Source: Schmidtea polychroa
Lineage: Eukaryota
DNA: 64,000 nucleotides
Reading direction: 5' to 3'
NCBI GenBank assembly: GCA_044892525.1
Contig: CM097885.1
Span: forward strand, 172,050,001 to 172,114,000
Under the pieces are notes generated by a model, which worked only from the letters and a program-made list of their open reading frames with translations, had not been told where the DNA came from and did not search any database. This document shows, piece by piece, positions 1 through 64,000 of the stretch (position 1 is the first letter of the stretch; each line of letters begins with the position of its first letter). Both the position numbers and the translations under genes were made by a program.

Positions 1-616
1 TAATCATTCAAATAAAAGCATTAAAATCAAATACCAGTACCTTTATGATCAGTACCCTTGCGATATGTTGAATGTGAGTAGTACCCTTGTGAGCAATACC
101 CGTAGGGGGTCAAAAAGTCCTGTCGGATAAACTCAATATATATAAAAAAACGAATTAACCATTAAATTTATTATTGAATCAGTCAAATTATCACAAATTT
201 TGATAAAAAATCTTATTCTAAAATGGTAAGCAGAGTAAAATAGAAAGATAATATCACAGAGAAAAAACTAACAATGAAGGTGGTACGAATCTTCATTAAA
301 GTAAGGAAATTATTAATTACTCAATGATAAATTAAGAAATTCAAAAGAGCGAAAATAAGTGGTTGAATAATTCATTATTTGATGAAATGAAAATATATAC
401 TGAGAAGTGGCATAGATAATACGAAAGTGGATAAGAATGGAAATATATTAATTGCTTTTATTTAAAAATAGTTCAGAAAATTCATAATATTTAAAAAAAT
501 ATTTAGTACAATTTTAAAAGAAATAAATGTGGGGAAGATATAAGTGATAATAATTAGTGGAATATCGGGGAAAAATAACTGATTAATTTGTTGAAGGGAG
601 CTCATAACTACCTACT
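1..616. mobile_element. Putative right-hand end of a Polinton/Maverick-like element (minus-strand terminus AGTAGGTAGTTATGAGCTCCC), left part outside window
   Basis: Plus strand ...GGGAGCTCATAACTACCTACT ends at 616; it shares AACTACCTACT with the terminus at 7341 and resembles the start at 23022. It contains an inverted copy of the ~100-bp repeat found inside the 23022 element. Confidence 0.4.
32..144 (-). repeat. Inverted copy (R1) of the ~100-bp AAGGGTACT/palindrome repeat family
   Basis: Reverse complement reads TATATTGAGTTTATCCGACAGGAC...CCCCCTACGGGTATTGCTCACAAGGGTACTACTCACATTCAACATATCGCAAGGGTACT, matching copies at 24539, 25841, 27721 and 29525. Confidence 0.85.
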
Positions 617-910
617 ATATTGTATTTTATTTATCAGAATGTTTGGATTAGGAATGACGACCAGAACTATAAAAGTACTTGTGTTGTAATATAATATCTT
701 AATTAATATATTTAAATTATATTTTATTTTTATTTTAATTATTTTTTAATATTATTTTTAATTATTAATTTTATTTTAAATCTAATTTAATTAATTTGTA
801 ATTTTTTATATTTATTTCAAATTGTATTGACTAAAATAGAAAAAAAATATTTTTAATTTCTCAAATTCACAAGTTATATAAGTTTAAGGTAATCAAATAA
901 ATTGATAAAA

Positions 911-1684
911 ATGAACGACAAAGAAATCGAAAACGAATCCAGAATCTGTTATGAAAAATTCGGCACAAAAAACACTTGTATACTTTTACCATGCCATCAC
1001 AATTTCTGTTACAATTGTTTACATCGTTGGTTATCAGAACATGAGACTTGCCCATATGACAGAAGTATTGTAGAAAAAGTAGAATTTAACGATTTTACAA
1101 AATCCTGTATAATAAAGGAAACCACTAAAAGGTTTTCTCCCATTAGTTTGAAAGAAATACAAATTACGAATTTATTGTAAATTTTATCAAAGAAATTACA
1201 AAAAATAATTTACAACAAAATGTAAAATCTTTATCAAATTTATGGAAAAAGAATTATTTTGATGTTGTCAACTACCTATTCAACTGGAGTGAAATCGAAA
1301 AAGAACAATCAGAACTTTTAAGAAATATCGAAGAGTTTCTGACATGGGAAAATGAAAACCTCAAATCATTTGTGGAATATCTTAGAGATTTAAAACTAAT
1401 TTTAAACCGATTGTTTAAAATTTCAGAAATTAATCAAAATGTTATAAAAAACATTTTTCTACATTGGAAAGAAGAAAGTGTAATTTTCCCTTCAAAAAAA
1501 AGAAATAAAAACTTTTAATGACATCGTATTTTACACAACAAGACTATGCGACATATTGGAGAAAGACAAATATAAAATGTCAGAAAAGATTTATTATTTA
1601 ATTAGCAATTCTTACAATGTTTTGTCAAAAATTCTTATTTCTTTAAATTATTATAATAAATGGGAAAAAATATATTTTAATTAA
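911..1684 (+). pseudogene. Intronless RING-finger (C3H2C3/C3HC4-like) protein gene, ~257 aa when restored, two compensating frameshifts
   Basis: ATG at 911; RING motif ...CYEKF...CILLPCHHNFCYNCLHRWLSEHETCPYDR. An open frame continues at 1147-1518 (FERNTNYEFIVNF...) and returns to the original frame at ~1514-1684 (FNDIVFYTTRLC...KIYFN*). Confidence 0.7.
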
Positions 1685-2848
1685 ATTTTATTTTTATTTT
1701 CATTATTCTTTAATTATATTTTTTTATATTATTTTTTATTATTAATTATATTGTATTTTATTTATCAGAATGTTTGGAGTAAGAATAACAATCACAATTA
1801 TATATGTCTCAAGTGTTATAAAGTTTATTAGTTGACAAAGCAACTATTAAAGCAAAATCTTTCACATTGAAATACACAGGATTTAACCATAATTCATATC
1901 AGTATTGTTTTTTTACCAATAAGGTTTACTTTGTTCCACAATTCCGCATTGCATCCAAAACCCATTAATTGTACAGCATTAAAAACATTAAGAGGGTGCC
2001 GTCAAATAGAGATGACAATCGGTATTGGAAATCAAAAAACAAATCATAAAAACATGTCTGAATTTTAAATATTATTAAAAATTTTCAATCAGTATTGGAT
2101 TGTCTAATTTGTGAAGCTTTGTCGATAAAATAAAAAGAACTACTGAATAAACTTCACAATAAACTTTCACAATTCTTTTGTATGCGTTATGAAGGGGTTG
2201 CTCACTCAGGATTAATTAATTAAATTCCTAGCGTTAAAATTGATAATAATATCGTTGGTCACGATGAAATATAATTTTTCACTGTAAATATGTAACTCTA
2301 TGTAAATTTTTATGTTCAATACGGAATAATGTCAAAATAACTGTCAAATTAAAAAAAATATTTTTGAAACATTTAATAGGATTTCTGAAAATTTCCAGAA
2401 TCAAAAATTCAATTCAATCTTTTATTTATTTCTATAAAGGAAAATACGCATCTGTTACAATTGAAATTTTTTTTATTAATTAATGGAAAATCCTAAAATA
2501 ACACAATTCAAATGCCACAATGCGAGTGCAGATAAAGTTTTAGAAAGAAAATAAAATTTCAGAGAGCCACAAAAATAATATCATCACATAAAAGAAATAA
2601 TATTCAAACATGCTTCACTTTAAAAAATAGTTTATAATAAACAAATTACATAAACATGTCAACAATCGTAGTATTTAGCAAAACAAAAACAGTTTATAAA
2701 TATTGACTTTTGTTAATTATAACAATAACAAGAATAATATTGGTAAAATTATATGAATAAAAATTCATCTTCATTAATTATCATAATAAATAACTCTTAT
2801 GTGAGATAGCAAGATCTGTTCAACAAGTATGATCCAAATTTGTAAAAT

Positions 2849-5800
2849 TTAGACTTTATTTGCTGAATCGTCAGAAATATTATTCACTTTCGGATTTAAA
2901 CTGACAACTTCCGACGATTTTTCCGTGACGGATTTCAGCCAGTGCAATTTGTAACTGATAATTGCAAAAAGACAACCGATTGAAAACATGACTAGAAAAG
3001 TTATTAATATTGCAACAAATGTCCCAAGTGACATCGTGACAAGGGGCTTCTCAATTGGAATCATTGCAGTTTTGTTGATCATGTACCCTAAAGACCATCC
3101 GAGGTTGGCATTATTAATCTTAATGATTAATTTGGATTATCAAAAGATAAGAAATCAAATTGATCAAATGATTCTATGAATAATTAATTATTGAAATGGA
3201 AAGTTATCTCTCTCTCTCTCTCTAACATTTTTTTCTAATTTCACCACTGATTTCTTTCCATTGTATTTATTAAAAAGAGCTTAAAGACTATAAGTATATC
3301 AAATATTTCAAATAAATATATCAAAAACATCAATATACATATAAATAAAAACAATTTAGAATGTTGGCACAATTTTACATAAAAAGAAAAATGAGTAATT
3401 GCTGTATATAAATTATTGTCAAAATTTCACATTTAAAACAATGAATTTCAGTTGAAAAAGGCAGTGCCGAAAATTCGTGAGTATCAACAAACATCGATAT
3501 ATTACTGATTTATAGTCTTCAAACTCTCTTTTTAATTCAATGGATAAAATAATCAGTGGTGAAATTGGAATAAATAAAAGTTCTTATAATAATTAAATAA
3601 ATATTATCAAGATTTAAAAATTTAAATTCACATTATCATCAAAGATTTTGTAAAAAATTATTAATATGGTGTAATTGAATTATTAAAAATTATTTAACAA
3701 ATCTTAATAATAAACAATTAAATTTCACAAATTTCTTTCGTCATTCTTCCAAAATAAAAATGTATTTCGTTTATAAGCCTCAGAAATGTTTCCCAGTTTC
3801 ATTTAGAAAAAAATATTATCTTTAAAATAGGAATCTTTTTAAGATGGCGTATTTCATCACTTGTTTGTATGTTTCATTATTTTTTTCTATCATTTCTTGA
3901 ACTCTATAATAAATTGGCAGGTGTGTCTGCTAATGAATTTTCAGCACATATAAATCATTGATTAATTGTTAGTAGTTTTAATTATTGGTAGTTTTTATCA
4001 AATGCAACGCGGATGTATATTAAAAATAACAAAAACTTTAAAACTAGCATAAGTTCAAGCACACAACTGGATGTAACTTAATGATTGAAAAATAGTGTAC
4101 CTTTGATCGATTTTAATTAAATTTATCTTCATCTAGATTTCAACTATAAATCAATACTTTTTCCTAATTAACAAAAAATTTCAGAATTGAATTTTCGGTG
4201 CCAAAAATTTGTGTTGTCCAAAAAAAGCATTGATCTATAATCGAAATCTAAATGAAGATAAATGAAATTCTACATTTTTATATGAAATGTTCTTATTTTA
4301 TTTAAACAAACCAACTTACCGTGTTACTGAAGGTGATAGAATCCCAGTTCATATTATTAAATCCGAGATTATTAAGTAACTCAAATACATAAAGAAATCC
4401 AAAGCAACGCCATTTTCGCCAATTTTCTAATTCTTGTTCTTTCTGAGTAGTTGGAGTAAGCTAGACATATTTGATGCATTAAATAGTAACTGGAAAATTA
4501 TTTATAATTCTTACCACTTGTGGAGCATTTCGTGAGCAATAATCTTTTGATTTCAAAAGGAAATCATAATAATCTTTAGGGCTGGACTTGAAGAATTTAG
4601 TTAATTGTTTGTATACTAGAGCGTAACCGGCGAATGCCTACAAATTCGCATAATTTCCCAATAACGTTTTTTTTAAAAACGCCACTTACTATATATTTGC
4701 CAGTAATATTCGGTTGGTAAACATTGTTGAATCCGCAATTTTTATGTGCACAATTTGAACGACTGAAAAGTTTCTTGACTGCATTATGACATAGATCAGG
4801 ATCCCCTGTACCGATGTAAGTGACATTCAAAACTATCTTAAAAATTAAATGTAATAATACTAATATTATTATTTTATTAAAAATGAAATTAGCATTTACA
4901 TTTTTCATAAACTCTGGTAATTCAATACTGAATCCGAAATTCTGTTTAGAATAATTTCCAGATACGCAGGGAATGGTTATAATATCTTGTAAAATGTATG
5001 AGGCGCTATCTCCCTTTAGCATACATGGATTGTTTATGGTTGATAATGGTTGATTTGATTTGTAATTGGCTATCCATGTCTTTTAAAACGGCTTAGGATA
5101 ACATCAGTTTTTTAATTAGAACCATACCTGTGACAATAAGGCCAAAAATCGGAACTCAGCTTGACTTTTCCCATAACAAAGATAACTATGACTGTAAACA
5201 TTGTAATTCTCACCATAAAGGCGAACCAGGTTGTTTCCAAAATCAATTGTTTTATTGGTTACAAACGTTATCTGAGTACTTGCCCCTCCGAGATCTAAAG
5301 CACCAAATGTTTCTTTCTTTTTTGTAAATACAGATGTTACTTTATCATCCTAAAATAAACAATAACAATTCTTTCCTGAAAATCTTTGTTTTAAAACTTA
5401 TCTTTTATCGCCTTTAATATGACATTTTACCATTTTCTCTAGAGATTTTAAATTAATAAATTTTAAATAAATCGGCTATATTAAATAAAATGATCTATTC
5501 AAAAAACGTGGAGATAAAAAGAGTAGGTACTCAAATAATTATTTTATACAACAATTCAAATCTAATCTTTATTGAAGTAAAATTTCTAAAAAAACAACAC
5601 CATTTAACCATTTCTCAGACTTTTCTCGCTCGCGCACACCTGCCTAAAAACCAAAGATTTTTACAAATTTATTGATTTTCCAATGATATATAAAAAAGCT
5701 ACTTTTTAGTCTATACTAATTAAATATGAATACGAGAGATTTTAAATTCTAATAAAAGTGCAAAATTAAAAAAATTGGTAGTTCTTTATAAATAAATTTT

Positions 5801-8800
5801 TATTTTTTGTGTACTATTTGGAAAATTTTTTGTAATTTTAATCCACAGAAGCGACTTTTTTATTGTAAAAAGCTTGATATAGTTTTTGTAAATTTTTTTT
5901 ATTACCAACTTTTTTGGGGAAAAGTCTCGCGGCACACCGTTTGAGAAACACTGATTTAACGTATCCGTTTTAAAACGATTTCTAATTTTGGTCATAAGGG
6001 GGGTCAAAAATTTATTAATGAAAATATAACAACATCACAATAAATATGCCAGGCTAAATACAGTAGGCAACCTAATGTATGGGGTGTTGAATAAGCTTGT
6101 ATTCACTTGTTCACTATTTTACCGAAGTTGGTTGAATGGTCAATAGGGCTGGATAAAGATTTTCCAATTGTTTACTTTTTTGACCTGTTTCTTTTACAAT
6201 CTTAAAACCTTTTTTGAAGTTAAACGACGTATTTGGTTTTGGAACCATCAAAAAGTAATCAATTGTTTTTTTGCATTTTCCGAAATTCAGATTCAGGTCC
6301 AAATTCACCAGATGCTTCTTCAACATTTAATACTTCTTGTTGTGACTTAAAAAATTATTCCATTTAAATTTTAATTAAAAATTTTCATTTCTCAAAAAAT
6401 TTGTGGTTATTCAATGTTTTTGTTAATAAATTGAAAAATCTTACTTTAATTTACATATTACATTAATTTACTTTAATTTACTTAATTTAAAAATATTACT
6501 TTAACTTTAAAATTATAGACCATTGATTACTTAGTTAAAAAATTTGAACCTTAATTTACCTATTTTTCCTTGTATTACTTAATTTAAAATTTTACACCAT
6601 AATTTACATATTTAACCAATAATTTCATGTGGTCATTGAATAATTCACAAAGATTTGCATCTAAAATTAACATTGAAAAATATATAAAAATTTCCATTAA
6701 CAATTTACTTTGAAAAATATTTCATAAAAATTTCATTTCTCAAAAAAAGTTGGTGGTTATTCAATCTTTTGATAATAAATTTAAAAAAGTTTACTTTAAT
6801 TTACTTATTTAACTTTAATTTAAAATTTTTGACCAATGATTATTTAATTTAAAAATTTGAACCTTAATTTACTTTAAATTTTAAAATTTGGGCCGTAATT
6901 TACTTATTTGAACCTATTGATTACTTTAATTTACAAATTTAGACCTTAATTTACTTTAATTTTAAAATCTGATCCTTAATTTATTTATTTGAGCATTTAA
7001 TTTACTTTAATTTTAAATTTGAGCCCATATTTTACTATAATTCAATTTTTATACCCATAATTTTTATACCCAATTTTTACACCCCTCACTATAGTCAGAA
7101 AATTCTATGCTTTTTAGTATAGACCCTTTTTTGTATTGAAATTCTCAGGTTCCATCGAGAGTATAGTCAGAGTATGCTGAGTATAGTCAGAGAAATCCTG
7201 GCTTTTTTCTATAGGCCTCTTTATTTGTATTGTAAAAAATATGAGTGGACCACTGCAGCAATTACGTAATCAAAAAAACAAACAAAAAACGAGTCGCAGT
7301 AATTTTTTTTGATTGCTGCAGGGGGCCACTAACTACCTACTATCAAAGCCTTTTCGCATAATCTTCTTCATTTGGAATTTTGTCATATTTGTTATGGCAA
7401 TTTTCGTCCAAATAAGCTCGAACCTTTCTTTGACTATTGTCTAGCTGAATAATTGAAAAGTATGCTTCAATATTCTCAATAAATTCTTCCAAATCGTCTC
7501 CAATTAAATCGATTTTCAGCTGTGGCAGAATCCGTAATAATTCCTGAGTGGGAAGCGTGGTCACATTGTAAAGAATAAGAATAACTTGAGAAATTCCAAA
7601 AACTTTATTTAGGAAATTGTTTTAATATTTATTGTACCGGTGTGCCGACACCAACACAATCACCAATAGCTTATTGGAAAATAATAAACAGTGACATAAA
7701 CAGACAATCAAAAATAATCAATCACACATGCAGGCATTACATAATATGGAGTAGAGGTTAGGGAAATCAAATANNNNNNNNNNNNNNNNNNNNNNNNNNN
7801 NNNNNNNNNNNNNNNNNNNNNNNNNNNNNNNNNNNNNNNNNNNNNNNNNNNNNNNNNNNNNNNNNNNNNNNNNNNNNNNNNNNNNNNNNNNNNNNNNNNN
7901 NGGTAGCAGCATTAATTAAATTTTTTACAATTAAATGTTGATTTAAGCCTTTTGCTACGAATAATACATCGGCCTATCAAAAGTATCCAGACAGGCAGTT
8001 ATTTACATATTGCAATTTATAATGAACGTCTGCAGTGCAAATATGAACAGCAACGGGAATATAGGTCACCAACACCTTCAACATGCTGCATGCGCACGTG
8101 TACACACGCACGCACTTACATATACAGAATATGACTACTCACACCAGACACACAATAGTGAGTCATCTTAATGAAAGATTGTCATTTTCTGAGAATATAT
8201 CTTCTCGGAAAGAGCTTACATACTTTCAGAAAGGCATTATTTTATGGATGTTACCTTTGTGGAGAAAGTCAGAGCGAAACTGCTGCATTGACTGGCCATC
8301 CCAAAGGAATTATTAACTACTTCCTGGGAAGTACCGCCAGGAGCAGACACATGTAAAGTAACGTTCAGGCCGCCCTAGACTTCTGAGCATCCCTACACAG
8401 CGGCAGCTGAAACGACTTGTGGTGACTCATCGTCGGTTTCCCCTGTCCAATTTAGTGTCCACATTTAACACTGGCCAATCCACCATTTTCACCAATCGTC
8501 GCATTTTCATGGTTTCTATGGCAGATACTGCGCAAGAAAGCCTTAAATTACAGAAACAATTCGTCGTCGTCGCTTGAAATGGTGCCGGGAGAGAAAGAGT
8601 TGGACAGCAGAACAATGGCGCTCAGTCATTTGGAGTGATGAATCACGTATTACTCTTTTCAAATCTGATGGACAGCAATTCTGCTAGCGTCGTGTAGGAG
8701 AACGACTGCATTCAGCCAACTGTGAAATATGGAGGATGATCCATCATGTTTTGGAGTCTTTGGATTGGGGTTCACAAAGCCCTGCTCTGAATCCTATTAA

Positions 8801-10878
8801 GTTTCTGTGGGACGTCCTTGGTAGACGAGTTCGCAAAAGGATTCACATTGCCCGTAACGCCTCCGAACTGGAAATGCATCTGCATGAGGAATTGTCACAC
8901 ATCTCCCCTGATTTCCTGGCAAAAGTGGTCAAGTGCGCCTTGTTATAAGTACTAAATTTCTCAGCACTACAGACATTCAGTATTCGTGTGTGTTTGTGAA
9001 ATTTGTTCCCATTGCTGTTCATTATAGACTGCAATATGTAAATAACTGCCTGACTAGAGACTTAAGGTGGGCCGAGGTATATTTAATAAAAATGAAAAAA
9101 ATTTCGACTATAACAAATTGACATTTAATTGTTTAAAATAGTAAAAATGATAATAATAATAATACTAATTAAGAACGCGATTGCAGCGGTCTATCAAGGC
9201 GAAAAAGTATTAAAATGAAATTAGCATGATGCACCATGTCAGTGCTCTTATGCAGTTGTTACCATTGTAAATACGACCTAGTTCATTTAAATTTGATTCA
9301 GGCATACCTTTTAAAGTACCCTTAAACTGATCTTTTTATTTTTTTGATGTGAGCTACATAATTTTATAAGTATCTACTTTATATAAATTATAATTGATCT
9401 CTTTTACCGTAAATTGACTCTTTCACCACGGTAGGTTATCAATGGCCTACATTTTTTAATCTAGAATTTACTTACAGTTGACAGGGACTCATAAGATTTT
9501 AGTAAATAATATTAAGTTTTAATTATGCTTAAAGCATAGAGAGCTTCGTTCTTGGGTGGTTATTATATATCAACTATAATGAAGAATCAAAAATCGATTT
9601 TAACTAAAAAATATAAAATATTCTGTATAATAATAAAAATTAACGGTAGACTAACATGATTTTCAACATTCAAATGAAAAATTAAAGTGGTAATTAATTA
9701 CTTGTAAAGTTTTTTTCAGATAATTAGTGGTAATCCAAGCTGCGAGACCTTCAACGGATCCACTTATGACTTTAACATCACGCAGTCCATCTTTCATTTT
9801 CAATCCTGTTGTTAAAAGAAAGCGTTCGACAGCTTCAAAAATTAATCTCATCGCTTTGGGACTTCTGTATCTATAAAAAAATATTTTTATCCAATACAAC
9901 TACTTACAAATTGTGAGTAAGGCATACTCATAAAATAATTTTAAATTCAAATTTATTTACTCAATTATTCTCATTCCAGCCGTTGCACCTAGATAAACAA
10001 AAGATTTTGTTCTTAAACGCTGTGGAATTAGTGGCATCATTTCATCATTCAAACACATTTCGATGCCATCAACTGATCCACTAGGGTCATTCATAAAATC
10101 TGATATTCCTGGAGCTAAAAGGGGAAATCTTAGGATAAAAGTTTTATATAAAAAATAAAATGAATTATTTATACATTGAAAAATTAAAATTACAAATTCA
10201 AATATTTAACGTTCACTTTACTCAAATTGTGTTAAAATTAATTAGTTGCTTTTACAACTTTGAGCTAATTTGGATTTTATCTGTACAATCTAAGAAACTC
10301 GATTCTATCCGGAATTAAATCCAATGATTTGCAATCAGGTTCAAGAACAGCATAATTGTAATATTAAATGTGGCTTTTTTCATTTCGATCATGTAAAACA
10401 ACAGTTTGAACATGTCGGGTAGGAGATTCTAATTTTTAAATTTAATTTTTTTAAATATTACATTTTTAAATCTTTATTTCTTTCAGAATATATAAATATA
10501 AATATTGACCAATAACCTGAAACGGGTGGAGATAAATTGAATAGTATATTTAGGCAAAAAAAAATATTTTACCAGATTTGCACATTTTCACTTGACTGAC
10601 TTCACCATTCGTTCTGGAAGCAATTTCTGGCCATTTAAAGAGGAACATTTTTGTGGACGTTGAACCGGCATCAATGATAATTCCATACTAAATTATAATA
10701 GAAAATAATTATGATTTCCCTAAAAACAGAAATAACAAACGGAATAAATCAACTGATTTGCAAAATACCAAAGAACACTGATTATAATAATACCACAAAT
10801 TGATAGAGTAAGAAATGCAATTGTCATGGAATACCATGCTGGGTTTGGAATATCTTTTAATTTTTCTAACTTTTTCAT
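2849..10878 (-). CDS. ENTPD: Ectonucleoside triphosphate diphosphohydrolase (NTPDase/apyrase, GDA1/CD39 family), two-TM type, ~552 aa, 10 coding exons
   Basis: Exons (minus): 10878-10741, 10687-10573, 10114-9961, 9870-9702, 5349-5128, 5079-4900, 4836-4690, 4637-4515, 4460-4320, 3118-2849; 1659 nt, all GT-AG and in phase. Apyrase conserved regions: [52 protein letters not shown]- and C-terminal hydrophobic helices present. An AG acceptor just upstream of the ATG suggests a further 5' exon. Paralog not assignable. Confidence 0.93.
3225..3300 (-). repeat. Truncated inverted copy of the hammerhead-associated ~150-bp repeat (no ribozyme head)
   Basis: TCACCACTGATTTCTTTCCATTGTATTTATTAAAAAGAGC..AAGACTATAA is the reverse complement of the repeat body at 3500-3575. 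Confidence 0.7.
3447..3482 (+). ncRNA. Minimal type-I hammerhead-ribozyme-like motif (U3-A8 variant) heading a repeat that extends to ~3595
   Basis: TTCAG-TTGAAAA-A-GGCAGTGCC-GAAA-ATTC-GTGAG; core intact, one mismatch at the base of stem I. Confidence 0.55.
5570..6360 (-). mobile_element. hAT transposase C-terminal (dimerisation domain) remnant, interrupted by insertions
   Basis: Minus-strand pieces [25 protein letters not shown] ... [15 protein letters not shown] | [10 protein letters not shown], resembling the hAT L..ALL.I.PTSV.SER.FS...TK.R.RL...TL..L.FL pattern. Confidence 0.6.
5610..5953. mobile_element. hAT-type MITE inserted in the hAT remnant
   Basis: Right end ...CGGCACACCGTTTGAGAAACACTG (rc CAGTGTTTCTCAAAC) followed by ATTTAACG; eroded left end (A)TTTCTCAGACTTTT preceded by ATTTAACC (7/8 TSD match). 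Removing it rejoins the transposase frame TLN|GVVFL. Confidence 0.6.
6360..7341. mobile_element. Putative Polinton/Maverick-like terminal segment with AT-rich tandem repeats
   Basis: Minus-strand terminus AGTAGGTAGTTAGTGGCCCCCTGCAGCAATC at 7341, a sub-terminal hairpin (CTGCAGCAAT...ATTGCTGCAG), GAGTATAGTCAG repeats, TTAATTTAC-type short repeats and a ~350-bp internal duplication (about 6365-6700 vs 6720-7060). Confidence 0.45.
7343..7773 (-). mobile_element. 5' fragment of an LTR retrotransposon (gag N-terminus plus leader), truncated next to the 7341 terminus
   Basis: ORF 7343-7564 [30 protein letters not shown] resembles Ty3/Gypsy gag N-termini; upstream TTGGTG leader; runs into an N gap. 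Confidence 0.45.
7774..7901. other. Assembly gap (others: 25431-25572, 35548-35699, 36836-37114, 37494-37625, 38339-38470, 46385-46601, 52456-52672)
   Basis: Runs of N. Confidence 0.99.
7992..9052 (+). mobile_element. Tc1-family DNA transposon, internally deleted and degenerate
   Basis: 36-bp TIRs CAGGCAGTTATTTACATATTGCA(A/G)T(T/C)TATAATGAAC (2 mismatches); fragments RSGRPRLL and [23 protein letters not shown] (Tc1 WPSQSPDLNPIE motif). TA target duplication not preserved. Confidence 0.88.
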
Positions 10879-12972
10879 TGATTCAAAATTTATTTCTAAA
10901 AAATTTTAAATTAAATAAGAAATTATATAATTAAAAAAATATTTTTCTTTGTTATAAAATAAATAAGTCGTTATAAATGAAAGTCCAATTTTGAAAAAAA
11001 TATATTAAAATTAAAATTAAACTTCTTTGCATATTTCTAATAAAAAAGTCGATTCAGCAAAATGTCCCCATGAATTGAACAAAAAAGATTTTCATTATAC
11101 CACAATAATAAAATGAGTTTGTATTATTTTTAAATATTGTAAAATGCAAAACTTCAAATATTTTGATATGGAAAAATGAACTTAAACCACTTTCATTTAG
11201 AACGGCTCAGATAATAATTAGTTAATTAACGTATTTGCCAGAATATAAGACGAGTTCCTATTTTACCAGAAATATATAAAAAAAAACTTTTTTTTCTATA
11301 TCTAATCATGCACAAAATTCCCTATAATCGGAAGATCAGAATATAGGACGACTCTATTTTAATGATATTTCTGGAGGGAAAACCTTCCCTTATATTCAGG
11401 TTAATGCGGTACACATAAATATCAAATCAATGAAATTTCAATAAAATTTTTAAAAAATTAAAAATAAGTTTCAACTTGAATATAAAATACGTTTTCAAGT
11501 CAAATAATTTAAATTAAAACTAATTTAGCATTTAAATCGCTGTTTCAAAAAATTAATAATAAGACAAAAAATTTTTTTTGTATATTTTATGGTTGTTTGA
11601 AGAAACACTTTCCGCAATTTATTTCACTACATAATAAATAATAAATATTTACTTTTGGTATTTTAACTATATTTTAATAAATACAATGGAAATGACACCA
11701 TTAGTGAAATTTGAAAAAAAAGTTCTTATGTATAGTTATATATATATAAACAAGGCGATTGACAAGGTTAACGAGTATTAATTCGTTAATTTGAAAAATA
11801 TTATAAAATTGAAAATAATAAAAAAATATTAGATTTCCTTATTGCTTCCATCAAAGTATTGAACTAACCAAATTAGGCATCACTTGATATTTAATAATCA
11901 TACAATTTTTTTATTTAAATTAAATTAATTTATTTATCCATGAAAATGAAGATAAAATATAATTTTAATATAATAATAAATTCTCTATAAATTTAGATAT
12001 TTCATAGTTATTTAATGCTCGTCTTTATGAAGCCACAAATTTCTGATTCTTCATGAAAAAAATGGAATTCATTTAGAATAAAAAACAAATAAGAACAAGC
12101 CATTATTTCCAAATTATTGCATTCACAGCACATTTAACATGTCTTGACAAAAAAAAACTGACAAATGTTTTAAATAAATTCCACTTGACATTTTATGGTT
12201 TTACTGGTCGTTCAAGATTTTCATTACTTCAGAGTCAAATATAAAATTGTTAAAAACTGATTTTATTTATTATATTTACTTTCTAAATTTCCATAATTTA
12301 TTTTCGGATAATTCCGTCATATTATTAGATGATATTTAAAGAAACGCAGATTTTTCTATGATGAATAAAATTCAGGACATTAAAATTTTTGAACTTTTCC
12401 AGAATTATGTATATATGATACACGCATTTTACAATTCAATAACTAAAATTAATTTAATAATAATAATAATAAAATTTATCCTAATAATACAGTCAAGTTT
12501 CCTATAGCGCGACGCGTTCTTCTTAGTAAATATATCGTTGGCAACACTTATACGATGTTTTGAATTTAAATATTTGTCTGTACGTAGTAGGCATTTAGAG
12601 GGGATTTCCCTTTTTCTGAATTTCAATTACGTATTAGGCAATTAAAAATCAATAAATCATTCCTTTTAATTTATTTATCACAACCTGATGATGTATTTTG
12701 AGAATGCAGTTTTTTATATAGTTTTATTTGAGTACAATTTATTTATTTCTAAGATTCTATACAACTCGGTACGAATTCATTCAATTTATATTAGTTCTCA
12801 GTTCCAATGACAGTTGTTACCAAATAACGCGATGTAAGTTAATATGATTTGTCTTATTTCTATGTTTCTCATAACGCGATCTCTATAAAATGTATCTTTT
12901 TACAATCTTTCTTATAACACTATTTTCATATAAGGTGGTACGAATTAATCGCGTTGTATGAGTTTTATTTAA

Positions 12973-13715
12973 CCACTTGCCGGGCGATTTTTTTTCATGT
13001 TTTCGGTCAAAAAAAAATATATTTTTAAAATCATTAATTAATAGTATATAATCAAAATATAACGTAAATATTTTTTTTAATTTTTCGAGTTTGTATTCAC
13101 TAATTATTAATTATTGTTATTATATAAAAAAAATAAGAGCCACTGTGTAGATATCATCTCTTAGGATATTAAATAAGAGTCCCATCATAAAATTAGTCAA
13201 CTGTGAGGCTATAAATAATACAGTGGGTCATTCATTCACTCGCTCGATGAACCCATTTTATAAATCAATAAAATATATTTTTAACAGTTAAAAATAAAAT
13301 AGTTAAAAGTGCACACACATACATATACACAAACAAAAAAACAGTTTGAAAAACACGAAATGTCAGAAGAACGAAGTGAAACAATTCAAAAACGATGCAG
13401 TCGCGCGCGTGGTTATTGGACAACTGATATTTTAGAAAATATGAATAAAATACGAACCTGGAATTCATGTGTGTATAGCCGAAACTTCACATGTGTTTAT
13501 ATAAAAAAATGACCTAGGAAATGGCAGTTTAGAACATAAATATCGTAAAATAATGTTGTTCGAAATATCGCTCATATGTTAGTCCACGCCCGGGATCAGA
13601 TTTCTTATTCAAAAGACAATATTTTTTCTATATGAGTTTGCGCTCACATGTGAGCGCTCGCCCGAAATGGTACACATTTTTTGCACTCATATTTGAGCGC
13701 GCGCCCGGCAAGTGG
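12973..13715. mobile_element. piggyBac-type non-autonomous element (MITE)
   Basis: Perfect 14-bp TIR CCACTTGCCGGGCG flanked by TTAA at 12969-12972 and 13716-13719; no transposase ORF. Confidence 0.88.
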
Positions 13716-14095
13716 TTAATGAGGATTTCAAAAATATTATTTAAAAATCTAGCTTATTTTATAATCTTTCTAATAGATTATATTCTTATTGTAGTTCTTG
13801 ATAACTGCTATTTCCGAACATTAGTTCATAAACAAAAGTCACCATTGAATAAAAATACAACAAAACCTTACAATTCTTATTTATTTATATCATAAGCAAT
13901 ATTCTTCTGTAGTGAAATCATGAATATTTTTTATTAAAATGTTTTAGCCAGATATCAATCATGGAAAATTGTAAATTAGCTAGAAAGATAAAAATATTTA
14001 TTTATATTTTTTGAAAGAAGATAACAAAATCTGTTAATTTTCAGATAAGATTGGAAATTTTTTTTTATTAATAATAATAATAATAATATTGACAT

Positions 14096-14330
14096 TATAA
14101 AGTGATTCTTTCTTGGTAGAATCGTTAATTAAATGCAATAAAGTGATAATTTACGCCTTTTTGCTGCGAATAATATATTTAATGAAAATATTTTCGACAA
14201 TAAAATAGACCTTGTCAATCTTATAGTCGAAAATATTTTCTTTAAATACATTATTCTCAGCAAAAGGCTTAAATAATCACTTTATTGTTTTAAATAATAA
14301 ATGCTGCTACCAAGAAATCATCACTTTATA
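14096..14330. repeat. Foldback / palindromic MITE-like element with ~105-bp imperfect arms
   Basis: TATAAAGTGA..TTCTTGGTAG...GCCTTTTTGCTG...GAAAATATTTTCGAC is mirrored by GTCGAAAATATTTTC...CAGCAAAAGGC...CTACCAAGAAA..TCACTTTATA. Confidence 0.8.
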
Positions 14331-14473
14331 CTATTAATTAAATGTTAATCAATTAAATGATAATTTAATTGAAAAGGACTATTTTTATAGTCAAACATTT
14401 TTTATTTTATTAAATATTTAATTTAGAGCAAAATCCTTAAGTCATCATTTAATTGTTTAATTTTGATATTTAT

Positions 14474-14475
<2 letters not shown>

Positions 14476-14556
<81 letters not shown>
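14476..14556. repeat. (TAA)27 microsatellite
   Basis: Direct reading. Confidence 0.95.
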
Positions 14557-14557
<1 letters not shown>

Positions 14558-15619
14558 TGGTTATATTTTTGTGTTCATTAGTAGATTTATCCAAAATGAA
14601 ATCTTTAAATATGGAATCGAATTTCCTTGACAGTTTCCTTTATAAGTGAAAACTGGGAACAGTAATATGTTAATAATTGTTTGAAAATAATTTTACATCA
14701 ATTTCATACTGCTTATTGAAATATTAAATTAAGTCGCAATACATTTCCTGGATGTTTGAAGTTCATTTAAAATTTAAATAATAACTAGTCAAATATTTGT
14801 TTTAATCGATATAAATTTCAGACACATTTTCAAATTAATTACATACGTTCATGAATTTTATATGATATTGAAGATTAATAAACCAATTTAAAATGCATTG
14901 TCAGATTTGTAAACTAGTTACTTTAAAACTATTTTACATTGGAAATTTCTTCATTTATATTTTTCGTCAAATGAAAATAGGTCAATAAATCGAATATAAC
15001 CTTTATAAAAAATATAAAAAACGTTGACAAATATGCATTAGATGTCAATTCGTTTTGAATGTTTAAAACTGTCAATTATTTCATTATTTACATTTCATTT
15101 ATAGTTCATGTTATCAATATCCCATTTCATAAGCAAATATTTTGTGATACAAATCAACCATACATTTTAAGAAATTCAGGACGATAGTCACAGGGATACA
15201 AACTCACCGTTAAATATATTAAGGGTTGAACACCAAATGAGATAATATTTTCGTTTGATTAGTCAGATTGTTTTTTAGTTTAAATTTTACAGAATAATTT
15301 AACAGGGAAAATATGTAAATGTGTCAGTCATTGTTGTGTGAGTACGTTAAAAGCGACATAAAAAAGACACTCGACAAAAATATAAATAAGCTAATGGACA
15401 AAATTAATTATTTTCACCAATTAAAATATGGAAAATAAAATGGTAGCAAAGGTATATAAATATAAATGAACTAAGTATGCAAAAGTAATCCGTTATATAT
15501 TTTGGTCTATGGGAAAATCTTTTTGTTGGCATTATTAAAGTATGAATTTCTTCATAATATTAAGACTAGCTAACAACCTCTTTTTGTTGTTGATACCAAA
15601 TTTTCTAAGGATTCAACTC

Positions 15620-15900
15620 AACGTTGGAAAATGACAGCGTTTGAACTTAGTGAAAAATAAACATTATTGTATGCTATTTGAATTTCGGAGAGGATCCATG
15701 TCGGTGGATTAATAAAGAAACATCAACTGTATATATCAAGCAGTAATACAAGTAAGACATTGCCAAATGTGGTTTGCGCGATTCCACGATGGAAATTTTA
15801 ATCTGAAAGATAGACTAAGATCTGGTAGGCCAAGAATCGCTGACGAAAACTTTCTAAATTTACCAATAGTTGCTAATTAATTGCACCAAACACACTTTTA
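15620..15900 (+). mobile_element. mariner-type transposase N-terminal fragment
   Basis: CQMWFARFHDGNFNLKDRLRSGRPR matches the mariner HTH-linker pattern (WF.RF..G.F.L.D..RSGRP). Confidence 0.7.
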
Positions 15901-15917
15901 TCTTGTAAAATGTTATA

Positions 15918-16459
15918 CTAGTTGTCGTACCCTGCTTCGCCCGAGTTTACATTTATTATAATAATTCATTTAAATTAATTTTTTGTTTAATGATGTTATT
16001 ATGTTCCAGTATTAATTTTATAACAGCTTCAATTCCATGTTTAATTCACAATAAGAAAAGCTTTCAAAATAAATTTCAATTTGTAAAATCGAAACACACT
16101 CCAATTTAAATCGAAAAATAACTGGCAATATTTTTCCAATTGCAAACTGGTTCACTAATCAAATAAAATTCAAATTCTCCATGTTTGAATTCTGCTTTGA
16201 AAACTTTTGACTAAATTATATTACTTTCAACTGCAAGTAGCAAGCATATAATAAATTATTATTTATATGGTAAATCGCTGACCGGACAGACATAAAAACG
16301 GATTAAGGGTACCCTAGAGTGGTCACCTGGGGGTGAAACATAGCATATGACATTTCCCGAGTCAAATGAGGGCAACATGCAAAATTTCAGCACCCTAGGT
16401 CCAACGGTCGGGAATTATATAGAAAACAAACAAACAAACTTTCATCTTTATATATTAGA
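15918..16459 (-). mobile_element. Non-autonomous Helitron-type element (Lep1/HaSE-like architecture)
   Basis: Minus strand begins TC(TAATATATAAAGATGAAAG), carries (ACAA)n, ends ...GGGTACGACAACTAG; inserted between A and T with no TSD. Confidence 0.75.
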
Positions 16460-16729
16460 TTTGTCTGTATGGTTTCGGGTATTTTCGATAATGACGGCAT
16501 AGATAAAATTCATTTGAGTGAGTGAATGATGGGTATCGAACAAATATAATTCAATCACAAATCTACCAAGATATACCACTGATAAATAATCACTGGGCGA
16601 TGTGGAAAAGACTGCACATCTTTTACATTTTTGAAAAAAAAATATTTGAAACTTTCTTTTTGAATTTCAATAATATTTACAAGTTCATATAGCATAAAAA
16701 AATGCATCAACTACTAGACAGATAACGGA

Positions 16730-16830
16730 TTTAGTTCGACGATGCCTCGAAGGATTGTGTCGAAAGCTCTTTCGTCTTTCCATCGAAACCGTCTCGTGAA
16801 TTTACACAGTCAGGAAAACCAAACATTAGT
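16730..16830 (+). other. Possible degenerate hammerhead-like / Penelope terminal-repeat remnant
   Basis: TCGACGA-T-GCC...GTGTC-GAAA-GCTC with palindromic AGCT in the stem III position; core deviates from CUGANGA. Confidence 0.25.
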
Positions 16831-18084
16831 CCATTGTCGTCAGTTTCCAGCCAAGTCCATTCAATAATATCTGTATTATTGTCATCGACAGGCTCAACGA
16901 ATTAAAATAAAATAATTATTTTTTCAAAATTAGGGAGAGAAAAACAAAAACGATTCCTGATTTTCATCACAAAGAAAAAACTGATATATCTGTAGTAATT
17001 AATTTTTGAAATCAAGATCTAGAGAAGCAACATGTTGTTAATTTAGCATATTCGTGACATCAAGGATAGTCATATTAAATCTTAAGTTTTGAATGTAAGA
17101 AACAATACTGTTTTAATAATTTTTTTTTGTTTATATCTAAAAATGTATTTGGTTCAATCACTTTGTCGAAAAATGACATTTGTGATTTTAAAAGCTGAAG
17201 ATTCTCTGACCCTTACAGCAGTTTTCACCCTTTCATAAGGCAAAATAAACATTTAAGAACACGGAAACAAATTGAATAAATTTACTTATAAAATCACCAT
17301 TTGATAATAAATGAAAACATTGTGAACAAAAATAATTATTCCCAATAATTACTGTTTCAGCAATTAGTGTTGAATTCATTTTGATTTTTTATTTTGCCCT
17401 TTTTAGTTGGACTGAAATTTTTTTCATGTGATTATATTTTATTATAAGAATATAAATTAGGTTGACAAACACTTGAAAAGAGAATCTACCACGAAAGTGA
17501 GATAAATAGAAAATAATTAACAAAATATGGTCTAAAAATGAAGCTAATGGAAATTGTAAGAAGATCAATGGCAAAAGATAATGAAAGATTTTATTGATAA
17601 AGTAAGATTTAGTTAAACTGAGAAACTAATAATAGAATATATCCCAAAGGAATCCGAAAAAAATACTTTATTAAAATAATTAATTTTAATGAGGCTTGTG
17701 CATGATATTTGTTCAATAATTCTTTTAGTCTAGGTCAAATTCTAGATCGACATACCACATTAGGTTTTGAAAATTCTAGGTCAGTTCATGTCAAAAATCC
17801 TATTAAAAATCCGATTGGGTTATAATTAATTATTATTTTCCAATCCTGAGAAAATGATAATAATTCATCTTGCTCAGAAATCATTAAAAAGTCACTGTAA
17901 GTAATTTTTATTCTCTGATTTTTATTCTGATTTTTATTTGTATGTGCCTTGCAAATTTTGTGAGGCCAAATTAACATAATTTCCGTAATTGGATTGAGCT
18001 GAAATTTGCCAAATAGGTTTGTTGTCGAGAACACTACATGTTATTAAAAATTCAGATTGATCCTATCACGGAAAGATTTATTTA

Positions 18085-18180
18085 TACTTGAAAAAGGCAC
18101 TGCCGAAACTTTTTGAATATCAAAAACATATCAAAAATATATCGATATTTACTGGATTCATAGTCAAGCTTCTTAATAAA
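18085..18180 (+). repeat. Degenerate copy of the hammerhead-headed repeat
   Basis: TAC-TTGAAAA-A-GGCACTGCC-GAAA-CTTT..., followed by ATCGATATTTACTGGATTCATAGTC. Confidence 0.7.
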
Positions 18181-18864
18181 AAAATAATCCTAATATGTTT
18201 TATGTTTTTAAATTTTATTGCACAAACCTTACATTAAAGGCTGTCTTGCCTAACAAAATTTTAAAAAAGTTGTTTCGTAATATTTTTCTCTCCGCCTTGA
18301 GACTGGTATTAATTTAGTTTATTATTAACTAGCTGTAATAGAAAATTAAGAATCGAAGATTAAACTAATAAATAAAATGTATTCTGTCGGCGGGGAAGCA
18401 TAAATAATTCTTAAAGTCCAGGAAATTTAATAAAAACTAAACCGCAACAGTATTATTACCAAACCTGAACAAGTACATATTTATTCTGATTTTTTTCGTC
18501 GAGGCAATAGACTGAATTTCATAATTTTCAATTGTCGGATACATTTATAATTTATAAATATATATAAATGGGAGATTTTAGTGATATAGAAAGTATTCGA
18601 TGGTAATATTTAATTACGTACACCCATTCATGATAGGAATTTTTCCCCTTGATCCAATTTCTATTCAAAATATTGACATATTGTGTAAGCCAACAAGAAT
18701 GATAATAAATGTGAAATGCGTTTCTAACGGGAATTAAATTAAATTTCAATAATTTTTCTGTCTATAAGTGATAATTGCATGGGCTTAATTATTTTATTTC
18801 TCATTTTATTTAATAATCCCTAAAAATGTTTAGGTTTTTATAATTATAAACGATTATTATTATG

Positions 18865-18969
18865 AGAACTTTGTTTCAAATTTCACCACTGATTTATTTT
18901 CCATTGGCATTGTATTTATTAAAAAGCTTTGTATGAATCAGTAAATATATCGATGTTTTTTTCAAGTGA
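18865..18969 (-). repeat. Inverted, internally deleted copy of the hammerhead-headed repeat
   Basis: rc TTCACTTGAAAAAAACATCGATATATTTACTGATTCATAC...TGGAAAATAAATCAGTGGTGAAATT; stem II deleted. Confidence 0.7.
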
Positions 18970-18977
18970 ATTTGATG

Positions 18978-19058
<81 letters not shown>
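18978..19058. repeat. (ATT)27 microsatellite (second ATT run at 19143-19184)
   Basis: Direct reading. Confidence 0.95.
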
Positions 19059-19138
19059 GACAAGGACTATCGTATAGTCGAAATTTCTTTCATTAAATAC
19101 ATTAATTGCAGCAAAAGACTTAAATTATCATTTTATTG

Positions 19139-19185
<47 letters not shown>

Positions 19186-19749
19186 GTTGTTGTTAATTAT
19201 TATAATTGTTAAATTTTGACCAATTTCATGACTTAAATCATGACCTATTTTAGATCAAATATAAAAAAACACTGCAAATTATGACTTACATAGTTATTTA
19301 TTTGAATTATATTTTAATACATTATTCTGCTAACGACAAATTTTTTTAAAGCTCCTCAAGGCCGGTTCAATGTCGAAAAATTTAAATGAAACAAACTCAA
19401 AAAGCAAATAAAAATTTTGAAAATTATATTGATTTATTCAGATTTGAATATTTTATTTTATGAATAAATCCTTTGGATTATGGCTCACATAGATATTTAT
19501 TTATCTATGTATAATTTCTTATATTTTTTTGGACTCTAGATTTATATCTAAAACTTATTTTCGGAATAGCCTTTTCAAATGTTGCATGTTAAATATTAGT
19601 AAAAAAATGAAAATTTAATGAAACTAAAAAAAATATTTATCATGAAAAATACATATTTTGGTGAGCTTTACATCCAGTAAAATATTTGTTAAAAAGTATT
19701 TCATTATATCATTAGTCGGAAATATTTTTTCTCTCAAACGTTAATTTCG

Positions 19750-20400
19750 ATCTGATAAATATAAACATGTGTTTCCAGTGCAAAAGTTTCAGTTTTTAAT
19801 AAAATTTAGTGACCGACAAATTATTATGTGAATAAAAGTGAACTAAAAATGAGAGGTTCAAGAAATATTTTATAGAATACATATGCAATAATACATTCAA
19901 GAATTTCCCAAATTTTTTACATAGATTTTGTTATGTCTAGTAGAATTAATAATGGAATGCATTTTAATGAAATAACTTTAATTTAAATATTATTACATAT
20001 TGGTGTTCAGAGTGAAGATTCTAAAATTGCTTTATACAAATGTCAAAATTTTATGTTCAAATATATTGAAGAGTAAATAATACAAAATTAAAATTCAAGT
20101 GTTGTGTAAGGTGCTTATTGATGAACCAAGGAACTTATAGAAATGTATTAGAAGATAAAGACTAGGATATCTAGATCAAGATAATTTAGGTTTCTCCATA
20201 TAAAGGGTTTATATAATTTTTAAAAGGGTTTCGAACAAAAAGTATCAGATTTAAGAAGGTCGATTCAAAAATCACGGAAAACTTTCTTATGAATGGATAA
20301 AATTGTCCGTTTTTGCATTGTTCTAAAATAAAATGCTTTAAGCATGCAGTGAAGAAAGGCAATAGATAATTTTTGGAGACGATTTAAATTCGTTTTTAAA
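19750..20400 (+). mobile_element. Possible highly decayed non-LTR retrotransposon RT remnant
   Basis: Stop-riddled coding-like stretch with KVLIDEPRNL and IIFGDDLN pieces; weak resemblance only. Confidence 0.2.
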
Positions 20401-22232
20401 ACAATCTACGTAATGACAATTAATCAAATGTTTTTGGTTTTAGAGACATGTAGCAATGAATATGTAAGTGGGGAAAAGTGTTGACAATATTTGTAATTTT
20501 TATACTAAATTCCAACTTCTAACAGAATAATATTTCATAGCAAAAAGTATACGAAAATTATATGCATAATCAATGCGGTTTTCAGTATCTGAACGTTAAT
20601 TAGTACATTTTTGAAAATTCATTCTACTAGTAAAGTACAAATTTTTGAATTTCGGTAATATTTGTTGAAATATAAATAATTTATTGGATAATTTTTTAAT
20701 ATTCTCGTAAAATTAAAATTAAAATTACATCTATTTTTATTATCCTTCATTTTCATTAATTTTCACACTATAAATCAATATTTGAACTTTTTACAAAAGA
20801 AGAGATAAAATATTTATTATTTATTCAAAGTATTTATTTAAATCTTCAATAGTATGTGTGAAATAATACAATAATCTGAGACCAACTTGAACATGGATTC
20901 AAACAAAACTTCTAAAATTACATTCTAAACAAAACATATTTTTACATTTAAACAATACCTTTTTTATTTATATTGTAACCATAAAACAATCAAAATTATA
21001 ATTAAAAATTATTGGACACAAATTTAAAAGCTTAATCATAAAAGTTTAATTTTTAAAAGTTTAATCATAATTTTTTATAAAAAATTTAATTTAATTTAAT
21101 TTAATATAATTTCATACACAATTAAATTAATTTTATAAATTCTAAAATAAGTTCTATGGATGATTACTAAATAAAAAATGTTTTAATTATTAATTAATTA
21201 ATAGAAATATTAATAAAAAAAATTAGAAAACCTTAAGTTACAAATTTTATTTTATAAAAGATTTTAACTAATTTCTATTCCATCGTTTCTAATTGGAAAT
21301 ATTTTACAATATTTTTTAATTATTTTAATTACGCACAGAATTGAAATTCTGTTAGGTTTTTAGATTATTATTATTATTAATTAATTTCACAGAATCATTT
21401 GTGACAAAAAAAATCCAATAGATAATTAGTGAAGGTAATAATTAAAATTTCAGAAATAAAATGAATCATGTAAATTAAAGATGTCGGTTCTGCAGAATTT
21501 CAATTGTTAGAAATCTTTTACGAAATAAATTAAAAATTATTTCAAAGCAAAAATTCTTTAAATAAATATAAAAATTAAAAAATTTTAGTCATCCACATAT
21601 TTTAAATTTAACATATAATATGTTCAAAGTTGTTTTGTAAAATGTCAAAATAAAAATCCCCAGATATGATTTACAAAATTTCTTATTTTATTAAAATTTT
21701 AATATTTATTTATTTTATTTAAATAAATTTAATAAATCATTTGAAATATATCAAAAAATTCTCATGCTTTCAAGGTCTTTCCAATTTAATTAATTATCAT
21801 TTTAATCATTTAGTAAATAAAGCGACTTTTTGTTTTATGTAGAAAATGTGTCACAGAATAAGTTTGACCTTTGCTCTGATTATTTTTCGGCAGAGAATAG
21901 AATGTACAGTTTATGTAAAAACTGCAATCGAAAATTCGTAGAATACCATAGATATGTTTGTTTTTTATATCCTAATGAAAAAAAGATGTTGGAAAAAAAA
22001 CAAAACTAATGAAATAGAATTACCAAAATATTGAAATATGAATAATATCTCGACTTGTGTCACTTTCTTTCTAATGTCTTTTACTGAGAACAAATCAAAG
22101 TAACAACTTGTACAAGGTTTATGAAAGCTGTTTGAAAGATAAATTTATCTTTGTAAGATTTTGATTTAAGCATTATTAAAATTAACAATATAATTTTTTA
22201 GCAATGACTGTCAATTGAAAGTCTGGATTTAA

Positions 22233-22447
22233 CCTATTCGCTGCGTAACAAATTTATCTCACTTTCGCCAGGAGTGGCGCCGGTTTTTTAAATGAATCTG
22301 ATGTTTTTAAATTAAATCAAAATTATTTATGATTAATATGTCTTTAAAAAATGTTTTTGGTGTTTTTTGGGTCACGTCATTTATGTGCTTTGCGTACTAC
22401 GCTAAGAACCGTTCCGTCTCGCATAGGTGCCAGGCGCAGTCAACGTG
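22233..22447. mobile_element. Old piggyBac-type MITE
   Basis: TTAA|CCTATTCGCTGCG ... CGCAGTCAACGTG|TTAA; TIRs match about 8/13. Confidence 0.45.
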
Positions 22448-23112
22448 TTAATAAAGAAAATTATGCTGCAAAATTTACAAATAAGAAAAATTATATGAAA
22501 TAGTTGACGGATTAGAACAGAAAATTATAATAAAATGAGTAGTGAGTAATTTGCCCTATTAGGGCCGCGACTCTCTGGTCATACACTATAATAGGTTTCG
22601 TCATATACCGATATCACTTTGCCAGGAAACGCGGGAAATTAACTAAAATAAACAATATTCATTTAACACTTTACACTTTTTGGGGTCTTTTGGACCTCAA
22701 ACAAAAATATTTTTTAATTAATTTGTTTTTACTAATAGTTAATTTACTATCCCAAATCCGTATATCATGTACACGACTTATCAATAAATTAACAAATAAT
22801 AATCGTAATCAAATTAAAAAATATTTTAGTAAAATTTTTCTTTTTATTTTCAAAACGATTATTATTTTCATTTAGTTGTTATTAATACGATTCCTTGCCT
22901 GAAATATACTGTTAAACGGTCGAAATGTATAGCAATTTTATATTTTAATATGCTTAGTTGGCGATGTTCGATTATTAAAATTTTGCCTTTCTTTGATTAT
23001 TTATTATATTATTAGTATGTTAGTAGTAGGATGTGGGCTCCCCAGACCAGGTCCCCTCCAGATCACATATACCCCCTCCCCCCCCCCCCGGGAAAAAATT
23101 TTATTTTTTTTT

Positions 23113-24012
23113 TTTTTAGAACGATGCCTAATATTTTTAGAACTATTACGTAATCAATGCCTAATATTTTTAGAACGATGCCTAATATTTTTAGAACTAT
23201 TAAGTAATTTTTTTTAAATTAATTGGTCCAGCGGTGACCTACTTTTTTTCTTCCCAAAAGTAATGTTCCCGCCAACAAATTTTATTGAACGATACCTCAT
23301 CTTAAAGCTCAGTCCAAGACCTTTCGAATGAGCTATAGGTATCTTATATATCTTTATTAGTTTTAATGTTATTAACAATTGATGACCACCATCTTTTCAA
23401 CGTTAAATTATTATTATTTTTCAAAATATTATTAAGTGATCCAGCGGGGACCTACTTTTTTTCATCCCAAAAATTATTGTTCCCACCAACATATTATATT
23501 GATCGATACCTTATTTTAAAGCTCTGTGCAAGACCTTTCTAATGAGATATAGATTTTTATCATACGATGACTCATCACATTTTTAGAACAAAGACAATGA
23601 CTCATCACATTTTTAGAATGATGTCTAATATTTTAGAACGATGCCTAATATTTTTAGAACGATGCCTAATATTTTTAGAATGATTACGTCATAATTTTAG
23701 AATGATGCCTAATATTTTTAGAATGATTACGTCATAATTTTAGAACGATGCCTAATATTTTTAGAACGATGCCTAATATTTTTAGAGCGATTACGTCATA
23801 CTTTCAGAACGATGCCTAATATTTTTAGAACGATGCCTAATATTTTTAGAACTATTACGTAATCGATGTCTAATATTTTTAGAACGATGCCAAATATTTT
23901 TAGAATGATGCCTAATATTTTTAGAATGATTACGTCATAATTTTAGAACGATGCCTAATATTTTTAGAATGATTACATCATACTTTTAGAACGATGTCTA
24001 TTATTTTTAGAA
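23113..24012. repeat. 22-bp minisatellite (TTTTAGAACGATGCCTAATATT and variant TTTTAGAATGATTACGTCATAA) interrupted by a ~210-bp tandem duplication
   Basis: Units at ~23113-23210 and ~23560-24012; duplicated block ~23225-23350 vs ~23437-23560 (CCAGCGG.GACCTACTTTTT...AAGACCTTTC). Confidence 0.9.
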
Positions 24013-24207
24013 TTAATAATTTTGTTTTAATTATCGATGATTATATAATTTTGTTTAAATCATTGATTATATAATTTTTTTTGTTTTAATTATCGAATAC
24101 GTAATAATATAATTTTGTTTAAATCGTTGATTACATATTATTATTTTTTAATTTTCAATATTTTCTTTCAAAATATTAACGCCCATGTGGAAGATGTTAT
24201 TTTCAAA

Positions 24208-24243
<36 letters not shown>

Positions 24244-24458
24244 TGCAATTATTCATAAAACTTAATTTCTACATCAATTTCATGATTTTCAACATTTTCA
24301 TCATTTGCATTTTTTAATAATTATCAATATTTTCATAATTTTCTACATTTTCAATATTTTCACGATTTTCAACATTTTCATGATTATTTCAGGAACTTTT
24401 ACATCAAATATTGTTCAAAGTATTATTTTCAAAGAATTATTTTCAAAGTTTTAATCAA

Positions 24459-24504
<46 letters not shown>

Positions 24505-24538
24505 TATTATTACGCGCACGGGGAATATTATTATCATA

Positions 24539-24645
24539 TATACTCTTAATCTATCCGACAAAATATTCTATCCCTTTATGGGTATTGCTCATATGGGTAA
24601 TGGTCAAAGGTATACTACTCACATTCAACATGTCTCAAAGGGTAT
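24539..24645 (+). repeat. ~100-bp repeat copy R2
   Basis: TATACTCTTAATCTATCCGACAAAATATTCTATCCCTTTATGGGTATTGCTC...CACATTCAACATGTCTCAAAGGGTA. Confidence 0.85.
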
Positions 24646-24889
24646 AATATAATTATTATTAAATTCTGACCAACTTAAATCAATGAAGGGGTACAACAAA
24701 AATATATTAAGTTGCGGTATTTTAAATTTAAAAATATTTTAAAAACTTATTTTGACACTAAAGGTTACTTAATTAACAAAGACATAATTATTGCACATGC
24801 TTTGCATAAATATTATTATTTTTTAAATTTTCAATATTTTCTTTTAAAGTATTAACATGCGCGGGAGTTATTATTATTATTATTATCAA

Positions 24890-24932
<43 letters not shown>

Positions 24933-24934
24933 GT

Positions 24935-25712
24935 TAATGAAAAATCTAAAATATGGTTTACACACACAACCCCTCAACCATTATTATTATTATCAATATT
25001 AAAAACCTAAAATATTTTCTACACACACACACACATGCACAACTCATTAACCATTATTATTATCATTATTAGTGAAAACCTAAAATATTTTTTACACACA
25101 CACACAACCCATTAACCATTATTATTATTATCAATATTAAAAACCTAAAATATTTTTACACACACACATACAACTCATTAAACTTATTATTATTATTATT
25201 ATTATTATTATTGCAAATATTAGTCAAAAACCTAAAATATTATTTACACTCACACAACCATTAACCATTATTATTATCATTATTAGTGAAAACCTAAAAT
25301 ATTTTCTACACACACACACACAACCCATTAACCATTATTATTATTGCAAATATTAGTCAAAAACATAAAAACACTCATAAACCATTATTATTATCAATAT
25401 TCGTGAAAACCTCAAATATTTTTTACACGCNNNNNNNNNNNNNNNNNNNNNNNNNNNNNNNNNNNNNNNNNNNNNNNNNNNNNNNNNNNNNNNNNNNNNN
25501 NNNNNNNNNNNNNNNNNNNNNNNNNNNNNNNNNNNNNNNNNNNNNNNNNNNNNNNNNNNNNNNNNNNNNNNNTTATTTGTAACAATATTCGTGAAAACCT
25601 CAAATATTTTTTACACACATATACAATCCATTAAACTTTATTATTATTATTATTATTATTATTATAATTATTATTATTATTAGTGAAAAAACCTTAAATA
25701 ATTTTTACACAC
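24935..25712. repeat. Compound minisatellite AAAACCTAAAATATTTTT(AC)nAACCCATTAACC(ATT)n spanning an N gap
   Basis: About 10 units of ~55-70 bp. Confidence 0.85.
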
Positions 25713-25840
25713 TAAGTTATGGGGTAGAGTATTATTATGTTTGCAGTATTCTGTGTTTGCCTTTACAGGAAGTTGTCAATATGGAGCGATAATTTTATAC
25801 ATACATTCTATATACACATACCTTGTTTAACATGGGTGTA

Positions 25841-25931
25841 TATACTCCTAGTTTATCCGACAAAATATTCTGTCCCCCTAAGGGTATTGCTCACAAAGGT
25901 ACTACTCACATTCAACATGTCGCAAGGGTAT
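25841..25931 (+). repeat. ~100-bp repeat copy R3
   Basis: TATACTCCTAGTTTATCCGACAAAATATTCTGTCCCCCTAAGGGTATTGCTCACAAAGGTACTACTCACATTCAACATGTCGCAAGGGTA. Confidence 0.9.
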
Positions 25932-25989
25932 ATTAATTAGGGTTAGTAAATAAAACTTATCACACACACTATTTAAACGATAAAAATCA

Positions 25990-27020
25990 AGACAAGAGAG
26001 GACAAGGCAAAGTTTATGCATTTATTATTGCCAGGCCTAATGAGCAGTGACCAAATATCTGTGCCTGAAAGACACGGTGGATATTTGTTCGCGTCCACAA
26101 GGGTCGTCTGTGCCTTCCCCAAGTGGGGTCAGAAGAACCTGGGCATTATAGCTTTCCGTACGGAACATTACGCCTAGCATGGGTAGTCAACTACCAGCAC
26201 ATTCGAAACGTATAATTTCAAAATACATGCGTCATTGGCACTATAACCAAATTAATTAATGTTTTCACTAACACAAATATATATTTACAGAGGCCTCCCA
26301 CTAGTTGGATTACAACCGCCCACCACGACGATCAGCTTGTAAATATATATTAATTAAGGGATAAAGAGGACCCACCCAACCCTATTATATTTAATTTACA
26401 AATTTTTCTCGCTCTTCTGCTGGTATTCTATCTCAAAATTATCATCTCCATCGGGCCATTTGATAGTGATTTCATGGAATACATCTTGCAAATTGGACGT
26501 ATTTCTTAGTTTCTGATGCGGTGTCAACTATCATTGCTAAAATTTATATTGATTTAAAAGCAATTAACTTACATTATCTAACATTTTATCGTCACAGGCT
26601 TGATAAATTAGGCAACTGTTATTTGTGGTATACTTTTTCAATGTCATTTCCCACCATAAAACACAGATACCTAAATATAATATATATATTTTAAAGAATT
26701 AATTCATGTCTTACATTAATAATAATAATATTCTTCAGGTAGTACTTTACAATATCTAATTGATAAAACATCGGTTTTTTCCCATTTTTCTTGACATTCG
26801 TTGAAAGTTTACATAATTTAAGTCTGATAATTCATGTTGAAGGACACCCACAATCAGCTAATTCATTTAAGAAATCCCGAACATAGCAATGTTTCACCAT
26901 TTTGTCTGGTTCATTTTCTTCTATAATTCATGTTTTAATAAGAAATCTCTAAATCCAGAACATAAGTCATTTAGTGTTTCACCATTTTGTTCATCTTCTT
27001 CATAATTATATAATTCATTT
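25990..27020 (-). pseudogene. Decayed small spliced gene(s) of unknown function
   Basis: Exon-like blocks NEENELYNYEEDEQNGETLNDLCSGFRDFLLKHEL, ICVLWWEMTLKK...DDKMLDN|GTAAGT and TPHQKLRNTSNLQDVFHEITIKWPDGDDNFEIEY, separated by short AT-rich GT-AG introns; stops and an internal duplication present. Confidence 0.4.
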
Positions 27021-27432
27021 TCTTCATTACTAAGTAAAATAATTAAAATATTTTAGTAAATTCTTTATTTACTTACTTTATGGATACTAAAACGAAAGAA
27101 ATAACGTTATATCAGAATTATATTTAAATAATTTAAATTTAGTTATTTAAACATATTTAAACACTTTAGTTATTTAAGCATATTTAAACATTAATATTAT
27201 TATATAGTATAATTTTATATAATATTATAATATTATAATATTATGTATTGTAAATTTAATATATCCTTCATTTAATTTTTTAAATTCAAATATTTATAAT
27301 GAAGATTCTTTGAATTAAAAAATATTCTGTTAGTATTTCCAGGCAGAAAACAACGAATTCAATAATTAAAATCTTAATTTTCATGTTGTTAGGGTTGTGG
27401 CCAGAAGTTAATCGCCATCTAATCGTTTGTTC

Positions 27433-27711
27433 TCAATTTCGCTCATTTTTGTTCAAAACATTCAGGTGAGTTGTTATCTGGAAAGTTTCTTTGAGCTCAG
27501 TTTTGTTAAAACACTCACGGTATTTTTGAGGGACGTGACACTGGAAATAAATTACCAATGGGTGGTCATCCATACATGTTGTTGGTTTGAACTGTTGATT
27601 TATTTTAGAAATATGTATATTAAAAACATTTAAGGTATCATTCAGTAAAATAATATAGTATTTTTGAGTATTTTTAGTTAATTTATAAATAACAGTATTT
27701 TGATATATCAA
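27433..27711 (-). pseudogene. Small orphan ORF (92 aa) directly after repeat R4 on the minus strand
   Basis: ORF track MIYQNTV...MDDHPLVIYFQCHVPQKYRECFNKTELKETFQ; no recognisable domain. Confidence 0.25.
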
Positions 27712-27720
27712 TAAAGACCA

Positions 27721-27804
27721 TATACTCCTAGTTTATCCGACAAAATATTCTGTCCCCCTATGGGTATTGCTAGCAAGGGTACTGGTCACACTCAACAAGA
27801 CGCA
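27721..27804 (+). repeat. ~100-bp repeat copy R4
   Basis: First 39 nt identical to R3 (TATACTCCTAGTTTATCCGACAAAATATTCTGTCCCCCT). Confidence 0.9.
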
Positions 27805-27849
27805 ATATTAATCATTTAGAAATTCTTAGGTAATTTAGTGAGATGATCG

Positions 27850-29200
27850 TGAATATTTTAAATGTAACTTTACACTTATTTCGAGCGACTAATTTATTGG
27901 TTAACTTTGTAGTCATTTAAAGCAAAAATTAATTTATTCATCTAATGTTCGTTACAATAGATAATAATATGAGAAAAACATGGTCATTATTCATTGATAA
28001 TTTTAAATTCTTTATCATTTGGAGTAAATTTGTTTGAGGCAAAAATATTTAAAGGAGTCATAATAGAAATATGGTTATCATTTAACCAAATAAGGTGCTT
28101 ATTAGTTAAAAATATATATTTATATAGGGTTACAATTCTTTTCTAATTTAATTAGATGATCATTAGACGTAATATATCTTTGCGAGAAATTTAAGATGTT
28201 TGAGTAACCAAAACATTGATATTTTGGGTCATCAATTTATGAATAGTGCTTAATTTTCTCATTTTTAGTGATTTAAAATAATATTTAGCAAAGGTAATTT
28301 GGCAAAATATCACTTATCCATCCGATAACAATATTCCTTCAATAGATTAACTGATATTCAACCGATTTAATTTCTAATTAAAATCATAAAATTCCTTCAA
28401 TAAAGATCAATTTTCTTTAGCCGTTGTCGATTTCCAACTTTTAAGTCAATATTTCTCAAGTTTTGTCACTGATGTCCCCACAATGAATAAAATAACTTCT
28501 TAAGTAAAATAATTTAAAGCAATAACCTTTGATATCAATCCCAATTAATTCTAAAGATTTCAAATATTCCATTGTGAAAACCAAGTAAATTGATCATTAA
28601 CCCTAAACGACTTAATAAAACAGTGGATAATTAATATAAAACTGGTTCTAAAACATAAATCTAAATTACTGTGCAATAACATTCATCACAACCTAATAAA
28701 CCTCTAAAACGATATAATTTCACAGGAACTATTATTAATTCATAGCTAAATACTGACTATTTCCCTTTAAAATTTACCAATAAGAACATTGTCGATTTAA
28801 ATAGAGATTTCAAACATTTTCACCAAATATTTCTATCATTTTAAACACCTTAAAAATCATATATTACCATCTTAACCAACCGACTTTAATATATCAGACC
28901 TTTAATATATCAATTCTCTTAAAATCCATAGAAAATTCTTCAAAATATGAATTTTATTTAATTGTTACAGACATCCTTCCATTGAAATAATTTAGTATCT
29001 AAATTCATGTAGTAAGAGCCCACTAAAAGATCAAAATTCACTAAAATCAATATTTTCTACAAATATTTCACCACATTTACCATCAAATACCTAACTAGAG
29101 ATGAAATATATTGATTGATCATAATTCTTCATCGATTCAGCTAATTATATAGCAATTATAACGTGATATATCTTTCAAAATCACAAATTTCAGTATATTT
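27850..29200 (-). pseudogene. Heavily decayed coding-like region, unidentified
   Basis: Long stop-interrupted frames, e.g. AESMKNYDQSIYFISS*VFDGKCGEIFVENIDFSEF and MEYLKSLELIGIDIKGYCFKLFYLRSYFIHCGD. Confidence 0.3.
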
Positions 29201-29524
29201 TACAATAATTTTTACAAAAATTAAATAATAATCACTTGATTATTGTAAAAACTCTAATTATTAACCTAACTGTCATTAAAAATAATTTTTATTTAAAAGT
29301 AAATTTAAAAACAAGTCAATAAAATATAGCAAATTATCAAGAAATTAATTAAATTTGTCTTAGAATTAACACTAAATAAAAAAATTGTTAATTTATCTCG
29401 GTGTTATTAAAATTATCTTTCGACTTTACGCTTCTTACCATTTTAGAATAAGATTTTTTATCAAAATTTGTGTTAATTTGTCTGATTCAATTTGATGGAG
29501 TTATTGTTAATTCGTTTTATTATA

Positions 29525-29620
29525 TATACTCTGAGTTTATCCGACAAGATATTTTCTCCCTCTATGGGTACTGCTCACAATTGGTACTGCTCGTAAGGGT
29601 ACTGGTCGTAAAGGTGCTGG
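29525..29620 (+). repeat. ~100-bp repeat copy R5 (diverged)
   Basis: TATACTCTGAGTTTATCCGACAAGATATTTTCTCCCTCTATGGGTACTGCTC...AAGGGTACTGGTCGTAAAGGTGCTGG. Confidence 0.8.
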
Positions 29621-29899
29621 TGTGTTTTAATTAGGCAAATTTTTGGTTATTATTTAGCATTAAATTCATTGGTAATTTTTAGAGTTAGCGGGATTTTACT
29701 AACATTATTACTAACCTTTTTGTGAATAATTGAAAGAAAATTTTGAAATTTAACGTTTTAGTGTTAATTCTAAGACAAAATTATAGGAATAACCAAGATT
29801 TATCATTATTGTGAATCACCATTAAGTAATAATAAGGTGACCAACTATTTTTGGTTCAAAAAGAGTACACTTTGCAAGTATTTCATAGGTGAAAAAAAG

Positions 29900-30470
29900 A
29901 AGAAAAAACGATAAAAACTTTTTTTTCTTTTAAAAACATATTTTTCTTCGGAGTGGATTTTTTTTGCTAAATGAGGACGTTCGTCTAATAATGTAGCCAC
30001 ATCCGAAAAACTTTCATTTTGAATATTAAATTTGACCGTTAAGACGGCAGATAATGTTTTACAGAAAGTTGCGACTTCTCCCTGCTCCAATAATCATTTA
30101 CTAGTGAAAATACCCTTTCAACAGCAGCATTAGTGTCTGGACAACATAAGGAAATTTCTATTAAAACTTTTAAATTTTCATGTGGGATATGTTCTACTCT
30201 AAAATGTCCAAAGATTTCTATCCATCTTTTGTCAAGTTCTATTTTCTCATCGTTCCATTTCTTCAATTTTTATTCATTTAAATATAAATTTACTCTTCGA
30301 ATTTCTTCAAAGTGAAAATTGTCATTAATAACAATATCTTTTACTTCCTTCATTACAAATTCGACTGCTGAAGAAACTTCTTTCCATTCAATTTTACTAT
30401 TTAGAAGGCTTTATTTGAAACAATTTAATGCTGTAAAGTTCACTATCCATTCTTCGATATATTTATAGCA
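29900..30470 (-). mobile_element. hAT-like transposase C-terminal fragment
   Basis: WNDEKIELDKRWIEIF...NLKVLIEISLCCPDTNAAVERVFSLVNDYW...LAKKIHSEEKY; dimerisation-domain ERVFS motif; frameshift and stops. Confidence 0.75.
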
Positions 30471-30531
30471 AATTTATATTACTAAATATAAAAAAAATAT
30501 ATTACTAATTATTATAAAATAATTAGTAACA

Positions 30532-30783
30532 CTAGGGGCCCTGCCCCTGTTCGCTTCGCTTCACTAACCTCGTTAGAACGTGGGGTTAATGTTAAATTTA
30601 ATATCCAGGGTATTCTTGGATAGGAGTAAGATTCAGTTTATTAATATGTTTACATAACTATGATAAAAGATAATAGCATAAACCGTCTCTAAGTAATATA
30701 GAACGATAAGTACAAAAGAATAAAAAAATAAAAAAAATAAAATTCGGATGGAAGAGACCCTTAGCTTTTTATATATAGAGAGA
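30532..30783 (-). mobile_element. Short non-autonomous Helitron
   Basis: Minus strand starts TCTCTCTATATATAAAAAGC and ends GCGAAGCGAACAGGGGCAGGGCCCCTAG (GC hairpin then CTAG), between A and T, no TSD. Confidence 0.8.
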
Positions 30784-31439
30784 TATTTTTTATTTTGATT
30801 TTAAATAAATATTATAATCGAATATTATTTAAGTAAGATGAAAATTAAACTATAATAAATCAAATCACTGTCAAAATAATTTTAAATATTTAATTAATAA
30901 AATTGAAATAAAATAATCTAAAAAAAATGTTTTAGAAATACAAATGAGTACTTTCAGAGTACAGTATTTGAAATATATATATATATATATTACCCAGCTA
31001 ATAAATATTTCTTTAATTCGTCCTTTCTAAAAGTGACCAAGACCAATATTACATTATGACAAAAACACTGGCAAAGATCTTTCCGCCAGACATCTTGTTA
31101 GCTAATACTGCATTTGTATTTACATTTGACACATAATAAAAATTGCATTCACTGGAAAATATGAAATTTTTCATTTTGGCATCTTGATAATCTTATCTTG
31201 TGCACTTGTAATTTTTATGTTACTCTTTTATATATATTTTTGTTTAATGAAATCATACTTGATATATAGTGATGATTACTTGCAGACAATTCTTGAAAAC
31301 TATTAGTTAGCCATTAATAATTCATTCGAAATATTATAACTTTTTTTTCGAATTTCACCGCTGATTAGTTTTTCCATTGAATTTATTAAAAAGAGAGTTT
31401 GAAGACTATAAATCAGTAATATATCGATATTCTTTTAGA

Positions 31440-31472
31440 CTCACGAATTTTCGGCACTGCCTTTTTCAAGTG
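31440..31472 (-). ncRNA. Best-preserved minimal type-I hammerhead-ribozyme-like motif (U3-A8); repeat body extends to ~31345
   Basis: rc CAC-TTGAAAA-A-GGC AGT GCC-GAAA-ATTC-GTG: stem I CAC/GTG, stem II GGC/GCC, palindromic AATT stem III, UUC cleavage triplet. Confidence 0.6.
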
Positions 31473-34400
31473 CTTCTTTCTTTATTACATTTTTAGTCTT
31501 TTATAACTTTTATCAAGTGCAACACAGCATTCACCTCATATCATCATGAGTAGTAACTCGAATGGTGTCTACAAGTTCCATGTTTTTCTTTTGCCCATAT
31601 TCTTAACATAATATTCTTAATAAAATTCTTAATAAACTGACAAAAGAAAGGCTATTTAAAATAAGATTTTATTAAAAAAATATTTGAATTTGATAAATTA
31701 AAAAAACTCTATTTTAAGCGAGAAAAACAAACAAATCAAATTTATGAAAATAATAAATTATTCTTAAGTGTATTATTTGCAAAATTCTATTCGTAATTTA
31801 TTTATAATCGCAGCACAATAGAAAAATGTCGAATTCTGTTTAACAGTATTTCTAATATTTGATAAAGTTTGTTTTAAATATTTATCGTTATCATTAGGAA
31901 TTTATTGATCTATTTTCATCTAACAATAGAAAATAAATAAATTTATTATGGATCCATGTGATTTTCTGCAAATTTGCTTTTATTTATTTTCATTTAATTT
32001 ACGATAATAGATCAAAGTTTCTTAATTAATATAAATAACTTCAAAAAGCCAGTGGGAAGAATTTGTGATCTACAGTTGAAAGCTAAATGAAAATAACTGA
32101 AATTGTAAATGAAAACAGATTGAAGCTGAAGATGAAAAAGATAAAAGGTTTTACTGAAAATATGTTTTGTTTATCAATTTTTTATGTTTTTAAAGCAATT
32201 ATTTCATATGTAATTTTAATAAGTTGATTTCAATGTATACAAAGTAAATTATGATATTCCTCTTCTCAAAAAGATATGTCTTAAAGTCAATTTCTTAACC
32301 AAAAGGTCAATAAAAGAAAGAATTTTTTTAAACATTTTAAAATCTTTAACGCCCATCTCATTTATTATACAAATTTCGAGAATGCGATTATAAAAAAAAT
32401 ATTAAAAAAATATTTAATAAGTTATTGTTAATAAAAATTATATTTTTATAATATTTTAGTAGACATGTAGTAGTATATCAGAAATTCAGAGAATGAATTC
32501 AATTTTTTCTAAATTTGTGTTATTTAAGGGAGTTTCATAATTTTTCTCAACCTCTAAATAGGTTTCAAGTTACTATTATTCTTATTCTTTGACAGGTAAA
32601 AATTAATGAAATTATAATGCAAACATTTCTTACAGTTAACACAATCCGGTTAATATAAATTTATATTGTAAATAGATAATAATATAAATGTACATTAAAT
32701 ATGTAAATATATATATATATAAAATAAATATATAAATATAAATATATAAATATTATATAAATGTATAATAAATATGACATCTTTATTTATCTAAAATTCA
32801 CGAGAAATTTAAATATTGTTTATATAATTAATATTGAATCGGATAGAAAAAAACTTTCAATTTTTGTATCGGTGCATTCGATTAAAGAAACAAATTTTAT
32901 TTATATTTATCATACACTGATCGCGAATAAACAATAAATTTCTAAACATCAACTTCGAGAGATAAGTGCTCTTATCAAATTTAAATTTGACTTATGATTT
33001 ATTTTATTAGTCTAAAATTATTAAAGTAATTAATTATTTATTAAGAAAACTTTAAATTGATTTTATAGTTAAAAGTTGAGTTTAAGTGAAATTTCATTTT
33101 AATGTTGGGCTAATTTAATCAAAAACATTTCAAAGTTTAATCTGATTTAATAAATAATAATTAAATAATATATAATTTATGAAATTATTTTAAATATAAA
33201 TATCAAAAAATTATATTTTTTAAAATATTTTTTGACGTCAAGAATTGAAAATGTCAACAATGAATCTTCTATGTTTACTCTTTCATTAACTCTATTTGAG
33301 TACTGGGATAGGAAACAAAGTATAGTAATAAATTAACTAATTAAATAAAATTTCCCATTAATAATTAATATAAAAACACAACAGTAAATTATCCATGATA
33401 AAATTAACGATATTTCTTGTTGAAGTTAATCGGAGTTGATTTACTAATAAGCTTTCAATTATTCTATATAGTAAAACAAATAATTCCCTATATTAGTAGT
33501 GTAAATAATAGTAGTGTAAAAATATGAAAGTAAAAGTATTAACAAAAGGAACCCCATATATTTTAATAAATTTTTTTCTTGTAAAAATTTAAAAACACAT
33601 TTTAGATATAAGCAAGCTGAGAAAATTCAAATGTTCTCTCTAGTGGATGCCAATGACAAAAATAAAACATCGATAAAATTTATATAAATTTTCAATTTAG
33701 TATTTTAATGGTAAATAATTAGTTATAAATAATTAGTTTCGGTTATAATAGTAGTTAAAAATTTCAAAAAAATGTCATAAGGAGGCCAGCAAAGGTAGGT
33801 GCGATAAATATTCAGAGTTATGATTTGTTATTCAACAATTATTAATCAAATGACTAACTACCAAAATGATATATTACTATTAATATTTTACACTTATAAA
33901 TTAAATATTTACAATTTTTATAACAATCTAAATAGTTTAAAATATCCTAAAAGTATACATGAGTACAAATATTTGACAGTTGGGGTAATGATTTGCCATA
34001 TACACTATTCCACTGAAATAAACAAAATATTTTATTTTTTATGACATAAATTTCTCTTTTTATGAAAAAAACATTGTGCAATTGCTGGCTAGAAAAAAAA
34101 CTCTCATCATTAACAATAAATATCTCTTTTTATTGAATAATCAACTATCCAACAAATAATAAACAAATATAATAAATAAATTTCTATTATCCAAAATGTA
34201 TATTTTCAAAAAGAAATCATCACTAAAACACGATATTCTTTCCCCTCCCTTTTATTTAGAGGATTTTTAAATTTAAAAATTTCCCTTGTAACTTGTTTAT
34301 ATAGCCTATTTGTTGAAAAGGAAGTCAACTCAAGAAATCCTAAAGTAATATTACAATAATAAAGTTCTATTATTATAGAATATGTTCAACACTAATTAAA

Positions 34401-37400
34401 TAAGCTGCTTAAAAAGTAGGTAAAAGCGGTGAAAATCTGAATACAGTCAATAAAATTTTGATGTTCATATTTCATATTTTAGGTGAAAATGATAATAATA
34501 GTTCAAGAGGTTCGTTCTATTAAGAATGAGAAAACCAGACCAAGATACTAATCTTTTCAAATACTACTAGAGTAGGGTTACCTTCATTATCAAGGTAAAC
34601 ATACTTTTTATGCTAAAGAGATCTTTTAAAGATCATCAGATATGAAGGATTCATGCGTTGAATATAAAATGAAAATACGTAAGAAACATTTACCACGAGA
34701 AAGTTTAGCTGTGATGTTTAGTTCCAAATATAAGCGAAAAACGGATCTGTCATAAATGCAACCCTAAAAAGTAGAAAAGAAAATATTTACAAAAGAATTA
34801 GAAGAGTACATGAATACTTTAATACCATATATCTCACTTCATTTTAAATAAAACGGGATAATCACGCCTCATCAAACTTTACTTCATAAATGAAATAAAA
34901 ATTATAAAAATGAAAATCTTTTCCTGTCAAATGTATCAATAAGGTTATAAATTTTTCTTATGCTTACAGTTTAAGAGGTTCAAGACAAACATTCATTCCA
35001 CTTCAAAAACATATTAAAATTAACGCTCTTTGGCAATGAATTAAGAAATAGTAAAATTAATTGATAACAGAAAAATAAAGTAAGGATTTTTGTCTCTATT
35101 TTTTAATCCCATGAAAAGAGACTGTTAAGTTAATAGATGATGCCAACTCGGGATATCACCGCTGACCCTTGCTAAAAAATGAAAAATAAAATTTTAAATA
35201 GAAAAACCTTTTAAGAGTGATTACGTAGCTTCGGAATATAAATAATTATTTTACAATTAGAAAAATTGACATTTATTTCAAACTGATTGACATGAAATAG
35301 CAATTGTTTAAAAATGTATTATGTAGGTTTTCCTCCTAAATATTATATCATGTCCATTATAACAATATATATTTATTGGCATTCTCTATCTAAATATTTA
35401 GATTAGTGAAATATGGTAAATTATATCTACATATTATTTGAATTTATTTAATAATAAATTGTATTAAATCTTCATCTGTCTTCAAATATTTCAATTGTAA
35501 ATTAAGGAAATTAATTTAATTTACATTTATTATCTCTATTATAGTAGNNNNNNNNNNNNNNNNNNNNNNNNNNNNNNNNNNNNNNNNNNNNNNNNNNNNN
35601 NNNNNNNNNNNNNNNNNNNNNNNNNNNNNNNNNNNNNNNNNNNNNNNNNNNNNNNNNNNNNNNNNNNNNNNNNNNNNNNNNNNNNNNNNNNNNNNNNNNT
35701 AGTTATAGAACATAATTAAATAACTTGATACTTAATAAATAACAATTGTTTAAATTATACTTTAATTTTATATATTTATTAAATACAATATATATTATTA
35801 TTTTTGTTATGGATACATACTTCAGAATATGTATATAATTTATTATTTTTGCAATTTTTCATCTGTTACATTGGACATTAGAAATGAACTAGAAAATCGC
35901 GATTTCAGCATCCAAATTTTGGGCGATAATTGAAGTCTTAAAGTTTTTTATAAAATAATATCCAGAAATCAGAGCGACTGTCTAATTTTACAGTATTCTA
36001 AATTTATTCATATTATCATTAAATGAAATAAATTTCAATGGATAAGTTTAACAAATAGTAAAGATAGTAAAGATTTTGTAATTTTTTTTATGATTTTTTT
36101 TGAATTTTTATGATTAATAATTTAAATGATGAAAAAATAATTTTACAGAGAAATTCATGTTTCTCTCGGAAATGAGTTTAAATAAGGTCTATTGTGATAT
36201 TCGGTGGCATTTTAATGTTAGAGTAGTTCTGAGCATATTTCGCTGTTATATCCATACCATGTAAAACCTCAATTTACCACGAATTGAGCCCTGTGATCAT
36301 GTACCACATAATAAATTGACCACATCAATGATATTCAACATGATCTGTTAGTGGAATAATCATTTAATAATTCGATAATTATAATCTGCAATGCCATGTA
36401 GTTTCTTTATTGTTTCTTTCAAAACACTTGCAATTCTATTTATTGAGTATGAGGAAAAGATTATTTATACATTTGCTTTAGGACCTATTTATAAAATAAC
36501 GTTATTCGAGAGTAAAAATTCCCATCAAGTCCATTATATTTCTTTCCTAATAGGCTGTAAAACTGGATATTAAAATACATGAGAATATCATCTTATTAAA
36601 ACTCCAAACGGTTGATGTCTGAATTTTGAATTGTTTTTTACCTCTTCAAAGTGAAATTTCGAAATTTTCCTATATAAATCGGTCTGAATCAAATGAAATT
36701 CAGCTTTGATTGAAAGGGAAATTTTCTGGTGCAAAATCAACATAAAGAATGTAAAATGAGCGTTTTTGCTGTTACATTTATGTTACTGAAATATGATATT
36801 TATTAAAATGCAATGATACTAATATTATCATTAACNNNNNNNNNNNNNNNNNNNNNNNNNNNNNNNNNNNNNNNNNNNNNNNNNNNNNNNNNNNNNNNNN
36901 NNNNNNNNNNNNNNNNNNNNNNNNNNNNNNNNNNNNNNNNNNNNNNNNNNNNNNNNNNNNNNNNNNNNNNNNNNNNNNNNNNNNNNNNNNNNNNNNNNNN
37001 NNNNNNNNNNNNNNNNNNNNNNNNNNNNNNNNNNNNNNNNNNNNNNNNNNNNNNNNNNNNNNNNNNNNNNNNNNNNNNNNNNNNNNNNNNNNNNNNNNNN
37101 NNNNNNNNNNNNNNCTCATAAAATTAGAAACCTCTTTCCAAAGGTCTGTGCTTGTACTCATTGTACTCAAAGATTGTACTCTTGACACTGTTGAATAAAA
37201 TTAATTTTAGTCTATATTTGAATTTATTTATATTTACTGTTACAAAAAGAGTAAACATTGTTTAAGTGACAGCTTAGGTTCAACAATATTTTAACTAAAA
37301 TATTTACAACATTTTGTATTGTTTTTTTAATATCAGAATATTGAACCTTTTGTTTGATTTTCCTGGTTCTTAAAAATCAACAACTAATAAATTAATTTTC

Positions 37401-40400
37401 AAAAGTTTAGACATTTATAAAAGTGACCATTAAGTATCCAATTTATTTCTAATTAAAAATTGACAGTTACAAAAATTATTTAAGCTATAAAAANNNNNNN
37501 NNNNNNNNNNNNNNNNNNNNNNNNNNNNNNNNNNNNNNNNNNNNNNNNNNNNNNNNNNNNNNNNNNNNNNNNNNNNNNNNNNNNNNNNNNNNNNNNNNNN
37601 NNNNNNNNNNNNNNNNNNNNNNNNNTAAAAACATAAATATTTTATAATAAGCAAAAGAATTTATCCTATTCAATAACATGAATGTGTTATTAATTTATAA
37701 TGTATTTTTACATTTCTTTGAAAATTCATAATTATTTAGTTGAATTTGATAATAAAATTTTTTTATTAATTCAAAATTATATTTTAATTATTTTTCACTT
37801 GGAATAAAATATCGAAAAATAGAATATTTCTAAAAATTATAAAACAATAAAAATTACGAAAATTTAAAATTAAAACAAATTTTAATATTATTTGAAATAA
37901 TTGTAAATTATCATTTTTATGGACAAAATTGAATTTGTTTATGTGGTGTTTGATTTTTGTTTCCTTTAGAAAATGTAATATTAATAAAAACTAATAACAA
38001 ATGAAAATGGAAATGTTTACCAACCGACAAATCAACAAATTCTGTAACAGGTTTCTGAAATTCATTAGAATTTTATTATTCGACATTTTGCTGATTTTAC
38101 TGATAAAGAATTTCCATAATATTTTTTCATTTATTTTGTTAGTCTTCCTTATCATGTTATAAAATATTGAAAATTTGATTTTTCCATTTATGTGATTGTG
38201 TCATTTTAAAGGAAATTTCATAAATAATTAAAAATGATTATTATATGACATAATTGACATAATCACTTGATTTAATATCTTCAGATAAAAAATAGTTTCA
38301 AATATTCTTTGGTTGTGATTACGTAATTATGATAAGATNNNNNNNNNNNNNNNNNNNNNNNNNNNNNNNNNNNNNNNNNNNNNNNNNNNNNNNNNNNNNN
38401 NNNNNNNNNNNNNNNNNNNNNNNNNNNNNNNNNNNNNNNNNNNNNNNNNNNNNNNNNNNNNNNNNNNNNNTTTATAATTATCATAAATAATTGAATACTA
38501 CTGAAAATATAGAACGCGGAATTAATAAGAAATATAGATATTTGTATTTTTATTATGTTTATGTATAAAAATAATTATTTTTAGATGCCTGTGAGAATTG
38601 CTTATATTTAAGTAAATTATCTTATAAATATATTTGTATTGATATAAACAAATTTGGTTTATTTATACGAGCTTTATTGGAATTATTTTTTCCTTCATTT
38701 TATTTGTTTTTGTTCTAATTAAAATGCACTTTTATTCTAATTTAGAATTATTTTATAAATAAATTAGTTATTATTATCTTTGTTATAGATTGAATTGCAA
38801 AAATATTTCATATTAAAAAAAATAAGTTAAGGGTATTTTTATGACATAATTGTTTATTCATAAGTTTATAAAATCAAAGATTTCGTAGAGTAAATATAAG
38901 AGACTAAAAATTATTAAATTTGTCACAGAAAAAAAGTATTCAAATATAGCTATAAATATCAAGTGATAGACTAATCCATTAAAGAATATTTTTAAAAAAA
39001 ATATTGACCATGAATGATAAATATATTCTACGCCAGAGAGCTGACATGAAAAGAATGAATTAATTGTTTGCAATAAAAGTCTTTTTAAATAATGACTTTT
39101 CTAATCCCAATGTAAAAAAGAATCAAAAAAAACTTGCTATATTTTATAAAATACATATTTATGATTTTCCTATTAGAATCAATCTTGACGTTTTTTGTTA
39201 TTCTAAATTCAATAATATGACAAAAGTTAAAAAAAAATTTTGACATTTTATAATAAATTTTAAGATTTTAAATGATAAATATAAAGTAAAATTACTAATT
39301 TAAAAATTAAAATTAGAAAAGGAATTTTTTTAATTTAAAGCAATAAGCTGAATAATGTAATAATTATTTTGCTGTTGATTTCTACAATAAAATATTTATT
39401 AAATTTATGTATTATTTTATCAAATAAATTGCGTAGAATTGGTTTTTTATTCCAAATATATATGAAACATATTAACTCAAAATAAAAAGCCAGAGAAGAA
39501 CTGAGAGAACGGCTATGCGCTCGGGCGCGACCAACCGCGTGAGCAATACTCGCGCGATCAACGGTGGATTAAATTAATACTGGTCATGTTTTATGACATA
39601 TTAAATTTTTGTTTTTTCCTTTATTTTTGACCAGTTATATTTAGTTATTATATTTTAAATACAAATCTACATTCTTAGGATTCTCAAATAAATTCAAATA
39701 TTATTTTCCCACTATTTCCAATAGCACGCAAAAATAAAATGAAAATATTTTTTAATCACAAAACAATCAATAATACTTTACTTTTAATATTATTTTAATA
39801 TTATTAAAGAAATTTTTGATTAAAACTTAAAAAATTATTTCATAGATTTTAACTATATTTTTAAAAATATTTTTACTAAAATATATTTTTGTTTATAATA
39901 AAAACATTTCTTGGAATTTAAGGAATAAAAAAAGATAAAGGTTTTGTCAACTCTAATGATTAAAATTTGGGAAATTCAAAAATAATTGTTTGTTTTCGAA
40001 TTATTTTAAATTGCACATTTTTTTATTCAAATAATAACATATGTTTTAAAGCTTTACTCGGAAGTGAGTAGTAAGGGGTTGTACAATATTTTTAAGAGCA
40101 CTTTGTAGGAAATTTAATAATAACATCGCTAAAGATTTAGATATATGAAGAATAAGACAATAATTCTTTCTTTACACTTTCACCCGTTTTGGGCAATATC
40201 ATTTAATGAGTATAATTTTTGTTTTAATATATAATGATAGTTTTTCACTCCGGAAAGTGTAAGTTATTGTTAATTAATATTTTATATTATTACTTTAATC
40301 GTTATTAATTGGCGCGATTATTAAAATTTAATTTAATTTGGAACATAATATCTCAGTTAGTTATATTTTCAATAAAATCATTTATCTTCTTCGTCACTGG

Positions 40401-43400
40401 CCGATAATTTCTTTTTTCTAATTTCCATCGTATTATAAATCAATAAATTCAAATTATACACAAATATTTGGCACAATTGTTTTATTAATCTGAATATATT
40501 GACAAATACACATGTATTAAATAAAAAAATGATTAAATTTGTTATAAATTATATGTATAAATTAATTTCTAAAAAGTAAATATTAATTAGTATAAATTAT
40601 GAAAAATGTAAATACTTAAACTTTCCGGGGTCAAAATGACATTTAGGTCGTTGTAAAAAAATAATGGAAAAATCATTAACATAATAAATATCAAAATTGT
40701 AATGATTCTCCTTCATAAAAAATTTGTTGCTATTATTATATATAAAAAATTAATTCATAAATTTTATTTCGTTTTTTGTAAAATTGTAATGAATCGAGAG
40801 GTTCTTAATTTTTAGTCATTATTCAAAGTTATAATTTTTAAAGGTGTTTTTATTTTTTAGTGGGGTTTTGTCTTTGGGTGAAAAAAGAAAGTTTAAATTA
40901 AGATTAAAGATTTCCATCTGAAGTAAGTTGTTATTCATTTTTAATTTTGAAATGTAGGATTTGTTTATTCATAATTTTATTAGGAAATTTTATTAGGGAT
41001 TTTTGTTCGATTTCCTTATAATTCAGAAAATGTCTTCGTATAATTTACAAAATTTAGGAAATTTTTCATTAAAGGTTTTGCATAACATACATGCAGGTTC
41101 AAATAATTTTGATTTAAACGGTTTCTCCAATTGGAAAATTCAAGTCTTGATAAAAAATGAGGGAACCGACTGCAAATATTTAGCAGTCCATTCTTCTTAT
41201 TAGAAATTATTTTTAATTTTATTGTTTTGACCAAAATCACTTCCAAATAAAAATTATTATTATATTTTATTTATGTTTAATTTTATTATAAATATGCCAT
41301 TTTAATAAATAGCTTAGTTGATTTTGTATAGAGTACATGCTCTAAGGATTATCTTTGGAAAATAGACGACGAGGTAAAGTTTGGAAACTGTAATCAAAAA
41401 ACGTATAAAAGTAAAAAAATAAAGTTTTTTTTTAATTTCTTAATAAAGTAATAAAATTAATATAATAAAATGAATGAAAATTCATAAATATAAAAAGGTA
41501 AGGAATGAAATTCTAACTGAAATTTAAACAAGAAATTTAAATTTCTTAATAAAATATTTCATTAAAAATGTTAATTTTTCAACTTTTAAATCTATTTGCT
41601 ACAATTATTGGGTCCCGAGGTTAATGGGTTGATTGCAGCCAATGTAAATGTTTTTATAATTACAGATGTTGCAAAACTATTTTCATCAAAATATTTATGT
41701 AAAATATTATTTTTCTAAGCCAGAAATATCAATCGTAACAAATGTTATATTTAGGAATTCTGGAAAGGTTTTATAGTATAATAAATTTTTATAAATTCAA
41801 TTTATAGAGATAAAAAATTAATTGTTAATTTTATACACAAAGTAATTATAAATTATGTATTAATAGTAGATAAAAAAGTCATTGTTAATTAAAATAAAAT
41901 GCTATTTACAAAATAAAACAAAAGTCAATAATTGCAATATTTTACATCAATTTGTATACCATATAAACGTCCGTTATTACTAGAATATGCAGATTATTAA
42001 TTAATTATCATCAAAATTAAATAATTGTAATTTATTTACTCTTTGCTCTATGAATAAAACATTTTCACACAAAATTACATTTTGAAGTTTGACTTTTTCA
42101 AAATTTGCTAAAAAATTAATTGTTGTTTTTTCAAAGATGAAAATTAGTAAAATTTTAATCATAAATATATTCATGGGAAAAGTGATTAATTTTAAAAAAA
42201 AGTATAAGAAAACAAAAACATTTCCACCTGAAGGAAATTTCAATTCTGTTATAATTAATTTTGTTCAATATATTTGTTTAATTGTTTTTGTCTTAAATAA
42301 ATTTTCCAAAAGAAATATCTTCGAACAACTCAAAGTATATTACAATTTATTTTAAATTGTATATATTTATGATTAATTTTTATACAACAATAATCGAGCA
42401 AATTAAAACACAGATAAACTTCTTTCGAATTTGCCGTCTTTTGAAAAGAACTGTACATCCTTTTTCCCACCACTCCAATGAAAGATGCGAAATTCAGGAA
42501 AGTTAAAGACAAATACATCTTTATGTGCTACAATAAAAGATGTGATATGTAAAAGACGGGAAAAGTATCAGAAATGAAAGTTTTTTGTATAATATTTTCA
42601 TTATGTTAAAAACTGCCATAAAAGTTCTTTGGAAATTTTGTCTGGAAATTTAATACATCGAAGTTATTATTGAAATGTTTTGTTATCTAAATTATTATAT
42701 ATAAGCTGTTTATCTGTTTGAATGCATTATTTAAATTAATTTTTTAATAATTTAACTGCGGGAAATATTAATTCTGATCCCAAATTAAAGTTGCCTACTT
42801 TTTGAGTTCTTGTTAGAAGTCTTTTATCGTGCCATAATAATTGTTATGACTAAAAAAGGAACCTTTTAGACCTGATTTTAAGTCTTTACATAGTTGCAAT
42901 TGCTTTAACTGTAAAGTAAAAGCAAAAAATAATAAGTATGTGTGTCAGTAATTCGAATCTTTGGTGAAAAATTAATTCCGATGATATTTTTTTTTAATTT
43001 CCATTTATTTATTTACTAATCATCATCAATCTAGGATGAAGGCTATAAACATAGTGTTATTATTATTGTTTGTTTACACATATGAAATAATATTAAATAT
43101 TTTCGGTTAATAAAGTTTGTTTTTCTATGATTAACACTGAATTTACGAAACCGGTCAATTTCACAAATTTCAAATTTTTCAGAATGTAATAAATTATGAA
43201 ATATGTTAATCTTTGTTTTAAATTATATCATTTTTGTAATATTAAATATTTTTTCAAATAATTTTACTAAAATAACTACATTTTAATGTATTTGTTAATA
43301 TGGCGGGTTAAAAAAAAATTTACGTATATAAAAGATTTGTTATAAATTTTAAGTCACCTTAATAAAAAGTATTATTTTAATAATTGATATTTATTTTTAT

Positions 43401-44608
43401 TTATTGCAAAAATATTTTTATTTTAAGTAACAAAAAGAAATATTTTAATTATACGATTAAAAACGTAAAAAAATAAAAAGTTATGTACCCTTTAGTATTT
43501 CAGGATTCTTCAAACCTTGGGGTCATGTTTTTGAAGGCCAAAAAATAAACTAAATGCTTAAAAGAATTTAAGCATTTAATCTCAAAGTAAATCATTTTGG
43601 TTAAGCTCTCCTCTAATAATCTAGTATTCATTAAAAGCATAAAATCAGATAATTAATAAATATATTAATTTATTAGATTTAATTTTTAAAAATATTATAT
43701 ATTTTACTAATAATTTACATGTTCTTTTAAAGACTTTTAAAAAACATGATCCAAACATTCCCACACAAGACTTAATTTTTAATATTTTTAATTAACAATA
43801 TAAAATTTATAATACAAAATGTTTTTTTATTTTAAAAATTTGTTTATTTGAATATATGTAGAAAATTGGTTAAAAGAAAAATAGAAAAAAAATTAAATTC
43901 TTTAGTTATTTTATAATTATTTTATAATGCTATTAACAATTCAATTGACATTTCATAGTAGCGCACTTGGAATTTGATTCAAAATATATTTTATTAAAGA
44001 TTAATTTGTACTATTAATTGAAATGTTTATAATGTACGATTTTTAGAGATAATGACTGATAAAATGAAAGTGGATTGGATTTGTGGTGAATATATATTCA
44101 CAGAAGCTCTTTAGGCTGATTTGAATGAATATATAATTATATGCTTTTAGAATTTAATCTGAAATAATTAAAGCTTCAAAAAAACCGAAATAATTAAAAA
44201 ATTGTGTATATTTTATTTATTCAAATTGAAAAAACTTCGAGAAAATAATTTGATTCAACCCCAAAAATAATTTATCTTAAAATATATTAAATAAAAATTT
44301 ACTAAAATCATTCTTTAATAAAATTAAATCCATAGATAAATTAAATTATTTGTTAAAAATTTAATTTGTTAGGATATTTAATTCATATTATTACTATAAA
44401 AAGCAATCTAAATAAACTACTTACATTGCTATTAATCTTCCCTTAAATTTTCGAGATTAATTATTCAAATCCACTATCCAAACACGAAATATATTTAATA
44501 ATAAAATTTTTATTTTAAAATGAAATTTAAATTATTTTGACCTTTATATATTACATAATGATATTTTAAAACAAATCCACTTTATTTTTACTTAAAATTC
44601 TTAATTTG

Positions 44609-47409
44609 TTACCAAATAAATTTTAACGATAAAATTTTTGTTAAAATCATGAAACTGAAATAAATCCAAATATTTTTTGACAAAAATTTCAATCCTAAAC
44701 CAAAATTTCGTAATTTGCAATTGTTTTCATTGAAATATTTGTTCTGAATATTGAAAAGAATACCATTAAGATTCAATTCAGATGTAATATCTGATAACAA
44801 TGATCTCAGCTTTGCATCATCACGAAACATAATTAGACTTATTGTAATAAGATTGATTACATTGAATTTCGATACGTATTTGCAACTTTGGGTGACGAAG
44901 AAATCGCCTGTAAATTCATCAGTTATCAAAATGTCAGATGATCTCAGTTTTGTATTAAAAGTACAATTGACAATGTTATAACATTTAGATAAATGATATA
45001 TATGAGATAAGTTCTGCTTTTTGAAATAAAAGTTGAATAGGTCAATATTATTCTGATCGAGAATTGTGAATATATTAACCTGTTTTCTTTCCAGAGAACA
45101 ATATATGTAGTAAACTGTTTCCGTTATGTTTATTTCTTGATATTCTTGTTTTGACATCAATCTTGAAAGTATCTTGAATTTTTTTGAGAATAAAATTGAT
45201 AATCTTAAAATACAGTATAAATAAATTGAAAATCATTGAAAATATAAAATTATTTAATTATATTAGTGGTTCCCAAATGCATTTTCCCAAAACATTTTTA
45301 CTTAACATCTTTTGATAAATAAAATACCCGATATTCAATAGTAATATTTACATCAATTGTTATATTGCCATAGTATCGCAATCGATAATATTAAAAAATA
45401 TTTTGATTTCAGTTTCAAAAATTTACAGCAAAATTGAAAATCTTGTCTGGTATCATGCTTTCTTTGAAAAACAATACTATACTCAACAAATAAATTCTCT
45501 AGATAATTGCCCTCTCAAAAACAGTATAAAAAGAGAGCTCAGAAACAGATAAATCGCCATTTGGTCGAAGAAAAAAAAGAGAAGCTCAGAAATCAGGCGA
45601 CCAGTAATCAGAGAAAGAAATCAAGTAATTTGAAAAAAAGGTTAATTTTCGTACCAGAAAAGATGATTGCCCCTTGTGTTATCTAGCTTATCCAGTAAAA
45701 ATTGTCTTGAACGAAAGATGATAATAGTGTAAAATTGCAATTTGTTTGAAATTGAATAAAATTATTCTGTGTTGGGTTTCGACCTTTTTGTTTGAATAAG
45801 AACACGAGGATTCAGAGACAGAACCGACCTTAAAAATAAAACCCAACAAATGTATACTTAACTCAAATGATGATCCTTTAATCAATTTGCATATGAATTT
45901 TTAATTAATTTTAATTTAAATTTCATTTCTGCACACTTTTACATATTCTTAACATATTTAATTTTATTCAAGATGTTTCTTTAAACAACACTTAACTTTA
46001 ATAATTTGGGACTCACTTTTTGGATTGAGGAACGATTGACAATTGAATGGGAAATTCCAAAATTTACATAGATTATTTTTTTGTATTTTCGTTAGAAAAA
46101 GTTCTCGTCGTGAAACACTGTCTGGAATTTTCGGCGACTTATTTATCTGAACTAAGGTTTTTCACTTATGTTCAAATTATTGGAATATGTGAACGTGTTT
46201 AATGATCTTTGATCAAGAACATTTGATTTATTTTACAAATATTAACATAATATCAAAGGGATCTGTTCATTAAAATTAAAACAAGTATTTTATTAGTTAT
46301 TTGTAACAATTCAGTTAATAATTTTATAAATTAATAAATTTAATTGTTTTTATTCACTTTATAATTTATAATTTTAAGTTTTCCNNNNNNNNNNNNNNNN
46401 NNNNNNNNNNNNNNNNNNNNNNNNNNNNNNNNNNNNNNNNNNNNNNNNNNNNNNNNNNNNNNNNNNNNNNNNNNNNNNNNNNNNNNNNNNNNNNNNNNNN
46501 NNNNNNNNNNNNNNNNNNNNNNNNNNNNNNNNNNNNNNNNNNNNNNNNNNNNNNNNNNNNNNNNNNNNNNNNNNNNNNNNNNNNNNNNNNNNNNNNNNNN
46601 NTTCTTACAGTAAAGGTAGGAATTCAGAAAGATTTGCATTTACGTTGTCTTCTAAATTTGCTAACAATTTGTGTACAAACTTTGAACGTAAAATCTTCAT
46701 TCTTTCCCATGGTATCTTCTTATGGTCTCTTTCAAACTGAATTTCAATGTTTTCTCCATATCTTTTTCAGAACTTTGTTTATTCAGCTATTGTTATCAAC
46801 GGTACTTGGCAAAGTCTTACTTTTTAGTGAAATCCAAATGAAATGAATACCAACTATATAAATATATTTATATCGATATCAAAACAGACTTGGTATTAAC
46901 TTTCCCAATAATATGACTGTAAATTATTTCTCATTGCTCTTCGACACTCGTAAATGTATTTTCACTAATTTTCTAATTTTGGGGCCCAAGGGGACTTCTA
47001 ATTTTTTTAATTCAAAGTTTATTGTAAAAGAAGTTGTATTAATTCAAAATGTCCTAATGACGATTTTTTAAGAATTAAGACAATTTTTGTTTTAATAATT
47101 GCAACTTACTTTAAATTCGGTATCGTTATAAGTAAATCGTAAACTTCGACCATTTCTTTTGGTTTTCGAAATACTGGAAATCCAAAGACAACATCAACTT
47201 TCTAAATTAATTATTTTTTATTAAGCAAAACTGAAAATCATGTCACATTGCTTTTTAAAAAGTCCAGAAATAATTCTTCATCGGAGATATTTCGGTAAAT
47301 CTCTAAACTGGAAATGTTTATTTGTTGTATAAAAACCTTTGGAATAATAGATCCAATAGCTTCATTTAAATCAGAAATAATTTGATTTAAATCTTCATTT
47401 CCAATTATC
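44609..47409 (-). pseudogene. Decayed spliced gene; last exon SAM-methyltransferase-like (possible mRNA capping-enzyme relative)
   Basis: In-phase GT-AG exons 47409-47247, 47201-47110, then 47053- with an early TGA; further exon-like blocks at ~46850-46610, ~46240-46015 and ~45845-45655; terminal open frame 45203-44609 (includes the 183-aa ORF) behind an AG acceptor. Product assignment is speculative. Confidence 0.45.
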
Positions 47410-48269
47410 CTTAAAACTTATTTAAATTAAATATTAAAGAAAATTTTATCAATAAAAATAAGAAAAAATTTTAAAAAATCTTTTGAATTTATGAGATCTT
47501 TTTTAAAATTAAACTTACAAAATATAAAAAATTAAAAATAGTAAAAATTCAAAATATAAAATATAAAATTTCATCTTGAAGTTGAACCCCTCTGACTTAA
47601 TAAATTTAAACAATGAATCATTTTTACGTTAATTTTTAAAAGAAATATGAAATTATTAAAATTAGTAATTTTTTTTTGTTAAATACAGCTAAAAGCCTCA
47701 ATTTAGACATAAAATTTCTTATATCAGAGATGAAATTGACGATAAAATATCTCTTCCTAACATTAAATTGATATCATTGCGTAAGCGACACCATCATTAA
47801 TTTATGAACGATAACAGAAAATGGATCACATTGCACATGTGTCAAATATACTTTCTGTCCGAGAATAAACCCTGGCTTTTCAGCTTCTTCCTCCTTCAAA
47901 ATAATAAGGTCATTTTCAGCGCCGGCTTAGGAGCGATGTAGATATGGAAAAAGCTTAGGGTGGCAATTTGACCGAAATTTTTTTACGTTTTTTTAAATTT
48001 TATTTACATAATTTTAAAAAATATTAAAAATTATAAAATGTTTTAATTTATATTAATAATTTTGCTAATTTTAATATGACTTTCAGAATTTGTATGAAAA
48101 ATATACATAAGGATAGATATCTATAATAATAAATATTAATACATTTAATTTTACATAATAAATCAACATTTGCGTTAGATAGGTACAAATTTTTAATTAA
48201 TTCAACTATCATTACATTTTCAGTTTTTTAATTACATTTAATGTAGAAAAAATAAAAAAAAATTTAATT

Positions 48270-51099
48270 ATGGACAAGAGAAAATAACTATTTGGTGCTG
48301 AATTTCGAGGGCGAAAAGTTCAAAAGGAGTTATTAATTGTCCATGAGAAACCAAAAAGGCAGTTTAAGAAAATTTCTAAGCACTGCAAAAACATGAAGAA
48401 TATCTTCTGATTGCCTGAGCATGGACACGGACGTAACTAATGAAAATGGTAATATTGAAATATTAATTGAAATATAAGGTCTATGAAGTCCAATAAGTGA
48501 AACTATTACCAGCAAAAATAATAAAACTGGACCAAACGATTATTCAGATATCGAGAAATGGCCAGAAAATGCTGCACCAATAACCGATTCACTGGATCAA
48601 ATCGGACCGGTGAGAATCATTAACTATGATTTTCTGGTATCTATTGATAAAGGTGAAAATAAAAGAAAATTTTTCATTGAAAACTATTTTAGAAAACTTC
48701 CTAATGGAGAGAAATACAATCATAATTGGGTAGTTTATTCAAAATTAAGACGTTTTATTCTGTTTCTGCTGTAAGTTGTTCTCCAAAAATAACTTTGCAT
48801 TAAATCATCAAGAATTCAACGAATGGAAAAACACTAATGGGAGATTGAATATGCATGAAACGAGCTCAAATCATTTTAATTGCTTCGAAACGTTGAAGGA
48901 TATGATTAAACGAATAAAGCACGGATCAACAATAAATTCAACGCTCCAAAAAAAATTAATGAAAACAAAATGCATTGGAAAAGCGTTTTAGAACGACTGT
49001 TTTCTTTAATTAAGTTACGCGGTTGCACTTAGAGGCAATCCAGATAAATTATTCAAAGACGACAACGGAAATTCTTAGGCAAAATTCGATCCAGTAATGA
49101 AAGAACATTTAAGACGCATAAAAAATAAAGAAATATATCAGCACTACTTAGGAAAAAATATTCAAAATGAAATTATACAGATTTTGGGCAAAGGAAAGAT
49201 AATATCTCTATTAAAAGAAAGTAAATATTATTCTCTGATTGTTGACTGTACACCGGATATATCGTATCGTACTCAGAATAAATGACATTAGTCGTACGTT
49301 TTGTATCAATTTTATCGTCTCCCGAGAAAACATGATAATTATTTTAATGTCCGTGAGCATTTTCTGGGATTTGTAGATATTTGCAGCAGCACAGGAGTTG
49401 GAATGTTTGAGAAAATTCTAGAAATTTTAAATGAATATGAAATATCTTTATCTGATTTAAGAGGGCAAGGTTATGACAACGGCATCAATATGCGAGGAAA
49501 GCATAGTGGAGTGCAAAGCCGAATATTAACCTTAAATTCTAGAGCGTTTTTCGTACCTTGAATTTAGTTGTCAATGATGCAGCAAGCTGTTGTATAGAAG
49601 CTTTAACTTTCTTCGATATTGTACAACATCTAAACATTTTTTTCTCGTCCTCTACACAAAGATGAGATATCTTAAAAAAAATGTAAATGGTCTGTCATTA
49701 AAAGGACTTTGTGAAACCAGGTGGGCAGGTCTCATTGAAGTACTAAAGCCGATTCGATTCCAATTTAAAAGAAATCATAAATGCTCTTAATGCATGTTTG
49801 TATGAAGCAATGAATTTGACAACTCAAACAGCAGCCAAAAATAAATCTGAAGCAATTTCAATTTTTGGAAAAATGGAATGTTTTAAATTTTTTTCAGCCT
49901 GATTGTCTGGTATGATATTTTAAGTCAAATAAATATTACAAGCAAAGTACTTCAGAAAGAAAATTTTTATATTTCGGAAGCTACAAAAATACTTTCTAAT
50001 AATATTGACTATTTAAAAAGTACAGAACAGATGATAAGTTTAATGAAGTTTTTGAAGAGGCCAGTGCTCGAAGTGAGGCGGGATGGCCGGGATATTATCC
50101 CGGCATTGATTATGTAGGCGGAATATCATCCCGGCACTTCATTTCATATAATCTATAGGTTTATCCCGGTACTTATTTCATTTTATAGGCACACAAATAC
50201 TGCAATTAAGGTCACACATAGTACATCCATATATGTATGTATATATATTCTTTATTCTCTATTCTCTATTCAATTAAGAATTTCCCAAGCAGCAGTAATG
50301 GATAGGTAGGTATTTGTTGGACACCCCCAAAGTTTTGCAACACCCCCAACTGAAAATTTCTGCATAAAAGCCTGGAATCCCGGGTGCCACAGCATGCCTA
50401 TCCCGGCACATATTTTGTTCCACTTCGAGCACTGGAAGAGGCCAAAAAATTGCACTACAATTACAAATTGAGCCAGAGTTTGAGCAAATAAGAAATCGTC
50501 GCAGAAGAAGGCAATTGGATTATGAGCACCCAGGTGAAGTAATCATTGATGCAGCACAAAATATTAAGAATAATCTTTTTAATAACATCCTTGATCAAAC
50601 AATTGTGTCATCAAATGATAGGTTTACATTGATTCAAGAACACAATAAAAATTTTAACTTCATTTATAATTTAAAAACAGACCTTCGAAAGCAGAAATTG
50701 CATGGAATTGGAAATTTTACTTGCAGTTGGTGACAAAAAATATATATTCGGTTCCTATTTATACGATGAATTAAGGTTTTTAAGAAATCATATTAAGGAA
50801 TCCTGCTACACTTCTTCAAATATATTGGAAAATAAATGCTCATATAATTTAGCATCATCTTTGGCCAATGTTTTTATAGACCTGAGAATTATTTTAAATT
50901 TGCCGATATCAGTAGCTAGCGCAGAAAGGAGTTCTTCAAAATTCAAACTAATTAAAACCTATATACCTCTACGATGAGACAAGAACGATTAGATGCCCTG
51001 GCCACTTTGTCAATTGAAAGTGAAATTGCCAAACATTTAAATGAAGAGGAATTAATTGACAGGTTTGCTACTATAAAGGCTCGAAAGATTAGTTTTTAA
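48270..51099 (+). pseudogene. Disrupted hAT transposase
   Basis: Fragments HYLGKNIQNEII, YYSLIVDCTPDIS, LRGQGYDNGINMRGKHSGVQ, LSLKGLCETRWA, LPISVASAERSSSKFKLIKTY; many stops and frameshifts. Confidence 0.9.
50062..50434. mobile_element. hAT-type MITE nested in the hAT transposase
   Basis: Perfect 14-bp TIR CAGTGCTCGAAGTG; identical 8-bp TSD GAAGAGGC at 50054-50061 and 50435-50442; internal ATCCCGGCA repeats. Confidence 0.93.
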
Positions 51100-53437
51100 A
51101 TCAACATACCAGGAGCAGTAAACATATCTTATGATTTGGAAATTTCTTGAAGATTAGATTACTAAAATATGATTTTTTTATTTATTTTTTATTTATTTTA
51201 TTATTTTTTATTTATTTTTTTTTTATTTTTAATGGATTTAATGAACTCTTAAATATTGAATAAAAATATAAATAACTCTTAAATTTTAAATAAATATATT
51301 CATACATTTTTCCCAGTATTTTTATTATTAAAAAGTTTAAAAAATAACATGGGGTCGGAAAAATTTAAATGTGCACAGGGCGCCACAGCTGTTGAGTCGG
51401 CGCTGGTCATTTTATTCATTTTCACTACAATAAAATAAAATACAACCTATTAAAACTGCAATTTGAGTACAATAATGTTTGTATTTTTTTATACAAGTGT
51501 AAGCAAAACTTAGAATGTTGAAGATATAATATAGAAATATATGATGAAATGGAAAAAATGTCAAGTAGGTTGAAATATAAGATTTCACTTATAAAAACAA
51601 TAAATATTCATTAAAATAAATTTCATTAAAATACTAAATAAAATTTCTAAAAAATATTGGTGATGGCAGATTTAATTGTGGAAATAACATCTGAATGAAG
51701 GATGGATTATATGGATTAAATGACGTGATACTATGAAAGGATCCCTCAAAATGTTAGTAAATAAATTCATTATTTTAAGAAATCTTATAAATGAAGGTGA
51801 TTGTGCCAACCTAAAATGAACGTCAAAATAATGCATTAAAAAATTAATTAAGTAGAAATGAAAAAGTTGTGATATTCATATATTTATTTATTAGAATCGT
51901 CCTGCCAGTTATTTTACTTTAAATTTCCACTATATGTGAAAGAGAATGTCTCAACAATCTCAACAATCAAACTTTATACGTTTATTATCTAATAATTTCA
52001 TTTTATTTCATTATTTATTTTATTATTAATTATTATTATTAATATTGTTACAGGGGACAGGGAGAGTCCATTAATATTTTTACTATACATATTTTATTAT
52101 TCATAATAAAGCATCTTTTTTACTACAGCAAATATTATGCATTTTGAATTTTTTAATTATGTTTTTTGTTGTGCAGTACGAATAAAATTATATTTTAACA
52201 AAACAAATTCTAATTTGTCTTTAAATTAGTTTATATTAATTAAATTAATTATGAAATAAACAAAAATAATTTAAACTTCATTTTAAGATATACTGTTAAT
52301 TTAATAAAAAAATTCGTTTTAATAATTAATAAAATAACATTACCATCACATCGGTACTGATAATTTATGTACATTCCCGTTAGTAATAATAATAATATTT
52401 TACTAGAATGACAGTGTAGGTTTTTAAACATGATTTGTATCTAAAATTTTAAATANNNNNNNNNNNNNNNNNNNNNNNNNNNNNNNNNNNNNNNNNNNNN
52501 NNNNNNNNNNNNNNNNNNNNNNNNNNNNNNNNNNNNNNNNNNNNNNNNNNNNNNNNNNNNNNNNNNNNNNNNNNNNNNNNNNNNNNNNNNNNNNNNNNNN
52601 NNNNNNNNNNNNNNNNNNNNNNNNNNNNNNNNNNNNNNNNNNNNNNNNNNNNNNNNNNNNNNNNNNNNNNNNTCAAATAAAATCATCTCAAAAACCGCCC
52701 TATTTATAACTAGAAACAAGATAAGATTTAATTAATTATAGGCGGAAAAAGTTAATTATTTTCCTAGAAATGGATTTCTGCTCGAATAATTCAAAATTGA
52801 ATCCATTAAAACATTCATGTGAGATGATTTCACAAATATGAATTTACAATTTTTATTAAAACATCGAAATATATTTGTTTTTTGTTAATTTATAACTTCG
52901 TTTACTACCATTTATTCAATATATTATTGATTTAAATATTTATTATTTTTATTTAAAATGTTAAAAAAATATTTTTATTTTGAATGATTTCTTTGATTAA
53001 AAAATTTGGTTCTTATGTGTAGATTAAATATGTTTTGCAAATTTATCCATTACTTATTTTTGGTATTCAAATAAATCAAATAATCTTCAGGTTCCTAATT
53101 TGGTTTAGGATTTTGCAATATATTTTCGAATGATCAAAGGAAAATTAAAAATGTATTTAAAAATCTGAAATTGTAGCAATTTGTGGAACATCGTACCGTT
53201 TTAAATATAAAAAAGGGTTAATAGTAAAACCTCAAACAATTTATTAATATTTAATTATTATATTATGTGCATAAATTATCTCTAAATTTGGTTATTTCGA
53301 TTTGTACTCTAGATTTTATTTGGCTTATTAATTTCATCGAACTCTTCATTATTATCAATTTCATCTTTTGTTGATAATAAGCTACTTTCATTTTGTATAA
53401 ATTAAAAATTCTTTGTATTTATAAAAAAATTGGCTAT

Positions 53438-53545
53438 TAATCAGTAAAGATATCAAAAACATCGATATCTTTAATGATTCAAAGTCAATTTTTTAATAAA
53501 TACAATGCCAATTGAAAAGAAATATGTGGTGAAAATCGAAAGAAG
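53438..53545 (+). repeat. Headless, diverged copy of the hammerhead-associated repeat
   Basis: ATATCAAAAACATCGATATC...TTTAATAAATACAATGCCAATTGAAAAGAAATATGTGGTGAAAATCGAAAG. Confidence 0.6.
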
Positions 53546-53799
53546 TTCTTTTAATAAAAATTCTTTATAAATTCATAGAAAATTAATCCATTTATTTCTT
53601 CCAAATATTATGTCAAACATTCTAAATAACTTAAATTTTGAAATTATAAATAATTTGTTACTATTTTCATTTTAAAATTTCATTTTGAAAATATTTAGAT
53701 AAATAATTTGTTATTAGTTTCTGTCGTTTATAGTTATTATGACGCCTTCTTCACTGCAAAATTTTCTGTAGGAGCAAGGGCAGTTCAATTTTTCTTGAA

Positions 53800-53833
53800 T
53801 TCACTTGAAAAAGGGAGTGCCGAAATTCGTGAG
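53800..53833 (+). ncRNA. Hammerhead-like motif copy with mutated stem II; repeat body to ~53895
   Basis: TTCAC-TTGAAAA-A-GGGAGTGCC-GAAA-TTC-GTGAG. Confidence 0.5.
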
Positions 53834-54099
53834 TATCAACAAACATCGATATATTACTGATTTATAGTCTTCAAACTCTCTTTTTAATAAATAAATATTT
53901 TAGAAGATGGAAGGACGTTAAAAATTTTGAAGCTCAAATACTATACAATAGGAACAAATAGGTACAGAATAAATATAAATGTAGACAATAATCAATAATG
54001 ATGGTATCTACGAGATCAAAAGAATAAACATTATCATATTGACTTATTAATAAAAATTTGATGAGATGCAATTGATGACATTATTTATTATTATTCTTA

Positions 54100-54180
<81 letters not shown>
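54100..54180. repeat. (ATT)27 microsatellite
   Basis: Direct reading. Confidence 0.95.
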
Positions 54181-54183
<3 letters not shown>

Positions 54184-55419
54184 TTATTATTTTAATTAAA
54201 AAGTCAACCATCTGGTTGATTGTATTTTCGCACTAAGTGCATTTTTGTTTGAAAATTATTTTGCATATTGGCAAAATTATAAAGAAAAAAAAATATTAAA
54301 TAAATCATAAAATTATATTAAAATAATAAAATAGTAAAAATCCATATAACCATGAATCAGTATTTGTAGTTAGTTACACAGATAAATTTTTAACAATGAT
54401 AGCTTTGGAGTTTTAGAAATAAATATAAAAATGTGCTTGAATCTCAAAACTTTCCTTGGGACTTTTCTGATAAATAATTGATTCCACGTATATATCCGTA
54501 TAAATTCAGAAAAGAGAAAATATACGCGCACACACATACATACATAATTTCCAGACTCATATCAGCCAAAGGTTGAAACAGTTTTCCCTGTTATCTCTTT
54601 AATGCGATTCTTTTAATTCAAAAATTCTTTCAATACTTGCTAATATTCCTAATACGAACTATGATTTCAAAAAATATTCTTCTATAAAGAAACAGTTTAG
54701 ATTTCCTTCGCCAGAGGAATGCTCGCCATAATTTTGCTTTTTAAAACTTCAAAAATCGTAGTTTTGTACTTATTATAATTTGGATACATATGGTACCGTT
54801 GGTCTTCTAATTATTTTTACGAATTTGTCGAGTTCTTTTAGTAGAGAAAACGACGACCAGATTTGAATTGCAATACAAATTATTAGTACGTGACTTATTC
54901 CTAACTTATTGCAATTCCAATATACTAAGACAAGTTGACGTTGGTTTTCATATTTATTAGCATACATTTGACATATTTAATTTTCTTTCCGAGGTCAAGT
55001 TCAATGAACCGAGACGCAAAATGCATAAATAATTATTCTATCTTATTTATTTGGTTCTGACATTTAGCTTGACTTTGATTTCAATATATAATATTTCTAA
55101 TATTTTCTATTTTCAAATTTTGTTTTTAGAATCATGGAAACTGTAATAATAAAATATTTTACCAGTAAAATCTTTAAATCTTTTTTTCACCATTGTCTAT
55201 TTCTAAACTTATTTTCCTGAATCTTAATTGGTTTTCAGATTATAGATCAATATACATTTTTTGTTAAATAATTAAAAGATCGGTAAATTAAAAATCTATT
55301 CATCGAGTATTTATTTCTGTTGAATCGGAGACTGTTATGTAAAAATGAATTTTCAATATGTTACATGGTTCAGACATACAATAGCATACACACAAATCAA
55401 ATCATTCTTAATAATTATT

Positions 55420-55950
55420 AATTTAGAAGGCCTTAATCATTTAATATTTTGAATGACTGTAGAGCCGGAATCATTTATCATTCCATAACTCTTTTCATGA
55501 ATTAATTTTATTATTTCAATAGGGTCTCTGTATCGATTATCATCTTTATTTCCAAAATCCATTTTAACTAATACTTTATCTCCAATTTTAAATGTTCTAA
55601 GAATTGTCTTATGATGGTCCTAAATATTGATGATATTATGTTCTTTCATTTCTTGCATTACTCACTGTCTTTGATATGGTGCAAAATATTTTCATCTTTC
55701 TTTATATCTCGTTGCACAAAACAATGTTTGTGTATGCGTTTGCCAAATATAATTTCTATTGGGGAATGTTTTGTAGTTCTTATGAATTAAAGCATTTAAT
55801 GGTTATTCTATTTTTGGAAGTGCATTCCCACTTTTTTATAAAACTTATCATTAATACTACATTGTATTTTTTATTTGAAATTTTCTTTTCACTTAACCAT
55901 TTGTCTGATGATGATATTGCTTCGAAAAATTCAGATTGATATTATCATGT
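55420..55950 (-). mobile_element. Ty3/Gypsy integrase C-terminal remnant
   Basis: TTKHSPIEIIFGKRI and RTFKIGDKVLVK...RYRDPIEIIKLIHEKSY...NIK*LRP (integrase core end and GPY/F-like region), degenerate. Confidence 0.65.
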
Positions 55951-57228
55951 TCATTTGCAGTAATTGAAATTCCTATCATAGGATTCAGGAAAGTTTGGTC
56001 GGAAGAAACATAAACCTAAGGATCCTTATTTTTTGCATGCTTAGAATAAACCCAATAATTTAAAAGAAATTTAACCCTTGGTAGAGTTTCAGTGGTTGGA
56101 CTTCTACGTTATATTATTTACAAAATTTAATTGAAAAAAACATTTAAATAAATCTTATAAATTTGTTTTCAATGAAATATATCAGTCAATATATCAGTGC
56201 TATTAAACCTCATATTATAATAAACAGAATGTCTTTAATTATTCATATAAGACTGACGGTAGTATATTTCGTTGTTAAAATGGACTTTAACCCTCCAATT
56301 AAGTTTTGAAAGTGTCAAAAATTTATTTATTCATTGACAATATTTGCATAATATTTGCAGTAAAGAGTTATAGTTTTCTTTGAAATTTTTATTGGCGATT
56401 TAATAAAATAAATAATAAAATAAGCATGGTAATTATTTAATTATTAGAAAGCGTCACTCAAAAATACATGTTAAAATATTTTTCGACAGTTTCTAGTCAT
56501 AATTAAGTAGGATAGAAAAATCTTTAGATATTATAGATTCAATAAATTCAAAAAATTTTAATTATTTTAAAAAATATCCAATGTATTTTAAATAATAAAT
56601 TGTTTTTCAAAAAATACTTTCAAAAAATATAAATAAAAAATTTAAAATGATATTTAATTCACACAAAATAATTTAATTTTAACAGTGAATCTAAAAATTA
56701 TTAAGAAATCTTTAAATAACAAAATTATTAAACTTACTAATTTATCAATTTAGTACCCAAACTATTTAAAACATTCAAAAATTAAGTACAAAATGTATTA
56801 TTTATTTTAGTTCGAGTCACGTCCCCAACAACCGAACAAAAGGATCTATATAGTAATTCTCTATAGTATTAATTTACTATAGAGAATACTAACAAACTAA
56901 AAAAATCGAAAATAATTGAAAAAAAAACTAAGCTTAATCAAAAATCTGATCATCTCGGATTTATGCTCTAACTAAGAACATTCAAAAGATTCTGATTCTA
57001 ATATAGAAAATACAGATCTCCACTCTTATTCGAGAGATTCAGGTTCTAATATAAAATTTCTGATTTCTCTAATTAAGAAGGTTCGAAAGATCCAAGTACT
57101 AATACAGAAAATCTAGGTTTCGATATAAACCGAAAATTCTTTCAATATCTACATAGTACCAACTATAACTAGTTGATCCAAGTACTATTTATAATTATTT
57201 AATAAATTTTGTAATTTTTAGGTTATTG

Positions 57229-59351
57229 TTAGTTAGTTATTTTATTATCATTATTTTTAATTGGTTTGTACCTCACTTTAAACACATTCAATCCACGATA
57301 ATCTACACACATCCTGATAGATCCATCTTTCTTCCCTACTTTCACTAACGGGACATTCCAATGACTCTTGCAACATCGAATAACATTTGCTTTCATTAAC
57401 TCTTTTATCAGTTCTTCAATTCTTTTCTTCATGTACATTGGTTGACGTTGAGGATGTTGCATTATTGGGCCTTCTGTTATTCGCATCTCATGTCGAACTA
57501 AGTTTGTAAATCCCAGATCGAATTTCGATGCCATAAAAATTCCGCCGTATTCCCTGATCATTCCTTCAATATCTTTATTATTCTCACATGCCATCGCCAC
57601 TAGTGCTTTATTTATTCTTTCTTCATCAGTGTAAAATTTGTTTATCAATGACGTTTTTATATTATTGATTTTCACTAACTTTACTCCAAACTCTTTCATT
57701 GTATCAATGCCCTCTATGAATTCGGGTTTGATCTCTTTCACCACTACTACTGTGAATATTTTGGTCTTATGATTCCATGTGGCCGGTATAGTCATGTATC
57801 CCATTGCTTCTTCACCTCCAGTTGAAAAAACTCCGCACAATAATATCATACTACGTTTAAGTTCTGGTTTGCCTATTTTCTCCCACAAATTCTTGCTCGT
57901 GACTGTTACTGATGCTCCAGAATCCCATAACATCTCTGTTTCGGCATTATTCAACATTATTTTACTCCAATTTCTTACATCTATCGTCTGGTACATCTCT
58001 TCTTCTGCCTCGTCTCTTCGTCGTTCATTTCTTATTTCACAATTTATTGTCTTGACTCCACAGACGAAATGAAACCCATGGAGTCGCTGATGTTTTTTCC
58101 ATCTTCTCTCAATATAGTATATTTCTCAGGGACACTGTATCTATCTTCCATATTGCTGTGATCCATTCTGAAATCCTGGGTGTTCTCGGTGTAATCTCTT
58201 CTTTCAGATTTTGAATCTTCTTCTTCTATGCACGCTATTCTTTGATATCGGTGTGGAACCTCTTTCCGTAACGAAAAACAATCTCGGAAACCGTGACCTT
58301 CCTTGCCACATATCAGGCATTTATTTCCCAGTGGACACTAATACCTTCTATGTCCCCTTTCGCCACAGCAAAAACAATCACCTACCGTTAATTTTGGGAC
58401 CGATGCTTGTGGTAGTCCTCTACTTTCGTTGTACAGCCTCCTTCCAATATTATTCACGGATATTGTTGGCAGCTTCCTTTCTGAGCTATTCGGGATTCTC
58501 GCATTTCTCAAGAATTGTTATCTTGGAGATTGTTCTCGACGACTATGGTTACTTCCTTCGTATTGTATTGGTCCGTGTATAGGGTGTTCGTCTCTTCTTG
58601 ATCTGTGGTGACTAAATGGGTCTTCTGATAGTCTTCTTTGTGATGATGTAGGCATGGGATCTTGGATATTCTTTTGAATTCTCATCTTCCCTCCCTCAGT
58701 CACGCTAGCGTATGTTCTTTGACCGATTGCTTTAATAAATTCTGTTTTATGGTTTTCATTTTTGGTACTTTCAAAAATTTTCGCCAATGATCTCGTTTCT
58801 TCAATTTTTGTTTCTGGTTTCGTCAATAGTATCTCCCTCAGTCTCGCATCGCGTGCTTTATTTGCGATGAGGTCTTGAACAATATCTCCTTCTGATCGTC
58901 CTGAATTTACAACTTCAGCTAAAGCTTTTCTTAGTCATATCTCAAAAGCTGCAAACCTTTCATCATCTTCCTATTCCATAGCTGCAAATTCTCTGATTTT
59001 GTCAGTTATTGATTTTGTAATTGTGAACGTATTTAAGAACCACGCTTTGGCTTTTACATCTGTTGTTTCTGTTTCTCTGAAGTTTCCCCACAATGTCTTT
59101 GCTTCTGCCACTAATAACACATCGAAAGTGCTTGTCAATCGCTGTCCATTTGTCAGCAACCATTCTTCTATATCCCTGATCCATTCTTCGGCTTCTTTTA
59201 AACCTCTTCCATCATATCGTCTGATGTTCAGTGTCAGCATGTCTTGGCATGATTTCGGTAGGCATTCCATTAGCGATTTTGTCGATTTCGAAATGGCGTT
59301 GATATTTTGATTTTCGGCGTGGTCGCCAGTTAAATCCGTCTTTATATCCAT
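57229..59351 (-). mobile_element. Ty3/Gypsy gag-pol remnant (gag, two CCHC knuckles, aspartic protease, truncated RT)
   Basis: gag YDGRGLKEAEEWIRDIEEW; knuckles CFCCGERGHRRY*C and CLICGKEGHGFRDC (~58280-58375); protease LWDSGAS; RT start PLVKVGKKDGSIRMCVDYRGLN, then abrupt truncation. Confidence 0.9.
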
Positions 59352-59614
59352 CTTAAATTTGCAGCAAAAATCTTGAAACTGACAATATATATTTAATCAA
59401 AGAATTTATAAATAACAAGTTTTGATTAATTCACAAAAACCGCCAATTCCAAATTATTTAAACAAAACGATATCTAACTAGCATAAAATCATTTTATTTC
59501 TGAAAATTATGAGAAGTATATAATAATTAATAATCTAAATAATAACTTCAGAAGGATAGTCCAAACAAATTTTCAGCGTTGAATAAAATATTTCAAAAAC
59601 CATTTATTAAAATT

Positions 59615-60634
59615 TCGATATTTACGGTCTTTTTTACACGATTTTGAAATAACACGGTTCACAAAAAAGGAACGAATCTTCTTTTTTTGCACGAAATATT
59701 CGGTTTAACACTATTTCCAAAAAATTTTATGTTTTAATTTTGTTTTATTGCTATTTTGACAAATATTTTTTTAGAAAATATTACTTACATAAGGAAGTTT
59801 TAATAAACTGTTAATGTTATTTTTTTTAATTTTAAATTTTTTACTTATTATTTTATTTTACTAAGGGAATTTTATTAAACTGGTAATTTCCTGCAAAAAT
59901 TATTATTTTTGAGAAGTTTTACTTACATAAGGAAATTTTAATAAACTAGTAATGTTATTTTTTTTAGATTTAAAAATTTTTTATTAAGTGTTTTTATTTT
60001 AATTTTTATTATAGCCGATTAATAATATGCCTAAACCAACGAAAAATAATCGGAAGCGACAAGCGATTTCTTTGGAAACTAAAATAAAAATTTTAGACAG
60101 TCTTGAGAGAGGCGTAGGTCCCACATCTGTTGGCAAAAATTTTAGTTTAAGTGAAACGAGTAACGTTTTTATTGTGTAGTAACGCATCTGGAGATAAGAT
60201 TTTAAAGCCACTGTTAATCAACAGGTCATTAATGCCACGAGCTTTGAAAGGCAAGAATATTAAACAGCTGCCAGTCCATTGAATGGCTAATAGAAAGGCG
60301 TGGATGACAGGAGAATTTTTTACAAAATGGTTCCAAGAATGCTTAGTTCCTGAAGTTTAAAAATATATGGATCAAAAGGGTCTTCAATTCAAAGTACTTT
60401 TATTCGTCGATAATGCACCCAGCCATCCTGTACTACACCATCCAAAACTTATATAATATGGTTTCAAGATTTACTATTTTTGCACGGTAATTTAGAACAA
60501 CTAATGGTTCCTTTTTCTATTTTACACAGTGTTCTATAATTGTAGAACACATCCTCAATTTTACTATGGTTAACATGTCTTTTTTACACGATTTTCGTTC
60601 GAACGTATCTACCGTGTAAAAAAAGAGTTGGGTG
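59615..60634 (+). mobile_element. Tigger/pogo-family transposon, internally deleted
   Basis: ATG 60027 MPKPTKNNRKRQAISLETKIKILDSLERG (CENP-B-type HTH); LPVHWMANRKAWMT...KVLLFVDNAPSHP (DDE_1); right end ...AAAAGAGTTGGGTG|TA; left end not clearly preserved. Confidence 0.8.
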
Positions 60635-61159
60635 TATTTATTTAAAAATGCTTTACTAATAAAAGCTTGTTTAATTTAAAAATTCAATTTAAAAATGTTT
60701 TTAAAAGTTTTCTTAAATAGTCAATTATTTATCATTTAAAATTATTTTAATAAATCATTGAAATATTTAATTCTCAGCTGAAAACTCCTCACACTATTAT
60801 TTCTGATAAAATGCAAATTTTGTTATTATGGTATGGTACAAACTAATTTTTTCTAAAAAAATACATTTACTTAAAAATTTATTACAAGGATTGCGTTGGC
60901 TCAGAATTGTTGATTTAAGTAAGTTATGTAATATTTTAATAAATTATGAAAATATTGAAATTTTAATATTTCTGGATAAAAATCAAAACTCTTTACTGGA
61001 ATATATGGACTATACAATGACAATTATGCTATAGGCGAAATTATTAAATTTACAATTATGAAAAAGGCGGTTAGATTTTTAATTGCTAAACGATATCATT
61101 TATCTGAAAATTGTTTTTCTAAATAAGCATGCCGAATAATTAACAAATTAATCGAAAAG

Positions 61160-62772
61160 TTAATCTATGTTGATGATCCTCACTGTATTCGTGGAACCGG
61201 GTGTCGGCTTCCAACCGGTGACCAGTACAATTAAATCTCCAGTTTTAAAGAACCCCTGTTCACAGCCGTATTCAATTGAATAACTGATTCTTACATCAAC
61301 GTCATCACTCCAATTCTGTAAACCAGGCATCATGCACAACAACGGATGCAAACCTCGCCAGAGGTGACACTGCCTAGCGACGATTTCATTTCTTGTCACA
61401 GCCAATATTGGACAACTCGGCCGATATTTTGCAATCAAATGCGCCGATTTCCCCGTTGTTGTCAACACGACAATTGCTTTGGCGCTTGACAACTGAGCAG
61501 CCTCGACAGCAGCTACAGCAGACGTCTCAATGGCGTCGCCGTAATATTTCGAATCGGATTTCAATTCTTGCAAATATCGATTTTGGAAAAACATCGATTC
61601 TCCTTCTTTGCAGACTTCGTGCATAGTGTGAACGGTCTGAACTGGAAATTTCCCCTTTGCCGTTTCTCCGGACAACATAACGCAATCACTGCCGTCTAGT
61701 ACGGCATTGGCTACGTCACTGATTTCCGCACGAGTCGGCCGGGCTTTTGTCACCATTGATTCCAGCATTTGCGTTGCACAAATCACCGGTTTACCTTTTC
61801 TGTTGCATTTGGCGATCATCATTTTTTGTGCCGCTACTACTTTTTCTGCTGGTATTTCAATTCCCAAATCTCCCCTAGCAACCATTATACCATCGGCAGC
61901 ATCGATTATTTCATCAATCCGTTTCACTCCTTCATAATTTTCTATTTTAGCGATTATCAAAATATGTTTTCCAGCATCACCGAGAATCGATCGAATTTCT
62001 TGAATCGCTGCGGCGTTGCGAATAAACGAAGCAAACACAATGTCGACCTGCATAATGAATACCAATCAACAACATAGAATTTATTAATGTTTACTTTGTG
62101 TTTCACGCCGAATTGTAAATCGGCTTTGTCTTTTTCAGATACTGCCGGTAAATCAACATAAGCTCCAGGAAGATTGACACCTTTTTTCGATCCCAACGAT
62201 CCGCCGTTTTCAATTTCACAATCTAAATAGTCTTCACCTTTTCCAATAACAATTAAACTAATAAGTCCATCGTCGATAAAAATTCGACTTTCGATTTTGA
62301 GAATATTGACAACATTTTTGTAATCTATCCATATATTTTTATTGTCACATTTTTCGGCATATTCTTCATTGGTAACTATTCGAACTTTTTCACCTTCTTT
62401 TAACAAAATTTCCGCAGTTTCACTTCCATTAATTAAACCAGTTCTGATTTCTGGTCCTTTAGTGTCTAACGCAACTGAAATAGGCCTATATGAAGCTTGA
62501 TATGTGTTAGAAGCGTCATGAATTAATTTTATCGATTTTACGTGATAATCATGAGTACCGTGGCTAAAATTAAGCCTAGCAATATTCATTCCAGCCGCAA
62601 TCATTCCATGAAGAGTCGCAATGTTGTTGCATGCAGGACCAATGGTGCAAATTATTCCGGTATTTCTAATTATGAATGGTTTTTTATCAATATCAAGATC
62701 ACATAAATGATTCAAAGAAGAAGAAGCATGATGTCTTGCACATTGGCTATCGATTATATCATTTGCAGACAT
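61160..62772 (-). CDS. PKM: Pyruvate kinase, 521 aa, 2 exons
   Basis: Exons 62772-62095 and 62047-61160 with a 47-nt GT-AG intron; motifs [70 protein letters not shown]. Symbol reflects the metazoan PK family, not a tested orthology. Confidence 0.96.
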
Positions 62773-62999
62773 TTAAATATATATGATATGAAAATTATAG
62801 CTGAATAAATATCTATAATATATTAAATGCCGATAATAAAATAATTTAGGTTTGAAGATTTAATTAACCAATTAAATTGATGACTTTCATTGATTTAATG
62901 AAACAAGCAATTTCTGATATTTAATAAATATCATAATTTTATTTCTCAAACTTTTGTAATAAATATTCTTCAATTATTTAAAAATATTAATAATTTAAT

Positions 63000-63480
63000 T
63001 TTATATTTAACGAATATAGATCTAAAATTTTTGATTGTTTTTGAGTTTCTTCATCGATGATTAACGATTTTGATTTGTTTTGGTTATCGTCATAAATGTA
63101 AAAATTTACCAGCCAATTCAAAAATTTTCAACTGTTTTATCACGACGGCTGAGCTATAGTGTTTAATTGTTGACATTCAGATTGTAAAATTACTACTTCA
63201 AACAGAAAATATTGAAGGATTCTGATTTACTAAGTGTTTCATAACTTCCTTAATACCATGTTAGTAATGTTAACGTACTTGAGAATTGCTAAACAAGTGA
63301 GCTTCATTTTCAAAATTTCATCGCGATTTCTTTTTACCTGGCTATAAACAATAATTAGAAAGATTTACTTCACCATTATTTTCTTCAAAGATATATGACA
63401 TCTCGATTACCATTTTATAGTTTTGTTGGGTTATTGAGTTGGTGATAATTTTAAATGTTACTCTGACTCCAAGCGTGTCT
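63000..63480 (-). mobile_element. Possible decayed gag-like 5' fragment of an LTR element
   Basis: PBS-like TGGAGTCAGAGT near 63455-63466 followed by a stop-riddled frame containing RRDKTVENF; weak. Confidence 0.2.
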
Positions 63481-63859
63481 TTAACTAATTCACAAATAAC
63501 AATTGACAACAGAAATCTTTATTGATAATCACAAATAAACTTTCACTTTACACTGACAATCAATTCAACACTCTGCTATACAATGCTTATTACAACACTC
63601 GGAGAGGAATAGCACCGGTGTATAACACCGGATTAAAAGATCACAAACCACTGATTTTATCACTGGGACTTTGAGCTGGTTGTTTTCTTTGACTTTCTTC
63701 ACAATTTTATTCAAATAATCAAATAACTTCTTTTCGTTTTATTCTTTAACTAATTCTTTTCTTCAACTCTTCTCCAATAATTATTCTGCACAATTATTTT
63801 CTTTACAATTATTCTTCACAAATCGTTTATTCAACAACGTTTTGTTCAAAAAAAAGCAG

Positions 63860-64000
63860 AAAGAAGAGATGAAGCATAATAAAGATGAATTATTAATGAA
63901 GAATGTGAAATTAATATTACCTCCGAGTTTCAGAAGAGAAGTTTTTCAGATGATTCACAATGTCGCTCATCCAGGAATATGAAGGACCAAAAGATTGATG
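63860..64000 (+). mobile_element. Ty3/Gypsy integrase zinc-binding (HHCC) N-terminal fragment, runs off window
   Basis: KLILPPSFRREVFQMIHNVAHPGI*RTKRLM. Confidence 0.7.

What the first reader, a model, noticed from the sequence alone, without database searches (positions are those of the whole stretch)
31345..31472. Dispersed repeat headed by a minimal hammerhead ribozyme with a U3-A8 compensatory core
Seen: the minus strand reads CAC-UUGAAAA-A-GGC(AGU)GCC-GAAA-AUUC-GUG. This parses position-for-position onto the minimal type-I hammerheads known from Penelope-like-element terminal repeats and metazoan retrozymes (stem I, CUGANGA, extra A, short stem II, GAAA, palindromic 4-nt stem III, NUH). 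Established: C3 pairs with G8 in the active fold, and palindromic stem III allows dimeric hammerheads. Here both bases change together (U3, A8), and all four stem-II-containing copies keep UUGAAAA. Inference: this is a self-cleaving RNA of a non-autonomous retrozyme or PLE family that standard CUGANGA searches would miss.
Basis: partly seen in the sequence, partly recalled or inferred. Interest (0 to 1): 0.8.

Follow-up and report, generated by a model that had tools for sequence, protein, structure and literature searches.

The report
Penelope retrotransposon end with hammerhead ribozyme
This is a short leftover end of a Penelope-type jumping gene, repeated thousands of times in this genome, that carries a small RNA motif predicted to cut itself; its unusual U-A core pair is real but already published, so it is an ordinary example.

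Summary
The motif is present at 31442-31472 (minus strand) and parses as a minimal type-I hammerhead with a U3-A8 core. The repeat (31332-31472) is not a retrozyme. It is a solo pseudo-LTR plus tail of an endonuclease-positive Penelope-like element: the same sequence follows RT + GIY-YIG frames elsewhere. The 31-mer occurs 1,199 times exactly. The family's endonuclease is about three-quarters identical to the published PNL2_SM. U3-A8 is in print (PMC3088659; PMC4209133, including UUGAAAAA in a Schistosoma Penelope element), and this scan found it before on other DNA. Copies within the family show no covariation. A second Penelope family here (28% protein identity) keeps U3-A8 with different helices, and three other motif types use C3-G8. 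Cleavage is untested; no raw RNA reads were available. One side result: 21 of 93 copies start at one base 33 nt upstream of the predicted cut and none start at the cut. Most copies were therefore likely made from uncut RNA with a fixed 5' end. Verdict: new member of a known kind, low interest.

The parts
31332..31472 (-). Solo pseudo-LTR plus 3' tail of a Penelope-like element (family A), the whole insertion
   Evidence: 85-92% identity to the other scored copies of the repeat; no ORF remnant in the window by tblastn; no target-site duplication of 6 nt or more in 40-nt flanks
31442..31472 (-). Minimal type-I hammerhead motif, with helix I cut down to 3 bp in this copy
31463..31469 (-). Core box U3-U4-G5-A6-A7-A8-A9 (U3 at 31469, A8 at 31464)
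   Evidence: Sequence; 49 of 50 sampled copies keep U3 and 49 of 50 keep A8
31453..31461 (-). Helix II GGC/GCC with 3-nt loop AGU, preceded by one unpaired A (31462)
   Evidence: Minimum-free-energy fold; P(10.1-11.1 pair) 0.97
31445..31452 (-). GAA box, palindrome AAUU (31449-31446) and C17; predicted cut between 31445 and 31444
   Evidence: Sequence; parse follows the alignment in the PMC4209133 supplement; cleavage not tested
31381..31441 (-). Rest of the pseudo-LTR up to the first common 3' end (about +92)
   Evidence: 48 of 93 sampled copies end at +80 to +99
31332..31380 (-). Optional tail, which is the element's 5' leader just before the ORF start; second common 3' end (about +147)
   Evidence: 33 of 93 copies end at +140 to +159; in L053 the ATG follows the tail at about +149
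31482..31492 (-). 11-nt match to the element's 3' UTR just upstream; may mean the 5' junction lies further out, with a replaced stretch between
   Evidence: Read by eye; uncertain in AT-rich DNA
3449..3588 (+). Second window copy with tail; closing pair of helix I broken (CAG)
53798..53892 (+). Third window copy, short 3' end; helix II and the GAAA/palindrome box damaged
18086..18180 (+). Old, decayed copy that keeps the core box and helix II
18855..18962 (-). Copy with the hammerhead body deleted
3223..3293 (-). 5'-truncated fragment, head-to-head with the copy at 3449
11658..11729 (+). Decayed tail fragment
53451..53556 (+). Decayed fragment without the hammerhead

Best explanation
The 141-bp insertion is a solo terminal repeat of an endonuclease-positive Penelope-like retrotransposon, and its first 31 bases are a minimal hammerhead motif predicted to cut RNA after AUUC only when two copies pair through their AAUU palindromes, likely with help from the element's protein. 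Shown: the motif, its place behind an RT + GIY-YIG gene and before the next start codon, two alternative 3' ends, head-to-head inverted pairs, and a pile-up of 5' ends 33 nt upstream of the predicted cut. Inferred: the element is transcribed from a partial tandem. Its reverse transcriptase primes internally at about +92 or +147 in the 5' leader, as measured for the anole Poseidon element. Copying back to a fixed RNA 5' end at -4 (C of CAC = +1) then gives the many 96-150-bp solo copies. These copies keep the whole hammerhead, so the template was probably uncut and cleavage is probably slow or acts at another step. The window copy is probably inert: it is solitary, has a 3-bp helix I, and has no ORF nearby.
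For: RT (PF00078, E 1.8e-6, just under the cut-off) and C-terminal GIY-YIG (PF01541, E 1.9e-6, above the cut-off) lie upstream of the motif. 13 of 30 RT loci have the hammerhead downstream on the same strand and 10 of 30 have an inverted repeat upstream. L053 has two direct repeats 2,862 nt apart with the ATG right after the tail. There are two 3' end classes, 48 and 33 of 93, and 12 head-to-head pairs among 93 anchors. The descriptor gave 96 hits in 641 kb of held DNA and 0 in the same DNA reversed: 88 U3-A8, 6 C3-G8, 2 mixed singletons (the loci were picked for these repeats and overlap, so these are not frequencies). Family B (intact 856-aa ORF, 28% identical to family A over 308 aa) has U3-A8 with wholly different helices I and II. 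Published precedent: U3-A8 pairing is active in vitro (PMC3088659); UUGAAAAA occurs in a Schistosoma Cercyon element, and 3-bp helix II and AAUU palindromes occur in other elements (PMC4209133); internal priming, the tail and protein-assisted cleavage are shown for Poseidon (PMC11167929). 5' ends: 21 of 93 at -4, 0 at +29, 3 in +27 to +31 against 5.5 expected. A second listing gave 59 of 100 junctions at -4 (hand count) and 9 of 100 at +29 among the 277 copies lacking C28, out of 2,701 copies that span +29 to +52, about 1%.
Against: No cleavage or expression data were obtained. Copies show no covariation within the family: genome-wide there are 15 C3-A8, 16 U3-G8, 7 other U3-non-A8 and 1 C3-G8 copies, as expected from neutral decay. 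The motif folds no better than shuffles (z -1.08 for the window copy). The double-hammerhead fold (-12.6 kcal/mol) is less stable than two monomers (-17.0) or a dimer paired through helices I and II (-28.6). Published minimal hammerheads cleave weakly or not at all as monomers. The longest open frame among the 30 best RT loci of family A is 442 aa, so no active master copy was seen. Family B has a similar AAATT word upstream of its hammerhead but no 5' pile-up there or elsewhere, so the fixed 5' end is not general. The tail is about 50 nt against the 30-40 bp described.
Confidence: 0.85

Rival explanations
1. The repeat is a non-autonomous retrozyme: tandem 150-450-bp units cut by the hammerhead into monomers that circularise and are copied by another element's RT.
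For: The unit size (96-150 bp) is near the low end of the retrozyme range; copies are abundant and mostly non-coding; retrozymes are reported to derive from Penelope repeats (bioRxiv 10.64898/2026.07.22.740005).
Against: No same-strand anchors lie within 1 kb among 93, and there was 1 direct pair in 89 loci. The hammerhead is the minimal type, whereas retrozymes carry canonical ones (PMC7229834). Copies do not begin at the cut site. The repeat is continuous with an RT + GIY-YIG gene.
Confidence: 0.04
2. The motif is a vestigial or non-catalytic hammerhead-shaped structure, kept as a protein-binding or promoter-proximal RNA element and not for cutting.
For: No genomic footprint at the cut; the active dimer is thermodynamically unfavourable; hammerhead mutants did not affect insertion in vitro and no RNA-seq ends lay at the cut for the anole element.
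Against: Catalytic-core letters and the 3-8 pair are kept across families while the helices turn over, which fits selection on the active fold; the anole hammerhead does cleave with protein and shows C3/G8 rescue.
Confidence: 0.1
3. The 5' pile-up at -4 is not a transcription start. It comes from junction chemistry: annealing of two cDNA ends through the AATT palindrome, or an endonuclease cut at ATT.
For: Many -4 junctions abut an inverted partner and read as near-palindromes; palindromes at inverted junctions are described (PMC3846280); the anole endonuclease prefers ATT; family B lacks the pile-up; a G excess at -5 (21 of 59) is mostly explained by the inverted arm.
Against: 8 of the 21 copies at -4 have no inverted partner. 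The edge is one-sided: 55 of 93 ends lie in -3 to +46, only 1 in -60 to -9. The base at -4 is the A of a YYANWYY initiator-like word (consensus recalled; such a word is common in AT-rich DNA).
Confidence: 0.35
4. The hammerhead parse is a chance resemblance inside an ordinary repeat.
For: The motif is short and AT-rich; the fold z-score is weak; there is no Rfam hit.
Against: 0 descriptor hits in 641 kb of reversed DNA; the position is where Penelope hammerheads are described; an unrelated-looking second family has the same core.
Confidence: 0.01

Closest known systems
U3-A8 minimal hammerheads of Cercyon Penelope-like elements of Schistosoma mansoni (Cervera and De la Pena 2014, PMC4209133)
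   Same: Same core letters UUGAAAAA, unpaired base between 9 and 10.1, G10.1-C11.1, palindromic 4-nt stem III, location in the pseudo-LTR, mostly single dispersed copies (about 1,300 reported).
   Different: Helix II is 3 bp with a 3-nt loop (6 bp with a 9-nt loop in the S. mansoni example), the palindrome is AAUU, and helix I is 6 bp in most copies; the Schmidtea example in that paper has a C3-G8 core.
PNL2_SM, a Penelope-like element printed directly under the Nematis rows of Fig. S2 in Craig et al. 2021 (PMC8557442)
   Same: The endonuclease and linker match family A at 38 of 50 residues in the first printed block (L021) and about 68 of 89 over three blocks (L058), counted by eye.
   Different: Only the endonuclease could be compared; its terminal repeat and hammerhead were not seen. 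The group label is inferred from row order. That the suffix denotes the planarian Schmidtea mediterranea is recalled.
Poseidon element of Anolis carolinensis (Frangieh et al. 2024, PMC11167929)
   Same: Two 3' ends that define a tail, insertion into AT-rich DNA (85% AT in 3' flanks), hammerhead in the repeat, uncut RNA as the main template.
   Different: C3-G8 core; there the priming sites lie inside the ORF, whereas here both 3' ends lie before the ATG; the mechanism was measured there and is inferred here.
Natural U3-A8 hammerheads (Perreault et al. 2011, PMC3088659)
   Same: The same covariation of the 3-8 pair, stated to be active in vitro.
   Different: In the passages seen they are not linked to Penelope elements.
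Non-LTR retrozymes of animals (PMC7229834)
   Same: Short, AT-rich, abundant repeats with a type-I hammerhead.
   Different: Those are head-to-tail tandems with canonical hammerheads that give circular RNA; this family is dispersed or inverted, minimal, and joined to an RT gene.

Membership tests
Minimal hammerhead of Penelope-like elements (PMC4209133) | Core boxes NUGANNA and GAAA with a Watson-Crick 3-8 pair | tested here: met
   U3-A8
Minimal hammerhead of Penelope-like elements (PMC4209133) | Unpaired nucleotide between 9 and 10.1; G10.1-C11.1 pair | tested here: met
   A at 31462, G31461-C31453; 8 of 50 copies lack one A of the run
Minimal hammerhead of Penelope-like elements (PMC4209133) | Palindromic positions 15.2-16.2 and an NUH site | tested here: met
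   AAUU then C; C-to-U in 8 of 50 copies, still H
Minimal hammerhead of Penelope-like elements (PMC4209133) | Located in the pseudo-LTR of an RT element | tested here: met
Minimal hammerhead of Penelope-like elements (PMC4209133) | Compensatory changes in helices and core | tested here: inconclusive
   Absent within family A; present across two U3-A8 families and three C3-G8 motif types, which are few independent lineages
Minimal hammerhead of Penelope-like elements (PMC4209133) | Self-cleavage as a dimer or with protein | not testable with these tools
   Only contigs were available
Endonuclease-positive Penelope-like element | [quoted passage not shown] | tested here: met
   Both domains in one open frame of L036; no full-length intact ORF among 30 loci
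Endonuclease-positive Penelope-like element | Direct and inverted pseudo-LTRs, 5' truncation, optional tail | tested here: met
Endonuclease-positive Penelope-like element | CCHH motif in the endonuclease | tested here: met
   CxxC between the GIY and YIG boxes and two invariant histidines in alignment A1
Nematis clade | Reduced zinc-finger linker plus CCHH, and placement in an RT tree | tested here: inconclusive
   Close to PNL2_SM, printed with the Nematis rows; the linker reads CxCx5C rather than Cx2-5CxxC; no tree was built because no labelled reference sequences were held
Hydra clade | DKT in place of DKG; CxCx5C linker | tested here: met
   SDKTN and CICQSSTKC
Hydra clade | Loss of CCHH; RWK motif; C-terminal CxxC and CxH | tested here: not met
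   CCHH kept; no RWK or C-terminal CxH seen in the frames; not filed as Hydra
Non-LTR retrozyme | Head-to-tail tandem units of 150-450 bp | tested here: not met
Non-LTR retrozyme | Canonical type-I hammerhead with loop 1-loop 2 contacts | tested here: not met
   3-bp helix II with a 3-nt loop; definition
Non-LTR retrozyme | Circular or linear monomer RNA | not testable with these tools

The most novel reading that the evidence does not exclude
In this family the thousands of solo terminal repeats record the mechanism directly. The RNA starts at one initiator base 33 nt upstream of the hammerhead cut, the RT primes internally at +92 or +147 of the first unit, and it copies uncut RNA back to that start, often on both target strands to give head-to-head pairs. 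The hammerhead would then not define the template's end but would remove a 33-nt capped leader, acting as an off-switch for translation or copying. I did not find this genomic footprint described.
Probability: 0.4. Interest if true: 0.45.

Novelty: new member of a known kind. Interest (0 to 1): 0.2.

Why it matters
The U3-A8 core is not new, so the finding as written adds one more family to a published list. Its use is as a test case for an open question that Craig et al. call unclear: what hammerheads do in Penelope elements. This genome holds two high-copy U3-A8 families, one with intact ORFs. The sharp 5' edge of family A copies gives a precise prediction (RNA start at -4, cut at +28/+29, priming at +92 and +147) that one 5'-end mapping experiment could test.

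Tried and rejected
Rfam scan: no hammerhead family at E<=10. RNA evidence: no RNA holder was listed. Laying contigs of three runs guessed to be RNA and one of unknown kind showed pieces of the element but cannot show starts, ends or strand; it was not used as evidence. Related loci in metagenomes: two alignments had no conserved seed, and a single-protein scan found 174 pattern hits, none confirmed, so no cross-species hammerheads were obtained. Prediction that family B starts at the same AAATT word: failed; essentially all of the 100 listed copies continue upstream, and 65 mapped copies show no pile-up (a cluster at -92 is a subfamily with different upstream sequence). Cap-derived G at -5: 21 of 59 junctions have G, but about 15 are explained by the inverted or duplicated arm (hand count), so this is inconclusive. 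A second hammerhead core able to cut at AUC/AAAUU (the -4 site): none found in L053. Within-family 3-8 covariation: 1 double change against 31 single transitions, not distinguishable from chance. Target-site duplication at the window copy: none. Hydra-clade membership: rejected (CCHH kept). Paper searches with no result: C3U, G8A, planarian terms; PNL2_SM. Rows dropped before the n=93 count: 7 segmental duplicates of 100 anchors (L073, L124, L115-L119); three 5' ends that ran falsely along an inverted arm of a reference, and one copy that was its own reference, were reset to the first-pass values. Folding with and without the tail favoured the hammerhead helices with the tail in 5 of 8 natural copies, but not in L002 or L007, and only weakly in L038; this was treated as a hint only.

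Full report
Observation. The minus strand at 31472-31442 reads CAC-UUGAAAA-A-GGC-AGU-GCC-GAAA-AUUC-GUG. There are 2 near-matches in the window and none in 100 shuffles. The parse holds position by position: U3 at 31469, A8 at 31464, one unpaired A, a 3-bp helix II, the GAA box, the palindrome AAUU and C17, with a predicted cut between 31445 and 31444. The minimum-energy fold gives helices I and II but is no more stable than shuffles (z -1.08). The repeat extends to 31332. The window holds seven further pieces of it, and only this copy passes a structural descriptor. Rfam misses it.

What the repeat is. The genome G000 (781 Mb) has 1,199 exact copies of the 31-mer and 6,724 matches to a downstream 29-mer with up to 2 mismatches; the reversed-pattern controls gave 0. 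Walking upstream from two copies reached a GIY-YIG endonuclease and an RT. Pfam gives RVT_1 at E 1.8e-6, just under its cut-off, and GIY-YIG at E 1.9e-6, above it, with both domains in one frame of L036. Of the 30 best RT loci, 13 have the hammerhead downstream on the same strand and 10 have an inverted repeat upstream. L053 carries two direct repeats 2,862 nt apart, and its ATG follows the first repeat's tail at about +149, counting the C of CAC as +1. This is the partial-tandem, inverted-repeat and tail anatomy described for Penelope-like elements (PMC8557442; PMC3846280). No ORF remnant lies in the window, so the finding is a solo repeat. The longest open frame seen in this family (family A) is 442 aa, so no active master was found among the loci examined.

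Family identity. The endonuclease matches the row PNL2_SM in Fig. S2 of Craig et al. at 38 of 50 residues in the first block and about 68 of 89 overall, counted by eye. That row stands directly under the Nematis rows. The host is therefore probably a planarian flatworm; this is an inference, and the meaning of the suffix is recalled. The protein has two Hydra-clade marks (DKT, CxCx5C) but keeps the CCHH finger that Hydra lacks, so it is not filed as Hydra. Its clade was not tested by a tree.

Is U3-A8 new? No. Perreault et al. report natural U3-A8 covariation and cite activity in vitro (PMC3088659). Cervera and De la Pena describe it in Cercyon Penelope elements of Schistosoma mansoni, with about 1,300 hits. 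Their supplement prints UUGAAAAA for one of them, and 3-bp helix II and AAUU palindromes for other elements. Earlier notes of this scan reached the same verdict on other genomes. I saw them after forming my reading, and they are not independent support.

Is the motif under selection? Within family A there is no covariation. In 50 copies chosen by a downstream anchor, 49 keep U3 and 49 keep A8, and the common subfamily variants lie outside the motif at +40, +75, +85 and +127. Genome-wide there are 15 C3-A8, 16 U3-G8, 7 other and 1 C3-G8 copies, which fits neutral decay. Across families the picture differs. A search with a distant homolog uncovered family B, with intact 856-aa ORFs in five loci and 28% identity to family A over 308 aa. 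Its repeat carries GAGA-UUGACAA-G-GACUAU-CGU-AUAGUC-GAAA-AUUC-UUUC, the same U3-A8 core with different helices; 1,755 copies match a 24-mer of it. Three further motif types in the held DNA have C3-G8; they were not tied to an ORF. The descriptor gave 88 U3-A8, 6 C3-G8 and 2 mixed singleton hits in 641 kb, and none in the reversed DNA. The loci were chosen for these repeats and overlap, so these counts are not frequencies. Keeping the core while the helices turn over supports a real hammerhead, but few lineages stand behind it.

How it most likely works. A monomer cannot close stem III, because only two bases lie between A15.1 and U16.1. Cleavage would need two copies, as proposed for all minimal hammerheads, whose activity in vitro is low. 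In my calculation the double-hammerhead fold (-12.6 kcal/mol) loses to two monomers (-17.0) and to a dimer paired through helices I and II (-28.6). That fits the protein-assisted cleavage measured for the anole Poseidon element, where hammerhead mutants did not affect insertion and uncut RNA was the main template. The copies agree. Among 93 independent anchors (100 minus 7 segmental duplicates), 3' ends fall at +80 to +99 (48) or +140 to +159 (33), 12 head-to-head pairs occur, and no same-strand anchors lie within 1 kb. 5' ends are 21 at -4, 55 spread over -3 to +46, 5 at -8 to -5, 1 at -60 to -9 and 11 further upstream; none lies at +29 (binomial P about 1e-18 for the pile at -4 against a uniform spread). 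A second listing, which partly overlaps the first, gives 59 of 100 junctions at -4 among 968 copies (hand count). About 1% of the 2,701 copies spanning +29 to +52 begin at +29 (9 of 100 listed among 277), which is background. The simplest reading is a fixed RNA 5' end at -4, internal priming at +92 or +147, and copying of uncut RNA. A transcription start is the likeliest cause. The base is the A of an initiator-like word (consensus recalled), and the Drosophila virilis promoter lies in the pseudo-LTR (PMC2377424).

Results against this reading. Family B has a similar word but no pile-up. Many -4 junctions abut an inverted arm and could reflect annealing at the AATT palindrome, although 8 of 21 have no such arm. 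A cap-derived G could not be shown. No RNA data could test a start or a cut. The tail is about 50 nt, longer than the 30-40 bp described.

The window copy itself. It has lost the five 5' bases, leaving a 3-bp helix I. It has no same-strand partner with a hammerhead in the window and no target-site duplication. It is probably inert.

What was read. PMC4209133: parts 1-2 of 4 of the text, passages and part 2 of 3 of the supplementary PDF. PMC11167929: parts 1-2 of 4. PMC8557442: passages, sections 11 and 12, and passages plus part 54 of 59 of the supplement. PMC3088659, PMC3846280, PMC2377424, PMC7229834 and bioRxiv 10.64898/2026.07.22.740005: passages only. Figures were not visible. The bioRxiv supplement and the unread parts of the Craig et al. 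supplement may list the hammerhead of PNL2_SM or similar 5'-end data. Statements that something is not in print rest, which cover open-access papers only.

Verdict. Observation confirmed; interpretation partly supported (Penelope repeat yes, retrozyme no, novelty no); new member of a known kind; interest 0.2. The side result on 5' ends would deserve about 0.45 if confirmed.

Noticed in passing
L180:736-4090 (G000:C1:242775000-242780000) and L181-L191: A second, young Penelope-like family (B) with intact 856-aa ORFs, DKG and GPKF motifs, its own U3-A8 hammerhead and two 3' ends about 35 nt apart; 1,755 exact 24-mer copies. It is better material for biochemistry than family A.
   Followed up: partly
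L048, L180:366, L003, L164, L156: Three further minimal hammerhead motif types with the usual C3-G8 core and 6-nt palindromes; not tied to an ORF.
   Followed up: no
window 7902-7965, 14089-14332, 19056-19143: Fragments of family B's terminal repeat, some inverted and next to (ATA)n or (ATT)n arrays.
   Followed up: no
window 26238-26336 (-): Weak match to the Alu domain of metazoan SRP RNA (29.6 bits, E 0.00077, far below the gathering score); possibly a 7SL-derived fragment.
   Followed up: no
window 30530-30580 (-): GC-rich stretch ending in CTAG followed by T, resembling a Helitron 3' end (pattern recalled).
   Followed up: no
window 31507-31520 (-): A near-copy of the hammerhead's first 13 bases lies about 47 nt upstream of the insertion, like the short duplications seen at other 5' junctions.
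   Followed up: no
family A protein, L058 and homologs P0001-P0018: Mix of Hydra-clade marks (DKT, CxCx5C) with a retained CCHH finger; homologs at 32-47% identity come from unnamed metagenome and transcriptome records, suggesting a wider lineage between Nematis and Hydra.
   Followed up: partly
window 61160-62772 (-): Two long frames that look like a pyruvate kinase gene (by eye).
   Followed up: no
window 57229-59396 (-): Broken gag/protease/RT-like frames of an LTR retrotransposon (by eye).
   Followed up: no
window 4597-5082 (-): Exon-like frame resembling an NTPDase/apyrase family protein (by eye).
   Followed up: no
G000:C1:15587687-15960288 (L114-L119): One repeat copy with identical flanks recurs six times at spacings of about 58-197 kb, marking a large segmental array.
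   Followed up: no
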